A DNA stretch of 64,000 bases from Candidatus Omnitrophota bacterium. GTDB taxonomy: Bacteria > Omnitrophota > Gorgyraeia > Pluralincolimonadales > Pluralincolimonadaceae. The translations under genes and the position numbers were made by a program. The DNA is taken from assembly GCA_003141835.1 (NCBI GenBank), contig PLNR01000005.1:53108-117107 (forward strand), given 5' to 3'. How positions within the stretch are numbered: the stretch's first letter is position 1; each line of letters begins with the position of its first letter. Of the stretch, positions 1 through 64,000 are shown one piece after another. The notes under the pieces are model-generated. The model was not told the origin of the DNA and did no database searches. It saw only the letters and a program-made list of their open reading frames with translations.

Positions 1-139
1 TCTCGCCCGAAGTAGAGATATATTCGAGTTATTATTATCACTATAAGCCGCGCGAAGAGAAGCCCGGCCGGGGCGTAAAAGAGACATGATGCCCTCCGGT
101 TATACCGGTTTTCATCCCCTCGTATCGGGGTATCTTTAA

Positions 140-1420
140 TTGGGCGAATTCCTTATTCCGGTCATAACGCTGACTTGCCTGTTAGTCGGTATGCTTGTCC
201 TGGTAAATACCGATGCCGCGGTAATATTGCTTATCTTCTCCATGCTCCTTTCGCCGGAACTGGAGCTGGCGCAGGTTCCAAGCCATGCTGTAGTCCTCAG
301 GTTCGACGATATATTACTTTGCGTGGTTTTCCTGACCTGGCTGGCAAAGATGGCCATGAATAAGCAATTAGGCCTGCTAAGAAATACCCCCCTGAACCTG
401 CCGATCGCGGTTTATGTGATAATTTCCATCCTTTCGACGGCGTGGGGTATCGCCGGCGGCTGGATCGTACCGATCAAGAGCCTCTTTTATTTATTAAAAT
501 ATTTTGAGTATTTTTTATTGTTTTACATGATCTCCAATATCGTAAAAAGCAAAGAACAGTTAAAGGCGTTTATCTTTGTATTTTTATTGACCGCGTTCAT
601 AATCTGTATCTATGCCTGGACCCAGTTCGGGACGGAAGCGAGGGTCACGGCCCCGTTTGAAGGGGAGTCCGAGCCGAATACCCTTTCCGGGTACCTGTTG
701 ATAGTAATGGCCTTATGCTGGGGGCTGATCTTATGCCTGAAACGGTTTAGCGCGCGCTTCTTGATTTTCGGCCTGTTCCTTTTTACCCTGCTGCCTTTTT
801 TCCGCACGCTTTCAAGAGGCGCCTGGATAGGGGTGCCGCCGATGGCGATCACGCTTACCATGCTGCACAAGCAGAAGAGCCCTATCCTTGTAGTTATTTT
901 GACCGCCGTTATTTTATCGCTGCCGGTAGTTTTGCCCAGTTTCGTAAAGCACAGGATAGAAGAGACCTTTGTGCCGGATTCGATAACCAAGGAATATGAG
1001 GTGGCCGGGAAAAAATTACCGGTGTCTTTGGAGGGTTCGGCCATGTTGAGGCTGGTAAGCTGGGAATGGATCATCACCAAGGAGTTCCCCAAGAAACCTT
1101 TCTTTGGCTGGGGGGTGACAGGCGTGGGGTTTATCGACAGCAACTATTTCCTTATGCTGGGCGAGGTCGGTTTCTTCGGCATAGCGGTATTCTTCTGGAT
1201 GTTGTCTACGATCTTCCGGCAGGCATACTGGAATTTTCAAAATATAGATGATGATTTTTACAAGGGCTTAAGTCTGGGACTGCTCGTTTGCCTGGTGGGG
1301 CTTATGGTCCAGGCGTTGACGGCAAATAGCTTTATCATCGTTCGCATAATGGAACCCTTCTGGTTTTTGACGGCTATGGTCATGGTGTTGCCCCGGCTGG
1401 CCGAGGAAAAAGCAAGATAA
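140..1420 (+). CDS. O-antigen ligase/polymerase-like polytopic membrane protein (Wzy_C-like)
   Basis: 426 aa with at least 10 predicted TM helices, the RGAWIG motif typical of the O-antigen ligase/Wzy_C family, and a large periplasmic loop. Sits directly upstream of the Wzx-like flippase. Confidence 0.55.
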   Translation: MGEFLIPVITLTCLLVGMLVLVNTDAAVILLIFSMLLSPELELAQVPSHAVVLRFDDILLCVVFLTWLAKMAMNKQLGLLRNTPLNLPIAVYVIISILSTAWGIAGGWIVPIKSLFYLLKYFEYFLLFYMISNIVKSKEQLKAFIFVFLLTAFIICIYAWTQFGTEARVTAPFEGESEPNTLSGYLLIVMALCWGLILCLKRFSARFLIFGLFLFTLLPFFRTLSRGAWIGVPPMAITLTMLHKQKSPILVVILTAVILSLPVVLPSFVKHRIEETFVPDSITKEYEVAGKKLPVSLEGSAMLRLVSWEWIITKEFPKKPFFGWGVTGVGFIDSNYFLMLGEVGFFGIAVFFWMLSTIFRQAYWNFQNIDDDFYKGLSLGLLVCLVGLMVQALTANSFIIVRIMEPFWFLTAMVMVLPRLAEEKAR

Positions 1421-1426
1421 AAATAA

Positions 1427-3043
1427 ATGGCTGCTAAAACAGAACAAAGCCTATCGCAAAAGATAGTCAGGAATACCATTTTTAATGCCGCTGGTCGTTT
1501 TTTGGGGATCTTAGTTGCTCTATTTTTGACTCCCTACGTTATCCATCATATCGGCATCGAAAGATTTGGAATTTGGGCAATCGTAGGGGCGGTAACCGGC
1601 TATTTTGGTTTGTTTGATTTTGGGATAGGGACCTCGTTTGTAAAATACATCGCTGAATTTTATGCAAATAAAGAATTTAAAAAAATAAACGAGGTCGTTA
1701 ACACAGGTTTTGTTTTTTATTCCATGTTTGCAATAATTATTATTGCCCTGGCATTTATTTTCATTAAGCCGCTACTCTCGTTTTTTAAAATCCCCCCCTA
1801 TCTATATAGCGAAACGGTGTTTGTCTTTTTAGCCGGGGTTATTCTCTTTGGTATTTCCAATGTCTTAAGTGCCTTTGTGGTAATTCAACCTGGTTTACAA
1901 CGGATGGATATTACCAATAAGGTGGCAATAGTCCTTTCAATACCAACTATTGCCGGAACATTTTTTTTCTTAGAAAAAGGGTATGGTCTACCGGGTCTTA
2001 TGATCAACAATATTATTATGTTTGTTATAAGTGGCGTAATCAATATCGTTATTTCTTTCAAGATATTACCCGAGTTAAGGTTTAATCCTTTCCTGCAGAA
2101 CAAGAAAATGTTTAAGAAGCTATTCACCTTTGGTTATAAATTGCAAATAGTCAAAATGAGCAGTTTTGCCGGGTCACAAACCGACAAGTTGCTGATCACC
2201 TATTTCTTAAGCCTGGGATCGGTAACTTTTTATTATCTGGGTAATACAATTGTTGAGAAAGCAAAAGACGTGTCCCTTCTTATCACTTCGGCTCTTCTGC
2301 CGGCAATATCAGAACTTGATGCCGGGAGGAAAATGGACAAAATTGCTCTGCTGTATTTTAGGAGCATAAAATATGTTACATTAATTGCCCTGCCCTTGAT
2401 TTTTTTTCTTTTTACAGATGCTCGCCTAATTATTTTAACCTGGATGAACCAAGATTTTGAAAAAGCGGTTCTCGCTTTACAGATTTTATCCGTCGGGATT
2501 TTCACAAATATCCTAACCGGGCCGGCGGCAGTTACTGTACAAGGCATAGGAAAACCAGAATACAATATGAGAGTTAGCCTGTTGCATTTATTCTTGAACT
2601 TATTCTTGAGTATAACCCTAATCATCAAATTTGGTTTTGTGGGTGTTTTAATTGGCACATCCCTGTCTTGTTTTCTCACGGGCGGTTATTTCATTTTCTT
2701 AGTAAATAGATTGCTAAAAATTTCTTCCGTTGAATTTTGCAAGATTATTCTTCAACCTTTACTCGCCTGCTTACTGGCAGCTTTTTTTATTCATCTTTTA
2801 AATATTCCGTTTGCTCCGTCAGGTCTTGCGGTAGACCGCCTTGCCAATCTTGGCATTTTAGTTCGTAACGGTCTCGCTTTCGGGGTGATAATTATAGCAA
2901 TTCTTTGGGTCACCAGGTACTTTAACGAGGAAGATGTGTCCTTAGCAAAAAGCCTATTTACGCAAGTTTCTTATGGCATAAAAGGTTTGAAGGGCGGTAA
3001 TTCCCGGAGAGACGATAAGATCAATGGGAAAGACTTGCAATGA
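1427..3043 (+). CDS. Wzx-like polysaccharide flippase (MOP/PST family)
   Basis: 538 aa, about 14 TM helices, N-terminal pattern typical of polysaccharide biosynthesis/flippase proteins. Low-GC coding region. Confidence 0.65.
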   Translation: MAAKTEQSLSQKIVRNTIFNAAGRFLGILVALFLTPYVIHHIGIERFGIWAIVGAVTGYFGLFDFGIGTSFVKYIAEFYANKEFKKINEVVNTGFVFYSMFAIIIIALAFIFIKPLLSFFKIPPYLYSETVFVFLAGVILFGISNVLSAFVVIQPGLQRMDITNKVAIVLSIPTIAGTFFFLEKGYGLPGLMINNIIMFVISGVINIVISFKILPELRFNPFLQNKKMFKKLFTFGYKLQIVKMSSFAGSQTDKLLITYFLSLGSVTFYYLGNTIVEKAKDVSLLITSALLPAISELDAGRKMDKIALLYFRSIKYVTLIALPLIFFLFTDARLIILTWMNQDFEKAVLALQILSVGIFTNILTGPAAVTVQGIGKPEYNMRVSLLHLFLNLFLSITLIIKFGFVGVLIGTSLSCFLTGGYFIFLVNRLLKISSVEFCKIILQPLLACLLAAFFIHLLNIPFAPSGLAVDRLANLGILVRNGLAFGVIIIAILWVTRYFNEEDVSLAKSLFTQVSYGIKGLKGGNSRRDDKINGKDLQ

Positions 3044-4128
3044 CTGCTTTAGAAGCACTCAATAAAATATTAAGAACCCTGTATTATACCTTTCATCCAA
3101 AGCACCTCTTTTTGTCAGTAAGACGTAGGGTTTTAAGAAAGACAAAGACCTTATTTCACGGCGAACTCCCTAGTTCTCTTTTTATCGAGGTTACCGGAGT
3201 ATGTAATCTACGCTGTGTCATATGTCACCGTAGTCACATAAGGGAAGAATTAGGTGAAATGGATTTAGGCACTTTTGCCCGAGTTGCAAGGATTTTTCCG
3301 TATGTTGAATCGGTATGCCTCATGGGTATCGGCGAACCTTTAGCAAGCAAGAACATTCTCGAAATGATCGCTGTATGCAAATCATATGGGCTTTCAGTTG
3401 GTTTTAATTCTAACGGCGTTTTATTAACGCCTAGTTTAACTAAAGATCTAATCTTATCCGGGCTGGATACTTTTGTTTTTTCTATTGACGGCGCTACTAA
3501 AGAAGTATATGAAAAAATTCGTATCGGTTCAAACTTCGATAAAGTCATCGAAAATATCAAGACCTTTACTGAAATGAAAAAAGAACTTAATAGGAATAAT
3601 CCAATTTTAGGATTGGAATTTGTTGCCATAACCAAAAATATTCACGAGCTTTTACCATATATTGACTTAGCTAAAAAAATTGGCATTAATAAAATTGTCG
3701 TAAGCCATGTTATTACGTTTTCAGAAGACCAGGAAAAGGAGGCATTGTATAATCATAGTGATCCAAGACATCAACAAATATGGAATGAGGCAATATCAAA
3801 AGCGAGGGACTTAGGAATTCGTTTAATACTACCTCCGTCGCAGGCAGTAGAAAACTCAAATTGCAGGTTTAGACCCTGGAAATGTTTATTTGTATCTTGG
3901 AAAGGAGACGTAAAACCTTGTTGTACCTACCTCCATTCTTTACCACTTTTATATAAGGGTAAAAAAATAATAGTTCCTACAATGAATTTTGGGAATGTCC
4001 ATAAAGAAGATATATTAAATTTATGGTATTCTCCCGAATACATCAAATTTAGAGAGCAAATTTTGAATAAGAAATATACAGAGATATGTGATTGTTGCCT
4101 TTACTCAAAGGAACTAATACCCGCTTAA
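3040..4128 (+). CDS. radical SAM protein with Cys-rich SPASM/twitch-like C-terminal domain
   Basis: CNLRCVIC = CX3CX2C radical-SAM motif near the N-terminus. C-terminal 80 aa contain 7 Cys (CC..C..CDCC), suggesting auxiliary Fe-S cluster(s). Start overlaps the stop of the upstream gene. Confidence 0.7.
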   Translation: MTALEALNKILRTLYYTFHPKHLFLSVRRRVLRKTKTLFHGELPSSLFIEVTGVCNLRCVICHRSHIREELGEMDLGTFARVARIFPYVESVCLMGIGEPLASKNILEMIAVCKSYGLSVGFNSNGVLLTPSLTKDLILSGLDTFVFSIDGATKEVYEKIRIGSNFDKVIENIKTFTEMKKELNRNNPILGLEFVAITKNIHELLPYIDLAKKIGINKIVVSHVITFSEDQEKEALYNHSDPRHQQIWNEAISKARDLGIRLILPPSQAVENSNCRFRPWKCLFVSWKGDVKPCCTYLHSLPLLYKGKKIIVPTMNFGNVHKEDILNLWYSPEYIKFREQILNKKYTEICDCCLYSKELIPA

Positions 4129-5492
4129 TGAAAAAAGTTTTATTTATCAACCCAGCAGTTAATAAATGTGGCGTCCCCCATACAGGACTGGCGATGTTAG
4201 GTGCTGTATTGAAAGAACAAGGACACGCGGTAAAGATTGCGGACTACCATTTTTTTTCTAAAACACCAAAGATTGAAAAAATTCTTGACGATTTTAGACC
4301 CGATGTAGTGGGAATTTCACTGTTTTCTTGTGCGGTATCCGTTGCCGATAAGATGATCACGGTCATAAAGGGCAAGAATAAAAATATCCCATTGCTATGC
4401 GGCGGTCCACATACCTCTTCATATTATAAGGAATTATCTACTGACTCTCGATTCGATTATATTATTATTGGAGAAGCAGAAAGCATTATTGTTGACCTGG
4501 TGGAAAAGGCTACGAGTAATAAACTACCCCAGGTAATTTATGCCCCCTTACCTGATATTAACAAATTGCCTTTTCCAGATTACACTTCCTTTTATAATCA
4601 CGAGAGTATCGACTTATATCCAATTATCACCAGCCGCGGCTGTCCATTTAACTGTTCTTTTTGTTCTGTACGACTCTCAAATTCAAAAAACTGGAGACCG
4701 AGATCTCTAGGGAACTGTATTGAAGAATTAAAAAGAATTAAGTCGGAACTTATTTTTGTTAAAAGTGTAATGATTTGGGACGACAATTTTTCATTAGATA
4801 TAGATCGAGCAAAGCTTTTTTTGCAATTGTGGCTCAAAGAGAAATTTCAATATAAATTAAGCTTAGCTAATGTCCGGGCAGATAAGATCGATAAAGAATT
4901 CCTGTCGCTTCTTAAGAGGGCCGGATGCGAAGAAGTCCAATTTGGCGTTGAACATGGGAATCCAGAAGTTTTCAGGCACGTTGAAAAGGGAGAAACGCTG
5001 GAAGATATCAGGCGAGCGGCAAAATTGGTAAACCAATGCGGAATGAAATTGGGTTGTTCGTTTATCATAGGGTTACCTCACGATACTTTAAAAAGAACCC
5101 TCGACTCTATTAAGTTTGCGAAAGAGTTAAAACCAGATCATATTCATTGGAACATACTTGTTCCCTACAAAGGGACAAGAGTTTATGAATATTTTAAAAA
5201 GAACGGACAAGCAAATAATGCTTCTATACCCTTTACGATCCCGCAAGACGGGCTATCTTTTGAACCAAATGCCGACACTCCTTATTTTACTCGAGAGGAA
5301 CGAAAAAAAGCTTATTTAATGGCATTACTTTTGTCAAAGGACGATTTATTATTACAGGATATAAGAAAAACTTTTTATAGAGCTCTGGAATATAATCTAA
5401 TAAAAGAATTTTTGCAGTGGCTTATTAGTGCAAAAATAATAAAAAACTTGATTTGGACAGCAAGGAAGCGCATGTCAAGGTATAAAAGGTGA
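4128..5492 (+). CDS. B12-binding domain radical SAM enzyme (class B-like)
   Basis: N-terminal B12-binding-like Rossmann segment (MKKVLFINP...GISLFS) followed by SRGCPFNCSFC = CX3CX2C. ATG 4128 overlaps the upstream TAA (TAATG). Paralog of 6472..7845 and 16945..18231. Confidence 0.75.
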   Translation: MKKVLFINPAVNKCGVPHTGLAMLGAVLKEQGHAVKIADYHFFSKTPKIEKILDDFRPDVVGISLFSCAVSVADKMITVIKGKNKNIPLLCGGPHTSSYYKELSTDSRFDYIIIGEAESIIVDLVEKATSNKLPQVIYAPLPDINKLPFPDYTSFYNHESIDLYPIITSRGCPFNCSFCSVRLSNSKNWRPRSLGNCIEELKRIKSELIFVKSVMIWDDNFSLDIDRAKLFLQLWLKEKFQYKLSLANVRADKIDKEFLSLLKRAGCEEVQFGVEHGNPEVFRHVEKGETLEDIRRAAKLVNQCGMKLGCSFIIGLPHDTLKRTLDSIKFAKELKPDHIHWNILVPYKGTRVYEYFKKNGQANNASIPFTIPQDGLSFEPNADTPYFTREERKKAYLMALLLSKDDLLLQDIRKTFYRALEYNLIKEFLQWLISAKIIKNLIWTARKRMSRYKR

Positions 5493-6475
5493 ACGTATTA
5501 GTCACGGGCGGAACGGGATTTATTGGAAGTGCGCTGGTCAAACGATTACTCAGAGAGGGTAATAGAGTAGGAGTTTTGAGTAGAGGTGAAAAAATTTTAG
5601 ACATTTCTCCTGAAGAAGAAGTAAAAATATATAGGGCCGATATATCTGATTTGGCATCGCTTGAACGTTCATTTCCTCTAGCTGGGAATATGAATATAAT
5701 ATTTCACTTAGCCGCCTGCACAGATTACAATGCAAGTAAAGAGAAACTATTTCGGACAAATGTAAAAGGAACCTTAAACCTTCTTAATCTTGCTGTAAAG
5801 CGCGGAATTAAGAAGTTTGTGTATATCAGTAGCATTGAAGCAATGGGCCCTATAACGAAAGAGCAAATTCCAGCCGAGGAATCTTACGTTTGTCAGCCTG
5901 TAAATGCTTATGGAGAATCAAAATTAGAGGCAGAAAAACAAGTAACAAGAGTTGGAAGCGAGGGGAAAGTAGAAACAGTTATTTTGCGCCTAGGTAATGT
6001 ATACGGCCCTAAAAGCTTATCTTTTATTTCACCTATTTCCAGCGCTATTTTAAGTAAAAATAAAAGATGGCTATATTTTAATCGCGATAGGTATTTATGG
6101 CATCCTGTATATATTGAAGATGTTATTGATGGAATTATGAAAGCTGCAGAAATAAAAGGGATAAATAATACTTATATTCTAACAGATGCAGAATATATTA
6201 CAGTTGAAGGTTTATCTCAGTTAATAGCCCGAGCGTTAGACATAGATGCAAGAACGTTAAGGTTAAATAAAATTGAGAAATTATGTTTAAGTTTACGAAG
6301 GCAAGCAGATAATTTTTACCATTGCCGGGGAGACAGCGTCAAAGAGAGGCCCCATTGGATATTTTCAATAGAAAAAGCAATAAGGGAATTCGGGTATTCT
6401 CCTAAGGTGAATTTGCGAGAAGGGATAGCAAAAACTATAGAGTGGGCAAAAAAGGAAGGTCTTTTACCGAAATGA
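5489..6475 (+). CDS. NAD-dependent sugar epimerase/dehydratase (SDR family)
   Basis: GTG start. N-terminal VLVTGGTGFIGS Rossmann motif and YxxxK-containing core. Sits between two radical-SAM genes in the glycan locus. Confidence 0.8.
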   Translation: MNVLVTGGTGFIGSALVKRLLREGNRVGVLSRGEKILDISPEEEVKIYRADISDLASLERSFPLAGNMNIIFHLAACTDYNASKEKLFRTNVKGTLNLLNLAVKRGIKKFVYISSIEAMGPITKEQIPAEESYVCQPVNAYGESKLEAEKQVTRVGSEGKVETVILRLGNVYGPKSLSFISPISSAILSKNKRWLYFNRDRYLWHPVYIEDVIDGIMKAAEIKGINNTYILTDAEYITVEGLSQLIARALDIDARTLRLNKIEKLCLSLRRQADNFYHCRGDSVKERPHWIFSIEKAIREFGYSPKVNLREGIAKTIEWAKKEGLLPK

Positions 6476-7845
6476 GGATCTTATTTATAAATCCACCTGC
6501 AAGGGAACATCCGGTAGTCAGGGATATGGCGGGGGGGCTTGGGTTTGACGGCGGAAGCAGCATAGTTCTTCCGCCATTGGATTTGGCTTATATGGCTGCT
6601 ACTTTATTGAATAAAGGTCATAAAATAAAAATAATAGATGCTGATGTTGAAAGTTCTTCAAATGAAGATATTTACCGAATTACAGGAGAATATGGACCAG
6701 AGGTAGCAGTTGCCACAGTGTCCTTGCCCAGTATTTACTCGGATTGCTTATTCTTAAAAGGTATTCGAGAGCATACTTCAGCTAAAGTAATAGCCAAAAC
6801 AAACATTTCTTATCCCCCTATTCTAAAAGAGTTATTACAAAGAAGCTCTGCAGATTTATGTATTTATGGTGAGTGCGATCTCAATATCGAAGAGATAATT
6901 TCAGAAAAAGAAAGAAAAGGTACAGCTTATTTTAGAAATGATGAAATTATAATTGAAGAAAATAATTTTATACAGGATTTGGATAAATTGCCCCTGCCTG
7001 CAAGGCAACTCTTACCTAATGAAAAGTATAGATACGTCCTTTTAGGCGATGGAGTAACGACGATGCAGACAAGCCGGGGATGTTCGTTTCCCTGCTCATA
7101 TTATTGCCCCTATCCTTTGGCGCAGGGCCATAAATGGCGCTCAAGGAGCCCGGAACACGTCGTTCGGGAAATCGAAGATATCGTAAATAAATATCACATA
7201 CAAAAGATCTTATTTCGCGACGCCACTTTTACTTTTGACAAGGAAAGGGCAAGGCGGATATGCGAGTTAATTCTCGAAAAAGGATTAAAAGTCAACTGGT
7301 GGTGCGAAACGAGGGTAGACTGCCTGGATTTCGACCTTATGAAAAAGATGAAAACGGCCGGATGCCTTGGGATGAACATTGGCGTAGAAACCGGCGATCC
7401 GGAACTCATGAAGAGACAGGCAAAAATCGGAATGACCCTGGATAAGCTTAAGGAGATCAGGAAAGCGGCGCGGGAATTGGATATGCGGCTGCATTTTTTA
7501 CTGATGGTGGGCTTGCCTGATGAGACTAAAAAAACTCTCTACGCGACGTATAAATTGATCTGCGATCTAAGACCTGAAAGTATCGGTATCTGCATTATCA
7601 CCCCATACCCAGGAACGCTGTTATACAACGAAGCGAAACAAAAAGGCTGGATCGAGGCAGAGGAGTGGTCAAGGTTCGGGGGTCATTATCCCGTGATGCA
7701 TACCGGGAACCTTTCGGCCAAGGACTTAATAAAGGCGCAGCAAATGATGTTTAAGTACTTTTCGTTTTCGCGCGATGGTTCGCTAAAGGGCCGGTTAAGA
7801 TCAGCGCTGATGGACTGGCGTTTTAAAATGTGGGTTTTATGTTAG
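6472..7845 (+). CDS. B12-binding domain radical SAM enzyme with atypical CX3CX3C motif
   Basis: MRILFINPP B12-like N-terminal domain. Cys triad reads GCSFPCSYYC (tat tat tgc), one residue longer than the canonical CX3CX2C. DLDKLPLPAR motif shared with paralog 16945..18231. ATGA overlap with the epimerase stop. Confidence 0.7.
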   Translation: MRILFINPPAREHPVVRDMAGGLGFDGGSSIVLPPLDLAYMAATLLNKGHKIKIIDADVESSSNEDIYRITGEYGPEVAVATVSLPSIYSDCLFLKGIREHTSAKVIAKTNISYPPILKELLQRSSADLCIYGECDLNIEEIISEKERKGTAYFRNDEIIIEENNFIQDLDKLPLPARQLLPNEKYRYVLLGDGVTTMQTSRGCSFPCSYYCPYPLAQGHKWRSRSPEHVVREIEDIVNKYHIQKILFRDATFTFDKERARRICELILEKGLKVNWWCETRVDCLDFDLMKKMKTAGCLGMNIGVETGDPELMKRQAKIGMTLDKLKEIRKAARELDMRLHFLLMVGLPDETKKTLYATYKLICDLRPESIGICIITPYPGTLLYNEAKQKGWIEAEEWSRFGGHYPVMHTGNLSAKDLIKAQQMMFKYFSFSRDGSLKGRLRSALMDWRFKMWVLC

Positions 7846-7855
7846 GAAGGAAATC

Positions 7856-9733
7856 TTGAAAGACCTATCGTTAAGCGTGGTTATCCCGACGTGCAACCGA
7901 AAAGAGGTCCTTAAAAAGTGCCTTGATGCGCTTTTTAGGCAGACATATCCCAAATCCGGTTATGAAATTATCGTCATAAACGACGGCTCGTCAGACGGGA
8001 CCGACGAATTGGTTGGATCTGAAATAAACCGTTCGCCTTGCGCTTTACGATATTTTAAACAGGAAAACAAAGGGCCTGCCGCGGCAAGGAATGTGGGAAT
8101 CATGAATGCGAACGGTAAGATCATCCTGATCATCGGTGACGATATTATCGCTGCCCCTACTTTACTGGAAGAACATGCTAACCGGCATAAACAATTTTCG
8201 GGCGAAAATGTGGCTGTGCTCGGATATGTAACCTGGTCGCCGGATTTAAAAATCAATCCTTTAATGGAGTTCGTCGAACAGGTGGGATTCCAATTTGGCT
8301 ATCCCTTGATCAAGGATCCCGACGATGTACCCTTCAATTTTTTTTATACGGCCAACATTTCCTTGAAAAGAAAATTCCTGCTGGAAAAAGGGTTATTTGA
8401 CGAGGATTTTAAATATCCGGCCTATGAGGATATGGAATTAGGCGCGCGATTAAAGAACAAAGGCTTAAGGATCATCTATAACAAAAATGCTATCGGCTGG
8501 CATTATCATTCGTATACCCTAAAAAAATTTTGTGAACGCCAAAAGATGGTAGGCCGCGCTTCTGAAATTTATTCTAAAAAATATTCACAACTGACTGGCA
8601 CCGCAGAGGTTGTTAAGCCCCGGGAGCGATTGCGCTTGAAGATCAAGTTATTAGAACCGCTGCTTTTAATATCCGAAAGGTTTAAAATAAAAAGTTTCTT
8701 GTTCAAGTATTATTACACTATTTTGGAATTTTACAAAAATTTAGGGTATACCGAGCAATTGAGAACTAAAAAAGTTTCCATACAAAAGGATTTTGTATCT
8801 ATAGTTATTGTCAACTGGAACGGCAAGAAATATATAATCCAGTGCCTCGAAGCCGTATTTAAGCAGACCTATAAAAATTTCGAAGTTATAATAATAGATA
8901 ATGGCTCAACGGACGGTTCGGACCGGTCGATCGAAAGTTATTTACCCCGGATCAGGCTGATCCGGAATCAGGCAAACGCCGGATTCAGCAAAGCCAACAA
9001 CCAGGGGATCAAATTCTCAAAAGGGGAATTCGTACTATTGTTGAATACGGATGCATTTATAGAGCCGGATTTTTTGGAGGAGGCGGTCAAAGCCGCTAAG
9101 TCAGACGAAAGAATAGGCCTTGTAACGGGTAAGATATTAAAACAGTCATCTGAAAGCGGCAAAAAGGTCATAGATTCGACAGGCCATACGGGCAGCAGGT
9201 ATAGGCGTTTTTGCGACAGGGGAGGGGACGAAGAGGATAAAGGGCAATACGATATTTGCGGATATGTATTCGGCGTCTGCGCCGCCTGCGGGCTGTATAA
9301 AAGGCGGATGTTGGAGGATATCTCAATAGACGGGGAATATCTTGACGAATTGTTTTTTTCATATTATGAAGATGTGGATCTGGGATGGCGGGCGCAGCTT
9401 CGGGGATGGAAAGCTTATTATACGCCCCTGGCGATCAGCTACCATGTTCGCGGCGGAAGCGGCCTCCACGGGCGTTTGGGACGTTGTTTTGATTATCGGA
9501 ATTGGCACCTGATGATTTTCAAGAACGATTCTTTATTTAATATATTAAAAGATTTCCGCCAGGTTTGCACTTATGATTATTACAGGTCGAAAACCGCATT
9601 TATTGAAGGATATCTATTTAAAAGCTGGTTTGGCATAATAAGGCTGCTTCCATCGGTTATAAAAAAGCGGTGGATCATCCAAAGAAAAAAGACGGCAACC
9701 GATGAATACATACGCAAGTGGTTTAAAACATAA
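7856..9733 (+). CDS. tandem two-domain family 2 glycosyltransferase (GT2-GT2)
   Basis: Two GT-A modules, each with the VVIPTCN/IVIVNWN start and a D-x-D/NDGS(D) signature: VINDGSSDGTDE at the N-terminus and IIDNGSTDGSD mid-protein. Confidence 0.8.
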   Translation: MKDLSLSVVIPTCNRKEVLKKCLDALFRQTYPKSGYEIIVINDGSSDGTDELVGSEINRSPCALRYFKQENKGPAAARNVGIMNANGKIILIIGDDIIAAPTLLEEHANRHKQFSGENVAVLGYVTWSPDLKINPLMEFVEQVGFQFGYPLIKDPDDVPFNFFYTANISLKRKFLLEKGLFDEDFKYPAYEDMELGARLKNKGLRIIYNKNAIGWHYHSYTLKKFCERQKMVGRASEIYSKKYSQLTGTAEVVKPRERLRLKIKLLEPLLLISERFKIKSFLFKYYYTILEFYKNLGYTEQLRTKKVSIQKDFVSIVIVNWNGKKYIIQCLEAVFKQTYKNFEVIIIDNGSTDGSDRSIESYLPRIRLIRNQANAGFSKANNQGIKFSKGEFVLLLNTDAFIEPDFLEEAVKAAKSDERIGLVTGKILKQSSESGKKVIDSTGHTGSRYRRFCDRGGDEEDKGQYDICGYVFGVCAACGLYKRRMLEDISIDGEYLDELFFSYYEDVDLGWRAQLRGWKAYYTPLAISYHVRGGSGLHGRLGRCFDYRNWHLMIFKNDSLFNILKDFRQVCTYDYYRSKTAFIEGYLFKSWFGIIRLLPSVIKKRWIIQRKKTATDEYIRKWFKT

Positions 9734-9746
9734 CGTCAGGACAAAT

Positions 9747-10913
9747 ATGGCTAAGATCAATGTCTTATATTTTACGCCGACCCTTGATATAGGCGGAGCG
9801 GAATGGACATTGTATATGCTGACCAAGAGCTTAAATAAGGAGAGGTTTACCCCTATCGTAGCTTACTTTTTTCGAAGCGGCCCATTGGAGGATCTGTTGA
9901 AGCAAAATGGGATAGAGGTCTTATGCGTCGGCCCAAATAAGGCTGATATTTCGAGGTGGGACAGGCTCAAGGCGGTTATAAAGCTTTCCAGGTTCCTTAA
10001 GAAAAGGAAGATCAAGATCGTCCACAGCTTTCAATTCGACGTGGATATATTGGGAGCTATAGCGGCGAAATTGGCAGGGGTCCCGGTCGTTATATCGCAT
10101 ATAGCGGGTGAAAGTTATCTTACATGGTTCCGGAAATATAAATGGCGATACAGGGTTATTTCCAGGTTTTTTATCGGTAAATATATCGCGTGCTCCAAAT
10201 TTTTAGCGGGACAGTTTATTTCGAGTTGCAATGTGAACAATGCGAAGGTGTTGACGATCCAGAATTGCGTTGACGAAGGGAGATTCCTTTCCCCGCACGG
10301 CAAGGATGAGAAGGGCTTGCGTGAAGAATTAGGTTTAGGCAATGAGGGGATCGTCATAGGTTGTGTAGCGAATTTTAGCCCGGACAAAGGACATCGATAT
10401 TTGATTGATGCTATCCCTAAAATCACGTCCTTATTTCCTAATATAAAAATTATATTGATAGGCAGGTTCTCCCCGTTAAAAGAGGGGCTTATAGAACAGG
10501 CAAAGACGCTCGGCGTCCTAGCTAATCTCATCTTCCTGGATTTTCATTTAAATATAGAAGAGGTCCTGGATTTAATGGACATATTTGTCTTACCGTCTTC
10601 ATCAGAAGGCTTACCGGTCGCGATTTTGGAGGCGATGTATATGGCTAAACCCGTTGTAGCGACCAGGATCGACGGTATCCCGGAGGCTGTTATTGAAGGC
10701 GAGACGGGAATTTTGGTGCCGCCAAGGAATAGCGGCGAGCTTGCCAAGGCGATAGTCTCTCTTTTGTCCGACAGGAATAAAGCCCGGGAGATGGGCAGAA
10801 TGGGCAGGGAAAGATGCCTTAAGGAATTTAGTTCAAGTGTTTTGATAAGGAAGGTCGAGGACCTGTATGAGTCGTCTCTTAACGAAAAAGATGCTAATTC
10901 ATGTTTTCCATAG
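9747..10913 (+). CDS. family 4 glycosyltransferase (GT4)
   Basis: GT-B fold signature EGLPVAILEAMYMAKPVVATRIDGIPE near the C-terminus. Start chosen at ATG 9747 (MAKINVLYF) to avoid overlap with the upstream stop. Confidence 0.8.
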   Translation: MAKINVLYFTPTLDIGGAEWTLYMLTKSLNKERFTPIVAYFFRSGPLEDLLKQNGIEVLCVGPNKADISRWDRLKAVIKLSRFLKKRKIKIVHSFQFDVDILGAIAAKLAGVPVVISHIAGESYLTWFRKYKWRYRVISRFFIGKYIACSKFLAGQFISSCNVNNAKVLTIQNCVDEGRFLSPHGKDEKGLREELGLGNEGIVIGCVANFSPDKGHRYLIDAIPKITSLFPNIKIILIGRFSPLKEGLIEQAKTLGVLANLIFLDFHLNIEEVLDLMDIFVLPSSSEGLPVAILEAMYMAKPVVATRIDGIPEAVIEGETGILVPPRNSGELAKAIVSLLSDRNKAREMGRMGRERCLKEFSSSVLIRKVEDLYESSLNEKDANSCFP

Positions 10914-11728
10914 TCTGCACGTATAATAATGAAAAGGTCATGGACGATTATTTGCTCAGGGGGCTGAAAGAGCAAACTTCGAGCTTTGAGCTGATAAAAG
11001 TGGATAATACCTCCGGCACGATCAAATCGGCTGCCGAAGGGCTTAACCGCGGCGGCAGAAGCGCAAAAGGAGATTATATAATCTTCATGCACCAGGATGT
11101 CTATTTTATGTCCGGAGAATGGCTGGAAAAGGCGGAGTCTTTTTTGAGGAAGATCCCGGATCTGGGAGTAGCCGGAATTGCAGGCATGAGAAAAGCGAAG
11201 GCCGCCGGCGCTTTTAAAGTCGGCGAGATCCCCGTTGAAAATCGGGCCTGTTTTGTGTATCAGGGGCCTGAAAAGAAGCCGAAAATGTACGGGAATGCTT
11301 TTGCCGGGCCCATAGAGGTGCAGACTTTAGACGAACAACTGCTGATAGTCCCGGGAAATGTTTTTACCGGCATTAAATTTGACGAAAAGACCTGCGACGG
11401 CTGGCATCTATACGGCGTGGACTATTCCCTATCGGTAAAAAAGGCGGGCCTGAAAGCCTATGTTTTGCCTTTGCCGGTATGGCACCTGTCCAGCAGACCC
11501 ATGGGCGATGAATATTATATAACTCTCGACAAGATCCTGAAGAAACACAAGAGAGAGAAAGTGATATATACAACCTGCGGATCATGGCACACATCCAATT
11601 TTTTCAATTGCTTGAACCTGGTTTTGATGGCGATAAAAGGCGGGATCGGGCGATGGACCGGCAGGAATAATTACGGCGCAGCCCCCTTTATAAGGACCAT
11701 GAAATTGCTGTTAGGAAACAAAAAGTGA
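10901..11728 (+). CDS. hypothetical protein, possibly GT-A-fold glycosyltransferase-like
   Basis: 275 aa with no secure motif. The N-terminus resembles the start of GT2-type enzymes (FSIVCTYNNE...VDNTSG). Inferred from locus context. Confidence 0.3.
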   Translation: MFSIVCTYNNEKVMDDYLLRGLKEQTSSFELIKVDNTSGTIKSAAEGLNRGGRSAKGDYIIFMHQDVYFMSGEWLEKAESFLRKIPDLGVAGIAGMRKAKAAGAFKVGEIPVENRACFVYQGPEKKPKMYGNAFAGPIEVQTLDEQLLIVPGNVFTGIKFDEKTCDGWHLYGVDYSLSVKKAGLKAYVLPLPVWHLSSRPMGDEYYITLDKILKKHKREKVIYTTCGSWHTSNFFNCLNLVLMAIKGGIGRWTGRNNYGAAPFIRTMKLLLGNKK

Positions 11729-11735
11729 TCAATCC

Positions 11736-12755
11736 ATGAAGATATTACTTTGCGCATCCAGTAATCCCCGCTTTATCGAATTGGGAGGATACGTGGAGAG
11801 GGCGCTGAATGCATTAGGGCATCGGTGCGAGAAGTTCGACTTTCGTCGATTTATTGTGCCCGGTGTCATAAGATACCGGGCTCCCCTTCTTAATAAATGG
11901 GATTTAAACAGGCTAAATCGTAGTTTGATCAGAAAAGTGTCTGAATACAGGCCTGACATTTTATTTGTAATCCAGGGGCATACGCTTTTTCCGGAAACGA
12001 TATCAGCGATCAAGCGAAGATTTGGGCCGACGACGATAAACTGGTTCCAGGATTATCCGAAGGATTTCGAAGTTTCTTTGAAATTAGCGCCTGTCTTTGA
12101 CCGTTTCTTTATGACCGACTCGTATGCTGTCCAATATCATTTAAACATTGGAAATAAGAATGTGAAATGCCTCCCTTTTGCTTGCGACCCCCAAATCCAC
12201 CGCCCTTTTAATTTAACAAAAGGGGAGCAAAAAACTTACGCGGCGGATATCGTATTTGTAGGCAGCATGTACGAATACAGGATCAAACTGCTTGAAAACC
12301 TGGTTGATTTTAACCTGGCAATTTGGGGACCGGGTTGGAAGAATTTGCAAGACAGGTCTTCATTAAAGAGATTTGTCAGAGGGGATGCTGTCATTCCTTC
12401 GGAATGGGTTAAAATTTTTAATGCGTCAAAGATCACATTTAATCATATCGGAGAATATAACATGCCTCCCTATCTTACGGGGAATAATATAGTTAATATG
12501 CGATTTTTTGAAGCGCTTGGTTGTAAGGCATTTCAAATAGTCGATTATAAAAAAGATATCTCCTCTTTATTATTCTCCGATAGGGAGGATCTGGTCTGTT
12601 TTAAAGATGATGATGAACTCAAGGAATTGGTCAAGTATTATTTAGCCCGCCCCGAGGAACGCAAAAGGATCTCTGAAAATGGCTATCGAAAAGTATTAGA
12701 AAAGCATACCTATATCGACAGGATGAAAGAGGTCTTTTCTTGTTTGGAGCAGTAA
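11736..12755 (+). CDS. CgeB-like glycosyltransferase (DUF3880 plus Glyco_trans_1_2-like)
   Basis: MKILLCASSN N-terminus and C-terminal RxxIxxxGxxxVLxxHTYxxRM pattern typical of the CgeB family. Clear paralog of 13706..14737. Confidence 0.5.
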   Translation: MKILLCASSNPRFIELGGYVERALNALGHRCEKFDFRRFIVPGVIRYRAPLLNKWDLNRLNRSLIRKVSEYRPDILFVIQGHTLFPETISAIKRRFGPTTINWFQDYPKDFEVSLKLAPVFDRFFMTDSYAVQYHLNIGNKNVKCLPFACDPQIHRPFNLTKGEQKTYAADIVFVGSMYEYRIKLLENLVDFNLAIWGPGWKNLQDRSSLKRFVRGDAVIPSEWVKIFNASKITFNHIGEYNMPPYLTGNNIVNMRFFEALGCKAFQIVDYKKDISSLLFSDREDLVCFKDDDELKELVKYYLARPEERKRISENGYRKVLEKHTYIDRMKEVFSCLEQ

Positions 12756-12757
12756 AT

Positions 12758-13702
12758 ATGACATCAAAATATGCAGATTGCATCGGTTGCGGAAATAAAA
12801 ATTTTAATTTTATATGTAATTTCTTCGATGGAAGTCGCAAATTTAAGGATAAATTGCGGCTTGTAAAGTGTAAAAGCTGCGGACTCGCGTTTATCAACCC
12901 TTTACCAAGCCGGGAGAAGCTGGAATCTTACGTTCAAAACCAGCTTTTTAGCGAAATAGACGACGGATCATATTTACCCCAGGTGAGGAAATTTTTATCC
13001 ATTAAAGATAAAGGAACGATTTTGGACATAGGCTGCGGAAGGGGATTTTTCCTTAACAGGATGAAACAGTCCGGTTGGTCCGCTTTTGGAGTTGAGCTAA
13101 ATGAACAAATGGCGGCGCAGGCAAAAGAAAAGCTTGGGCTTGATATCTTTTCCGGCACGCTCCGGGAGACAAGGTTCCCCGACGGGTCCTTTGATGCCGT
13201 AAATTTGCGCCATGTTTTGGAGCACCTGTTATCGCCGTACCAGGCCTTAACCCACATTCATAGACTGCTAAAGCAGGACGGGATCATTGTTATCACCGTG
13301 CCTAATTTTGAAGGCTTCCAAAGAAAGATATTCGGCAGATATTATTTGGCGGTGGCCGGAATATTTCACATCTCCCAATTCACTCCCCGCTCATTGAAGT
13401 CGTTATTGGAAAGGGCGGGTTACCGGGTGATCTCGACCAAGACATTTCAAGAGAGCGCTTCTGCGTGGCTTTATGGAGAGAGCCTGAGGTATTTGTTGAG
13501 AGATCTCAGGTTGTATCCTCAAAAGCAGGCCCTGGCCGGAAGAAGCAATTCCCTTAACGGCGCCTCGCCAAGGCCCTCAAGCCGTATATCGGTAAAGGAT
13601 TCCCTGCATTCCATTGAGCAAATATTATTTAAGGCCGTCGGGGGGATCGGAGCGGGCCTTGGCATGGGAGATGTAATGATCTGCTGCGCAAGGAAGGTGT
13701 AA
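12758..13702 (+). CDS. class I SAM-dependent methyltransferase with N-terminal Cys4 zinc ribbon
   Basis: CIGCGN...CKSCG zinc ribbon, then ILDIGCGRGFF (motif I) and acidic motif II. Paralog of 23219..24061. Confidence 0.75.
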   Translation: MTSKYADCIGCGNKNFNFICNFFDGSRKFKDKLRLVKCKSCGLAFINPLPSREKLESYVQNQLFSEIDDGSYLPQVRKFLSIKDKGTILDIGCGRGFFLNRMKQSGWSAFGVELNEQMAAQAKEKLGLDIFSGTLRETRFPDGSFDAVNLRHVLEHLLSPYQALTHIHRLLKQDGIIVITVPNFEGFQRKIFGRYYLAVAGIFHISQFTPRSLKSLLERAGYRVISTKTFQESASAWLYGESLRYLLRDLRLYPQKQALAGRSNSLNGASPRPSSRISVKDSLHSIEQILFKAVGGIGAGLGMGDVMICCARKV

Positions 13703-13705
13703 TAA

Positions 13706-14737
13706 ATGAAGATATTGTTATGCGCCTCTTCCAATAAACGGTTCATAGAGAACGGGGGATATGTCGAACTCGCTCTTAAAAAATTGGGCCATTGCGTGCA
13801 AGTCTTTGACTTCAGGGACTATCTTTTGCCTTTCGGGATCAGAAAGAGGCTCCCGGCTTTACACGGCTGGGACACGCATAGGATCAATAGGCTTCTCTAT
13901 GAACAAGCTAAGTCCTTCAAGCCGGATATCCTATTCGTTGTCCAGGGACAGACCATCCTGCCGCAGACGATCATTGAAATGAAGAAAAATTTAGGCTTGA
14001 TCGCAGTTAATTGGTTTGTAGATTATCCTAAGGAATTAGATCACGGTTTAAAAGTTGCTAAGGCATACGATCATTTTTTTGTAAACGGGACGGATGCGTT
14101 GGAAAAATACCTGGAAAACGGGATTACGCATGTTAAGTGGCTTCCGCTCGCTTGCGAGCCCGATATACATAAACCCCTGGTATTGGATGAAAAGGATAGG
14201 CTCAGGTTTAATGATGACATAGTATTTATCGGCTCTTTATATCCGGAGAGGATAAGTCTCTTCGGGAACCTGGCAGATCTTCCGCTTGGTATCTGGACCT
14301 GGGATGAGCGCCACCAGAAAATCGGGACATCATCCGCTTTAAGGAGAAGCATAAGGGGCGGCCCCTTGCCTCCTTGCGATTGGGTAAAATTATATAATAG
14401 CGCGAAGATCGCCTTGAATTCTGTCGGTCATTTCGGCGAATACGGAGAAAAAATCGGCGGGGATAAAATTCAGATGACAAACGCCAGGACATTCGAGATA
14501 CTTGCCTGCGGGACATTCCAATTAGTGGACAGGAAAAAAGACATTCTGGCCTTATTTTCCGATAGAGAGGATTTGGTCTGTTATAAAGACGGCGATGAAT
14601 TAAGGGACCTGGCCAAGTATTATTTAACCCACCCCGAAGAACGCAGGAAGATCTCGGAGAGCGGCCATAAAAAAGTATTGGAAAAACATACTTATGTCCA
14701 CAGGATGAAAGAAATATTCTCGTATTTGAAAATATGA
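13706..14737 (+). CDS. CgeB-like glycosyltransferase, second paralog
   Basis: N-terminal MKILLCASSNKRFIENGGYVE and C-terminal ERRKISESGHKKVLEKHTYVHRMKE closely parallel 11736..12755. Confidence 0.5.
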   Translation: MKILLCASSNKRFIENGGYVELALKKLGHCVQVFDFRDYLLPFGIRKRLPALHGWDTHRINRLLYEQAKSFKPDILFVVQGQTILPQTIIEMKKNLGLIAVNWFVDYPKELDHGLKVAKAYDHFFVNGTDALEKYLENGITHVKWLPLACEPDIHKPLVLDEKDRLRFNDDIVFIGSLYPERISLFGNLADLPLGIWTWDERHQKIGTSSALRRSIRGGPLPPCDWVKLYNSAKIALNSVGHFGEYGEKIGGDKIQMTNARTFEILACGTFQLVDRKKDILALFSDREDLVCYKDGDELRDLAKYYLTHPEERRKISESGHKKVLEKHTYVHRMKEIFSYLKI

Positions 14738-16920
14738 AAAAGATAACGGTGGCCCAGGCAGTGGAAAATTTGCGCATCGGCGGCATCGAGAAGACGGTCT
14801 CGACCGTTGCGCAGGGCTTAAATAAAGATAAATATGATGTCAAGGTCTATTGCCTCGCTGAAGGCGGGGCGATCGCGGATGAATTGGTCAGAAATGGCTA
14901 CGATGTTAAGGTGTTAAATTTAAAGACCTATCATAACCCGGTAAATATTTTAAGACTCGCCGGTTTAATGCGGAAAGACAGGGTGGATATCCTCCATACC
15001 CACGGTTATTTCGCAAGCACATTCGCCCGTTTGGCAGCCATCATCGCCCGGGTGCCGGTGATCTTCACTAAGATATCGAGCACTTATTACGACCTTAAAT
15101 TTAAACACCGGTTGACGGAACGGGTGCTTTCTTTATTTTCGGACAAGATAATCTGCGTCTCTGATGCGGTAAAGGAGTTCATAATACGGACGGAGGGGAT
15201 AGATCCCGGAAAGATAGCCGTGATCCACAACGGCGGAAGGGTAAAACCCGCTTCTCATCCGGAAGCTGCGCTAAGGTCAGGATGGGGCATAAAAGAAGGC
15301 GACAAAGTGATAGGTACGGTAGCGAGGCTCGAGCCGGTCAAGGGGGTGGAATATTTTATCAGGGCGGCAGCCGAAGCGGCAAAGGCGGACGTCCATATAA
15401 AGTTTTTGGTCGCCGGGGATGGCGCGCAGAGGCGGGAATTGGAAAATTTAGCGGATGCGCTTCAAATTAAGGATAAAGTGGTCTTCACGGGCTTTTTAAT
15501 GGATCCGCAAGACGCCTTATCGATAATGGATATCTTCGTTTTAGCATCGGCGGAAAGGGAGGGTTTTTCGAGCGCTTTAACAGAGGCGATGGGATTTGGA
15601 TTGCCTGTAATCGCAACCAGAATAGGCGGAAATGTCGAAGCGGTTTCTGACGGGATAAACGGGATTTTAGTCCCTCCGAAAGACCCCGGTGCCCTGGCAG
15701 AAGCGGTTATCTCCCTGTTAAAAGACCCTCCCAGGGCGAAAAAAATGGCGGAGGAGGGCAAGAGGTTATATCGCGAGAAATTCAGCGCCGACGTCATGGT
15801 CAATAAAATAGAAGGACTCTATGATTTTTATGTCAACAAAAAACTTAAAACGAAAACCAAATATAAAGTCATATTTTTCCCGGAAGGGAATATAACTAAT
15901 CCCGCGAGCAGGTATAACTGTTATTATTTAGCAGAGGCGTTAACCAGGGAAGGCATAAGGACCTGCATTTCTCATTCTGTTTTTCCGTATGGTAAACCCC
16001 TAAATTACGTTAGAGAAAAATATTTGCTTGTTAAAAACCTGATTAAAAAATCCCTTACGGTATTAACCAGCAGGGAAGGCGACATAATATTCATCCAGCG
16101 CGGCATCCCATGGAGAGGTTTTTTCGACAGGGCGGTATTCCGGCTCTATCTTTTTGCGAAAAGAGTCTTGAAGAAAAAAATAATATTTCATTTCGACGAC
16201 GCGGTCTATTTAAACCCTCCTGAACATGTGACGAGGACCATAATAGAGGTTAGCGATGCGGTTATCGCCGGCAGCCATCATTTAAGGGATTATGCTTTGA
16301 AGTTAAATAAAAACGTATTTTTGATCCCCACCTCGATCGATACCGATAAATGGAAGCCTGGTCCAAACCCGGGAAAGGATAAGAACGGTTTTTGTATCGG
16401 CTGGTGCGGAACGGGTTCAAATTTAAAATATCTGAGTTTATTGCGGGAACCCCTTTCGACCTTAGGCAAAAAATTCGATATAGAGTTGAAGATCATCGGT
16501 CCGGAAAGTGAAGCGGCGGATCTCCCGGAATTCGAAAACGTAAAGATCGTTTACCGGCCGTGGGACCTGGATGATGAGATAGAGGTCATCTCCAAATTTG
16601 ATATCGGCATTATGCCCCTTTACGACGGGGAGGCCGAAAGAGGCAAATGCGGCCTGAAACTCCTGCTGTATATGAGCCTTGGGATACCGGCGATAGGAAG
16701 CGCGGTCGGAGAAAACAGGCATATCATCAGGAACGGCGAGAACGGATTTTTGGCGTCGAATGAAAAAGAATGGGTCGAGAAATTGGAAGCGTTGATCACG
16801 GATGATGATTTAAGGGAAAGATTTTCCCTCGAGGGGAGAAGGACGGTCCTTGAAAGGTATTCTTTAAAGGAAAGCGCGAAAAAATTAGCGCAGATCATAA
16901 GGGACCTAAGTGCAGGATGA
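14734..16920 (+). CDS. two-domain glycosyltransferase (N-terminal GT4 plus C-terminal GT1-like)
   Basis: N-terminal half has the EGFSSALTEAMGFGLPVIATRIGG GT4 signature. C-terminal about 350 aa has a second GT-B-like C-domain (GSAVGENRHIIRNGENGFL). ATGA overlap with the upstream stop. Confidence 0.7.
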   Translation: MKKITVAQAVENLRIGGIEKTVSTVAQGLNKDKYDVKVYCLAEGGAIADELVRNGYDVKVLNLKTYHNPVNILRLAGLMRKDRVDILHTHGYFASTFARLAAIIARVPVIFTKISSTYYDLKFKHRLTERVLSLFSDKIICVSDAVKEFIIRTEGIDPGKIAVIHNGGRVKPASHPEAALRSGWGIKEGDKVIGTVARLEPVKGVEYFIRAAAEAAKADVHIKFLVAGDGAQRRELENLADALQIKDKVVFTGFLMDPQDALSIMDIFVLASAEREGFSSALTEAMGFGLPVIATRIGGNVEAVSDGINGILVPPKDPGALAEAVISLLKDPPRAKKMAEEGKRLYREKFSADVMVNKIEGLYDFYVNKKLKTKTKYKVIFFPEGNITNPASRYNCYYLAEALTREGIRTCISHSVFPYGKPLNYVREKYLLVKNLIKKSLTVLTSREGDIIFIQRGIPWRGFFDRAVFRLYLFAKRVLKKKIIFHFDDAVYLNPPEHVTRTIIEVSDAVIAGSHHLRDYALKLNKNVFLIPTSIDTDKWKPGPNPGKDKNGFCIGWCGTGSNLKYLSLLREPLSTLGKKFDIELKIIGPESEAADLPEFENVKIVYRPWDLDDEIEVISKFDIGIMPLYDGEAERGKCGLKLLLYMSLGIPAIGSAVGENRHIIRNGENGFLASNEKEWVEKLEALITDDDLRERFSLEGRRTVLERYSLKESAKKLAQIIRDLSAG

Positions 16921-16944
16921 AGATATCGTCGGGGATTTAGGTGA

Positions 16945-18231
16945 TTACCGCCATTTTATCCTTTTAAAATACTCCTGAATGTCGCCTCTCCACCTTCTTT
17001 TGGTCAAAAAACCCTTCAGGTCTTCCCTCATTTCCATGAGCTCTTCCAGGTCATAGGAATCGGTTTCGGTAACCAAGCCCCCTTCTCCCTGGCCGGCTAT
17101 GTTATAAAATTCGCTATAGACCTTAACGATGCGCCTGATCCCGTATTTCTTTTTATGCTCCCAGGTGTCGCTGCCCGGGAGGGGGATGAAGGTAAAAAGC
17201 GTATATTCATCGGGATCGGCCGTTTCCATGAATCTCTTTGTTTCTTGGATGGTATCCTTATTTTCCCCGGGTATGCCCACTATAAGGTAAACCTTCGTTA
17301 TCAATCCCGCTTTTTTGGCGTCTTTTATAGCTTTGATGTTCTGCCTCACCGTGCATTTTTTATTTATCCTGTCTAAAAGGTCCTGGCTGCCGGATTCTGC
17401 CCCAAATGCGATAGTTGTGCATCCCGACTCTTTTAATCTAACAAAATCTTCGTAATTATTCCGGTCCGCCCTCCCGTTGCACCGGAATTTTATCCGCAAT
17501 TTTTTGAACTCATCCAGGAGGGGATAAAGCCGCGCTCTATTTAACGTAAAAATATCGTCATAAATGATAAAGTTCCTGATACCATATCGTTTTATGATCA
17601 GTTTTATCTCGTCTACGACCGACCGGTTGGAGCGAAATCTCATCTTTTTGAAGGTCATGGGGCTATTACAGAAAGCGCATTTGTAAGGGCATCCCCTCGA
17701 AGTTATTATGGAAGTCGCTAACTTGCCCCCCACGATCCTATGGTAATTTTTTATATCGACCAGGTCCCTGGCCGGAAGAGGTAATTTATCCAGGTCCTGC
17801 GGTATGTTAAAGTCATAAACGGCCTTCGGCTTCCCCTTAATTATATCCTTCAGGCATTCCTTTATGCTCAGGTCCGCCTCTCCTTTTATGACTATATCAA
17901 AATCTTTTAACGACTGTTTAGGCAAGGCCGTGGGGTGGGCCCCGCCGGCTACGATCTTAGATTTGGGGTTTAGTTTTTTGCAGATCTTCTTTATTTGTTT
18001 TGAGATAGGGTAATTGCAGGTGTAAATTTCTATTCCGTATACATCCGCCTTACCTATCAATTTTTCCCATTGAGCATAGGGCTGTGAAGCCAGGTCGGCG
18101 ACCCTTACCTCAATACCCATATCTCTTATTGAGGCAGCCACATATAGCAGGCCTAAAGGCGGGTCTATCCTGTCATCCAGGCTGTTGATCTGGGGCGGGC
18201 TTATTAAACAGACATTGATCGTTCTTTTCAT
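16945..18231 (-). CDS. B12-binding domain radical SAM enzyme (minus-strand paralog)
   Basis: SRGCPYKCAFC = CX3CX2C. B12-like N-terminal domain and DLDKLPLPARDL motif shared with 6472..7845. Only minus-strand gene inside the glycan locus. Start taken at the MKRTINV ATG. Confidence 0.75.
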   Translation of the reverse strand: MKRTINVCLISPPQINSLDDRIDPPLGLLYVAASIRDMGIEVRVADLASQPYAQWEKLIGKADVYGIEIYTCNYPISKQIKKICKKLNPKSKIVAGGAHPTALPKQSLKDFDIVIKGEADLSIKECLKDIIKGKPKAVYDFNIPQDLDKLPLPARDLVDIKNYHRIVGGKLATSIITSRGCPYKCAFCNSPMTFKKMRFRSNRSVVDEIKLIIKRYGIRNFIIYDDIFTLNRARLYPLLDEFKKLRIKFRCNGRADRNNYEDFVRLKESGCTTIAFGAESGSQDLLDRINKKCTVRQNIKAIKDAKKAGLITKVYLIVGIPGENKDTIQETKRFMETADPDEYTLFTFIPLPGSDTWEHKKKYGIRRIVKVYSEFYNIAGQGEGGLVTETDSYDLEELMEMREDLKGFLTKRRWRGDIQEYFKRIKWR

Positions 18232-18421
18232 AAAGTCGCTCCGGTTAGTAACAGGGTACATTTTATAGTATGGGGAAGACGGAAATCAAGACAATTTGCC
18301 CCTCAGCCGCCAGGTCAAAGCCCTAGAATACGGGTACCTCCTGTGATATAATCATCGCTTAAGGAGTATTCTATTGGCCCCATCCGTAATTCTGATCACC
18401 GAAAGTCCGGATAAATAAACT

Positions 18422-20320
18422 ATGTGCGGCATATGCGGGATCTTAGATTTTAATAAGTCCGGATCCGTCGAGCCAAGCTCGATCAAAAGGATGTGCGATG
18501 AGTTGAAGCATCGCGGACCGGATGACGAGGGCATATATTCAAACGGAAGGATCGGCCTGGGAGTAAGGCGCTTAAGCATCATAGACCTGGTTACCGGGCA
18601 CCAACCGGTCCATAATGAAGATAAAAAGATCTGGGTCGTCATGAACGGCGAGATCTATAATTTCCGGGACTTAAGGGACGGGTTAGAGGGCAAGGGGCAT
18701 AAGTTTTACACAAAGTCGGATACAGAGGTATTGGTCCATCTATACGAAGAATATGCCGAGAATTGCGTGCAGCATCTTCGCGGGATGTACGCTTTTGCGA
18801 TCTGGGATGAGAGACGGGATAAACTGATCCTCGCAAGGGACAGGGTCGGAAAGAAACCTTTGTGTTATCGTCTGGAGAACGGTAGGCTGGTCTTCGGCTC
18901 CGAGATCAAGTCGATACTGGCTGTTTCTGAAACGTCCCCCCGCATGGATTTAGAGGCTTTGGACCTGTACCTTACCTATAAATATATTCCGGCCCCACGG
19001 ACCATCTTCCAGGGGGTGAGGAAACTTCCGCCTGCGAGCATCCTGGTCTGGGAAGACGGGAAAATGACCGTAAACGAATACTGGGACCTGAAATTTACAC
19101 CCAAGGGTGATTTCACGGAGGCCGAATGGAAAGAACAGATCATGGACCGTTTAAGGGAGGCAGTAAAGATCCGCCTGGTAAGCGATGTGCCCCTGGGGGT
19201 CCTTTTAAGCGGCGGGATCGATTCAAGCGCGGTCACCGCTTTGGCATCCCAGTTTTCAGGCGGACCGGTCAAGACCTTTTCGGTGGGTTTTGAAGAGACC
19301 GATTTTTCCGAGTTAGAATACGCCCGCCTTATCGCAAAACGCTTTAATACGGAGCACCGCGAATTTATCGTAAAACCTGAGGCGGTGAAGATCCTGCCGG
19401 AATTGATTTCGCATTACGGAGAACCGTTCGCGGACGCATCCTGTATCCCGACTTTTTATCTGTCAAAATTATCGAGGGAGTTCGTGACCGTCGCGCTCTC
19501 AGGCGACGGCGGGGACGAGAATTTTGCCGGCTACGGCTGGTACAACATCCATTCTTATTTCGCGCCGTTTAAGGTCTTTCCGAGGCCTCTATTCGCCTTA
19601 AATGAATCCTTGTTTAAAGCGATGGGTTTTGCAAGGAGCAGGTCCGTCCTGTTAAGGCGCCTTCAAAAAGCGATGAAGTACGGCAGGTTAGGTCCCATCC
19701 AGCGATACGGCGAGTGGGTATCTTATTTTAACGAGGAATTAAAATCGCAGCTTTATAATGAAAAACTAAAAAAAGGATCGAGGAAAGAACGCGAGTATGG
19801 TCTATTGCTCGAATGCCTCAAGGGCGCCGGGGATCTGGGCATATTGGACAAGCATCTCTACGTGGATATCAAAAATTACCTGCCGGGAGACCTGTTGGTA
19901 AAGATGGATATCGCTTCGATGGCGAATTCGCTTGAAGTGCGCTCGCCTTTTTTAGACCATAAATTTTTGGAGTTTACCGCAACGATCCCCGCCGGATTGA
20001 AACTGAAACAAGGGGAAGGAAAATATATCTTTAAAAAAGCCATGGAAGGGTTGCTGCCGGAGGAGGTATTGAACCGGAAAAAACAAGGTTTTTCGGTCCC
20101 GTTAAAGAAATGGATAAGCAAAGACCTGAGCGGATTTATCGAGCGGACGCTATTAAGCAAAGAGTCGGCTGCCGGAGAATATTTTAATACGGATTTTATC
20201 AAGCGGATGCTGACGGACCACCGGAATGGCAGGGTAAATTATGCCGGCCACTTATGGGCGCTTGCGAATTTTGAAATATGGCATAAAATATTCATCGAGA
20301 AAAAAGATCATGCCGGATAA
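18422..20320 (+). CDS. asparagine synthase (glutamine-hydrolysing) family amidotransferase
   Basis: N-terminal MCGICGI (Cys2 Ntn nucleophile) and SGGIDSS PP-loop. In glycan loci such homologs amidate sugar carboxylates. Confidence 0.85.
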   Translation: MCGICGILDFNKSGSVEPSSIKRMCDELKHRGPDDEGIYSNGRIGLGVRRLSIIDLVTGHQPVHNEDKKIWVVMNGEIYNFRDLRDGLEGKGHKFYTKSDTEVLVHLYEEYAENCVQHLRGMYAFAIWDERRDKLILARDRVGKKPLCYRLENGRLVFGSEIKSILAVSETSPRMDLEALDLYLTYKYIPAPRTIFQGVRKLPPASILVWEDGKMTVNEYWDLKFTPKGDFTEAEWKEQIMDRLREAVKIRLVSDVPLGVLLSGGIDSSAVTALASQFSGGPVKTFSVGFEETDFSELEYARLIAKRFNTEHREFIVKPEAVKILPELISHYGEPFADASCIPTFYLSKLSREFVTVALSGDGGDENFAGYGWYNIHSYFAPFKVFPRPLFALNESLFKAMGFARSRSVLLRRLQKAMKYGRLGPIQRYGEWVSYFNEELKSQLYNEKLKKGSRKEREYGLLLECLKGAGDLGILDKHLYVDIKNYLPGDLLVKMDIASMANSLEVRSPFLDHKFLEFTATIPAGLKLKQGEGKYIFKKAMEGLLPEEVLNRKKQGFSVPLKKWISKDLSGFIERTLLSKESAAGEYFNTDFIKRMLTDHRNGRVNYAGHLWALANFEIWHKIFIEKKDHAG

Positions 20321-21086
20321 TCCTCACAAACAAGGGATACTAGCTAAAGAGAGCCCCGATTTCTTAAGTTATTCGCGGCTCTACTTTTGGTGGAAGAAGA
20401 ACAGGGTGATTTGCGATATTGTGCGCCGGGAATTGAAAAGCCGGAATATAAAAGATATCCTGGACCTGGGATGCGGCGTAGGAGACGATATTTTTTGCCT
20501 GAACTCCAAATACGGCGCCGAATTCGGTTTAACGTTCAACGGAGTCGATAAAAACGCCGAAAAAATAGGATTTTGTGAGGCGCGGAAGGATTTCAGGGGA
20601 GACGGAAATGTAAGATTCAGCGTCGGCGATATAGCCGATCTGGAATTAAAGGATTCTTCATACGACTTAGTGATCTGTTCCGAGGTAATAGAGCATTTGA
20701 CCCGGCCTTCGGATGCGATCAGGGAAATAAAAAGGGTCCTTAAAAATAACGGTGTGGCCGTAGTCAGCACGCCGAACAAGTCCAATCCCATGATGAGGAT
20801 CCGGAGATCCTTATGGTTTTTGAGATCCGCAAAAGATGGGTGCAGGGATACTTCGGACGCCGGGCATATTTCCGTCTCCGGCTTGAATGATTGGGTCGGG
20901 GTCTTTAAGGACGAAGGGTTTAAGATCGAGAAAATATGCAGGGGAAGCCTGCTTTTCGGCGGGCACCAGATCGATCCCCACAGGGTTTTATTTTTATTTG
21001 TCCTGTTTCTTGATATCGTTTTGGATCTCCTGCCTTTCGGGAAAAATTGGTCGGAAAATGTGATCTTTTGCCTAAGGAAGAGATGA
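20310..21086 (+). CDS. class I SAM-dependent methyltransferase
   Basis: LDLGCGVGDD motif I and an acidic motif II (VICSEVIEHL). Start moved to ATG 20310 (MPDNPH), just before the upstream stop. Confidence 0.7.
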   Translation: MPDNPHKQGILAKESPDFLSYSRLYFWWKKNRVICDIVRRELKSRNIKDILDLGCGVGDDIFCLNSKYGAEFGLTFNGVDKNAEKIGFCEARKDFRGDGNVRFSVGDIADLELKDSSYDLVICSEVIEHLTRPSDAIREIKRVLKNNGVAVVSTPNKSNPMMRIRRSLWFLRSAKDGCRDTSDAGHISVSGLNDWVGVFKDEGFKIEKICRGSLLFGGHQIDPHRVLFLFVLFLDIVLDLLPFGKNWSENVIFCLRKR

Positions 21087-23215
21087 GAACCTTCAATGTG
21101 TTATATGTAGACATATTCGGCGACTGGATAGGCGGCGGGCAGAGAAGCCTGATGGACCTGGCGAAGTCGTTAGATCCCGGACATTTCAATCCGGTCATAA
21201 TTTGCCCGGAGGAAGGCAAGTTTGTCGACTTGATCCGGAGCCATTCGATCACCGTTGAAATTGTGCCGATGGGCACGTTCAAAACGATAGATCCCATATC
21301 CAGGTTATTAACTTTTAATAAATTGGCGGGGCTTGTCAAAAAGCACAAGATCGACCTGATCCACGTAAACGGCCTGAGAGCGGCGATCTATTGCGGGGCG
21401 ATAGCAAAGTATTTCAAGGTCCCTCTCGTCTGGCATGTAAGGGTGCCGGAATCAGGTGGTGTCGCCGAAAGGGCGGCGTATGCCTTCGCCGATAAGATAA
21501 TCGTCAATTCAAGGGCAGTCGGTAAAAAATTCGCGAATTGGCGGGGGAGCGCAGATAAGGTCGTGGTCATATATAACGGGATAAATTTGGAAGAATTTAA
21601 GCCCTGCGAAAGGAAAAACAAGTTAGCTCCCGGACTCGGATTCGGTGAAAATGAACCTTTAGTCGGTATGGTCGGGGAATTAAGTCCGAAAAAAGGCCAG
21701 AAATGCTTTTTAGAGGCGGCGTCTAAAGTGATCGGGGAATCGCCGCAGGTTAAATTCTTGATCGTAGGAGAAGAGCATGACAGCGGCGTATATAAAGGCG
21801 AATTGACCAGGTTGGCGGATAAACTAAAGATCTCACAGTCGGTTTGTTTCCTGGGATTCCGGGATGATATAGCCGAGATACTGGATTCCCTGGCATTGTT
21901 GGTCCATTGTCCGGAGAGGGAGGGGTTCGGGAGGGTAGTGGTGGAAGCGATGGCATTAAAAGTGCCGGTTGTCGCAACTGATGCCGGCGGGATACCGGAG
22001 ATAATCAAAGACGGGGTGAACGGGTTCCTGATCCCCGTCGGGGACACAGAGGCGCTGGCTAAGACGATATTAGGCCTATTAAGGGATAAAGCGAGATCCG
22101 GGATCCTGGGAGAGGCGGGCAGGAAGACGGTCGAGGGATCATTCGATCTGAAGAGGCAGATAAAAAAGATCGAAGGGATCTACCGGGAATTGCTCCAAGG
22201 ATATGGAACAGGCGCAATAAAACAATACGCGGACCTATTCCTGGATTCGATCTGGGGCGACCGGAACGTCTTTGCGATCCAGCCGGAGCATCGGAGGCAG
22301 TTGGATGAATTCGCGGATTATCTTGCGGGGGGAGGCATAAACTTCCGGTCAACCGGTGATTTCCTTAAGGATAGGAACAATTTCTTGATAGAGAATTTTT
22401 TGACTTTCCTGATATCTAAAAAGATATTAAAAGGGTCCCGCTTATACAGGGACCTCGAAATCATCAAAAGACAAATAAGGGAGAAAACGGTAAGCGATAA
22501 AGATTACGATGAACGCATATCAATACAGACGCCGGAGTCGTTGATCGACGAATATTACGATCCCGAGGATCCCGAAAGGAAGAAGAGGCTGGAGGTGATC
22601 TTACGAAATCTGGACGCCGCGGGCGGCGAAAAGATACTGGACCTGGGCTGCGGGGCCGGCGCCCTTGTTTACCATTCGGCGCTGGCGGGGGCCGCGGCTT
22701 GGGGGATCGACTATTCAAAAAAATCGATAGAGGCCGCCGTCCGGCTTTCCGAGCGTTATAACTTTAAAGATAAAGCGACGTTTTTGGTCCACGACGTCAC
22801 GAGAGGCGCCTTGCCTTTCAATGACGGATTTTTTGACAAAGTCGTGGCGGCCGATTTTATCGAACACATAACCCATTTCGATAAGGAAAAGCTGATCAAA
22901 GAAGTACGCCGGGTTTTAAGAACCGGCGGAACGCTGGTGATCTATACGCCCAACGGGATAAGGGAGTTTTTGGGACATTTAAAGCGGCGTCTATTGCGTG
23001 CGTTCAGGAAGGGAAATGATTGTAACGACAAAACAAGGCTCCATTTCGGCTTGATCGACAGGTTTAGGTTTGAAGGCCTGTTGAGGAGGAACAACCTTAT
23101 CTTTAAAAGGTATTATGTCGATATTACACGGCCATATTTGGCGGCTATACCCCTGCTAAAGGATCTTTTAAGCGCTAATTTATTGTGGGTAATTAGAAAG
23201 GACGGTAAATCTTAA
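21083..23215 (+). CDS. fusion protein: GT4 glycosyltransferase (N) plus class I SAM methyltransferase (C)
   Basis: N-terminal about 380 aa have a GT4 signature (EGFGRVVVEAMALKVPVVATDAGGIPE). C-terminal about 200 aa have ILDLGCGAGALV motif I and DFIEHI motif. ATGA overlap at the 21083 start. Confidence 0.75.
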   Translation: MRTFNVLYVDIFGDWIGGGQRSLMDLAKSLDPGHFNPVIICPEEGKFVDLIRSHSITVEIVPMGTFKTIDPISRLLTFNKLAGLVKKHKIDLIHVNGLRAAIYCGAIAKYFKVPLVWHVRVPESGGVAERAAYAFADKIIVNSRAVGKKFANWRGSADKVVVIYNGINLEEFKPCERKNKLAPGLGFGENEPLVGMVGELSPKKGQKCFLEAASKVIGESPQVKFLIVGEEHDSGVYKGELTRLADKLKISQSVCFLGFRDDIAEILDSLALLVHCPEREGFGRVVVEAMALKVPVVATDAGGIPEIIKDGVNGFLIPVGDTEALAKTILGLLRDKARSGILGEAGRKTVEGSFDLKRQIKKIEGIYRELLQGYGTGAIKQYADLFLDSIWGDRNVFAIQPEHRRQLDEFADYLAGGGINFRSTGDFLKDRNNFLIENFLTFLISKKILKGSRLYRDLEIIKRQIREKTVSDKDYDERISIQTPESLIDEYYDPEDPERKKRLEVILRNLDAAGGEKILDLGCGAGALVYHSALAGAAAWGIDYSKKSIEAAVRLSERYNFKDKATFLVHDVTRGALPFNDGFFDKVVAADFIEHITHFDKEKLIKEVRRVLRTGGTLVIYTPNGIREFLGHLKRRLLRAFRKGNDCNDKTRLHFGLIDRFRFEGLLRRNNLIFKRYYVDITRPYLAAIPLLKDLLSANLLWVIRKDGKS

Positions 23216-23218
23216 GGG

Positions 23219-24061
23219 GTGATCATGGAAGAGGTCAGCTGCGATATATGCGGGATCGACAAGACGAAAAATATAGTGAGCTCGGATAAATTTAACATCG
23301 TCCAATGCCAGGGGTGTGGTTTGGTATATATGAACCCAAGGCCGGATAAGCGGTTGTTAGGCGAATACTATGCCAACTATTACTCGGACCTGAAAGGCCA
23401 TTACGAAGAAGAGAGGCTGTACAAGTGCCGCTTTAAAGAACGGCTAGATGCGATCAAAAAATATAAGAATGGAGGCAGGTTATTAGACATCGGATGCGGC
23501 GTCGGATTTTTTTTGCAATCGGCTAAGGAGAGGAAATGGCAGGTCTCCGGGATAGAACTTTCATCGTTGTCGGCCGATATAGCCCGGTCATCCGGCGTAG
23601 ACGTGTTTACGGGCTCGATCGAAGATGCGGACCTGGAGAGCGGCTCCTTCGACGTGATCACAATGTGGCACGTGATAGAACATTTACAGCGTCCTTCAGG
23701 GGCCCTGAAGAAAATTTATCGCGCGTTGAAAAAAGGGGGCGTATTGGCCCTTGAGACCCCGAATATGGATTATTATTTCAAATTTAAGGCCGATAAATTA
23801 AATGATGTTTTACGTCGCGAACACCTCTATAACTTTTCAAGCCGTACATTAACCCGCTTATTGGAAAATTCAGGATTTACCGTTTTAAATTTAGAACAAA
23901 AGCCGTCAGGGACGGATCTGGGAGGGATGCTGAAAAAATACGGGGTTAAAGGTTATCTGGTAAAGCACCTGCCTTTTTTGTCCGTGATCAGGGAGCCTTT
24001 GATGCGATTCAGGGGTTTATTGGGCCAAAACGAGGTTATCGTTGCTTACGCAAAAAAATAG
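23219..24061 (+). CDS. class I SAM-dependent methyltransferase with N-terminal zinc ribbon
   Basis: CDICG...CQGCG ribbon then LLDIGCGVGFF. Same architecture as 12758..13702. Confidence 0.75.
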   Translation: MIMEEVSCDICGIDKTKNIVSSDKFNIVQCQGCGLVYMNPRPDKRLLGEYYANYYSDLKGHYEEERLYKCRFKERLDAIKKYKNGGRLLDIGCGVGFFLQSAKERKWQVSGIELSSLSADIARSSGVDVFTGSIEDADLESGSFDVITMWHVIEHLQRPSGALKKIYRALKKGGVLALETPNMDYYFKFKADKLNDVLRREHLYNFSSRTLTRLLENSGFTVLNLEQKPSGTDLGGMLKKYGVKGYLVKHLPFLSVIREPLMRFRGLLGQNEVIVAYAKK

Positions 24062-25088
24062 GATTAAGAAGATCCTGATCCTCCGGTTAGACCGCATAGG
24101 GGATATAGTGCTTTCTACGCCGGCAATTAAAGCGGTGAGGGAATATTTTCCGGAAACGCACATCGCGGTAATGGTCAGGGGGGAATATAAGGGCTTACTC
24201 ATAAACGATCCCGCCATAAATGAGGTCATCGGATGCAAGCCCCTTTGGGATTTTAAGTTCATCGGGGAACTGCGGGACAGGAAGTTCGATCTAGCCGTCG
24301 ACCTGGTCATGGACCGGGATTATAAAAGCGCTTTTTTGGCTTATTTAAGCGGGGCCCCTTATCGGGCAGGGTACGATATTGCAGGCAGGGGCATATTTTT
24401 CAATATAAGGGCCGGATATGGCAAAGAGAAGAAACATCTCGTTGAAAATAATTTAGATGTCATAAGAAAGCTGGGGATAGTCCCCGGCGGGGGGAGGCCT
24501 CAACTTCATGTTGCCCCGCAGGATTCGGGATTTATCAGGGATTTTTTATCATCACAGGGCATTGATCAGGGTGAAATTTTAGTCGGCATCCATCCCGGAG
24601 GATATTATCCATCGCAGCGCTGGCCGGCGGAGAGAGTCGCCGCGCTGTCCGATGAAATAATAAAAAGATACACTGCTAAGGTGGTCCTTATCGGAGGGCC
24701 GGAAGAAAGGGATTTTATGGAAAGGGCTGCGGGATCGATGAAGGTAAAAGCTATTGTCGTAAAAGACATCTCTTTGGCGCATTTAACGGCGCTGATCCGG
24801 CGGTGCCAGCTTTTGGTCTGTAATAATTCCGGGCCCTTGCATATCGCCTGCGCATTAGGGGTGCCTACGGTATCGACTATGGGGCCGACTTTACCCTGGC
24901 GGTGGTGGCCTGTCGGGGAGGGCCACATTGTCCTGCGGAAGGACCTGCCTTGCAGCCCTTGCGGGAAAGGTTCTTGCGGGACGCACGAGTGCATGGAATT
25001 GATCACTGTGGATGAAATGCTGGAGGCGGTTGACAAGCAGATGAAACTTTTGGTGAAGAATAAATGTGCGGAATCTACGGCGCGGTAG
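24042..25088 (+). CDS. family 9 glycosyltransferase (heptosyltransferase-like)
   Basis: ILILRLDRIGDIVLSTPAIKAVREYFP N-terminal signature of GT9 (RfaF/RfaC-like) and C-terminal CxxC Cys cluster. Overlaps the upstream gene by 20 nt. Confidence 0.75.
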   Translation: MLTQKNRIKKILILRLDRIGDIVLSTPAIKAVREYFPETHIAVMVRGEYKGLLINDPAINEVIGCKPLWDFKFIGELRDRKFDLAVDLVMDRDYKSAFLAYLSGAPYRAGYDIAGRGIFFNIRAGYGKEKKHLVENNLDVIRKLGIVPGGGRPQLHVAPQDSGFIRDFLSSQGIDQGEILVGIHPGGYYPSQRWPAERVAALSDEIIKRYTAKVVLIGGPEERDFMERAAGSMKVKAIVVKDISLAHLTALIRRCQLLVCNNSGPLHIACALGVPTVSTMGPTLPWRWWPVGEGHIVLRKDLPCSPCGKGSCGTHECMELITVDEMLEAVDKQMKLLVKNKCAESTAR

Positions 25089-28033
25089 GGATCCGGGACC
25101 CTTCGCTTTTGGAGCGCATGGGCGCGGTCACGATCCATCGCGGCCCTGATGAAAGCGGCGCCTATCTGGATGATGATGCCTCATTGGGCGTGCGGAGGTT
25201 AAAGATAATCGGGTTAGAATCCGGGCATCAGCCGATACACAATGAGGATCAGGCGCTTTGGCTCGTTTATAACGGCGAGATATATAACTTTAAGGAATTA
25301 CGATATTCCCTTGAGGCGAAGGGGCATAAATTCTATACGAAGACAGACGGCGAGGTGATCGTGCACCTCTACGAGGAATACGGCGAGGATTGCGTCAAAC
25401 ATTTAAGAGGGATGTTCGCCTTCGCTGTCTGGGATAAAAAAAACCGGAACTTATTTCTGGCGCGGGACAGGATCGGGATAAAACCGCTTTATTACACATC
25501 TGTTGACGGAGTTTTGTATTTTGCCTCAGAACTTAAGGCCTTATTGGAGGCGGATGTGATCAAAAAAGAGATAAACCCTGAGGCGATACATGATTTCCTG
25601 ACGTTCCTATATATCCCCGCCCCCTCGACGATCTTTAAATCCGTCTTTAAATTACCGCCGGGGTATACCTTGAGATTCCAGGACGGGAGTTATTCGGTAC
25701 AGGAATACTGGGACCTGGAATTGGATATAAGCAAGGAAAAGGATGAAATTTTTTACCTCGATAAGATATACGATCTATTGCAAGAGGCGGTAAAGTTACA
25801 TTTAATAAGCGATGTGCCTTTAGGGGTTTTTTTGAGCGGAGGAGTGGATTCGAGCGTCCTGGTAAGCATTATGGCGGGTTTGACAAATCGACCGATAAAG
25901 ACTTTTAGCATCGGATACGGCAGGAAAGACGAAGATTATAATGAGCTGAAATACGCCCGCCTGGTCAGTGAATGCTTTGGCACGGAGCACAGGGAGTTTA
26001 TCGTCAAACCGGACGCGATCGGACTCTTACCGGAACTCGCCTGGCATTTCGATGAGCCATTCGCGGATTCATCCGCGATCCCCACTTTCTTAATTTCAAA
26101 ATTAGCGAAAAAAGATATAACGGTCGCCTTAAGCGGCATCGGCGGAGATGAGGCCTTTGGGGGATATCCCAGGTATTTAGGCGCTTATATTTCCGGATAT
26201 TACCAGCGGCTGCCGGAAATCATGAGAAAGGCGGCGTATAAAGCGGCATCTTTATTTCCCGAGAGCACGCAGAACAGGGACCTCTTTAGTTGGGCGCGGA
26301 GGTTTGCCAGGGGCGGGCTCCTTCCTTTTGGAATGAGGTATTTCGATTGGGTGACTTTCCTGCGACCGGACGAGATAAATAAACTCTACACGGCAAGTTT
26401 TATCGGAAATTTAAAAGATGCCGGTCCGGTCAAGGATAAGCAGGCTTATTTCGGCGGGGACAGATCGCTGGAGGGGATTTTTCGTTTCGATATAAAAACC
26501 TATCTCCCCGATGACCTGCTCTTTATGGCGGATAAGATGAGCATGGCGAATTCGCTGGAATTGCGGGTGCCGTATTGCGACCACAAGGTGATGGAGTTTG
26601 CCGCCTCGATCCCCTACGGATTAAAGCTCAAAGGGCTTAAATTAAAATACCTGTTAAAAAAATCCTTCAAGGGCCTGCTGCCCCGGGAGGTCTTAACCCG
26701 GCGAAAACAAGGTTTTATGATCCCCATAGGCAGATGGATAAAACAGGACCTGAAGGGCGTCGCGGAAGAGCTCTTGTCCAGGCGGCAAATTGAAAAGCGC
26801 GGCTATTTCAATTACGAATATGTCCGCTGGATCCTGGACCAGCATTACTCCGGAAAACGGGATTTCACCGACAGGATCTGGGCGCTTATGAACCTGGAGA
26901 TGTGGCACAGGATATATATAGACAAAGATCACCCGGTAAATAAGGATATGGATATAGCGGTAGAAGATGTCCCCTCAGCTACGGGCAGGCATTGCCCCCG
27001 GATCGCCGGGGACGATTTTAAGGACGCCAAAAAGATCCTTATCGTAAACCTGGCGGGCATAGGAGACGTTGTGATGTCCACCCCTGCCTTGAGGGCGGTG
27101 AGAAAGAGATTTCCGTCGGCCTTTATCTCGTTCCTTACGGTCCCCGGTTCCGCCGGCATCCTCAGGGGCAGCTCAGATGTAAACGAGATATTGGCTTTAG
27201 ACGCGGGGAGACCGGGTATAAGAGATGTTTTAAGGCTGTTGACGGATCTAAGGAAAGCCAAATATGACATGCTGATCAACCTTTACGAGATAGGTTCGCT
27301 TTCCGGCGCTATTAAGATGGCATCTCTTTTCTGGTTCGTGGGTGGAAAATATAAAGTCGGACGGAATACCGGCGGATTAGGCTTCTTCTTAAATCGTAAA
27401 ATTTTTGAAAGCGCCCGGCTGAAAAGGCATACGGTCGAGTCAATGCTGGACATAGCGAGATTTTTGGGCGGCAACTCGGACGGGAAAGGCATGGAGATAC
27501 CGCTTGAAAAAAATGAGATGGATTTCGCCAGTGATTATCTTAAGTCGCATAATATTTCCGGCGAGGACCTGTTGTTCGGGCTTCATAAAGACGCTAAAAG
27601 GCCGAGCAGGCGCTGGCCGGATGAAAGTTGGGATATTCTGGAAAAAGAATTAAGAATAAGATACGGGGCAAAAATAATCTTGACGCCGGGCGCCGGCGAA
27701 TTTAATTTAAAACAATTTGCCGCCATCCTTAAAAGGTTCGACCTTTTCATTACTAATGATACCGGAGCCATGCATATCGCCGCGGCCGTGGGTACGCCCA
27801 CGGTGGCTTTATTCGGACCGTCGGACATCCATAAGTTCCGGCCTTATGCCGAGAGTGATAAATTTGCGATCGTAAGGAAACACGTCGGTTGTAACCGGCC
27901 TTGCTATAAGCATGATTGCGCAGATAAAGGCTGTATGGAGCGTATTGCGCCTGAAGATGTACTGATAGCGGCGGAGAAAATATTAAATGAAAAAAAGATT
28001 AAAAGTCCTTCATATAATCACGCGCTTAGATAA
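25064..28033 (+). CDS. fusion protein: asparagine-synthase-like amidotransferase (about 620 aa) plus GT9 heptosyltransferase-like domain (about 350 aa)
   Basis: MCGIYGA Ntn-Cys start and SGGVDSS PP-loop, then a continuous frame into ILIVNLAGIGDVVMSTPALRAVRKRFP (GT9 signature). 989 aa with no internal stop. Confidence 0.8.
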   Translation: MCGIYGAVGIRDPSLLERMGAVTIHRGPDESGAYLDDDASLGVRRLKIIGLESGHQPIHNEDQALWLVYNGEIYNFKELRYSLEAKGHKFYTKTDGEVIVHLYEEYGEDCVKHLRGMFAFAVWDKKNRNLFLARDRIGIKPLYYTSVDGVLYFASELKALLEADVIKKEINPEAIHDFLTFLYIPAPSTIFKSVFKLPPGYTLRFQDGSYSVQEYWDLELDISKEKDEIFYLDKIYDLLQEAVKLHLISDVPLGVFLSGGVDSSVLVSIMAGLTNRPIKTFSIGYGRKDEDYNELKYARLVSECFGTEHREFIVKPDAIGLLPELAWHFDEPFADSSAIPTFLISKLAKKDITVALSGIGGDEAFGGYPRYLGAYISGYYQRLPEIMRKAAYKAASLFPESTQNRDLFSWARRFARGGLLPFGMRYFDWVTFLRPDEINKLYTASFIGNLKDAGPVKDKQAYFGGDRSLEGIFRFDIKTYLPDDLLFMADKMSMANSLELRVPYCDHKVMEFAASIPYGLKLKGLKLKYLLKKSFKGLLPREVLTRRKQGFMIPIGRWIKQDLKGVAEELLSRRQIEKRGYFNYEYVRWILDQHYSGKRDFTDRIWALMNLEMWHRIYIDKDHPVNKDMDIAVEDVPSATGRHCPRIAGDDFKDAKKILIVNLAGIGDVVMSTPALRAVRKRFPSAFISFLTVPGSAGILRGSSDVNEILALDAGRPGIRDVLRLLTDLRKAKYDMLINLYEIGSLSGAIKMASLFWFVGGKYKVGRNTGGLGFFLNRKIFESARLKRHTVESMLDIARFLGGNSDGKGMEIPLEKNEMDFASDYLKSHNISGEDLLFGLHKDAKRPSRRWPDESWDILEKELRIRYGAKIILTPGAGEFNLKQFAAILKRFDLFITNDTGAMHIAAAVGTPTVALFGPSDIHKFRPYAESDKFAIVRKHVGCNRPCYKHDCADKGCMERIAPEDVLIAAEKILNEKKIKSPSYNHALR

Positions 28034-29141
28034 AGGCGGCTCTTCGGAGAATACCTTGTTGACCGCCTCCGGCCTGGATAAGGGAAGGTTTGATGTAACC
28101 TTAGTCTTCGGGAAAACCAAGGACCCCGACGGCCGGGTAAGAAGGGCTTTGTCCGATAACGGGATAAATTATCGGGTAGTCCCCCGGCTCGTAAGACAAC
28201 TGGATCCCTGGAGCGACCTGACCGCCTTTTTGAGGTTATACGCTATAATAAAGCGGGGGGATTTCGACATCGTCCACACCCATACGTCAAAAGCAGGCAT
28301 CCTGGGCAGGTGGGCGGCGAAATTAGCCGGCGTCAAGGTCATAATCCACACCCCGCACGGCCATATCTTTTACGGTTATTTTGGCCCGGTAAGGAACAGG
28401 TTGTTCATTATGCTGGAACGGTTCACTGCGCATATTACCGACAGGATAATCACATTAACCCAAAGAGGGAAAGATGAGCACGTTAAATTCGGGATATCCA
28501 AGGCCGATAAATTCGTGTCTATTTATAGCGGAGTAGAGTTAGAAAAGTTCATAAATTCAAACTATGACCCGGCGCAGGCGAGGGAATCGCTTGGCATCCC
28601 GCCAAACGGGCCGGTGATAGGGACCATAACGAGGCTCGAGCCGGTAAAAGGGAACATGTATTTCATCGAAGCGATACCGCAGGTTATCAAGATCTTTCCT
28701 GACCTAAAAGTTATAATAACGGGCGACGGAGCGCAAAAACGCGCTATGGAAAATAAGATCAAGGAACTTTCTTTATCACGGAATGTCATTCTCCGGGGCG
28801 CCACAAATGACGCCCCCGGGGCATTGTCCGCGTTAGACATATTTGTCCTGCCTTCTTTAAATGAAGGGATGGGAAGATGCCTGCTTGAGGCGATGGCCCT
28901 GTCCAAACCGATAATCGCGACAGATGTCGGCGGGGTATCTGAAATTGTCGAGAATGGGGTGAACGGGATATTGGTCCCTCCGAAAGATCCGGACGCGCTG
29001 GCGCAAGCTATAATATCTTTACTGGGAAATAAGGCCCGCGCCGACGGGATGGGCAAGTCGGGCAAGGGTAAGCTCAACCGTTTTTTTAGCGCTCAAGCTA
29101 TGGTAGAAAAGATAGAGGCGTTATACGAAGAACTCACATAA
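27987..29141 (+). CDS. family 4 glycosyltransferase (GT4)
   Basis: EGMGRCLLEAMALSKPIIATDVGGVSEIVENG signature. Confidence 0.8.
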   Translation: MKKRLKVLHIITRLDKGGSSENTLLTASGLDKGRFDVTLVFGKTKDPDGRVRRALSDNGINYRVVPRLVRQLDPWSDLTAFLRLYAIIKRGDFDIVHTHTSKAGILGRWAAKLAGVKVIIHTPHGHIFYGYFGPVRNRLFIMLERFTAHITDRIITLTQRGKDEHVKFGISKADKFVSIYSGVELEKFINSNYDPAQARESLGIPPNGPVIGTITRLEPVKGNMYFIEAIPQVIKIFPDLKVIITGDGAQKRAMENKIKELSLSRNVILRGATNDAPGALSALDIFVLPSLNEGMGRCLLEAMALSKPIIATDVGGVSEIVENGVNGILVPPKDPDALAQAIISLLGNKARADGMGKSGKGKLNRFFSAQAMVEKIEALYEELT

Positions 29142-29148
29142 ATTTTGC

Positions 29149-30279
29149 ATAGTAAACGGCAGCCTGGTATTACCCGGGAAGATCGAGCGAGGCAAAACAC
29201 TTTTCGTAAATAACGGAAAGATCTCGTCGGTCGGAAAAAGCCGCGTCAGGGGCTATGAGGTCCTGGATGCCAAAGGCCTTTTCGTCTCGCCGGGTTTCAT
29301 AGATATCCATGTCCACGGGCTTTTCGCGGACAGGGCCGCGGACATCGGGAGCTCGGGCCTGAAAGAGATGTGCCGGCGGCTGGCTGAACACGGGGTCACG
29401 GGTTTCCTCGCGACTACGGTTTCATTTCCGCCTTCGACGCTCTTGAAGATCGTAAGAGTAGTCAAAGACTTCATTGAAGACAATCCCGGCACGAACCTTT
29501 TGGGTGTCCATCTTGAGGGGCCGTTCGTTAACCCCCAAGCCAGCGGCGCCCAGAACCGTAAATACATACGTCCGTTCGTTCCTTCCGAGATGGAAGACGT
29601 CTTCTCTGAAGGAAGGGGGATCATAAAGGCCGTGACATTCGCGCCCGAGGTAGAGAACGGGATGCGCCTGTTGAAGGCGTTGACAGCCCGCGGCATCAAA
29701 CCGTTCATCGGCCACTCGGTCGCCGGATATAAGGAGGTTGAGGCCGCCGCAGGCAAAGGCGCGACGCATGTTACCCATCTTTTTAACGCTATGCCGGCCC
29801 TGCATCACCGCGGGCCCGGCCTCATAGGCGCTGCGCTTACTATCGGTAATATTACGGCGGATATCATAGCCGACGGCGTCCACGTCGATCCCGTCGCTGT
29901 AAAATTAGCGGTCGAGGCAAAGGGTCCCGGCAAGGTCATCCTGATATCCGACGGGATAGGCGACGGGGAAAAGGCCTTTAAACTAGGCGGCCTGAAGGTG
30001 CGCGTGAAGGGAAAAGAGGCGCGGCTCGAAAACGGCAAGTTGGCCGGAAGCGTCATCGGCCTCGACGAAGCGGTCGGGAACATTATGAGGTTTGCCGGCG
30101 TAAGCCTTCCCGAAGCGGTCGGTATGGCGAGCCTTAATCCGGCGCGCGTCCTGGGCATCGACGGCAGCAAGGGCTCGCTCGAGGCCGGTAAAGACGCCGA
30201 TATCGTGATATTCGACCATGACCTGAAGGTCAGGCACACTATCGTTCACGCTACCAAAATATTTTCCAATCTGGTATAA
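29149..30279 (+). CDS. nagA: N-acetylglucosamine-6-phosphate deacetylase (amidohydrolase); start codon uncertain
   Basis: Conserved N-terminus GKI..G..L...GKI..VG......VLDA.G.FVSPGFIDIHVHG is encoded in-frame upstream of the first ATG (29368). The frame is open from 29116 but has no ATG/GTG/TTG, so the start is set at an ATA codon as a placeholder. Confidence 0.75.
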   Translation: MVNGSLVLPGKIERGKTLFVNNGKISSVGKSRVRGYEVLDAKGLFVSPGFIDIHVHGLFADRAADIGSSGLKEMCRRLAEHGVTGFLATTVSFPPSTLLKIVRVVKDFIEDNPGTNLLGVHLEGPFVNPQASGAQNRKYIRPFVPSEMEDVFSEGRGIIKAVTFAPEVENGMRLLKALTARGIKPFIGHSVAGYKEVEAAAGKGATHVTHLFNAMPALHHRGPGLIGAALTIGNITADIIADGVHVDPVAVKLAVEAKGPGKVILISDGIGDGEKAFKLGGLKVRVKGKEARLENGKLAGSVIGLDEAVGNIMRFAGVSLPEAVGMASLNPARVLGIDGSKGSLEAGKDADIVIFDHDLKVRHTIVHATKIFSNLV

Positions 30280-30287
30280 TTGCTTCT

Positions 30288-31262
30288 ATGCCTTTCTTTA
30301 TAATCCTGATCGCGGTCTTCCTCGCGATGAACGTCGGCGCGAACAACGCCGCCGCCGAAATGGAGGCGGCCTACAGGACCGGCGTCCGCACTAAAAAGGA
30401 AGCGCTGATATTGATCGCCACCTTCGTCATCCTCGGGGCGATAATATCCGGCCTCCCCGTCCTGAAGACCCTGAGCGAAGGGATAGTCCCGATCCGGACC
30501 TTCAAAACCTATTTTTATATCGTCTTCGTCGTTATGGCGGTCTCAGCCGCTTATGATTTCATATCCAGCATCTTCAAGGTATCCATCCCCACCACCTACG
30601 CGATAGTTTCTTCGATCGCGGCGGCAGGCATATATTACGAGACCATGAACGTCGATAAGTACACGGACATCCTCGCCTGGTGGTTCCTTTCGCCTATCTG
30701 CGTCTTCGGCGCCGCGTTCGCCATCGGGAAACTGCTTAATTCCAGGGCCGTAACGGATTACCGTCACCTGAAGGAGGAGAAGAAGGGCAGGGCCGTGCTA
30801 GGCGCGCTCCTGACATTTTCCGGGTGCTATGTGGCTTTCGCCGGCGGCGCGAACGGGGTGGGTAAGGCAATGGCCCCGGTAGTCTCGGTGGGTTTCATAG
30901 ATACCAGGTGGGGAATACTGATAGCCGGCGTCGGGATCGCTGCCGGGGCCCTTATCTTCGGCAAGGCGGCGCTCGAGACCGACGAGAGGGAGATGGGCGA
31001 GATCGGTTTTGTCAGGGCTATAATCATCGAACTGATATGCGCCACGGCGCTTTTGGCCGCCTCGATAAACGGTATCCCGCTCTCGGTATCCGTAACAGTT
31101 ACCGCGAGCCTGACCGGGCTCGGATGCGCCGATATGGGGATAATGCCGAGTCTGAAGAAACATCATGCGGTAAGGAACCTCCTGATGTGGCTTATAGTGC
31201 CTTTCACGTCGGCTTGGCTCACCTATGCCCTTTTGCACCTGCTTAAATCGATATTGAAATGA
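30288..31262 (+). CDS. PiT-family (PHO4-like) inorganic phosphate/sulfate permease
   Basis: N-terminal AMNVGANNAAA matches the GANDVAN signature of the PiT family. About 9 TM helices with internal repeat. Confidence 0.6.
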   Translation: MPFFIILIAVFLAMNVGANNAAAEMEAAYRTGVRTKKEALILIATFVILGAIISGLPVLKTLSEGIVPIRTFKTYFYIVFVVMAVSAAYDFISSIFKVSIPTTYAIVSSIAAAGIYYETMNVDKYTDILAWWFLSPICVFGAAFAIGKLLNSRAVTDYRHLKEEKKGRAVLGALLTFSGCYVAFAGGANGVGKAMAPVVSVGFIDTRWGILIAGVGIAAGALIFGKAALETDEREMGEIGFVRAIIIELICATALLAASINGIPLSVSVTVTASLTGLGCADMGIMPSLKKHHAVRNLLMWLIVPFTSAWLTYALLHLLKSILK

Positions 31263-31657
31263 AATTATCCCTTAAAAAAACGCACATAGCCGAGATCATA
31301 GAACACGCGAAGCGTGATTTCCCGAACGAAGCGTGCGGCCTCCTGGCCGGAAAAGGCAGGAAGGTAAGCAAGGTCTACCGGATGTCGAATACCGAAAGGG
31401 GGGGGATGAGGTATTCGATGGCCCTCAAGGAACAATTCGACGCGGCCAGGGATATGCGTTCGCAAAATATGGAGATAGTCGGGATATACCATTCTCATCC
31501 CAACGTCCGGCCCTATCCCTCTTTCCGCGATATCCAGCGCGCGATGCATCCGGAATGTTCTTATGTCATCGTCTCGCTTATCAACGGCATGCCTGAGGTC
31601 CGTTCGTTCCGGATAATAAAAGGCATGGTGACGGAGGAGGAGATAGATGCCGGCTGA
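31259..31657 (+). CDS. JAMM/MPN+ (Mov34, Mec+-like) metalloisopeptidase
   Basis: Complete JAMM motif E(25)...HSHPNVRPYPSFRD (HxHx7SxxD). 132 aa, the size of CysO/MoaD-deconjugating Mec+/QbsD enzymes. Confidence 0.8.
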   Translation: MKLSLKKTHIAEIIEHAKRDFPNEACGLLAGKGRKVSKVYRMSNTERGGMRYSMALKEQFDAARDMRSQNMEIVGIYHSHPNVRPYPSFRDIQRAMHPECSYVIVSLINGMPEVRSFRIIKGMVTEEEIDAG

Positions 31658-32405
31658 TCTCACTTCCGCCCAGCGGGAGAGGTACAGGAAACATCTCATC
31701 TTTGATGCCATAGGCGAAAAGGGCCAGAGGAAACTTCTTTCTTCGAAGGCCCTGATAATAGGCGCAGGCGGCCTCGGTTCGCCAGCCGCTTTATATCTCG
31801 CCTCCTGCGGGGTGGGCACGATCGGCCTTGTCGACAGCGACGACCTCGAACTTTCCAACCTCCACAGGCAGGTATTATATTCCACTGGCGATATAGGAAA
31901 GCCCAAAGTCTTGCTGGCGGAGAAGAGGCTGAAAGAGATAAATCCCGACGTTAATATCAGGACCTATAAGGTCAGGATGGATGCGGATAACGCGAAAGGC
32001 CTGATCAAAGATTACGACGTGATACTCGACTGCGCCGATAACTTCGAGACCAAGTATCTCATCAATGACACGTGCGTCTCTTTGGATAAGGCCCTGGCGC
32101 ACGGAGGCATTTACGGTTTTGACGGGCAGGTGACTTTCATCCTGCCGGGCAAGGGCCCGTGTTACAGGTGCATCTTCCCGGAACTGCCGGGCCCGGGCGC
32201 GTTCCGCGATTGCCAGCAGGCAGGGATCCTCGGTTCAGTGCCGGCTGTGATCGGCGCGCTGCAGGCGAACGAGGCGTTGAAATACCTGCTCGGGATAGGG
32301 AAGAACCTCGTCGGGCGGCTGTTAAGGTACGACGCGCTTACCGGAGAGTTCAGGATATCGGAATATAAAAAGGACGTGAAATGCCCTGTTTGCGGCGGGA
32401 GATAA
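31647..32405 (+). CDS. ThiF/MoeB/HesA-family E1-like adenylyltransferase
   Basis: IIGAGGLGSPAALYLASCGVGTIGLVDSDDLELSNLHRQ nucleotide-binding signature. Cys clusters CYRC and CPVCGG (zinc site). No rhodanese domain. Overlaps the JAMM gene. Confidence 0.85.
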   Translation: MPADLTSAQRERYRKHLIFDAIGEKGQRKLLSSKALIIGAGGLGSPAALYLASCGVGTIGLVDSDDLELSNLHRQVLYSTGDIGKPKVLLAEKRLKEINPDVNIRTYKVRMDADNAKGLIKDYDVILDCADNFETKYLINDTCVSLDKALAHGGIYGFDGQVTFILPGKGPCYRCIFPELPGPGAFRDCQQAGILGSVPAVIGALQANEALKYLLGIGKNLVGRLLRYDALTGEFRISEYKKDVKCPVCGGR

Positions 32406-32411
32406 ACTGAT

Positions 32412-33332
32412 ATGACGGCCAGGTTTGAATTGTGGGCGGTATTCGGCGTCGCGATAACCGCTATGCTTTTCATCGACCTGTTCGTCGTGAACAGGAAGTC
32501 GCACGCGATCTCGGTCAAGGAGGCGCTGAAGTGGGTCGCCATCTGGGTCGGGGCAGCGCTGTTCTTTTGCGCGGGGATATTCTTCCTTATGGGGAAGGTA
32601 AAGGCCCTCGAATTCCTTACCGGTTATATCCTCGAAGAATCGCTGAGTGTCGACAACCTTTTCGTCTTTATCATGATATTCGAATATTTCCACGTTCCCC
32701 GGACTTTCCAGCCCCGCGTGCTCAAGTGGGGGATAATCGGCGCCATAGTGTTGAGGGCATTGTTCATCATAGCGGGGGTAGGGCTCTTCACGAAGTTCGG
32801 CTGGATAATATACGTTTTTGGCGCGTTCCTTATTTTTACCGCGGTCAAGCTTGTGTTGAGGAAAGAGGAAAAATTCGAACCCGAGAAGAACCCGTTATTG
32901 CGCTTGTTCAGGAGGTTCTTCAGGGTCTCCGCGGAATACCACGAGGACAGGTTTTTCGTATTGCACAGCGGCGCCTGGGCGGCGACCCCTCTTTTCATCG
33001 CGCTGCTCCTGATAGAGTCGAGTGATGTGATATTCGCGATGGACTCGATACCGGCGGTCCTCGCCGTCACCAGGGACCCGTTCATCGTATATACTTCCAA
33101 CATATTCGCGATACTCGGCTTGCGTTCGCTCTTCTTCGTGATATCCGGCATAATGCCGGTCTTCCGTTACCTGAAGCTGGGCATCTCGGCGATACTCTGT
33201 TTCGTGGGCGTCAAGATGCTCATCTCCCATTTCGTAGAGATAGATATCCGTATCTCACTGGCGGTCATATTCGGGTTATTGGCCGCGTCGATAGCCGCGT
33301 CACTCGTCTTTAAAGAAAAAGGAGAGAAATAG
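32412..33332 (+). CDS. TerC-family integral membrane protein
   Basis: About 8 TM helices with the paired DNLFVF/acidic motifs typical of the TerC/Alx family. Confidence 0.7.
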   Translation: MTARFELWAVFGVAITAMLFIDLFVVNRKSHAISVKEALKWVAIWVGAALFFCAGIFFLMGKVKALEFLTGYILEESLSVDNLFVFIMIFEYFHVPRTFQPRVLKWGIIGAIVLRALFIIAGVGLFTKFGWIIYVFGAFLIFTAVKLVLRKEEKFEPEKNPLLRLFRRFFRVSAEYHEDRFFVLHSGAWAATPLFIALLLIESSDVIFAMDSIPAVLAVTRDPFIVYTSNIFAILGLRSLFFVISGIMPVFRYLKLGISAILCFVGVKMLISHFVEIDIRISLAVIFGLLAASIAASLVFKEKGEK

Positions 33333-34370
33333 ATGCCCGAGCTCAGGGAGAACCTCGCCACTAAAAGATGGGTGGCGATCGCCACCGAGCGCGCGAAGAG
33401 GTCCGACGATTTCAATAAAGGCAAAGAATTGCCGGCGCCGCGTCCGGCATATGACGCGAAATGCCCGTTCTGCGAGGGGAACGAGACCCCGGACCAGACC
33501 GAGGAGTTCTCGATCCGTGACCCCGGGACCAGGCCCGGCGAAAAGGGATGGAAGATAAGAGCGATCCCCAATAAGTATCCTGTGCTTGTCCCCGCGCGTA
33601 AAGGCGCTTCAATCGAGGTGAAGAGGCACAAGGCCGGCATATACCTCCATATGGAAGGGATCGGAAAGCATGAAGTTATCGTCGAGAACCCGGCCCACAA
33701 CAAGACTATTGCGACGATGACGCTCGACGAGGTCGCGACCGTAATAAAGGCATACCACGAAAGATACCTTGCGCTCGACCGGGACCCGGCGTATAAGCAG
33801 GTCCTGATATTCCGCAACCAGGGCGCCGGCGCCGGCGCTTCACAGCTGCATCCGCACTCTCAGATAATAGCCACAGCTATCATCGCGCAGCATATGAGGT
33901 ATGCCTTGATAGAAGCGCAAAGATATTTCGACGAACTCGGAAAGTGCGTCTTCTGCGACATGATAAAATATGAGCTTGCGGAGAAAGAGCGGCTGGTGAT
34001 GCAAAATGATAAATTCGTCGCATTCGTCCCTTATGCGGCGCTGCTCCCTTATGAGACCTGGATATTGCCGCTCAAGCACTCGACCTCTTTCGCCAACCTG
34101 CTGCCCGAGGACACAGGGTCGCTCGCCCAGATACTGCGTGACATCCTTGCGAAATTATATTACGGCCTGAACAATCCCGATTACAATTACTGCATAAAGA
34201 GCGTCCCCCATTACTCGGCGTGCGAGCCTTATTACCACTGGCATATACAGATACTCCCGCGCCTTACGACGCCGGCGGGCTTTGAGATCGGTTCGGGTAT
34301 GGCCGTAAATGTCGCGCTCCCTGAGGAGTCGGCTAAATTCCTGCGCGAATTCAAGGTCGGGACGCCGTGA
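33333..34370 (+). CDS. GalT-like (HIT superfamily) hexose-1-phosphate nucleotidyltransferase
   Basis: CPFCEGNE zinc motif and HPHSQ active-site histidine motif of class I galactose-1-phosphate uridylyltransferases. Second CVFCD motif. Confidence 0.7.
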   Translation: MPELRENLATKRWVAIATERAKRSDDFNKGKELPAPRPAYDAKCPFCEGNETPDQTEEFSIRDPGTRPGEKGWKIRAIPNKYPVLVPARKGASIEVKRHKAGIYLHMEGIGKHEVIVENPAHNKTIATMTLDEVATVIKAYHERYLALDRDPAYKQVLIFRNQGAGAGASQLHPHSQIIATAIIAQHMRYALIEAQRYFDELGKCVFCDMIKYELAEKERLVMQNDKFVAFVPYAALLPYETWILPLKHSTSFANLLPEDTGSLAQILRDILAKLYYGLNNPDYNYCIKSVPHYSACEPYYHWHIQILPRLTTPAGFEIGSGMAVNVALPEESAKFLREFKVGTP

Positions 34371-35761
34371 GATCAGCCGCCGCGTTCGCATTATTTTGCC
34401 TGCTTTTCCTTCCTGCGGCCGAAGCCGCCCCCGGCAATACCGTTCCTCCTAAGCTCGAGGGGTGGTACCTGGTCTGGCACGACGAGTTCGACGGTGACAA
34501 GGTTGACCCGGCAAAGTGGAGGGTCGAAGATGCCGCTCTCGTGAAGAACAAGGAACTGGAATATTATTCCCCGGCGAACGTCTACGTTAGGGACGGGAAG
34601 CTTATCATAAAGAGCGAAAAGAAGGAACAGGGCGGGCGTCCGTACACCTCGGGCCTTGTAGAGACGAAAGGCAGGTATTCTTTTGAATACGGCCGGGTCG
34701 AGGTCCGCGCCAAGCTACCCGGCACAAAAGGCTTATGGCCGGCCCATTGGATGATGCCGGCGAAGGGCGGATGGCCGCCGGAGATAGATATAATGGAACT
34801 CGTGGGGAGCAAGCCCGATGCGATACACATGACGAACCACTACGGCGAATTCCCGCGTAATCGTTATGACTCAAAGGTCTTCAACGGCCCGGATTACACG
34901 AAAGATTTCCACGTCTTTGCGCTGGAATGGGATCCTGCGGGACTGCACTGGTATATAGACGGCGTCATGCATTTTTCCGTGTCGAGGAACGTCCCGCACG
35001 AACCATTCTATATAATACTCAATACCGCGGTAGGGGGTACGATGCCCCGTGACCCCGACGAAACGACGGTCTTTCCGCAACACCACGAGGTAGATTATGT
35101 GCGCGTCTACATGAAGGAGATACCCGGCACATACTTTCTCATGACATCTGCAGTAAACGGGAAGATAACGGTCGACCCCAGGCTTCCGAGGTATAACAAG
35201 GGCGATAAGGTAAGGGTGGCCGCCGTCCCCGCGATAGGCTATAAATTCGAAGGTTGGAACGGGGACGCAAACCTTGGCAGCAATAATCCCGGTACAGTAT
35301 TGATGAACAGGCACAAGACGATAACCGCGAATTTCGCACCTGATCCCAACGCGCCGAAACTCATTTCGCGCGGCAAGAAAACGGCTGCGTCGACCTCAGA
35401 GAGCCCCGAATTATCGGCAGGGAACGCCGTCGACGGGGATATGGGCACCCGCTGGTCGTCGGAGTTCTTTGACCCCCAGTGGATATATGTAGACCTCGGC
35501 AAGTCCTGCGCGATAGAGGCGGTCCGCCTCGAATGGGAGAATGCGTCCGCGAGGGCGTTCAAGCTCCAGGTCTCTGATGACGCCAGGAGCTGGAGGACAG
35601 TCTATTCGACCGATAACGGGGCAGGGGGGACCGAGGAGATCACCGGCCTGGACGTTACCGGCAGGTATGTGCGCATGTACGGCTCAGAGCGCAGGTCAAA
35701 GTACGGTTATTCTCTCTGGGAGTTCGAGGTCTTCGGCAAAGAGCCGCCTTCCGTTATGTAG
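34367..35761 (+). CDS. secreted family 16 glycoside hydrolase with C-terminal F5/8 type C (discoidin) domain
   Basis: GTG start and signal peptide. GH16 catalytic motif EIDIMELVG (E-x-D-x-x-E). C-terminal GNAVDGDMGTRWSSE...WIYVDLG discoidin signature. Confidence 0.8.
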   Translation: MRSAAAFALFCLLFLPAAEAAPGNTVPPKLEGWYLVWHDEFDGDKVDPAKWRVEDAALVKNKELEYYSPANVYVRDGKLIIKSEKKEQGGRPYTSGLVETKGRYSFEYGRVEVRAKLPGTKGLWPAHWMMPAKGGWPPEIDIMELVGSKPDAIHMTNHYGEFPRNRYDSKVFNGPDYTKDFHVFALEWDPAGLHWYIDGVMHFSVSRNVPHEPFYIILNTAVGGTMPRDPDETTVFPQHHEVDYVRVYMKEIPGTYFLMTSAVNGKITVDPRLPRYNKGDKVRVAAVPAIGYKFEGWNGDANLGSNNPGTVLMNRHKTITANFAPDPNAPKLISRGKKTAASTSESPELSAGNAVDGDMGTRWSSEFFDPQWIYVDLGKSCAIEAVRLEWENASARAFKLQVSDDARSWRTVYSTDNGAGGTEEITGLDVTGRYVRMYGSERRSKYGYSLWEFEVFGKEPPSVM

Positions 35762-35780
35762 GTCCCCGGTACATTTCCTC

Positions 35781-35808
35781 TTGACAAAACCCCGGATATC
35801 ATTATAAT
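35781..35808 (+). promoter_or_regulatory. consensus sigma70 promoter (TTGACA-16-TATAAT) for the TetR/efflux operon
   Basis: TTGACA at 35781-35786 and TATAAT at 35803-35808 with a 16-nt spacer. Confidence 0.6.
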
Positions 35809-35812
35809 CATC

Positions 35813-35838
35813 TTATTGAGTGAGCGCTCACTCAATAA
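35813..35838. promoter_or_regulatory. perfect 26-bp palindromic operator TTATTGAGTGAGCGCTCACTCAATAA
   Basis: Exact inverted repeat between the -10 element and the AAGGAG RBS/ATG of the TetR gene. Typical TetR-family autoregulatory operator placement. Confidence 0.6.
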
Positions 35839-35845
35839 GGAGACC

Positions 35846-36436
35846 ATGGCAAACGTGACCGCATTACATACCGATACAAGGCAGAAGATCATAAATGCCA
35901 CTTTGATCGTCGCCGCCAAGAACGGCTTCGACGGGGCGACGACCGGGGAGATATCGCGCACGGCCGGGGTCTCCGAAGGCATCATATACCATTATTTCAG
36001 GAGCAAGCAGGAGCTTTACGTAAACATGATAAAGGAGAGGGCCGATAACTACAGGCAGGCCCTCGATAAGGAGATCTCCGGGATAGGCAGCCCGAGAAAG
36101 AAACTCGAAAAGCTCATAGATTTCCATTTTGGGCATTTTACAGGCAAGAAGAGCATGTTCCGGGGCGTCCTCGACAGGACAAGCGATACCCCGGTGATAA
36201 AAGAGCAGTTGTTAAAGTTGGCCATGTCGCCCTACTGCCGGATGATCGCGGAGATAATCGGCAAGGGCATCAAAGCAGGTGAGTTCAGGGATGTAAACCC
36301 GCAGGCCGCGGCATTCGGCCTGCTCGGCATGATGCAGATCCCTGCGATCGCGATGCATTTCGGCCACGCCGAATTTTCCGCCCGGGACGCGGTGGATACC
36401 GTCAAAAAAATATACTTCGGAGGCATTCTAAAATGA
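35846..36436 (+). CDS. TetR-family transcriptional repressor
   Basis: HTH TGEISRTAGVSEGIIYHYFRSKQELY. ATG 35846 preceded by AAGGAG is preferred over the TTG at 35816 used by the ORF track. Confidence 0.85.
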   Translation: MANVTALHTDTRQKIINATLIVAAKNGFDGATTGEISRTAGVSEGIIYHYFRSKQELYVNMIKERADNYRQALDKEISGIGSPRKKLEKLIDFHFGHFTGKKSMFRGVLDRTSDTPVIKEQLLKLAMSPYCRMIAEIIGKGIKAGEFRDVNPQAAAFGLLGMMQIPAIAMHFGHAEFSARDAVDTVKKIYFGGILK

Positions 36437-37347
36437 AGAAACATTTAAAGAGATCCGTTATCCTGCTTGTGGTCGTCGCCATTTTAGCCGCAGCCTTATT
36501 TTATATAATGCCGCGCAAAGCGCCGAAAGGCATATTCCAGACTACCGGGATCATAGAAGCGACAGAAGTGAACCTTGCCCCGAAGATCTCCGAGCGGATT
36601 AAAGAGATCAGGCTCCACGAGGGGGATTACGTAAAGGAAGGCGAGGTCGTGGTGGTCCTTGATGACAGGAAGGAAAAAGCGCAGTACGAACAGGCCCAGG
36701 CCGACCTCGAGGTCGCGAAAGCGAACGTCCTGACCTCTGACGCTAATATAGAGAAGGCGAAGGTCAAGATCGAAGATACAAAGCGCGACCTCGGCAGGTA
36801 TTCGCGGCTTCTGGAAAAAAAATTGGCCGCTCAGAACGATGTCGACAAGGCGAAGACGGCTTACGATACGGCGGTCGCCGAGTTGAACGGGTCTGTTGCC
36901 CAGAAGACCCTATCCGAAGCGACCGTTAAACAGTCTGAAGCCGCTTTAACGGTCGCCAAAACAAATCTCGACGATACGGTAATTTATTCCAGTTTATCCG
37001 GGATGGTGGTCTTGCGGGCGTTCGAGCCCGGGGAGATGTCCTCGAACGGCACGACCATCCTGACTATTGTTGACTTGTCGGACATATGGGTGCGCGTAGA
37101 CGTGGAGGAGACGGTGGTCTCGAAGATAAAACTCGGCGATATCACGCAGGTCAGGGTAGATTCCCTTAAAGGCAGCGAATTCAAAGGCCGCGTCACCGAG
37201 ATAAACAGTGAGGGCGAGTTCGCGACCCAGCGAGACGTGAAGAGGGGCAGGCAGGATATCAAAACATTCAGGGTGAAGGTAAAGATAGACGAGCCGAAAG
37301 GGCTGTTTAAGCAGGGTATGACTGCCACAGCCGTATTCGGGGAATAA
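36433..37347 (+). CDS. HlyD-family periplasmic adaptor (membrane fusion protein)
   Basis: N-terminal TM anchor, long coiled-coil, beta-barrel/lipoyl-like segments (IIEATEVNLAPKISERIKEI...). Operon with the ABC and TolC genes. Confidence 0.8.
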   Translation: MKKHLKRSVILLVVVAILAAALFYIMPRKAPKGIFQTTGIIEATEVNLAPKISERIKEIRLHEGDYVKEGEVVVVLDDRKEKAQYEQAQADLEVAKANVLTSDANIEKAKVKIEDTKRDLGRYSRLLEKKLAAQNDVDKAKTAYDTAVAELNGSVAQKTLSEATVKQSEAALTVAKTNLDDTVIYSSLSGMVVLRAFEPGEMSSNGTTILTIVDLSDIWVRVDVEETVVSKIKLGDITQVRVDSLKGSEFKGRVTEINSEGEFATQRDVKRGRQDIKTFRVKVKIDEPKGLFKQGMTATAVFGE

Positions 37348-37354
37348 GGATGCG

Positions 37355-38365
37355 ATGGCATACGCGGCGGAAGTGAAAAATATAGTAAAAAAATTCTCGT
37401 CGGTCACGGCGGTCAACGATGTCAGCTTCTCGGTCAACGAGGGCGAGATATTCGGATTCCTGGGCCCAAACGGGGCGGGCAAGACGACATTGATAAGGAT
37501 ACTCACCTGCCTGATGAAACCGACATCCGGCCAGGCGAGCATAAGGGGCATCGACGTCGTCAAGCACCCGTCGCTTGTCAGGCGCAATATCGGCGTCGTC
37601 TCGCAGGCGCTTACCAGCGACCTCGACCTGACGGCTTATGAGAACCTGAATATCTACGGGAAATATTTCGATGTGCCGAAGAAAGAGCGCAAGCAGAGCA
37701 TAGATTACCTTCTCGGCAAGGTCGACCTGAAGGACAGGGCGAAGGACCTCGTCGCGACATACTCGGGCGGCATGAGGCGGCGCCTCGAGATAGCGCGCGG
37801 GCTCATACATAAGCCGTATATCCTGTTCCTCGACGAGCCGACGATCGGGCTAGACCCGCAGTCGCGCCGCGTGATATGGGAACTCCTGCAGAAGATACGC
37901 AAGGAGACGGGGCTTACGATATTCATCACGACCCATTACATGGACGAGGCCGATGTCCTCTGCGACAGGATAGGGATAATCGATTACGGCAAGATCGTGG
38001 CGCTCGACTCGCCGGCCAACTTAAAAAGGACCATCGGAGGTTTCGATATCATCGAGGTCACGCTCGGCAATTTCGGGACGGAAGCCATGGAAAAGCTCAA
38101 GGCGATGCCGTTTGTAAAGAGCGTAACCGAAAAGGATGAGAGTTTGCGGATATACGTCGAAGACGCCGCAAAGTCCATGCCTGTGCTCTTCGAAGAATTC
38201 AAGAAGACGGGTGTCATCATAGAGTACCTCGCGATACACGAGCAGACGCTCGAGGACGTTTTTATACATTATACGGGGAAAACAATAAGGGAAGCGGAAA
38301 CCCAAAAGGTGAACTTCTTTATAGGGGCCGGGGCCCCGAGGAAAATGCCGGGAGCCAGGATATGA
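37355..38365 (+). CDS. ABC transporter ATP-binding protein
   Basis: Walker A GPNGAGKTT, signature YSGGMRRR, Walker B ILFLDEPTIGLD. Confidence 0.9.
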   Translation: MAYAAEVKNIVKKFSSVTAVNDVSFSVNEGEIFGFLGPNGAGKTTLIRILTCLMKPTSGQASIRGIDVVKHPSLVRRNIGVVSQALTSDLDLTAYENLNIYGKYFDVPKKERKQSIDYLLGKVDLKDRAKDLVATYSGGMRRRLEIARGLIHKPYILFLDEPTIGLDPQSRRVIWELLQKIRKETGLTIFITTHYMDEADVLCDRIGIIDYGKIVALDSPANLKRTIGGFDIIEVTLGNFGTEAMEKLKAMPFVKSVTEKDESLRIYVEDAAKSMPVLFEEFKKTGVIIEYLAIHEQTLEDVFIHYTGKTIREAETQKVNFFIGAGAPRKMPGARI

Positions 38366-39474
38366 GAGCGCTGGCGGTAAGCGAAAGGGACCTGAAAAGG
38401 TTCATGCGCAACCCGTTCGTCATAATAGCGAGCATATTCATGCCGCTCATGTACCTTGTCATAATGGGCAATTCGTTCCAGGGCGAACTCAAGCACCTTC
38501 CGGTCCTCCTGGTAAACCAGGATAGCGGCCCTTACTCCAGGCGCGTGGTCGAATTACTTCAGGCGCTCGAGGACGGCCCCCGCACTCTCGAGATAACCAG
38601 GGAGAACGACCAGAAGAAAGCGGTCGACATGGTAAGGGACGGTTTTTATAAAGGGGTCATAATAATACCGCCGGATTTCAGCAAAAATGTCGTCAAGAAC
38701 GTGGAGCCGCAGGTCGGGCTGCTGCTGGATAATACCGATTCGATATCCGCGGGGAGCATCTCCGGCGCGGTCTCGAGGTCGATGGCTTACCTCAAATCCG
38801 ATTACCTGGCGGTCCGTCCGGACAGGGCGACGCCCCAGCTGCGCTCGATAGAATTATATAAGAAGATAGACTACGACGCCTCGCTGGTCCCGGGCATAAT
38901 CGTCATGGCGATATTCATGGGCACGACGTTCACCGGGGCGTTCAGCCTCGTCATGGATAAGTTCCTCGGCATACACGAGAGCTACCTGTCGACGCCGCTT
39001 ACCCGGTTTGACCTCGTCGCCGGAACGATAATGAGCGGAGTGCTCATCACGACGGTCATGTCGATAATAGTCATGATAGGCGGACTTATGATAACCGGGA
39101 TAAAGCTTGCGGGCGGCATAGGTACCCTCCTGCTACTGCTGGTCACGATGGTACTTACAGCCCTCGGGCTGTTGAGCATGATATTTACGGTACTGGGGCG
39201 GGCAGACCATCCGAGGATAGTCGGCGTGCTGGTAGGCTTCCTGAACGTCATATTCTATTTCCCGAGCGGTGCGGTCTATCCGATAGAGAGCCTGCCCAAC
39301 TGGTTAAGGGCTTTCGCGAAAGTCAATCCCGAGGCATACGCGGTGCACGCTTTCAAGGAACTTATACTTAAAGGTTCCGGTTTCACGGCGATCCGGGGTG
39401 ACCTTATGTTTTTCGTGGCGTTTATCGCGTTTATGTTATGTTTAGCGACTTTGACGTTCAAGAGGACGATGTGA
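38362..39474 (+). CDS. ABC-2 type transporter permease
   Basis: 370 aa with a large periplasmic loop after TM1 then 5 TM helices. Coupled to the ATPase by ATGA overlap. Confidence 0.8.
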   Translation: MRALAVSERDLKRFMRNPFVIIASIFMPLMYLVIMGNSFQGELKHLPVLLVNQDSGPYSRRVVELLQALEDGPRTLEITRENDQKKAVDMVRDGFYKGVIIIPPDFSKNVVKNVEPQVGLLLDNTDSISAGSISGAVSRSMAYLKSDYLAVRPDRATPQLRSIELYKKIDYDASLVPGIIVMAIFMGTTFTGAFSLVMDKFLGIHESYLSTPLTRFDLVAGTIMSGVLITTVMSIIVMIGGLMITGIKLAGGIGTLLLLLVTMVLTALGLLSMIFTVLGRADHPRIVGVLVGFLNVIFYFPSGAVYPIESLPNWLRAFAKVNPEAYAVHAFKELILKGSGFTAIRGDLMFFVAFIAFMLCLATLTFKRTM

Positions 39475-40832
39475 TGATATATATAAGGAAGATAGTTATA
39501 TTCTCGGCCGTGCTTGCGCTCATGGCGGCAAGCAGCGCATATCCCGCCGAGGCGGTTATCCCCGGTACGGCGACGCTAACCCTGGACGACTGCGTCAAGG
39601 CCGCGCTCGCGAACAGTCCCAAGCTGCAGGAAGCCGTCAGTAATGTTGACCTGAATAAGGCCGGGGTCGGTTCGGCGAAGTCCGCTTACCTGCCGCAGCT
39701 CTCGACTACAGCCAGCTACTTGCATTATGATACCTCGAAAGTTGCTTTCGGCTCTTTCGCGATCTCGAGCAACGTGGCAAACGCGTTCCCTGCGGTAGAT
39801 AAGAGATACGAAGTCTTATCGGAGAACACCGCCGTAAGCCAGCTTATCTGGGATTTCGGCCAGACGCTGAACAGGATCAAGTTTGCCAACGAGACTCTCT
39901 CGGCCTCGCAGTATGAGTTCCTTGAGACGCAGGAGAACACGATACTTAATTCCGAAAAGGGGTATTTCGACGCGATGCGCGCTCAGCTCCTGCTTGAGGC
40001 GGCGAAAGATAACTATGAGATGATGAAAGTCCACCTCGAACGCACAAAGGGATTCTTTGAGGTGGGATACCGGCAGGCCTATGACGTTACGAAGGACGAG
40101 GTCAACGTAGCTAACGCGAACCTCGACCTCGTGACCGCGAAGAAGAATTTCGAGATGTCCAAAGTGACGCTCAATAATATAATGGGGAATACCGGCGGGA
40201 CGGCATACAGGGTGGTCGAGATCGGGGATTTCAAACCGGACGAGATAAACCTTGATGAGGCGCTGAAGTCGGCGGCGTCAAACCGCGTCGAGCTCTCGAA
40301 GCTCCAGGCCAGGGCGCGGGCGGCCCAGGCCGATCTCGCGGCTAAGAAGAAAGGCAATTGGCCGGTCATCTCGGTCGGCGGCAGCCACCAGGTCAGCGAT
40401 ACGAGCACGCCCGGCGTCGGAAACGTCCATAGCTGGAACGCAGGGCCACAGATCAGTTGGCCGTGGTTCGACGGTTTCAAGACAAAGTCCGATATCGAGG
40501 CCGCGCAGGCGAACCTTAAGTTAGCCCAGCTCGGGATACAGGACGAGACATTGAACATAGCCCTTGAGGTCCAGAGCGCGGTGCTTTCTCTCGGGGAATC
40601 GAAGGAGCGGATCACCGCGACGGGAAAACTCCTCCAGCAGTCGAAAGAATACCTCGATATATCCAACGCGAGGTACGAGGAAGGCCTCGGCTCGATAATA
40701 GAAGTCACCGACGCAGAGAACTCGCTCGTCTCGGCCAGGCAGGGCCACGCCTCCGCGATCGCGGACTATTTGACCGCCTCCGCGTCATACCAAAAATCCA
40801 TCGGCGTCATCTCCCAGGGCATAGTAAAGTAG
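39474..40832 (+). CDS. TolC-like outer membrane efflux protein
   Basis: Signal peptide and duplicated OEP repeats (LTLDDCVKAAL...; ...EVTDAENSLVSARQ). ATG 39474 overlaps the permease stop by 1 nt. Confidence 0.8.
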   Translation: MIYIRKIVIFSAVLALMAASSAYPAEAVIPGTATLTLDDCVKAALANSPKLQEAVSNVDLNKAGVGSAKSAYLPQLSTTASYLHYDTSKVAFGSFAISSNVANAFPAVDKRYEVLSENTAVSQLIWDFGQTLNRIKFANETLSASQYEFLETQENTILNSEKGYFDAMRAQLLLEAAKDNYEMMKVHLERTKGFFEVGYRQAYDVTKDEVNVANANLDLVTAKKNFEMSKVTLNNIMGNTGGTAYRVVEIGDFKPDEINLDEALKSAASNRVELSKLQARARAAQADLAAKKKGNWPVISVGGSHQVSDTSTPGVGNVHSWNAGPQISWPWFDGFKTKSDIEAAQANLKLAQLGIQDETLNIALEVQSAVLSLGESKERITATGKLLQQSKEYLDISNARYEEGLGSIIEVTDAENSLVSARQGHASAIADYLTASASYQKSIGVISQGIVK

Positions 40833-40874
40833 ATTCTTCCGGTCGGCCCCCATATTTAACCCTCCTTATTATGC

Positions 40875-40902
40875 TTGAAATAAGCATTTCTGGCGTTATA
40901 AT
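40875..40902 (+). promoter_or_regulatory. sigma70-like promoter (TTGAAA-16-TATAAT) at the edge of the AT-rich islet
   Basis: TTGAAA at 40875-40880 and TATAAT at 40897-40902. The -35 lies inside a 6-bp-stem palindrome ATGCTT gaaat AAGCAT (40871-40887). Confidence 0.45.
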
Positions 40903-40922
40903 CATGTTATATGCTAAGGGCA

Positions 40923-40946
40923 CAGCCGCTGAGTTCAAACGTTAGG
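40923..40946 (+). repeat. 24-nt GC-rich direct repeat copy 1 (CAGCCGCTGAGTTCAAACGTTAGG) just 5' of a small-ORF start
   Basis: Matches copy 2 at 23/24 positions. Followed by an A-rich tract and ATG 40954. Ends in GTTAGG, which fits the GTTRRRY core-site consensus. Confidence 0.6.
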
Positions 40947-40953
40947 TTTAAAA

Positions 40954-41331
40954 ATGATTAATGAGCTAATAATGAAATTAAATGAGAAAAATATACCCTA
41001 TGTGAATAACGGCAAGGGTATAAAAATCAAAGGTAATTCTGACTTTGATATTGACATATATGATGAAGGGCATGAATTAACGCTGGCTATGGGCGAAACT
41101 CATTGTCACCGCGATACCATTGAAGAAGCTTTGAAAATTATAGATTATTCTTTAAGTGGAAAGCTAAAAATTGTTAATAAATTGCGCGGAACTACAGTAG
41201 TAGGGTCCCAAATACAGATAGTTGATTCTGATGGGAATAATAAGGTTTTAGAGTATTCTGGATCATTATTAAGCATTCTTTATTTTTGGAAGAAAAAATC
41301 ATTCGAAGAAAGATATTTCAAAAAAATCTAA
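40954..41331 (+). CDS. hypothetical small protein (125 aa) in AT-rich islet
   Basis: About 30% GC ORF in about 55-60% GC surroundings. No recognisable motif. Soluble, Lys/Asp-rich. Confidence 0.4.
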   Translation: MINELIMKLNEKNIPYVNNGKGIKIKGNSDFDIDIYDEGHELTLAMGETHCHRDTIEEALKIIDYSLSGKLKIVNKLRGTTVVGSQIQIVDSDGNNKVLEYSGSLLSILYFWKKKSFEERYFKKI

Positions 41332-41375
41332 CATTTCACTCCAGCGGACTGCGCCAACTACCTGTTTTAAAGTCG

Positions 41376-41399
41376 CAGCCGCTGAGTTCAGACGTTAGG
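41376..41399 (+). repeat. 24-nt GC-rich direct repeat copy 2 (CAGCCGCTGAGTTCAGACGTTAGG)
   Basis: 453 nt downstream of copy 1, again followed by an A-run then ATG (41408). An in-frame TGA overlaps the ATG (ATGA). Confidence 0.6.
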
Positions 41400-41407
41400 C
41401 ATAAAAA

Positions 41408-41656
41408 ATGAATAAAATAATAGACGTTTTGGGAATAGTTATCTATGCGATTTTAATCATAGCGTACTATCGTTTCATTACTAAAGAAAAAAGGATAGAA
41501 AATATATTTAATTGGCAAAAGAAAAATATTCCTTTCATTATGAAAACGCAGGGCTTAGATCAATATAAAGCATTTATGATTTGGGGCCATCGCTTACTTA
41601 TCGCATTTGGGCTTATTGCCTGCGCTTGTTGGTTATATCAAATATTTACCCAATAA
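41408..41656 (+). CDS. hypothetical small membrane protein (82 aa, 2 TM) in AT-rich islet
   Basis: AT-rich ORF with two hydrophobic helices (VLGIVIYAILIIAYY and LLIAFGLIACACWLY). No known motif. Confidence 0.4.
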   Translation: MNKIIDVLGIVIYAILIIAYYRFITKEKRIENIFNWQKKNIPFIMKTQGLDQYKAFMIWGHRLLIAFGLIACACWLYQIFTQ

Positions 41657-41669
41657 TCAGAAAAAGAAG

Positions 41670-42149
41670 ATGATTAAAGACTTCAGGTTCTCTGCGACAA
41701 ATGACGCATACCATGCGCACTCTGACAGTATGAAGTTCGATCTGTCACAACCACCTGTCGTTTGCACCTTTAAACGCCGCAATGCTCCCCAAGAGCTCAT
41801 CCTATCCATCGGACAAACACAGGGCGACGCTCAACGGGGTCCCACGTATCAAGATGTTGCGGCTCAAGGAGAGATCCGATTCTTAAATCCTTTTGAACCG
41901 GGCAGATTCAACGCCTTTTTAGCCGAGGCGGTTGTGCGTTACTATCTCGCAAAAGCGTCAAACACTCGCACGACCATCGCCAAGATCCTTGTGTTGATTA
42001 TCGGAGGTAAGTTCGAAGCCCAGCTTGACCTTTCAGGGTATGAGAATGTTTCGCCGGAGGGGCAAAGGGACTTCGAGTCGCGCCTCTCAAGCATTCTTTT
42101 GATCAGGACATGGAGAATAATACAGAAACCGAACAAACAAAACGGTTGA
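41670..42149 (+). CDS. hypothetical protein (160 aa)
   Basis: Open frame of normal GC immediately after the islet. Start chosen at the MIKDFRF ATG. No recognisable domain. Confidence 0.35.
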   Translation: MIKDFRFSATNDAYHAHSDSMKFDLSQPPVVCTFKRRNAPQELILSIGQTQGDAQRGPTYQDVAAQGEIRFLNPFEPGRFNAFLAEAVVRYYLAKASNTRTTIAKILVLIIGGKFEAQLDLSGYENVSPEGQRDFESRLSSILLIRTWRIIQKPNKQNG

Positions 42150-42174
42150 GTTTCAACCCGCGAAGTTATAGAAT

Positions 42175-42729
42175 ATGCCTGTGCCGGAGAAGCCAAGATT
42201 ACTTTTGCATGTCTGCTGCGCGCCTTGCTGCACCTACCCGATAACAGCCCTGCAGGATGAATTTGAGGTAGAATTATTCTTTTACAACCCGAACATCCAT
42301 CCTGAGGAAGAGTACAAGGCGCGGCTTGACGAGGCGGAGAGATACGCCGCTAAGATCGGCTTGATCCTGTACAAGTCCGCATACGAGGCAGACGCCTGGT
42401 ATCGCGCCACGTCAGGCCTCCAGGACGAGCCGGAGGGCGGCGACCGCTGCGAGATATGTTACCGGATGCGGCTGGGCAAGACCGCTAAGTTTGCCGTGGC
42501 TAATGATTTTGATTATTTCGCTACGACGCTGACTATCAGCCCGCATAAGGACGCGAAAAAGATAAACTCGCTCGGCGCGATGATCGCGGATATGTACATG
42601 CTGAAATTCCACGGCGCCGATTTCAAGAAGAAGGACGGTTTCAAGAAGTCCGCGCAGATGTCCAAAGAGGCGGGATTATACAGGCAGGATTACTGCGGCT
42701 GCCAGTACAGCAAAAAAGGGAAAGGCTAA
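42175..42729 (+). CDS. queH: epoxyqueuosine reductase QueH (DUF208)
   Basis: LLLHVCCAPCCTYP N-terminal Cys motif and C-terminal CGC..Y motif characteristic of QueH. Confidence 0.8.
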   Translation: MPVPEKPRLLLHVCCAPCCTYPITALQDEFEVELFFYNPNIHPEEEYKARLDEAERYAAKIGLILYKSAYEADAWYRATSGLQDEPEGGDRCEICYRMRLGKTAKFAVANDFDYFATTLTISPHKDAKKINSLGAMIADMYMLKFHGADFKKKDGFKKSAQMSKEAGLYRQDYCGCQYSKKGKG

Positions 42730-42731
42730 AG

Positions 42732-43046
42732 ATGAAGAAATGCCCGTATTGCGCTGAAGAGATACAGGACGACGCGATAAAATGCAAGCATTGCGGCGAA
42801 TTCCTCGATAAGCAGAAGCAGAAATGGTATTTCAAGACCTACTCCTTCGTGATAGCTTTCCTCTGCATCGGGCCGTTCGCCCTGCCGATGGTATGGTTCA
42901 ACCCTAATTACAGCAAATCGAAGAAGATGAACATAACGATCATAACTTTGGCGGTCAGCGTGGCGCTGACCATCGTATTCTGGGGCGCTTTCCAGTCTAT
43001 CGGAAGTTATTATAAGCAGCTCGAAGAATTGTTCCCGAAGGCATAA
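42732..43046 (+). CDS. zinc-ribbon membrane protein
   Basis: N-terminal CPYC...CKHC ribbon followed by two TM helices. Confidence 0.5.
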   Translation: MKKCPYCAEEIQDDAIKCKHCGEFLDKQKQKWYFKTYSFVIAFLCIGPFALPMVWFNPNYSKSKKMNITIITLAVSVALTIVFWGAFQSIGSYYKQLEELFPKA

Positions 43047-43062
43047 AAGAGGAGGAGACAAA

Positions 43063-43299
43063 ATGGCAGGCGATCAGGATCTAAAACCAAAAGTTCAGCA
43101 GGCCCTGAACAAGATACGCCCGATGCTCCAGGCCGACGGCGGCGACATCGAGCTGGTAGACGTCGTAGGGAAGGTCGTTAAAGTGAAACTTACCGGCGCG
43201 TGCGGATGCTGCCCGATGTCGCAGATGACGCTCCAGATGGGCGTACAGCGCGCGATCAAAGAGGCAGTTCCCGAGATAGAGAAGGTGGAGGCGGTTTAA
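43063..43299 (+). CDS. NifU-like (Nfu) Fe-S cluster domain protein
   Basis: 78 aa with GACGCCPMSQMTLQ CxxC motif typical of the NifU C-terminal domain. Good RBS GAGGAG. Confidence 0.8.
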   Translation: MAGDQDLKPKVQQALNKIRPMLQADGGDIELVDVVGKVVKVKLTGACGCCPMSQMTLQMGVQRAIKEAVPEIEKVEAV

Positions 43300-43384
43300 G
43301 CGTAACGCCGTTCGTGAGGGAGGAAATTTCCTTGACAAAGGTTTTTCGGTTAAGTATACTTATTACAAAAGAAAGGGGGAAATT

Positions 43385-43723
43385 ATGAAGAGCAGACTGT
43401 TGACGACCGCAATTTTAGTATTGGTAGTGATCGGACTTTTATCGGTAAGCTCGCCTTCATACGCCCAGGGTGCCTTGAATAAGCTAGGCCGCGGAGTCGT
43501 GAATACATTGACCGGCTGGCTCGAGATCCCGAAGGGGATAGTCGATGAGAGCAAGGCCAATAACGTATTCACCGGGCTGACAGTCGGGACGATAAAAGGA
43601 TTAGGCTTAGGCCTGGTCCGTACCGGCGCGGGTATCTATGAAGCCCTGACGTTCCCGTTCCCGATCCCCGAAGGCTATGCGCCAATCGTAAAGCCTGAGT
43701 TTGTTTATTCTAACGAAAAGTAA
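43385..43723 (+). CDS. small exported protein, possibly exosortase-system-associated (TIGR04073-like)
   Basis: Signal peptide. LNKLGRGVVNTLTGWLEIPKG pattern recalled from the about 100-aa putative exosortase-associated family. Assignment is from memory, not verified. Confidence 0.4.
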   Translation: MKSRLLTTAILVLVVIGLLSVSSPSYAQGALNKLGRGVVNTLTGWLEIPKGIVDESKANNVFTGLTVGTIKGLGLGLVRTGAGIYEALTFPFPIPEGYAPIVKPEFVYSNEK

Positions 43724-43742
43724 AATCTTGTAGTCGGAAGGA

Positions 43743-43769
43743 AGAATCTTGCGGGGCCTTGGAAAAGGC
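43743..43769 (+). terminator. rho-independent terminator
   Basis: GGGGCCTT ggaa AAGGCCCC perfect 8-bp stem followed by GTTTTTT. Confidence 0.8.
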
Positions 43770-43928
43770 CCCGTTTTTTAAGGCACAATTCGAAACGTGA
43801 ATAATTAATCTTGACAAGGCCCTGTTTATATGGCAATATTAAAACAACCTACTTAATAACAATACCTTACATACCTGTTTTAAAAAGTCCCCTGCTGCAA
43901 AAATTACATTTGGAGAAGGAGGCCTTGA

Positions 43929-45884
43929 ATGCGTTTTAAAGCATTTCTTCTTATCGGTTCTTTTGTGGTGCTATTGGCGGGCCATGCGGCGCCGGCTTTT
44001 ACGGCAGTCGCCAAGCAGATAGCGCCGCTTTTTGACCCGGGAACCGAAGAAGCGGTTGACTACGCCAAATACGGTGAGTTCAAGGGCATAGGCACCGAGG
44101 CTTACAAGTATGAGATCAAAGACAGGCAGGGCCTTGCCGCAGCCGTAGGCGAGGGCATATATCCAAACACCAGCGTCACCAAAGACCCCGCATACAGGGA
44201 AGCGCAGGCGAGCGGGAAGCTCGTGGGAAAACACTGGGATTTCGTGAATAACGAGGACCAGATGCTCGCCTTTTACAAATGGGCGACGGCAAGCGAAGAA
44301 TCCGGCGTAAAGCTGTATTATACCGCCGCTGCCCTCGCCAGGTCCGGCCACACGCTCCAGGCGATAAAAGCATATTATGCGGTGCTGGTGAATTACCCGA
44401 GGTCGATAGGCTGGACATATTGGCACACCCCGCTTTATAGCTCGAAGATGGCATTAAATGACATCGAATACCTTACCAGGACCCATCCGGAGCTGGGCAT
44501 TAAACTGGTGGGCGCTAAGATAACCGTAGAAAATTCTTTCGACAACGACGTATCCAACGACAAATTCATCATAGACCCGGGAAAACTCGTCAAGGTAAAA
44601 CCCGAAGAAGTCATCCCCCCGAAGATAGATCTCTCAAAACTTAAAGTCATCAAGACCGCAGGCGGCGCGCACGTCAAGCTCGTCGAATACGAGAACGGCC
44701 ACTGGCAGCTTTTGGTCGACGGCAAGCCTTTCCCGATGAAGGCGATGGCGTATTCCCCGAACAAGGTCGGCCTCTCGCCTGATAACGGCTCCCTGAACGT
44801 TCAGACCGACTGGATGACCGCGGATTTTAACAAGAACGGCAAGATCGACGGGCCGTATGACGCCTACGTCGACATGAATAAGAACAACAAGCAGGACCCG
44901 GACGAACCGTTCGTCGGCGATTTCCAATTAATGAAGGATATGGGGGTCAACACTATACGCCTTTATCACCATTCTACCAATAAAGACCTCCTTAAGGACG
45001 GTTACGAGAAGTACGGTTTCATGTACCTCATGGGCGATTTCCTCGGGATGTACGCGGCCGGCTCGGGCGCGGATTGGTATTCGGGCACCGATTACACCGA
45101 CGAAGGGCAAAAGAAGAAGATGATGGATAGCGTCAGGCAGGTCGTCATGGAATATAAGGATGAACCTTATATCCTCATGTGGGTGCTTGGCAACGAGAAC
45201 AATTACGGATATCCCGGCACGCCTGATGTCGAACCGGGAATGGGTTGCCGCGCGAAACTCCAGCCCGACGCCTATTACGCCTTCGTCAACGAAGTCGCTA
45301 AGATGATTAAATCGATCGACCCTAACCATCCGGTCGCCATCTGCAACGGCGAGACGGTATATCTCAATTATTTCGCAAAATATTGCACGGATGTGGACGT
45401 CTTCGGCGCGAATGTCTACCGCGGCCCGAACGGTTTCGGGAGGACGTATTGGGAGGATGTAAAGGACCTGACCGGCAGGCCTTCGATCATAACCGAATAC
45501 GGCTGCCCCTCTTATTTTAAAGATGATCCGGAAAAAGGGGAGACACTGCAGGCGGAATACCATAAAGGCAACTGGGAAGACATCGCCTATAATATGGCCG
45601 GCTCGGGTTTCGGCAATGCCCTCGGCGGCGTCTGTTTCGAATGGGTGGACGAGTGGTGGAAGGCAGGGCCTCCGCCGCAGCTTGATCCGGCGAAGCAGGA
45701 GCCGGAGGGCTGGGATTACAAGACAAAATCAAAGACCCCGGGGAATTTCCGCGGGCCGTTCCCTGACGGATGGCTGCATGAGGAATATTTGGGTGTGACA
45801 AGCCAGGGTAACGGGTCTGACAGCCCGTTCTTAAGGCAGATAAAGAAGGCTTATTACTGGTACAAGGAAAACTGGACAAAATAG
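43929..45884 (+). CDS. secreted multidomain glycoside hydrolase, clan GH-A TIM-barrel (paralog of 47863..49236)
   Basis: Signal peptide and N-terminal about 200-aa helical domain. Core with MKDMGVNTIRLYHH, WVLGNENNYG (acid/base NE) and ITEYGCPSY (nucleophile E). EF-hand-like insert DFNKNGKIDGPYD. Confidence 0.6.
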   Translation: MRFKAFLLIGSFVVLLAGHAAPAFTAVAKQIAPLFDPGTEEAVDYAKYGEFKGIGTEAYKYEIKDRQGLAAAVGEGIYPNTSVTKDPAYREAQASGKLVGKHWDFVNNEDQMLAFYKWATASEESGVKLYYTAAALARSGHTLQAIKAYYAVLVNYPRSIGWTYWHTPLYSSKMALNDIEYLTRTHPELGIKLVGAKITVENSFDNDVSNDKFIIDPGKLVKVKPEEVIPPKIDLSKLKVIKTAGGAHVKLVEYENGHWQLLVDGKPFPMKAMAYSPNKVGLSPDNGSLNVQTDWMTADFNKNGKIDGPYDAYVDMNKNNKQDPDEPFVGDFQLMKDMGVNTIRLYHHSTNKDLLKDGYEKYGFMYLMGDFLGMYAAGSGADWYSGTDYTDEGQKKKMMDSVRQVVMEYKDEPYILMWVLGNENNYGYPGTPDVEPGMGCRAKLQPDAYYAFVNEVAKMIKSIDPNHPVAICNGETVYLNYFAKYCTDVDVFGANVYRGPNGFGRTYWEDVKDLTGRPSIITEYGCPSYFKDDPEKGETLQAEYHKGNWEDIAYNMAGSGFGNALGGVCFEWVDEWWKAGPPPQLDPAKQEPEGWDYKTKSKTPGNFRGPFPDGWLHEEYLGVTSQGNGSDSPFLRQIKKAYYWYKENWTK

Positions 45885-45902
45885 GGAAAGGGGGTCAGGG
45901 AG

Positions 45903-46556
45903 ATGAAGAAGTCAGTGATTCTGTTGGTGGTAATGGCGCTTGCCGTATGCGTCGCGGGTATATCCGTAGCCGCCGATGTGGCTGTAACAACTCCTGCTGC
46001 AACCACAACGACAGGGTTCAAGAGGTTTAATGTCTACACCGACCGCACAGCTCGGGATAACCATTTTATACCTTCCGGTTGGATGGGTGATTACGGTGAC
46101 ATAAAACTTGATACCGGTTGGAAGGATAATCCTCATGGCGGGACAACGTGCATAAAGATCGTTTACACCGGCGAGCAGAAGCAGGGCGCCGGATGGGCAG
46201 GCATCTTCTGGCAGAACCCGGCGAATAACTGGGGAACCAAGCCGGGCGGCTACGACCTTACCGGAGCCAAGAAGCTAGTCTTCTGGGCGAGGGGCGAAAA
46301 AGGCGGAGAGATGCTTTCGAAGACCCAGGTAGGCACCCTGGCCGAGGTTAAGGTCGGCGGCATCACGGGTGAATATGCCGATTCGGATTCCGTCTCGATC
46401 GGGCCTTTGATGCTCACGCCCGAATGGAAGGAATATACGATAGACCTGACCGGCAAGGACCTCACCTACATCTCGGGAGGTTTCTGCTGGGCGGCAAGCG
46501 CTGCGGATAACCCGAGCGGGTTCACGATCTACTTTGATGATATTTATTACGAGTAG
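45903..46556 (+). CDS. secreted putative carbohydrate-binding beta-sandwich protein, tandem paralog 1 of 3
   Basis: Signal peptide. Conserved FKRFNVYTD.....DNH(F/Y)IPSGWMGD...GWK..PHGG.T.IKI.Y..EQKQGAGW.GI(F/Y)WQNPANNWGT.PGG.DLTGAKKL.FWARGE.GGE across the three tandem genes. Confidence 0.55.
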   Translation: MKKSVILLVVMALAVCVAGISVAADVAVTTPAATTTTGFKRFNVYTDRTARDNHFIPSGWMGDYGDIKLDTGWKDNPHGGTTCIKIVYTGEQKQGAGWAGIFWQNPANNWGTKPGGYDLTGAKKLVFWARGEKGGEMLSKTQVGTLAEVKVGGITGEYADSDSVSIGPLMLTPEWKEYTIDLTGKDLTYISGGFCWAASAADNPSGFTIYFDDIYYE

Positions 46557-46631
46557 ACGTTAGCTTTTTCTGATAGTATAATATGGATTTAGTATGAAAG
46601 CGCGGTTCTTGACAAAAGGAGGTCACGTTAG

Positions 46632-47216
46632 ATGAAGAGGTTTGTTGTTTTAGTGATAGCTCTCGGTATGCTCGCGGCGGCGGCGGTATCATACGCCGAG
46701 TTCAAGGGACTGAATGTCTATACCGATAAAACGGCAAAAGACAACCATTACATCCCTTCGGGCTGGATGGGCGATACCGGGGATATCAAGATCGACGCCG
46801 GTTGGAAAGAGAAACCCCACGGCGGGGCAACTTCCATAAAGATCACCTACACGGCCGAGCAGAAGCAGGGCGCGGGCTGGGCGGGTGTATATTGGCAGAA
46901 CCCGGCGAACAACTGGGGCACGCAGCCCGGCGGCATAGATCTTACCGGAGCCAAGAAGCTCGTCTTCTGGGCGAGGGGCGAGAAGGGCGGAGAGAAGTTA
47001 GCGGAATTCAAGATCGGCGGCATTACCGGTGAATACGCTGATTCCGATACCGCCGGCCTGACCGACGTGGTGCTCGCGCCCGAATGGAAGGAATATACGA
47101 TAGACCTGGCCGGAAAAGACCTCAAATCGATCTCCGGAGGTTTCTGCTGGGTCGCTAACGCCGCGTCTAATCCGGGCGGTTTTACGATGTATCTGGACGA
47201 TATACGTTACGAATAG
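46632..47216 (+). CDS. secreted putative carbohydrate-binding protein, tandem paralog 2 of 3
   Basis: Same conserved blocks as 45903..46556. Shorter N-terminal linker. Own RBS GGAGG. Confidence 0.55.
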   Translation: MKRFVVLVIALGMLAAAAVSYAEFKGLNVYTDKTAKDNHYIPSGWMGDTGDIKIDAGWKEKPHGGATSIKITYTAEQKQGAGWAGVYWQNPANNWGTQPGGIDLTGAKKLVFWARGEKGGEKLAEFKIGGITGEYADSDTAGLTDVVLAPEWKEYTIDLAGKDLKSISGGFCWVANAASNPGGFTMYLDDIRYE

Positions 47217-47234
47217 CGAAAGGGGGTTAAGGGA

Positions 47235-47855
47235 ATGAAGAAGTTGGCAATTCTGTTGGTGCTTTTGGCGATGGTAGGCTGCGCCGCGGGCCGTTCATAC
47301 GCGGCTGATACTACCGCGACTTCCGCCGTTAACACGGGGTTCAAGAGATTCAACGTCTATACAGACAGGTCGGTGCGCGATAACCATTACATACCTTCGG
47401 GCTGGATGGGCGATTACGGCGACATAAAGATCGATGCCGGGTGCAAAGATAATCCGCATAGCGGGACGACATCCATCAAGATCGTATACTCGGCCGAGCA
47501 GAAACAGGGCGCGGGCTGGTGCGGCATATTCTGGCAGAACCCTGCGAATAACTGGGGCACTAAGCAGGGCGGATTTGACCTGACAGGCGCCAAGAAACTT
47601 ACATTCTGGGCGCGCGGCGAACGCGGCGGAGAAGTGCTGGCCGAGGTCAAGGTAGGCGGCATCACCGGTGAATACTCGGATTCGGATTCTGCCTCCATAG
47701 GGCCTATAACCCTTACACGCGACTGGAAGGAATACACGATAGACTTGGCCGGGAAGAACCTTTCGTACATCTCAGGCGGTTTCTGCTGGTCGGCAAGCGC
47801 CGCAGATAACCCGAACGGGTTTACTATCTACTTAGATGAAATCTATTACGAGTAA
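47235..47855 (+). CDS. secreted putative carbohydrate-binding protein, tandem paralog 3 of 3
   Basis: Same family. Variant Cys in DAGCKDNPHSGTT and CGIFWQNP. Ends 8 nt before the next gene. Confidence 0.55.
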   Translation: MKKLAILLVLLAMVGCAAGRSYAADTTATSAVNTGFKRFNVYTDRSVRDNHYIPSGWMGDYGDIKIDAGCKDNPHSGTTSIKIVYSAEQKQGAGWCGIFWQNPANNWGTKQGGFDLTGAKKLTFWARGERGGEVLAEVKVGGITGEYSDSDSASIGPITLTRDWKEYTIDLAGKNLSYISGGFCWSASAADNPNGFTIYLDEIYYE

Positions 47856-47862
47856 ATAAAAT

Positions 47863-49236
47863 ATGGACCATCACACGAACCACCATCCCGGGCATCACGA
47901 GACGCATCATGTGGGCCATCACGAGATCCATCATGCGGGCGGCCGGCGCAGGAAGAGACGCTACCTTGTAGTCCTGCTGGCGCTCCTGCTCCTGGGCTTC
48001 TTCGTCGGCGGGTCATTCCTCCTGAACTTCATTTCGCATAAGGCCGCGGTTAAGAAGAATAAGGTCGTCCTGGAGAGGCTGCTGAAAAACGGCCATTACA
48101 GGCTTTTGGTCGGCGGCGAACCGTATCTTATCACGGGTGTATGCTACCAGCCTGTACCTCCGGGGAATGACTATAACTACAATTGGTGGGGAGACCCGGC
48201 GAAGCCGTGGCTGGTCGACGGGCAGCTCATGAAGGATGCAGGGATCAATACGGTCCGTATCTACCAGCCGGGCGAGAACCCGAAAGAGGTCAAGCAGGTG
48301 ATAAGCGACCTTTTCCAGAAGTTCGGCGTGCGCACTATCCTCGGCCACAACCTCGGGATATATGATATCCCGCCGCCTAATTATACCGATGAAGGTTACA
48401 GGCAGCTGCTGAAGGAACAGGTGTTGAGTATAGTCAAGACCTACAAGGATGAACCCGGGATATTGATGTGGGTGCTTGGCAACGAGAACGATTATAGTTT
48501 TGACGACACGATCGCGGCCTGGGGTTCTGCCGAGCTCGATGCGATAGCCGATCCGAAAGAGAGGGCGAACGCCAAGGCGAAGATATATTATTCTTTCGTG
48601 AACGATATCGCCAGGGATCTTAAGAAGATAGACCCGAACCACCCGGTCGCGATGGGGAACGGCGAAGTATTCTATCTTGATATCGCAAAGCCGTTGACGC
48701 CGGATGTGGACATACTCGGGCTTATCTCTTACCGGGGCATAAGTTTCGGCAATACATGGGAACAGGTGGATAAGCGTATCGGAAAACCCGTAGTGTTGAT
48801 CGAATTCGGCTGCGACAGGTTCAACTCCCTCACGAAAAAGGAAGACGAGGACGACCAGGTCAAGTTCCTCATATCCCAGTGGAAGGAGATGCTCCGCAAT
48901 ACCTACGATATGACCGGCAGGGGGACGGTGCTGGGAGGATGCATATTCGAGTGGAACGATGAATGGTGGAAGCATGACCCGGCCAATCCCGCCGGCTGGT
49001 TTGTCCAGGACGAGGCCGCCGGCTGGACGAATGGTTCCTATTATTTCGATATCGAGGCCGAAGGCCATATGAACATGAACGAGGAATGGTACGGCATCGT
49101 GGGGATGAGCCTCGAGAAAGAAGATAACGGCGTCAACAAGAGGATTCCCAAAAAGGCGTATTATGCCCTTAAGGAATTATGGTCGAAGGGCCGCGCGGCA
49201 GTCGGGCCGCCGAGGGTGGGCAAGAAGCCTAACTGA
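47863..49236 (+). CDS. membrane-anchored clan GH-A glycoside hydrolase with His-rich cytoplasmic N-terminus
   Basis: MDHHTNHHPGHHETHHVGHHEIHHAGG then RRRKRR and a TM helix. Catalytic core WVLGNENDYS / VLIEFGCDRF parallels 43929..45884. Confidence 0.6.
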   Translation: MDHHTNHHPGHHETHHVGHHEIHHAGGRRRKRRYLVVLLALLLLGFFVGGSFLLNFISHKAAVKKNKVVLERLLKNGHYRLLVGGEPYLITGVCYQPVPPGNDYNYNWWGDPAKPWLVDGQLMKDAGINTVRIYQPGENPKEVKQVISDLFQKFGVRTILGHNLGIYDIPPPNYTDEGYRQLLKEQVLSIVKTYKDEPGILMWVLGNENDYSFDDTIAAWGSAELDAIADPKERANAKAKIYYSFVNDIARDLKKIDPNHPVAMGNGEVFYLDIAKPLTPDVDILGLISYRGISFGNTWEQVDKRIGKPVVLIEFGCDRFNSLTKKEDEDDQVKFLISQWKEMLRNTYDMTGRGTVLGGCIFEWNDEWWKHDPANPAGWFVQDEAAGWTNGSYYFDIEAEGHMNMNEEWYGIVGMSLEKEDNGVNKRIPKKAYYALKELWSKGRAAVGPPRVGKKPN

Positions 49237-49237
49237 T

Positions 49238-49271
49238 CCCTTAACGGATTTAAGGGACAACTAGTCCCTTA
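49238..49271. terminator. bidirectional terminator: two overlapping hairpins between convergent genes
   Basis: CCCTTAA cggat TTAAGGG (49238-49256) and TAAGGGAC aact GTCCCTTA (49251-49271). Sits at the junction of the + glycosidase and the - HAMP gene. Confidence 0.5.
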
Positions 49272-50430
49272 GGTGGGCGTCCGCGTATTGCGCGATCATC
49301 TCCGCGACTTTGGTGGGCGGGGTGACCGAGAAGTAATGGTCCACGACGCAATGCGCTATCTCGTGGGCGAGGACGTTGGCCGAGAGTTTCTCTTCGCTTG
49401 CGAAGAGCGTGTTTATCTTGAAGACGTAATAAGCTATGAACTTGTTATCCTGGCTGAATATTTCCACGTATATCCTGTTAAGGTCATCCTGCCCCTTGTA
49501 GATCCTGACGTTTAAGTGAAGGTCATTCGGCCTCATATCCAGTATCTCCTGCACCTTTGAAAATATCAGGTCGAATTTGTAGGCGATCTCATCCTTCGCG
49601 TCATTTCCGGCGCGCGCCGGTTTTTCCGTAAGGCCGTAATCTATCTTGTATGTGTCTATCCTGTCGTTTACCGACGAGAGGTCGACGCCGTCCTTGAAGA
49701 AGACGTTGCAATAGGTGCTGTTTACGCTCGTCCAGTCGCTGCCGTCGGAGAACCGGTCGTCGGAAACGACGGCCGCCGACGCAGCCGACGCGGTGAATAG
49801 CAGGATGAACAAAAATACCGGCGATACCTTGAAATAAGAGAGGCTGTTCTTTACCTGCCCGATCTTTTTCTCCATCTCCGCTATCTTCTTGTCTATCTCA
49901 CCTCCGGGTGCTTCCTTCGACCGCAGCAGTGACCTTATCCCTTTGACCTCTTCTTCCAGTTCATTTATTTTGGCTTGTGAAGAGGAGAGCGGGTTTTTTA
50001 TGTTCCGGACCATGGCGTTGATCACGTCGCTTAAACCCTTGAACTCGTCGTGCTGCCTTAAATGCACTTCCATGGTCAAGTTGCCCTTGCCTATCTCAGT
50101 GACGTCTTTTTCCAGGCGATATATAGGACCGTAGATGCGGTGGGATATGAAAAGGAGCACCGCTATGGTCGCGAGGCTCACGAGGACTATCGCTATTACG
50201 CCGCTTGAGGCCAAAACCGGCAGTATATAGTCGGCCGTGCTCTTTACTACAAGCCTCAGGCCCTCGAAACTTGTAGTTACGGTCTTTTTTGTCAGAAGGA
50301 GGGAGATCGAGCTCATTATCAGGCACGCCAATATAAGGAGGAGGCAGAACTTAAGTATGAAACTCGCCTGGAATTTTTTCTTTATGAAATAATTCCTTCT
50401 CCTATTCCTCTGATCCGGGGCGTTTGTCAT
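49261..50430 (-). CDS. membrane protein: TM-TM-HAMP-coiled coil-TM plus extracytoplasmic HExxH (zincin-like) domain
   Basis: HAMP region IYGPIYRLEKDVTEIGKGNLTMEV. A third hydrophobic segment looks like an internal signal/anchor (VSPVFLFILLFTASAASA). C-terminal AHEIAHCVVDHYF HExxH motif. Confidence 0.5.
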   Translation of the reverse strand: MTNAPDQRNRRRNYFIKKKFQASFILKFCLLLILACLIMSSISLLLTKKTVTTSFEGLRLVVKSTADYILPVLASSGVIAIVLVSLATIAVLLFISHRIYGPIYRLEKDVTEIGKGNLTMEVHLRQHDEFKGLSDVINAMVRNIKNPLSSSQAKINELEEEVKGIRSLLRSKEAPGGEIDKKIAEMEKKIGQVKNSLSYFKVSPVFLFILLFTASAASAAVVSDDRFSDGSDWTSVNSTYCNVFFKDGVDLSSVNDRIDTYKIDYGLTEKPARAGNDAKDEIAYKFDLIFSKVQEILDMRPNDLHLNVRIYKGQDDLNRIYVEIFSQDNKFIAYYVFKINTLFASEEKLSANVLAHEIAHCVVDHYFSVTPPTKVAEMIAQYADAHLRD

Positions 50431-50936
50431 TTTAACTCGATCTTATTAAGGGCTTCCCTGTTGATCTCGATCTTCGTATTCTTCTCGAGGCCGGCTATCC
50501 ACGCCTTGATCATCCCGCTCGCCTTTTTGCCGCGGTCTTTTTCCGCCTCGGGGATCAACAAGAGGACCTCGGCGGATTTCTTGCTCAAAAGCGAACGCAG
50601 GAGGCTCTGTTCCCAGAACCGCTCGATCATCTTCATGAATTCAGGTTCCCTGTCCATGCCCTGGCGCCTGGCCTCCATGAGCAAGACTTTCTTCTCTATC
50701 ACGTCGTTTATGAACTGTTCTTTCGGGACTTTGTTGCGGTATTCGGGAGGGTAGAGCGATAATTCCGAGAGGAGATCCTCCTTATATAAGGAATAATCGC
50801 CTATTTTAGCGATAACCTCTTTTTTAGGCCCTTTTTCCCCGCATCCGGCCGCGGAAAACACGGAAACCGCGATAAGGATAAAGGATATGAAATATCTCAC
50901 ATCCGCTATTATAAGGGCTTTACTTCCTTTTTGCAA
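50427..50936 (-). CDS. lipoprotein with SurA-N-like chaperone domain
   Basis: Lipobox AAGC after the signal helix. Pattern KIGDYSLYKEDLLSEL...KKVLLMEARRQG resembles the SurA/PpiD N-terminal domain. Operon with the HAMP gene (4-nt overlap). Confidence 0.4.
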   Translation of the reverse strand: MQKGSKALIIADVRYFISFILIAVSVFSAAGCGEKGPKKEVIAKIGDYSLYKEDLLSELSLYPPEYRNKVPKEQFINDVIEKKVLLMEARRQGMDREPEFMKMIERFWEQSLLRSLLSKKSAEVLLLIPEAEKDRGKKASGMIKAWIAGLEKNTKIEINREALNKIELK

Positions 50937-50953
50937 TATGTTAATTTAGTACT

Positions 50954-51730
50954 ATGAAATTTCCCGTTTTTTTGGCGATTTTTCCCGTCCTCCTTTGCTC
51001 GGTGCCGGTTTACGCTGAATATAACACCGTCACGAACAGGGATGAGCCGGTCCGCATGTCCACCGAACAGGAGGTGGCCATAGGCGATAATGTCGCCAAG
51101 CAGATCGAAAAAGCTTACAAACTCGTCCAGGACAAGCATATGGAGGAGCGGGTGGAGCTTATAGGCAACAACCTGGCAAAGGTCTGCGACCGCAAAGAGC
51201 TCATCTACCATTTCAAGGTGCTGGATATTGACGACATAAACGCGGTCTCCCTGCCCGGCGGCTGGGTCTATGTCTTCAAGGGCCTGGTCGAGAAGTGCAA
51301 GAACGACGATGAGCTGGCTGGGGTAATTGCCCATGAAATCGGGCACATCTGCGCGCGGCACTCCGCCAAACAACAGGAAACAAGTTCTATAATGACCGCC
51401 ATTATGATAGCCGCAGCGTTGGGCACAGGGGGGCAAGGCGCCCAGGCGACCAATCTCGCCCTCACGTCCCTCATGGCGGCCTATTCGAGGGAGGATGAGT
51501 TCGAGGCCGACAGGCGGGCGGTCATATACACCAAAAAGGCCGGTTACGACTCGTACGCCCTGATAACTTTTATGCAGACGATGCACGAGGCCGAGAGGGA
51601 TAGGATAAGGCCCTACACTTACTTCAGGTCCCACCCTTACGAAGGGGAGAGGATCGGAAATATCAACCGCGAGATAAACGGCGTCAGGGATTTCAACGGC
51701 TGGATAAACAAGCCGATTGATAAAGATTAG
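50954..51730 (+). CDS. M48-family zinc metallopeptidase
   Basis: Signal peptide, HEIGHICARH (HExxH) and downstream EFEADRRA glutamate motif. Confidence 0.8.
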   Translation: MKFPVFLAIFPVLLCSVPVYAEYNTVTNRDEPVRMSTEQEVAIGDNVAKQIEKAYKLVQDKHMEERVELIGNNLAKVCDRKELIYHFKVLDIDDINAVSLPGGWVYVFKGLVEKCKNDDELAGVIAHEIGHICARHSAKQQETSSIMTAIMIAAALGTGGQGAQATNLALTSLMAAYSREDEFEADRRAVIYTKKAGYDSYALITFMQTMHEAERDRIRPYTYFRSHPYEGERIGNINREINGVRDFNGWINKPIDKD

Positions 51731-51751
51731 TGATAATATTAGGAGGGTGAT

Positions 51752-52579
51752 ATGAAGGCAAGATTTCTTTTTTCAGCGACCATTCTGTGTTTGGTTTTTC
51801 TCCCGGTTAGTAACGCATATTCTGCGGACAAGCCGCAGCAGAAACCCGCGGTCCGCATCCCGAAAGCGGAAAAGCCCGTCTTGATAGACGGGAACCTGGA
51901 TGAGTACCCCGCGTACGCCATAAGGATGGATAATGAGTCCTTCGAAAGGCTCCAGTATTTCGAATACGGCGGAAAGAATGACATCAGCGCGGATATATAT
52001 CTCCTATGGGACGATGAAAACCTCTACGTCGCGGCCAGGGTGACCGATGATGTCCCGTTCGATAACAACAAAGAAGGGCCTGACATCTGGGACGGCGACT
52101 CGCTTGAGGTCCTCCTGGGGATGGACGGGAAGGCGGATCCCGCGAGGATCTATTTCGGAAAGGGCGATTACCAGATAGGGTTAAGCCCGGGCAACAACAA
52201 GGATATCAAGCCGGGCGAGTGGGTCTGGCGGCGCGATGATTATAAAGGCGGTATTGAGGTTGCGGCGAAGCCGTGGTCAAAAGGATATACGATCGAAGCC
52301 AAAATACCTTTTAAGGTGTTGGGAGGTTTCACCCCGGCGCTCGGTAAGAAGTTCGATTTCGATATAGCTGTCGATGACAGCGACAAAGGCAAAAGGAAAG
52401 AGCAATTAGCGTGGACCGGGACGAAAGAGTTCTATTCAGACCCGAGCCAGTGGGGGACGGCGGTCCTCGCCGCGCCGCAGGCCGCATTTACGCTCTCTTA
52501 TGCCGGCATCATAGGCATAATTATCGCCGTTACGGCTATCGTGGTCTTTATGACTTTCACCGTCCATAAGCCTAAATAG
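51752..52579 (+). CDS. CBM9-like (DOMON-type) carbohydrate-binding protein with C-terminal TM anchor
   Basis: Signal peptide. DGNLDEYPAYAIRMDNE....IYLLWDDENLYVAARVTDD signature of family 9 CBM. C-terminal hydrophobic helix. Confidence 0.55.
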   Translation: MKARFLFSATILCLVFLPVSNAYSADKPQQKPAVRIPKAEKPVLIDGNLDEYPAYAIRMDNESFERLQYFEYGGKNDISADIYLLWDDENLYVAARVTDDVPFDNNKEGPDIWDGDSLEVLLGMDGKADPARIYFGKGDYQIGLSPGNNKDIKPGEWVWRRDDYKGGIEVAAKPWSKGYTIEAKIPFKVLGGFTPALGKKFDFDIAVDDSDKGKRKEQLAWTGTKEFYSDPSQWGTAVLAAPQAAFTLSYAGIIGIIIAVTAIVVFMTFTVHKPK

Positions 52580-52632
52580 CCATTGAAAAAGCCCGTTAAT
52601 ATTGATAAAATCATCACATCGGAGGACTTCCT

Positions 52633-52791
52633 ATGAAATGCGACACATGCGGACGCGACGTGCCCGAGGTAAGAAGGGTGGTAGTCGCCCCTGGATACGA
52701 CAGGGCGCTGGCCAAGCCGGTCTACAATTGCCCGGAATGCTACGAGAAGAAAGAGAAAGCCAAGAAGTACAACACCCCGGAAAATAAATAG
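52633..52791 (+). CDS. 52-aa zinc-ribbon protein (below the ORF-track size cut-off)
   Basis: GGAGG RBS 8 nt upstream of the ATG. MKCDTCGRDV...YNCPECYEKKEKAKKYNTPENK with two CxxC pairs. The overlapping 61-aa TTG ORF is Arg-rich low complexity. Confidence 0.45.
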   Translation: MKCDTCGRDVPEVRRVVVAPGYDRALAKPVYNCPECYEKKEKAKKYNTPENK

Positions 52792-52797
52792 CCTATC

Positions 52798-53412
52798 ATG
52801 CCCCAGAAGATAAAAGTACTGGATAACGGATATGTCGCGCTCGTCGATTCAATGGGCGGCGATAAGGCGGTAATAGAAGGCGCCCGCCGCTGCTACATGA
52901 GCGAGCCGCAGGGTGAGTCTGCGGACTCAAAGCTCATCCGCCACCTCATCACAAAAGACCACGGCACGCCGTTCGAGCATGCCTATTTCAGGTTCGACGT
53001 AAAATGCCCGATATTCGTCGCGCGCCAGTGGATCCGCCACCGCATCGGTACATACAACGAGATGTCGCTGCGCTATTGCCTGGCCAAGAGGGATTTCTAT
53101 ATACCGGAGGATCTCTCCGGTGAAACGCTGGAAAAATACAAAAAGACCATCAACGACGCCTTTGATGCCTATGAGGCGATCGTCGCTTCGGGAGTGAAAC
53201 GGGAACAAGCACGCGGCGTCCTGCCGCTTTCCCTTTACACGCTCTATTACTGGACCGTGAACGCCCGGTCGCTGATGAATTTCCTCAAGCTGCGCCTGGA
53301 CAAGGCCGCGCAGCCTGAGATCCGCGAATACGCGAAAGCGCTCCTGGAGATATTTAGGGAGACGATGCCGGTCACGGCTAAGGCCTTTGAAGAAAAGGTC
53401 ATGCCGAAATAA
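52798..53412 (+). CDS. thyX: FAD-dependent thymidylate synthase
   Basis: ThyX signature QWIRHRIGTYNEMSLRY (RHRxxxxxxxS). Confidence 0.9.
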   Translation: MPQKIKVLDNGYVALVDSMGGDKAVIEGARRCYMSEPQGESADSKLIRHLITKDHGTPFEHAYFRFDVKCPIFVARQWIRHRIGTYNEMSLRYCLAKRDFYIPEDLSGETLEKYKKTINDAFDAYEAIVASGVKREQARGVLPLSLYTLYYWTVNARSLMNFLKLRLDKAAQPEIREYAKALLEIFRETMPVTAKAFEEKVMPK

Positions 53413-53416
53413 GTAA

Positions 53417-54055
53417 ATGGGATCCTCAGACCTGGCCAGCCCATCCCCGGAACAATTGATAGAAGGGTGCATAAATAAAGACAAGCGTTCGTGGGACATC
53501 TTCGTCGAGCGTTATTCGAAAGTCGTATACTGGGCGATAAGGGACAGGCTGAAGCGTTTCGGGTACAGTTTCGAGGACGAGGACATAAATGACATCCACC
53601 AGGATGTCTTTATCGCTTTATGGGCCGACGGTAAGCTCGCGCAGCTCAAGGAGAGGGAGAAGGTCGCCGGATGGCTCGCGATGGTGGCAGGCAACGCGGC
53701 GATAGACTATTTCAGGAGGATGAAACGCCAGTCTCCTCCAAATTCGATATCGATATATGAAGAGATATACAAGAACGGCGACGGCGAGGCGAGGACCCTC
53801 GAAGATGTCCTGCCGTCCAAAGCCGCCGGGCCCGACGAACAGGCGCAATTAAACGACGCCCGCGAGGCCCTGGAATCGGCCATCGAGGATTTCAAGCCGA
53901 AGGAGAGGGCGGTCGTAAAACTCAACCTCCTGCACGGGATGAAGCATGAAGAGATAGCCGATATGCTCAATATCCCGGTAAATACCGTATCTACTACGAT
54001 AGCGCGGGCCAAGAAATACTTGAAAGAAAAACTAGAAGGAAAGCGTCTATTATAG
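53417..54055 (+). CDS. ECF-subfamily RNA polymerase sigma factor
   Basis: Region 2 (DINDIHQDVFIALW) and region 4 HTH (EEIADMLNIPVNTVSTTIARAKKYLKE). Confidence 0.85.
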   Translation: MGSSDLASPSPEQLIEGCINKDKRSWDIFVERYSKVVYWAIRDRLKRFGYSFEDEDINDIHQDVFIALWADGKLAQLKEREKVAGWLAMVAGNAAIDYFRRMKRQSPPNSISIYEEIYKNGDGEARTLEDVLPSKAAGPDEQAQLNDAREALESAIEDFKPKERAVVKLNLLHGMKHEEIADMLNIPVNTVSTTIARAKKYLKEKLEGKRLL

Positions 54056-54056
54056 T

Positions 54057-54539
54057 ATGGAAAAGAACATGACGAAATTACATGATGCTACGGCGCTAAA
54101 ATGTCCGGATGAGGCCGCGCTGGCCGCCTTCCTCGGCGGCAAGCTCAAGGAGGCTGATGCCCGCGCCATCGAAGGCCATATAGCCGGCTGTCCCGCATGC
54201 CTGGAGAACGTAAGGGCCGGTTACCTGGGCGAGAGATTGCATGACGGGGGAGGCCTGCCGGCATCGGATACGGAAATAATACGAAAGGCGAAAGGCATAG
54301 CGAAGATGGATCCCAGAAAGAAGAATATCCGGACAAACCTGTGGCTGGCCGCGACAGCGGCGGCGTTCCTGTTGTCATTTATCGCGCCGAAATTTTTCGC
54401 GCAATTCCTGGTCGCGTCGCTGATACTCGGGCTCAAATGGGTCTCGGAGAGCGAGAGTGTCCGCACCCTGATCGTAGCGATGGACGCGAAACGCCGGCAT
54501 GAAAATAAGGAAGAAGAGATATCTAAATGGAGACGGTGA
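54057..54539 (+). CDS. zinc-finger (HxxxCxxC) anti-sigma factor with TM segment
   Basis: HIAGCPAC ZAS-type motif in the N-terminal domain, central TM helix. Immediately downstream of the ECF sigma. Confidence 0.65.
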   Translation: MEKNMTKLHDATALKCPDEAALAAFLGGKLKEADARAIEGHIAGCPACLENVRAGYLGERLHDGGGLPASDTEIIRKAKGIAKMDPRKKNIRTNLWLAATAAAFLLSFIAPKFFAQFLVASLILGLKWVSESESVRTLIVAMDAKRRHENKEEEISKWRR

Positions 54540-55756
54540 CAGTAAATCACAGGAAAGCCGCTTTCCACCTGATAATCATATTCGGGCTGGTCAGCCTATT
54601 CGGCGACATCGTCTATGAGGGCGCGCGCAGCGTCAACGGCCCGTACCTAAAGACATTGGGCGTCAGCGCTGCCGTGGTCGGGTTTATCGCCGGGCTCGGC
54701 GAGTTCATAGGTTACGCGATACGTTTGGTTTCCGGTTATTTCGCCGACAAGACAAAGGCATATTGGGTCTTCACTTTCCTGGGATACGGGATGCTCATTT
54801 CTGTCCCGCTGCTTTCCCTGACCGGCGTTTGGCAGGTCGCGGCGCTTTTCATAGTAATGGAAAGGTTCGGTAAGGCGCTTAGGGCGCCGGCAAGGGACAC
54901 AATAGTCTCCCAGGCGTCCAAGCAGGTCGGAACAGGCTTAGGGTTCGCGATATCAGAGGTCATGGACCAGGTCGGGGCTTTGACCGGCCCGCTCATCCTC
55001 AGCGGGCTTTTTCTGGTCATGGGCACGTCCGGAAATGAGATAGCCAAATACCAGAAAGGTTACAGCCTCTTCTGGATACCGTTCATCCTCGTAATGGCCT
55101 GTGTCACGTTCGCGTTCATAAAGGTCCCGAACCCGGAAAAACTGGAGATGGCGGTAAAGAAAGCCCCGGAACCGGACAAATTATCGAAGACCTTCTGGCT
55201 TTATACAGTTTTTTCTTTTATTACTACCATGGGTTTCGTGAATTTCGCGCTTATAGGTTATCACTTCAAGGCCAAGAACGTCCTCTCAGACGCCCAGATA
55301 CCGCTTTTTTACGCCGTCGCGATGGCCGTAGACGGTGTCGCCGCCTGGTTCATCGGCATCCGTTACGACCGGCTAAAAAAGAGGCACGATAACGAGAGGG
55401 CCGGCCTCGGCGCGCTGCTGATGATCCCGCTTTTTTCGGTCTTCATACCCGTCTTTGCTTTTTCCATGAATTTTACATTCGCCTTGATAAGCGCTATTAT
55501 CTGGGGTATAGTTATGGGCATACATGAGACGATCATGAAATCGGCTATCGCAGACCTTACCCCGATGAAGAAGAGGGGGACGGGATACGGGATATTCAAT
55601 ACGGCTTACGGGCTCGCGATGTTCGTAGGCAGCGCGGCGATGGGTGTGCTCTACGACCATTCCATTGCGGCGGTAATAGCGGTTGCAGTCGTCTTACAGT
55701 TGCTTGCGATACCTGTTTTCTTTTTGATGAAGAAGGAAGCTTATGGGACCCGATAA
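54527..55756 (+). CDS. MFS transporter
   Basis: 12 predicted TM helices with MFS-like loop motifs (GKALRAPARDTIVSQ). Confidence 0.75.
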   Translation: METVTVNHRKAAFHLIIIFGLVSLFGDIVYEGARSVNGPYLKTLGVSAAVVGFIAGLGEFIGYAIRLVSGYFADKTKAYWVFTFLGYGMLISVPLLSLTGVWQVAALFIVMERFGKALRAPARDTIVSQASKQVGTGLGFAISEVMDQVGALTGPLILSGLFLVMGTSGNEIAKYQKGYSLFWIPFILVMACVTFAFIKVPNPEKLEMAVKKAPEPDKLSKTFWLYTVFSFITTMGFVNFALIGYHFKAKNVLSDAQIPLFYAVAMAVDGVAAWFIGIRYDRLKKRHDNERAGLGALLMIPLFSVFIPVFAFSMNFTFALISAIIWGIVMGIHETIMKSAIADLTPMKKRGTGYGIFNTAYGLAMFVGSAAMGVLYDHSIAAVIAVAVVLQLLAIPVFFLMKKEAYGTR

Positions 55757-57734
55757 GACGATAGGCAGAAAACTTAAAAATATAGTGATAGGCGGGGCGC
55801 ACGACCCGCACGATAAGAAACTATTCCATAATATCTCCCTTATAGCTTTCTTCGCGTGGATAGGTATCGGCGCTGACGGCCTTTCTTCGTCTTGCTACGG
55901 TCCGCAGGAAGCGTTCCTAGCGTTACAGGGGCATATGTACCTGGGCATATTCGTCGCCCTGCTTTCTGCCGCTACCATCATCATCATAAGCACTAGCTAT
56001 TCGCAGATAGTCGAGGTATTCCCATCAGGCGGCGGAGGGTATCTTGTCGCCAGCAAACTGCTTTCTCCGAGGACCGGAATGGTCTCCGGCTGCGCCCTCC
56101 TGATAGACTACATACTTACGATAACCGTCTCTGTCGCGGCCGGTGCAGACGCGGTTTTTAGTTTCCTTCCGGCGAGCTGGTATCCTTACAGGCTTTTATT
56201 CGCCTGTCTTGTATTGTTCGGACTTATACTGCTTAATCTGAGGGGCGTAAAGGAATCCGTGCTGGTCCTTATGCCGATCTTCATAATATTCATGATAACC
56301 CATATATTGCTGATCTTATATGCCCTCTCGCTGCATGCCTCGAATTTCCCGCAGGTCGTATCGCAGACTAGGCTCGACGCGAGCGGGACGGCCGCACAAC
56401 TCGGATTTTTCGGGATGATATTCCTCATATTAAGGGCATACAGTATGGGTGCAGGTACTTATACCGGTATAGAGGCGGTCAGTAACTCTCTTCCCGTTTT
56501 AAGGGAGCCGAAAGTCGAGACAGCGAAGCGGACGATGCTCTACATGTCCCTGTCTCTCGCTTTTATGGTCTTGGGCCTTACGCTTGCTTACGTCCTTTTT
56601 AAGATACAGTTCCAGGAAGGCAAGACATTAAACGCCGTATTACTGGAGCAAGTGACCGGCTCATGGAGTAGGAGTTGGGGAGTGCCGTTTGTCCTGATAA
56701 CGCTCGTCTCCGAAGCAGTACTGCTTTTCGTCGCGGCGCAGACCGGTTTTATCGACGGGCCGAGGGTGTTATCGTATATGGCGCTCGACAAATGGGTCCC
56801 GACAAGGTTCGCGACGTTAAGCGACCGTTTTGTCACGTTAAACGGTGTCCTGATAATGGGCGCCGGGGCATTGATACTGATGATTGTTACCCAGGGCTCA
56901 GTCGCGCTCCTGGTCGTCCTCTATAGTATCAACGTTTTTATAACCTTCACCCTTTCGCAGGCGGGGATGGTCCGTCACTGGTGGATAGAGCGCAAGGTAT
57001 TGTCATCGTGGCGCAGGAAACTCGCGATAAACAGCATCGGCCTGATCATGACCGCTTTTATACTTATATCGATCATCGTGGTGAAATTCACAGAGGGTGG
57101 ATGGATAACGCTGGTCGTGACCGGGAGCCTTGTCGCAGTAGTGCTTATAATAAAACGCAATTATGAAAATACCGCTAAACTGTTAAAAAGGCTCGATGCC
57201 CTTGTAATGGCGGCCGGTTATTCAAGCTCCGAGGAGATCCCGGGCATAACAAAGAAAGAGATAGGGGAGTTCGACCCGGAGGCCAAGACGGCCGTCCTGC
57301 TCGTCAACGGATTTAACGGGATGGGGCTCCATACGCTCTTCAACGTCTTCCGGCTCTTCGGGGATTCGTTCAAGAATTTCGTTTTCGTCCAGATAGGCGT
57401 CATAGACGCGGGGAATTTCAAGGGGGCGGCCGAATTAGACAAGCTGCAGGCGCAAGCCAAGAGCGAGATAGACCGCTACGTCAAATTTGTCCAGCAGCAC
57501 GGCTACCATGCCGAAGGCCTCTTCTCGATCGGCACCGACGTGGTCGAGGAGGCCTCAAAACTCGGCCCGAAGATAGTCGAAAAATATCCTCAGTCAGTCT
57601 TTTTCGGGGGACAGATAGTCTTCCCGAAGGAGACCTTCCTTACCAGATTGCTACACAACTATACGGTATTTTCGATGCAGAGGAAGTTCTACCACGAGGG
57701 GATACCGGTAGTCATCCTTCCGATAAGGGTATGA
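55743..57734 (+). CDS. APC-superfamily permease with C-terminal cytoplasmic domain
   Basis: About 12 TM helices with GADGLSSSCYGPQEA-type N-terminal motif of amino-acid/cation permeases. About 190-aa soluble C-terminal extension. Confidence 0.65.
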   Translation: MGPDKTIGRKLKNIVIGGAHDPHDKKLFHNISLIAFFAWIGIGADGLSSSCYGPQEAFLALQGHMYLGIFVALLSAATIIIISTSYSQIVEVFPSGGGGYLVASKLLSPRTGMVSGCALLIDYILTITVSVAAGADAVFSFLPASWYPYRLLFACLVLFGLILLNLRGVKESVLVLMPIFIIFMITHILLILYALSLHASNFPQVVSQTRLDASGTAAQLGFFGMIFLILRAYSMGAGTYTGIEAVSNSLPVLREPKVETAKRTMLYMSLSLAFMVLGLTLAYVLFKIQFQEGKTLNAVLLEQVTGSWSRSWGVPFVLITLVSEAVLLFVAAQTGFIDGPRVLSYMALDKWVPTRFATLSDRFVTLNGVLIMGAGALILMIVTQGSVALLVVLYSINVFITFTLSQAGMVRHWWIERKVLSSWRRKLAINSIGLIMTAFILISIIVVKFTEGGWITLVVTGSLVAVVLIIKRNYENTAKLLKRLDALVMAAGYSSSEEIPGITKKEIGEFDPEAKTAVLLVNGFNGMGLHTLFNVFRLFGDSFKNFVFVQIGVIDAGNFKGAAELDKLQAQAKSEIDRYVKFVQQHGYHAEGLFSIGTDVVEEASKLGPKIVEKYPQSVFFGGQIVFPKETFLTRLLHNYTVFSMQRKFYHEGIPVVILPIRV

Positions 57735-57867
57735 AATAAATTTCCGGGAGCTCTTGACAAATCCGGGATATATGGTAAAATATCTGCCAGTAAGATCGTT
57801 ATAGACAAAGGCGTTCCACATTGGGGCGTCTTTTTATTTTTACAAAATACACGCTTAATTTCTCATT

Positions 57868-57992
57868 ATCACCCGCGTCTATCGGGGATAAAAGAGGAAG
57901 CGGGGGAACCAAGTTTTTGGGGCGAATATCTGAAGTTTAGATTAGGGCCGCTCAGCCCGAGTCCGACAGCTAACCTCGTCAGCCCATTTTAG
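57868..57992 (+). ncRNA. candidate c-di-AMP (ydaO/kimA-type) riboswitch in kdp leader
   Basis: Leader contains CGGGGGAACCA, GGGGCGAAT and CCGACAGCTAACCTCGT blocks resembling the two pseudo-symmetric conserved segments of the ydaO motif. Followed directly by a terminator. Assignment by memory only. Confidence 0.4.
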
Positions 57993-58029
57993 AGAGAACA
58001 CACCGGAGAATGCGTTCTCTGGTTTTTTA
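57993..58029 (+). terminator. rho-independent terminator / attenuator upstream of kdpF
   Basis: AGAGAAC (14-nt loop) GTTCTCT then GGTTTTTTATTT. Confidence 0.7.
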
Positions 58030-58087
58030 TTTGGAGCGAAAGCGACATACCTGCCTATAGGCAGGTATTACGATCAAGGAGGATGAA

Positions 58088-58168
58088 ATGGACGTTATTT
58101 TCGTAGCGTTAATAATTTTTCTTACGGTGATTTCCTTTGGCTTTATCGCCCTCTGCGATAAGGTCTGA
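58088..58168 (+). CDS. KdpF-like 26-aa hydrophobic peptide
   Basis: AAGGAGG RBS. MDVIFVALIIFLTVISFGFIALCDKV single TM. Precedes canonical kdpF. Confidence 0.45.
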   Translation: MDVIFVALIIFLTVISFGFIALCDKV

Positions 58169-58180
58169 CAGGAGGCATTG

Positions 58181-58270
58181 ATGACGGCTATTTACTGGAT
58201 CGGCGGTATTGTTTCTCTCGTTATTTTTGTTTATTTGTTGGTCGCTTTATTGAAGCCGGAGATATTCTAA
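58181..58270 (+). CDS. kdpF: KdpF, 29-aa subunit of the Kdp ATPase
   Basis: MTAIYWIGGIVSLVIFVYLLVALLKPEIF matches the KdpF pattern (aromatic/Gly-rich TM ending ALLxPExF). Stop shares a base with the kdpA ATG. Confidence 0.7.
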   Translation: MTAIYWIGGIVSLVIFVYLLVALLKPEIF

Positions 58271-60018
58271 TGAGCTGGAATGACCTGATACAGAGCGTCA
58301 TTTTTCTCGGGGTGCTGCTTTTATTGGTAAAGCCGCTAGGGACATATATGGCGCGTATATACGAAGGCAAGCCGGCCGGAGTCAATGTCTGGCTGGGCCC
58401 GCTCGAGAGAGGGATCTATCGGCTCTCCGGAGCGGATCCCGAGAGGGAGATGTCGTGGAAGACGTATACGGCAGCCGTTATGTTGTTTAACATTATCGGC
58501 TTAATAGTCGTATATGGCCTCCAGCGCCTTCAGGCGCATCTTCCCTTGAACTCGATGTCCATGGCCGCGGTGAGCCCGGATTTGTCTTTTAATACGGCCG
58601 TCAGTTTTGCCACGAACACGAACTGGCAGAGCTACGGCGGCGAGACGACCTTGAGCTATTTTACCCAGATGCTCGGGCTGACGGTGCAGAATTTCGTTTC
58701 TGCCGCGACCGGGATGGCAGTACTTATAGCTTTTATAAGGGGATTTATCCGGAAACAGGCCGAGACGATAGGCAACTTCTGGGTAGACCTGGTCAGGTCG
58801 ACGCTATATATACTGATACCGCTTTCGCTGATACTTGCTTTATTGTTGGTCTCCCAGGGAGTCGTGCAGACATTTAATCCGAGCGCGAAGGTCGCGTTGC
58901 TCCAGCCGACGCAAAATGCGGACGGGAAACCTGTCACGGAACAGGTGCTTGCTCTCGGCCCGGCCGCGTCGCAGATCGCCATCAAGCAGCTGGGTACGAA
59001 CGGCGGAGGGTTCTTTAACGTCAATTCCGCGCATCCTTTCGAAAATCCTACGCCTCTGTCAAACTTTCTCGAGGTCATATCGATACTCGTGATATCCGCC
59101 GCTTTGTGTTACACCTTCGGTTACATGGTCAGGGACAAGCGCCAGGGATGGGCCTTATTGGCAGCGATGCTCATCATCTTTATCCCTTGTCTTTGGATAT
59201 GCGTCCACTTTGAGCAAATAGGCAATCCCGCTTTTGACCGCTTGGGGATCGACCGGAAAGCCGCCGCCTCCCAGCCGGGCGGGAACATGGAAGGCAAAGA
59301 GGCCCGTTTCGGTATAGCAAGTTCCGCTATCTGGGCGACGGCTACTACGGCTGCCTCCAACGGGTCGGTAAATTCGATGCACGACTCTTACATGCCGCTT
59401 GGCGGCCTGGTCCCGATGTGGCTTATGCAATTGGGAGAGGTCATATTCGGCGGCGTAGGGTCAGGCCTTTACGGGATGCTTGCGTTTGTGATCGTCGCCG
59501 TCTTTATCGCCGGGCTCATGATCGGCCGGACTCCTGAATATCTGGGCAAGAAGATAGAGTCTTTTGAGATGAAGATGGCCGCGCTCATACTTTTGATACC
59601 TCACATGTGCGTCCTTATCGGGACCGCGCTCGCCGTGGTCTTGCCCAAGGCGAAGGCGGCCATATTCAATCCCGGCGCCCACGGTTTCAGCGAAGTGCTC
59701 TATGCATTCACTTCCGCGGGGAACAATAACGGCAGCGCGTTCGCCGGCCTGGGCACTAATACGTTTTTTTACAATATAGCTTTAGGGTTGGCGATGTTCT
59801 TTTCCCGGTATTGGCTCATCATACCGACGCTGGCGATCGCAGGTTCGCTTTCCAGGAAGAAGATAGTGCCCGCGACCCAGGGGACTTTGCCCACTCACAC
59901 TCCGCTTTTTATCGTCTTTCTGGTCATGGTCGTCCTGATCGTCGGGGCGCTTACTTTTTTTCCTGCGATGGCCCTTGGCCCGATCGTAGAGCACTTGATG
60001 CTATATGCCGGTCAATAG
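58270..60018 (+). CDS. kdpA: potassium-transporting ATPase subunit A
   Basis: 582 aa polytopic. TNGGGFF, NAD/NNGSAF selectivity-filter-like motifs typical of KdpA. Confidence 0.9.
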   Translation: MSWNDLIQSVIFLGVLLLLVKPLGTYMARIYEGKPAGVNVWLGPLERGIYRLSGADPEREMSWKTYTAAVMLFNIIGLIVVYGLQRLQAHLPLNSMSMAAVSPDLSFNTAVSFATNTNWQSYGGETTLSYFTQMLGLTVQNFVSAATGMAVLIAFIRGFIRKQAETIGNFWVDLVRSTLYILIPLSLILALLLVSQGVVQTFNPSAKVALLQPTQNADGKPVTEQVLALGPAASQIAIKQLGTNGGGFFNVNSAHPFENPTPLSNFLEVISILVISAALCYTFGYMVRDKRQGWALLAAMLIIFIPCLWICVHFEQIGNPAFDRLGIDRKAAASQPGGNMEGKEARFGIASSAIWATATTAASNGSVNSMHDSYMPLGGLVPMWLMQLGEVIFGGVGSGLYGMLAFVIVAVFIAGLMIGRTPEYLGKKIESFEMKMAALILLIPHMCVLIGTALAVVLPKAKAAIFNPGAHGFSEVLYAFTSAGNNNGSAFAGLGTNTFFYNIALGLAMFFSRYWLIIPTLAIAGSLSRKKIVPATQGTLPTHTPLFIVFLVMVVLIVGALTFFPAMALGPIVEHLMLYAGQ

Positions 60019-60027
60019 GAGGTTTAG

Positions 60028-62106
60028 ATGGACAGGTCACATAAAGCAAGATCATTATTTGAGCCGGCTATAGTCGGGCCGGCGGCCATAGATTCGTTCA
60101 GGAAGCTGGACCCGAGGCACCAGATAAAGAATCCGGTGATGTTCGTGGTATTGGTAGTGAGCGTATTGACCACCGGATTATGGTTCCAGGCGTTGATTAG
60201 CCGCGGGGAAGCCCCGGCCAGTTTTATCCTGGCGATAACTTTATGGCTGTGGTTTACCCTGATCTTCGCGAATTTCTCTGAGGCGATGGCTGAAGGACGC
60301 GGAAAAGCGCAAGCAGCCAGCCTTAGGAAAGCCAGGAAGGATACCCCCGCAAAAAAATTGGCAAAGCCAAAATTCGGCTCTAATTACGATATGGTCTCGG
60401 CTACGGCTCTCAGGAAAGGGGATGTCGTCCTTATCGAGGCCGGGGACATGATCCCGATGGACGGGGAAGTCATAGAGGGCGTAGCTTCGGTCGATGAGAG
60501 CGCCATTACCGGAGAGAGTGCGCCTGTCATACGCGAAAGCGGCGGAGACCGCAGCGCGGTTACCGGCGGCACGCGCGTCCTTTCCGACTGGCTTGTCGTG
60601 CGCATCAGCTCAAATCCCGGGGAGACATTCCTTGACCACATGATCGAGATGGTCGAAGGGGCCAAGAGGCAGAAGACCCCCAATGAGATAGCCCTCAGCA
60701 TACTGCTGGCGGTATTTACCATTATTTTTCTTTTGGCGACGATCACACTTTTACCATTTTCTATTTACAGTGTGGTCACATCCGGTCACGGATCGCCAAT
60801 CACGGTGACCGTATTGGCAGCGCTGCTCGTTTGCCTTATTCCTACGACTATAGGCGGTTTATTACCTGCTATCGGGATAGCGGGTATGGACAGGATGATC
60901 CAGGCCAATGTCATCGCCACTTCGGGCCGGGCGGTAGAAGCGGCCGGAGATGTCGACGTCCTGCTCTTGGATAAGACAGGGACCATTACTCTCGGTAACA
61001 GGCAGGCCGTGTCCTTTATCCCGGCTCAAGGCGTTGGCGCTGAAGCGTTGGCTGATGCGGCGCAGATATCCTCTTTATCCGACGAGACGCCTGAGGGAAG
61101 GAGTATCGTCGTTTTGGCCAAAGAGAAATATAATATCAGGGAACGCCAGATACATGAGCTCAACGCGAAATTCATCCCCTTCACGGCGCAGACGCGGATG
61201 AGCGGCGTAGACTTAGGCGACGGCAGGCAGATCCGGAAAGGCGCCGTTGATGCTATCGAGAAGTACATAAAAGAACTCGGAGGGTCATTCCCCGAAGACC
61301 TTAAGGCGAGCATCACATCGATATCCAAAAGCGGAGGCACACCGCTTGTAGTAGCGGAACATAAACATGTGCTCGGCGTCATCCATTTGAAAGATATTGT
61401 CAAAGGCGGCATTAAAGAGCGTTTCGCGGAATTGCGGCGGATGGGCATCAAGACCATAATGATCACGGGAGACAATCCCCTGACCGCGGCAGCTATTTCC
61501 GCCGAAGCCGGCATGGATGATTTCCTTGCTCAGGCTACTCCCGAGACCAAGCTTAAACTCATCCGCGATATGCAGACAGGAGGCAGGCTCGTCGCCATGA
61601 CCGGCGACGGCACTAATGACGCGCCGGCCCTCGCGCAGGCGGACGTCGCTGTTGCCATGAACACCGGGACGCAGGCGGCTAAAGAGGCCGGAAACCTGAT
61701 AGACCTTGATTCCAACCCAACAAAGCTGATCGAGATCGTGGAGATAGGCAAACAGCTTCTAATGACGCGCGGGTCATTGACCACTTTCAGTATCGCCAAT
61801 GACGTCTCGAAATATTTCGCGATAATACCCGCGGCGTTCGTAGGGACTTACCCGGCGCTCGGCGCGCTTAACATAATGCACCTGGCAACACCGGCAAGCG
61901 CTGTCTTGTCCGCGGTCATTTTTAACGCGATCATCATAGTAGCTTTGATCCCGCTTGCTTTGCGCGGCATACCTTATAAACCGATGCCGGCAAGCAAGCT
62001 GTTAAGGGATAACCTTTGGATCTACGGTGCAGGCGGCATCATAACGCCGTTCATTGGCATTAAATTAATAGATATGATCCTGGTCGCTTTACACTTGGTG
62101 AGGTAA
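60028..62106 (+). CDS. kdpB: potassium-transporting P-type ATPase subunit B
   Basis: DKTGTIT phosphorylation motif, [16 protein letters not shown] hinge motif. Confidence 0.95.
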
Positions 62107-62109
62107 AAA

Positions 62110-62691
62110 ATGATAAAAGAACAAGTCAAGCCGGCGATTTTGATATTTATAATATTAACGGTGATCACGGGGATCGTATATCCGCTTTTTGTAACAGGCG
62201 TTTCCAAGGCGCTTTTTCCAAAAAAGGCGGAAGGGAGCCTGATCTATCGGGACGGTAAGGCCGTCGGATCATCGCTTATCGGACAGCCGTTCGATGATCC
62301 GAAGTACCTGTGGGGCCGCATCTCCGCGACATCGCCGGCGCAATATAACGCCTCATCTTCATCGGGTTCTAATATCGGTCCCTCGAATCCCGCCTTGGTC
62401 GACGAGATAAAGGGACGCATCAAAGCGCTGCAGGCGGCCGATCCGGGCAACAAAGCGCCGATCCCGGTAGACCTTGTCACTTCTTCATCGAGCGGATTAG
62501 ACCCGCATATTAGCCTGGCCGCCGCGGATTACCAGGTGCCGCGCATCGCGCGCCTCAGTGGATTACCCGAAGAAACGGTCAGGGGTATCGTAAAACAGCA
62601 TACCTATGGACGGTTCCTGGGATTGATCGGTGAGCCGGTCGTGAACGTGCTGGAAGTGAACCTGGCGCTGGACGGATACAAAAATAAATAG
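62110..62691 (+). CDS. kdpC: potassium-transporting ATPase subunit C
   Basis: 193 aa, single N-terminal TM. SGLDPHIS and YQVPRIAR motifs of KdpC. Confidence 0.85.
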   Translation: MIKEQVKPAILIFIILTVITGIVYPLFVTGVSKALFPKKAEGSLIYRDGKAVGSSLIGQPFDDPKYLWGRISATSPAQYNASSSSGSNIGPSNPALVDEIKGRIKALQAADPGNKAPIPVDLVTSSSSGLDPHISLAAADYQVPRIARLSGLPEETVRGIVKQHTYGRFLGLIGEPVVNVLEVNLALDGYKNK

Positions 62692-62723
62692 CGTAAAAAG
62701 CGAATAGGATATATCATATCCAT

Positions 62724-64000
62724 ATGGAAAAACGTCCGAACCCGGATGAAATATTAGCGAGGGTCAAAGCGGAAGAGGCCCGTCGCGGAAAACTCAAGAT
62801 ATTCTTCGGCGCCGTTGCGGGTGTCGGCAAGACCTATTCGATGCTCGAGGCCGCAAGATCGCGTAAAAAAGAAGGCATCGATGCCGTAGTCGGCTACGCG
62901 GAAACTCATAAGCGCGCCGAAACCGAAGCGCTCCTGGAAGGCCTCGAGATACTTCCCCCAAAGATAATCCCGTACAAAAATGTCGACCTGCGCGAATTCG
63001 ATGTCGACGCCGCATTAAAAAGGAACCCCGGCCTTATTTTAGTCGATGAATTAGCTCACACGAACGCTCCCGGGTCGCGCCATACCAAACGCTGGCAGGA
63101 TATCGATGAGCTTCTTGATAAGGGCATCAATGTTTATACGACGTTAAATGTGCAGCATTGCGAGAGCGCTAACGATATAGTCTCCCAGGTGACCGGTATC
63201 ACGGTGCAGGAGACCGTCCCCGATACATTTATCGAGAAGGCCGATGAGATGGAGCTTGTCGACCTGCCTTCCGAAGAGCTGCTTAAACGCCTTAAGGAAG
63301 GGAAGGTCTATCTCGGCGAGCAGGCAGAACGCGCTGCCCAGCATTTCTTCCAGCCGGGTAACCTGATCGCTTTACGCCAGTTGGCTCTGCGTTATACCGA
63401 ACGCAACGTCGATACCCAATTGATGTCATATAAGAGGGCGCATTCTGTCTCAAAGATCTGGAACGTAAGGGACAGGTTTTTGGTATGCATAAGCCCGAGC
63501 CCGACCGCGATGCGTTTGATAAGGGCAGGCAAGCGCATATCCTCGGACCTGGGTGAAGAGTGGATAGTCGCGTATGTCGAGACCCTTGCGGAATTGCGCC
63601 CCGAGGACAGGAACAGGGTGGCCGAGATGATGAATTTCGCGGAAAAGCTTGGCGCGGAGACCGTTACGCTCAGCGGCCAGGAGGTCGCCGATACATTGAT
63701 CTCTTACGCGCGCTCAAGGAACGTCACCAAGATAATCGTGGGAAAACCCGGCAAACCCAGGTTGCGGGAGCGCATTTTAGGGTCCGTAATAGACAAATTG
63801 GCGAGAAAATGCGGGGAGATAGACCTGTACCTATTGAGCGGCGATGTCCAGGCGCAGCCGGTCAAATTTAAGCCGCCTGTTTTAAAGCCATTTTCCTGGA
63901 AGAATCTCGGCTGGTCCGTAGGCATAATAGCCCTTTGCTCCCTGATCGACCGGATGCTGTTATCTCATCTTGCCCTCGTAAACTTGATAATGATCTACCT
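62724..64000 (+). CDS. kdpD: sensor histidine kinase KdpD, N-terminal part (runs off window)
   Basis: KdpD N-terminal P-loop KIFFGAVAGVGKTYSMLEAA, then Usp-like domain and start of the TM region. No stop before the window end. Confidence 0.85.
   Translation, partial: MEKRPNPDEILARVKAEEARRGKLKIFFGAVAGVGKTYSMLEAARSRKKEGIDAVVGYAETHKRAETEALLEGLEILPPKIIPYKNVDLREFDVDAALKRNPGLILVDELAHTNAPGSRHTKRWQDIDELLDKGINVYTTLNVQHCESANDIVSQVTGITVQETVPDTFIEKADEMELVDLPSEELLKRLKEGKVYLGEQAERAAQHFFQPGNLIALRQLALRYTERNVDTQLMSYKRAHSVSKIWNVRDRFLVCISPSPTAMRLIRAGKRISSDLGEEWIVAYVETLAELRPEDRNRVAEMMNFAEKLGAETVTLSGQEVADTLISYARSRNVTKIIVGKPGKPRLRERILGSVIDKLARKCGEIDLYLLSGDVQAQPVKFKPPVLKPFSWKNLGWSVGIIALCSLIDRMLLSHLALVNLIMIY

Follow-up and report, generated by a model that had tools for sequence, protein, structure and literature searches.

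What controls transcription of the kdp operon in a bacterium of the Candidatus Omnitrophota, and what do the two short open reading frames (ORFs) in front of kdpA encode? The questions are raised by a 64,000-nt stretch of DNA (hereafter, the window), in which the operon consists of six cistrons: a 26-aa ORF, kdpF, kdpA, kdpB, kdpC, and kdpD (Table 1). The host was assigned from the leucyl-tRNA synthetase of the contig, all named relatives of which (72-94% identity) are from Candidatus Omnitrophota. An affiliation with Planctomycetota (anammox), drawn from KdpA similarity, was superseded by this housekeeping protein; no KdpA relatives closer than 78-80% identity were found in the genomes or metagenomes searched. 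The 29-aa ORF was called KdpF in an earlier note on this DNA, and is KdpF: it scores above the cut-offs of both PF09604 and TIGR02115, and lies directly before kdpA. Its Shine-Dalgarno sequence, AGGAGG (58170-58175), is 5 nt upstream of the start codon, and its stop codon overlaps the kdpA start (TAATG).

Table 1. Features of the kdp locus, in order of position in the window
Feature	Position	Strand	Score or other detail
KimA-type K+ transporter homologue, 663 aa	55743..57734	+	Pfam AA_permease_2, 65.6 bits
σ70-like promoter candidate: TTGACA, 16-nt spacer, TGgTAAAAT (extended -10)	57754..57781	+	11/12 consensus positions
Terminator-like leader hairpin, AAAGGCGUUCCA-CAU-UGGGGCGUCUUU, then UUAUUUUU	57807..57840	+	-14.4 kcal/mol, z = -5.5
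c-di-AMP riboswitch aptamer (RF00379)	57842..57999	+	79.8 bits (gathering score 38), E 6e-17
Purine-rich 3' tail, AGAGAGAAC	57991..57999	+	presumed pseudoknot partner of loop CGCUCA (57949-57954)
Intrinsic terminator: 9-bp stem ACCGGAGAA/UUCUCUGGU, loop UGCG, U6	58002..58028	+	-11.4 kcal/mol
Perfect 22-nt palindrome/hairpin, ATACCTGCC-TATA-GGCAGGTAT	58047..58068	+	-16.1 kcal/mol, z = -5.0
26-aa ORF, MDVIFVALIIFLTVISFGFIALCDKV	58088..58168	+	family HMM E 7e-12
kdpF, 29 aa	58181..58270	+	PF09604, 34.7 bits (cut-off 21.2); TIGR02115, 31.3 (cut-off 26.85)
kdpA	58270..60018	+	PF03814, 829.7 bits
kdpB (P-type ATPase subunit)	60028..62106	+	Pfam E1-E2_ATPase and Hydrolase domains
kdpC	62110..62691	+	PF02669, 248.5 bits
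kdpD, 5' part, continues past the window end	62724..64000	+	full gene on the source contig, 726 aa

The earlier note had recognized in the kdp leader sequence blocks reminiscent of the ydaO motif (CGGGGGAACCA, 57901-57911; GGGGCGAAT, 57919-57927; CCGACAGCTAACCTCGT, 57963-57979), and had proposed an Infernal scan with RF00379 as a check. The scan returned a strong match, at more than twice the gathering score, that spans the whole model (positions 1-134 of 134) and begins 18 nt upstream of the start given in the note. It was the sole Rfam match at the gathering score within the 64 kb. The aptamer core, from P1 to P1', occupies positions 57852-57985, with a 33-nt insertion in P2, and the two pseudo-symmetric conserved cores (CGGGGGA.CC ... 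GGGGCGAAU and CCGA ... CAGCUAACCUCG) are present in nested helices with high posterior probability. Seven kdp-linked homologues score 68-84 bits against RF00379, and compensatory changes were observed among them in 9 of the 22 predicted consensus pairs. On this sequence evidence, the kdp leader holds a genuine c-di-AMP riboswitch of the ydaO class, whose binding of the ligand we infer. The same scan revealed no RF00379 match 5' of the gene immediately upstream, which codes for a homologue of KimA (E 6e-58 over residues 40-485 against the solved KimA structure, PDB 6S3K); this gene is context, and lies outside the control of the kdp-leader riboswitch.

The pairing scheme for the RF00379 pseudoknot was deduced from the sequence of a crystal construct. 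In the window, loop and 3' tail can form three base pairs (CUC/GAG) plus one more past a mismatch; the relatives have 4-6 bp, and in them loop and tail covary (UUCUCA/UGAGAA, CCUC/GAGG, CUUCC/GGGAG, CUUGGU/ACCAAG). Three nucleotides beyond the aptamer lies the terminator, with the kdp genes downstream. In DNA letters, its hairpin reads ACCGGAGAA-TGCG-TTCTCTGGT (58002-58023) and is followed by a T-run; the corresponding run of six U starts at the last base of the stem. The 51-nt stretch around it folds with a z of -2.9. The note had predicted an intrinsic terminator ahead of kdp, and this part stands; the pairing that it gave as the main stem, AGAGAAC (57993-57999) with GTTCTCT (58014-58020), was rejected, being 4 kcal/mol weaker than ACCGGAGAA/TTCTCTGGT (-7.4 versus -11.4 kcal/mol). 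The weaker pairing shares the 3' arm of the terminator, and makes the 3' tail of the aptamer an alternative partner of that arm. Two related kdp loci, L089 and L086, have a homologous terminator in which the stem is conserved and the loop varies; one A-U pair is G-U in the window.

Further elements surround this module. The best promoter candidate has a match at the equivalent place in L089. Between it and the aptamer lies the hairpin at 57807-57840; the same stem is conserved in L089, where another gene lies upstream, but not in L086. Because of this second terminator-like hairpin, the transcription start site is uncertain. Downstream of the terminator, a 43-nt insertion specific to the window in the comparison with L089 and L086 carries the perfect palindrome, which is not conserved in these two relatives, and also supplies a new Shine-Dalgarno sequence, AAGGAGG (58076-58082). 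The palindrome was considered as a dispersed repeat and discarded as such, since it occurs only once in the window.

The last cistron bears on the question of control. KdpD aligns to residues 7-714 of the 894-residue E. coli KdpD, and contains KdpD-N, Usp, DUF4118, and GAF domains; the match to HisKA is below threshold, and a domain search of the full protein found no HATPase_c domain. The phospho-acceptor motif SHDLRTPL of the E. coli protein reads SYELPEPL here, with the histidine replaced by tyrosine. By its domains and this motif, KdpD is without histidine-kinase function (kinase-dead). No KdpE homologue was detected at E up to 1e-3 in the window and 8 kb beyond (about 72 kb). With a kinase-dead KdpD and no kdpE in the vicinity, the operon probably depends on the riboswitch for its transcriptional control. 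It was shown by Silberberg et al. 2024 (PMC11018627) that the N-terminal domain of KdpD is a serine kinase that inhibits KdpB, and that kinase-less versions of KdpD predominate where KdpE is absent (PMC11018627). The protein studied here resembles these variants: its N-terminal serine-kinase and Usp domains remain, the histidine-kinase function is gone, and no kdpE was found in the about 72 kb searched.

We propose that the kdp-leader riboswitch is a transcriptional OFF switch. When K+ is sufficient, c-di-AMP would be high and the aptamer, including the pseudoknot with its 3' tail, would be locked, so that the hairpin at 58002-58023 and its U-run would stop RNA synthesis ahead of the first cistron. 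At low c-di-AMP, the unlocked 3' region of the aptamer could disturb the terminator, allowing read-through into the operon. The riboswitch would thus replace KdpDE as the transcriptional controller, while the retained N-terminal and Usp domains of KdpD probably still inhibit the pump post-translationally, by analogy with the findings of Silberberg et al. 2024 (PMC11018627). Alternatively, a real aptamer could work differently, through translation or RNA stability, or could be a relic in decay, and the hairpin at 58002-58028 would then be a leaky constitutive attenuator. Minimum-free-energy and duplex folding of the leader revealed no convincing antiterminator helix, and the terminator was kept in every fold, as this alternative would have it. 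In the window, the Shine-Dalgarno sequence lies about 60 nt beyond the terminator, with a strong hairpin in between, and some actinobacterial c-di-AMP riboswitches that lack terminators act on translation (PMC9960051). However, the aptamer is far above threshold and shows covariation, and the module of tail and terminator is almost identical in sequence in L089 and L086, in contrast to the diverged loops and flanks. In addition, the B. thuringiensis precedent operates by termination (PMC6488665). We therefore regard the alternative as quite unlikely.

That precedent is the closest known system. Wang et al. 2019 (PMC6488665) described termination of kdp transcription by a c-di-AMP riboswitch in B. 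thuringiensis BMB171, which has a truncated KdpD and lacks KdpE. Both leaders contain an RF00379 aptamer and an intrinsic terminator; in both organisms, KdpD has no kinase activity and a KdpE partner was not found (here, in about 72 kb), which would leave transcriptional control to c-di-AMP. The differences are that the host is Candidatus Omnitrophota, that KdpD is not a 365-aa N-terminal stub but a 726-aa protein with Usp, membrane, and GAF regions and a dead DHp segment, that the operon opens with an extra small ORF, and that an extra terminator-like hairpin precedes the aptamer. The survey of Wang et al. 2019 found the riboswitch-kdp arrangement only in 12 Bacillales species (PMC6488665), and Silberberg et al. 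2024 tied the riboswitch only to some Bacillota (PMC11018627); here, the "truncated DHpCA" type of KdpD occurs together with the riboswitch in another phylum. The Firmicute setting in which the note had placed riboswitch control of kdp does not hold for this host. The riboswitch is also present in 6 of 160 related kdp loci, from which we conclude that such leaders occur repeatedly beyond Bacillales. The type member of RF00379 is the Bacillus subtilis ydaO (kimA) riboswitch, an OFF switch for K+ uptake. The window has the same aptamer class and, as proposed, the same OFF logic for a K+ uptake system, but the regulated genes are kdp, and the KimA homologue just upstream is without a riboswitch of its own.

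The first cistron was described in the note as having a strong ribosome-binding site, which is correct (AAGGAGG, 5 nt before the ATG), and as an unusual second KdpF-like peptide whose frame should be sought in relatives. A custom HMM was used to trace the family over six-frame translations of related kdp loci. A tblastn search of plasmids with a consensus peptide gave no matches, probably owing to low-complexity filtering, since the HMM detects members in these plasmid records. The frame is conserved, and a second small peptide is the rule: the family was found directly 5' of kdpF in 132 of the 150 related loci judged, in many phyla. Carriers include Omnitrophota, Planctomycetota, Chloroflexota, Methylomirabilota, Myxococcota, Bacteroidota, and Deinococcota, as well as Alpha-, Beta-, and Gammaproteobacteria; no member was found in the one Firmicutes replicon examined (Lactiplantibacillus). 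Matches were confined to the position before kdpF, with none elsewhere at E < 2 among 15,464 six-frame segments. Where the family occurs, the order is always small ORF and then kdpF, the two co-occur, and in most loci the stop codon of the former abuts or overlaps the start of the latter. Members are distinct single-helix peptides with the motif MD...[ST][WF]G...LC[ED][RK][LVI]. They have no match in Pfam, NCBIfam, or PDB; public records contain placeholder names only, and one 34-aa peptide has the RefSeq label "potassium ABC transporter ATPase".

The 110 unique coding sequences of the family contain no in-frame stops. Synonymous and nonsynonymous changes number 1767 and 859 in frame, versus 510 and 2000, and 305 and 2595, in the shifted frames, and entropy is 1.63 at third, 1.21 at first, and 0.78 at second codon positions. 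In all phyla the core is 26 codons long; Asp2 never varies, Cys23 occurs in 96 of the 110 sequences, the ATG start is conserved, and 50 of 64 members are preceded by a Shine-Dalgarno-like sequence. To judge from these patterns, the 26-aa frame is under clear purifying selection. The ORF is absent in 5 of the 150 loci, and one locus (L074) has the riboswitch without it; the ORF is therefore not obligatory. The E. coli KdpFABC complex functions without it.

The idea of a duplicated KdpF could be examined directly. The 26-aa family resembles KdpF (PF09604/TIGR02115) in its size (about 26-30 aa), in its one transmembrane (hydrophobic) helix, and in being a neighbouring small ORF ahead of kdpA that is predicted to be co-translated with the pump genes. 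It has, however, no sequence or profile similarity to KdpF: even with an E limit of 10, none of the 27 members searched gave a match to PF09604, TIGR02115, or other models, and hhalign of the family against the KdpF alignment gave a probability of 0.6% with one aligned column. The conserved motifs also differ (MD...LC[ED][RK][LVI] versus ...YL..ALLKPE.F in KdpF). A diverged duplicate of KdpF is thus highly improbable, and the description in the note has to be withdrawn. It could also be that the ORF is a regulatory leader, whose translation matters (by coupling ribosomes onto kdpF, or by shielding or unfolding the leader RNA), and not its peptide. Its place as first cistron straight after the leader, the junction with kdpF, and the stronger Shine-Dalgarno sequence that the insertion in the window gave it are all in line with such a role. 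The selection on the peptide sequence (1767:859 in frame, with Asp2 and Cys23 as above) and the constant length argue against it, as does the presence of the ORF in about 95% of related loci without a riboswitch, and we consider it unlikely.

A third reading draws on analogy: MgrB and SafA act on PhoQ, and the small peptide might likewise act on the sensor KdpD, not on the pump. The peptide in the window is predicted to be co-transcribed with a KdpD that retains its membrane domain, and KdpF itself binds KdpD in mycobacteria (PMC10730256). Yet the ORF stays beside kdpF-kdpA regardless of the genes downstream, and in Deinococcus a family member is found within a kdpB-F-A-C arrangement; we view a KdpD partner as rather unlikely. 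From its fixed position, the junction of its stop codon with the kdpF start (adjacent or overlapping), and its inheritance together with kdpFABC across phyla, we suggest that the 26-aa peptide serves as an accessory membrane partner, either of the Kdp complex itself or of its assembly or regulation. A more specific proposal, to which we give slightly less than an even chance, is that the peptide is an unrecognized fifth, single-helix component of the Kdp pump, be it a subunit, an assembly factor, or a regulator. It would occur in the majority of kdp operons outside Enterobacteria, in at least 10 phyla, and would have gone unnoticed because E. coli, which supplies the only structural model, has none and because gene callers skip such ORFs. 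A possible parallel comes from Clostridium acetobutylicum, in which KdpZ and KdpY are hydrophobic peptides, both reportedly described as subunits of the complex in a 2001 follow-up. The operon of this species, kdpZYABCXDE, has these two small ORFs before kdpA according to Treuner-Lange et al. 1997 (cited in PMC5401905), so that a second small peptide in front of the pump genes has a precedent in print. The 26-aa ORF occupies the place of KdpZ, leading a pair of small hydrophobic ORFs ahead of kdpA, and the likeness is one of position.

The explanation that best accounts for the locus, taken as one, is a c-di-AMP OFF switch acting in place of KdpDE on an operon whose first cistron encodes an accessory partner of the complex; as a whole, we consider it probable. 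With this riboswitch, control of kdp transcription by c-di-AMP extends beyond Bacillales, contrary to the conclusion of the earlier survey (PMC6488665). Uncultured lineages of the PVC group and others also have the riboswitch ahead of kdp, here too alongside a kinase-dead KdpD, which makes it more plausible that riboswitch and KdpDE can stand in for each other as controllers. The E. coli structures contain no counterpart of the mini-protein, which accompanies kdpFABC in many phyla; it is a concrete candidate for a Kdp component that has been overlooked, with tractable carriers in Rhizobium, Azospirillum, Burkholderia, and Deinococcus. Recognizing the family would also correct annotations such as the RefSeq label on the 34-aa peptide.

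The 64-kb window contained a single Rfam match at gathering score, to the curated c-di-AMP riboswitch model (ydaO/yuaA, RF00379), in the leader of the kdp operon (79.8 bits versus a gathering score of 38, E 6e-17). The alignment spans the whole model (1-134); the variable P2 stem contains 33 inserted nucleotides. The covariance model thus bears out an earlier note that had placed such a riboswitch ahead of kdp, and the elements described there for the region were found in the sequence as stated. We conclude that this is a genuine riboswitch of a known class, with a known target, in a new phylum.

Features of the kdp leader and neighbouring genes (window positions unless a locus is named)
Feature	Position	Details
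KimA-type K+ transporter homologue	55743-57734	Directly upstream of kdp leader; PDB 6S3K, E 6e-58
Best promoter candidate, sigma-70-like	57754-57781	Upstream of terminator-like hairpin and aptamer
Terminator-like hairpin and U-run	57807-57840; L089 542-573	Between promoter candidate and aptamer
RF00379 match	57842-57999 (+)
Sequence blocks quoted in the earlier note	57901-57911, 57919-57927, 57963-57979
Intrinsic terminator	58002-58023	ACCGGAGAA-UGCG-UUCUCUGGU, then U-run; pattern scan and folding
Perfect 22-nt palindrome	58047-58068	ATACCTGCC-TATA-GGCAGGTAT; inside 43-nt insertion (about 58045-58087)
26-aa small ORF	58088-58168	AAGGAGG 5 nt before ATG
kdpF, 29 aa	58181-58270	Pfam KdpF, 34.7 bits (cut-off 21.2)
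kdpD	starts 62724	Downstream of kdpC; 726 aa on source contig (ENA ERZ27254250 k141_397642)

An intrinsic terminator was present, as the earlier note had held, but the AGAGAAC/GTTCTCT stem drawn for it is the weaker one (-7.4 versus -11.4 kcal/mol); the two share their 3' arm. A homologous tail-terminator module is common to the window and metagenome loci L089 and L086, in the order tail (A/G)GAGAAC, ACC(G/A)GAGAA, a varying tetraloop (UGCG, AGCG or UACG), UUCUCUGGU and 5-6 U. The single difference in the terminator stem, A-U in L089 and L086 versus G-U in the window, keeps the pairing, as is expected when a terminator is under selection. The presumed pseudoknot tail is also complementary to the terminator 3' arm, which is the helix of the earlier note. 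In a plausible scheme, bound ligand would hold the tail in the pseudoknot and the terminator would form; in the ligand-free RNA, it would be disturbed by the tail or by another part of the aptamer 3' sequence. Since displacement of the terminator by an alternative fold was never seen in thermodynamic folding of the leader, we infer the antitermination step only from the known OFF-switch behaviour of the family (PMC6488665; PMC9960051).

The arrangement was followed in the loci of the closest KdpA relatives, 80 from species-representative genomes and 80 from metagenomes. RF00379 reached gathering score in one genome locus, from a Phycisphaerales MAG (L074, 68 bits), and was found in five metagenome loci (L149, 84.2; L092, 76.9; L089, 75.6; L094, 69.3; L086, 69.2 bits), in all cases directly 5' of the first kdp cistron. 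When the seven aptamers (these six and that of the window) were made into a covariance model, it picked up no additional copy in the other loci or in a set of annotated control replicons. For the seven, RNAalifold predicted 22 consensus pairs, nine of them with compensatory changes. As seen in the sequence of the published crystal construct, the second GGG..CCC hairpin forms the family pseudoknot through its loop with a purine-rich 3' tail, and loop and tail covary among kdp-linked aptamers: UUCUCA/UGAGAA in L089, CCUC/GAGG in L092 and L094, CUUCC/GGGAG in L149, CUUGGU/ACCAAG in L074, and only CUC/GAG in the window. In L092 (765-790) and L094 (730-755), the tail GAGAGG is followed immediately by UUUUUAUGU; there the ligand-stabilised pseudoknot may itself be the terminator stem, a platform different from that of the window. 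L074 (3618-3986) has the riboswitch without the small ORF or a clear U-rich terminator, and a hairpin adjoins the kdpF Shine-Dalgarno sequence, so control may be translational.

Ahead of the window aptamer, the terminator-like hairpin, whose stem sequence is kept in L089 despite a different upstream gene, may stabilise the 5' end, act as a second attenuator or serve as an insulator. The 43-nt insertion is window-specific (L089 and L086 lack it) and gives the small ORF a Shine-Dalgarno sequence that is new and stronger; its palindrome, which occurs once in the window, may act as an operator or form a hairpin in the RNA.

Homologues of the small ORF were found by tblastn directly 5' of kdpF in many loci, and 27 of them (alignment A1) were used to build an HMM for searching all six-frame segments. 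All significant matches in the genome set lay on the kdp strand immediately before kdpF, with none elsewhere at E < 2 among 15,464 segments; the metagenome set repeated this result. Among the 150 loci in which 260 nt or more precede kdpA, the ORF was present at E < 1e-3 in 132 (including L008, L051, L059 and L078, hand-added after mis-scoring by a distance filter), matched more weakly at the same position in 13, and was missing from five. No in-frame stop occurs in 110 unique CDSs. The frame is conserved in relatives, and a second small peptide is not the oddity that the earlier note supposed. Entropy was highest at third codon positions (1.63, versus 1.21 at first and 0.78 at second), and single-nucleotide codon changes between close pairs were 1767 synonymous to 859 nonsynonymous in frame, versus 510:2000 and 305:2595 in shifted frames. 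The ATG lies at HMM position one or one codon upstream, a Shine-Dalgarno-like sequence precedes it in 50 of 64 members, and the ORF ends next to the kdpF start or overlaps it. Members share a core of 26 codons, to which some add a short basic stretch at the C-terminus. The consensus, MD(L/I/V)(L/V)(Y/F)xGLxxxFFxL(T/S)(W/F)G(L/F)(V/I)xLC(E/D)(R/K)(L/V/I), describes a single hydrophobic helix, acidic at the N-terminus and charged at the C-terminus; Asp2 never varies, and Cys23 occurs in 96 of the 110 CDSs.

Annotated replicons with the ORF included those of Rhizobium (E 2e-8), Mycetohabitans (1e-5), Azospirillum (5e-5), Burkholderia (3e-3) and Deinococcus (5e-3). The match in Acetobacter was weak, comparable MD- or MxD-initiated mini-ORFs were seen in Sinorhizobium meliloti, Variovorax and Rhodococcus, and the E. 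coli K-12, Lactiplantibacillus and Halobacterium replicons gave no match. In an Omnitrophota MAG (L008), the small ORF and kdpF (1009-1186) lie ca. 2.8 kb 5' of the kdpA match (4001), which points to an insertion that separates kdpF from kdpA, or to a second, incomplete operon.

The earlier note correctly recognised the 29-aa ORF as KdpF (table) and took the 26-aa peptide for its duplicate. The latter was ruled out: none of the 27 members matched a Pfam or NCBIfam model, KdpF included, and profile-profile comparison with a KdpF alignment gave a probability of 0.6%. No PDB chain matched the family, and a collection of 15 billion proteins lacks most of the exact sequences. Where annotated, members are called 'potassium ABC transporter ATPase', 'hypothetical protein' or 'conserved exported protein of unknown function'. 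The first is the RefSeq name of a 34-aa member, and Deinococcus geothermalis kdpF, annotated as 54 aa, is apparently over-extended across the small ORF in another frame (L082 1008-1112; L083 1008-1112; L169 423-587). For Kdp, reviews of small bacterial proteins (2023, 2025) list KdpF alone. The one precedent for two small ORFs ahead of kdpA, Clostridium acetobutylicum kdpZYABCXDE as cited in PMC5401905, is a positional analogue of the window operon.

Sequence comparison thus indicates a conserved mini-protein, shared across phyla, that accompanies kdpFABC, lacks a family definition and is absent from the E. coli model system; the mistaken duplication idea had still led to the more interesting object. 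Its position, co-inheritance and selection suggest, as the leading idea, an accessory membrane partner of the pump. The rival proposals are that the product modulates KdpD, or that the ORF is purely a regulatory leader.

Downstream of kdpF come kdpA, kdpB and kdpC. The window KdpD aligns with residues 7-714 of the 894 of E. coli KdpD and contains KdpD-N, Usp, DUF4118 and GAF domains; HisKA matched only below threshold, and no HATPase_c domain was found in its 726 aa. The E. coli motif SHDLRTPL reads SYELPEPL, so the phospho-acceptor His is replaced by Tyr. No KdpE homologue was detectable within the window and 8 kb beyond. About 0.9-1.5 kb past the window end, the truncated kdpD is overlapped at its 3' end, on the opposite strand, by an ORF of 228 aa (L081 12755-13441, minus strand) that encodes a LAGLIDADG_3 homing-endonuclease-like domain. 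This ORF lies exactly where the kinase catalytic domain is expected and may mark how the kinase half was lost.

The start of the KimA homologue overlaps the end of an MFS transporter gene. No RF00379 element at gathering score was found for it in the window, whereas B. subtilis kimA has a c-di-AMP riboswitch of its own. The closest KdpA relatives (74-80% identity) come from Brocadia, Planctomycetia and Omnitrophota MAGs. Because kdp genes transfer horizontally, the host was placed by leucyl-tRNA synthetase instead; all named relatives, at 72-94% identity, are Candidatus Omnitrophota, so the host is not a Firmicute.

Wang et al. (2019; PMC6488665) found kdp operons under riboswitch control in no more than 12 species, all of them Bacillales with a truncated KdpD, and proposed that riboswitch and working KdpDE are mutually exclusive. 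Silberberg et al. (2024; PMC11018627) showed that KdpD inhibits KdpB through its N-terminal domain, a serine kinase. They also found that c-di-AMP can be bound by Usp domains and that, in the absence of KdpE, kinase-less versions of KdpD prevail; the window KdpD is of their 'truncated DHpCA' type. The Omnitrophota locus, with a riboswitch, a kinase-dead KdpD and no kdpE nearby, fits both patterns. The riboswitch is solid and holds little surprise for a specialist, except that it overturns the 'restricted to Bacillales' conclusion: the riboswitch-kdp arrangement is now found in another phylum and, through six other loci, in several uncultured lineages.
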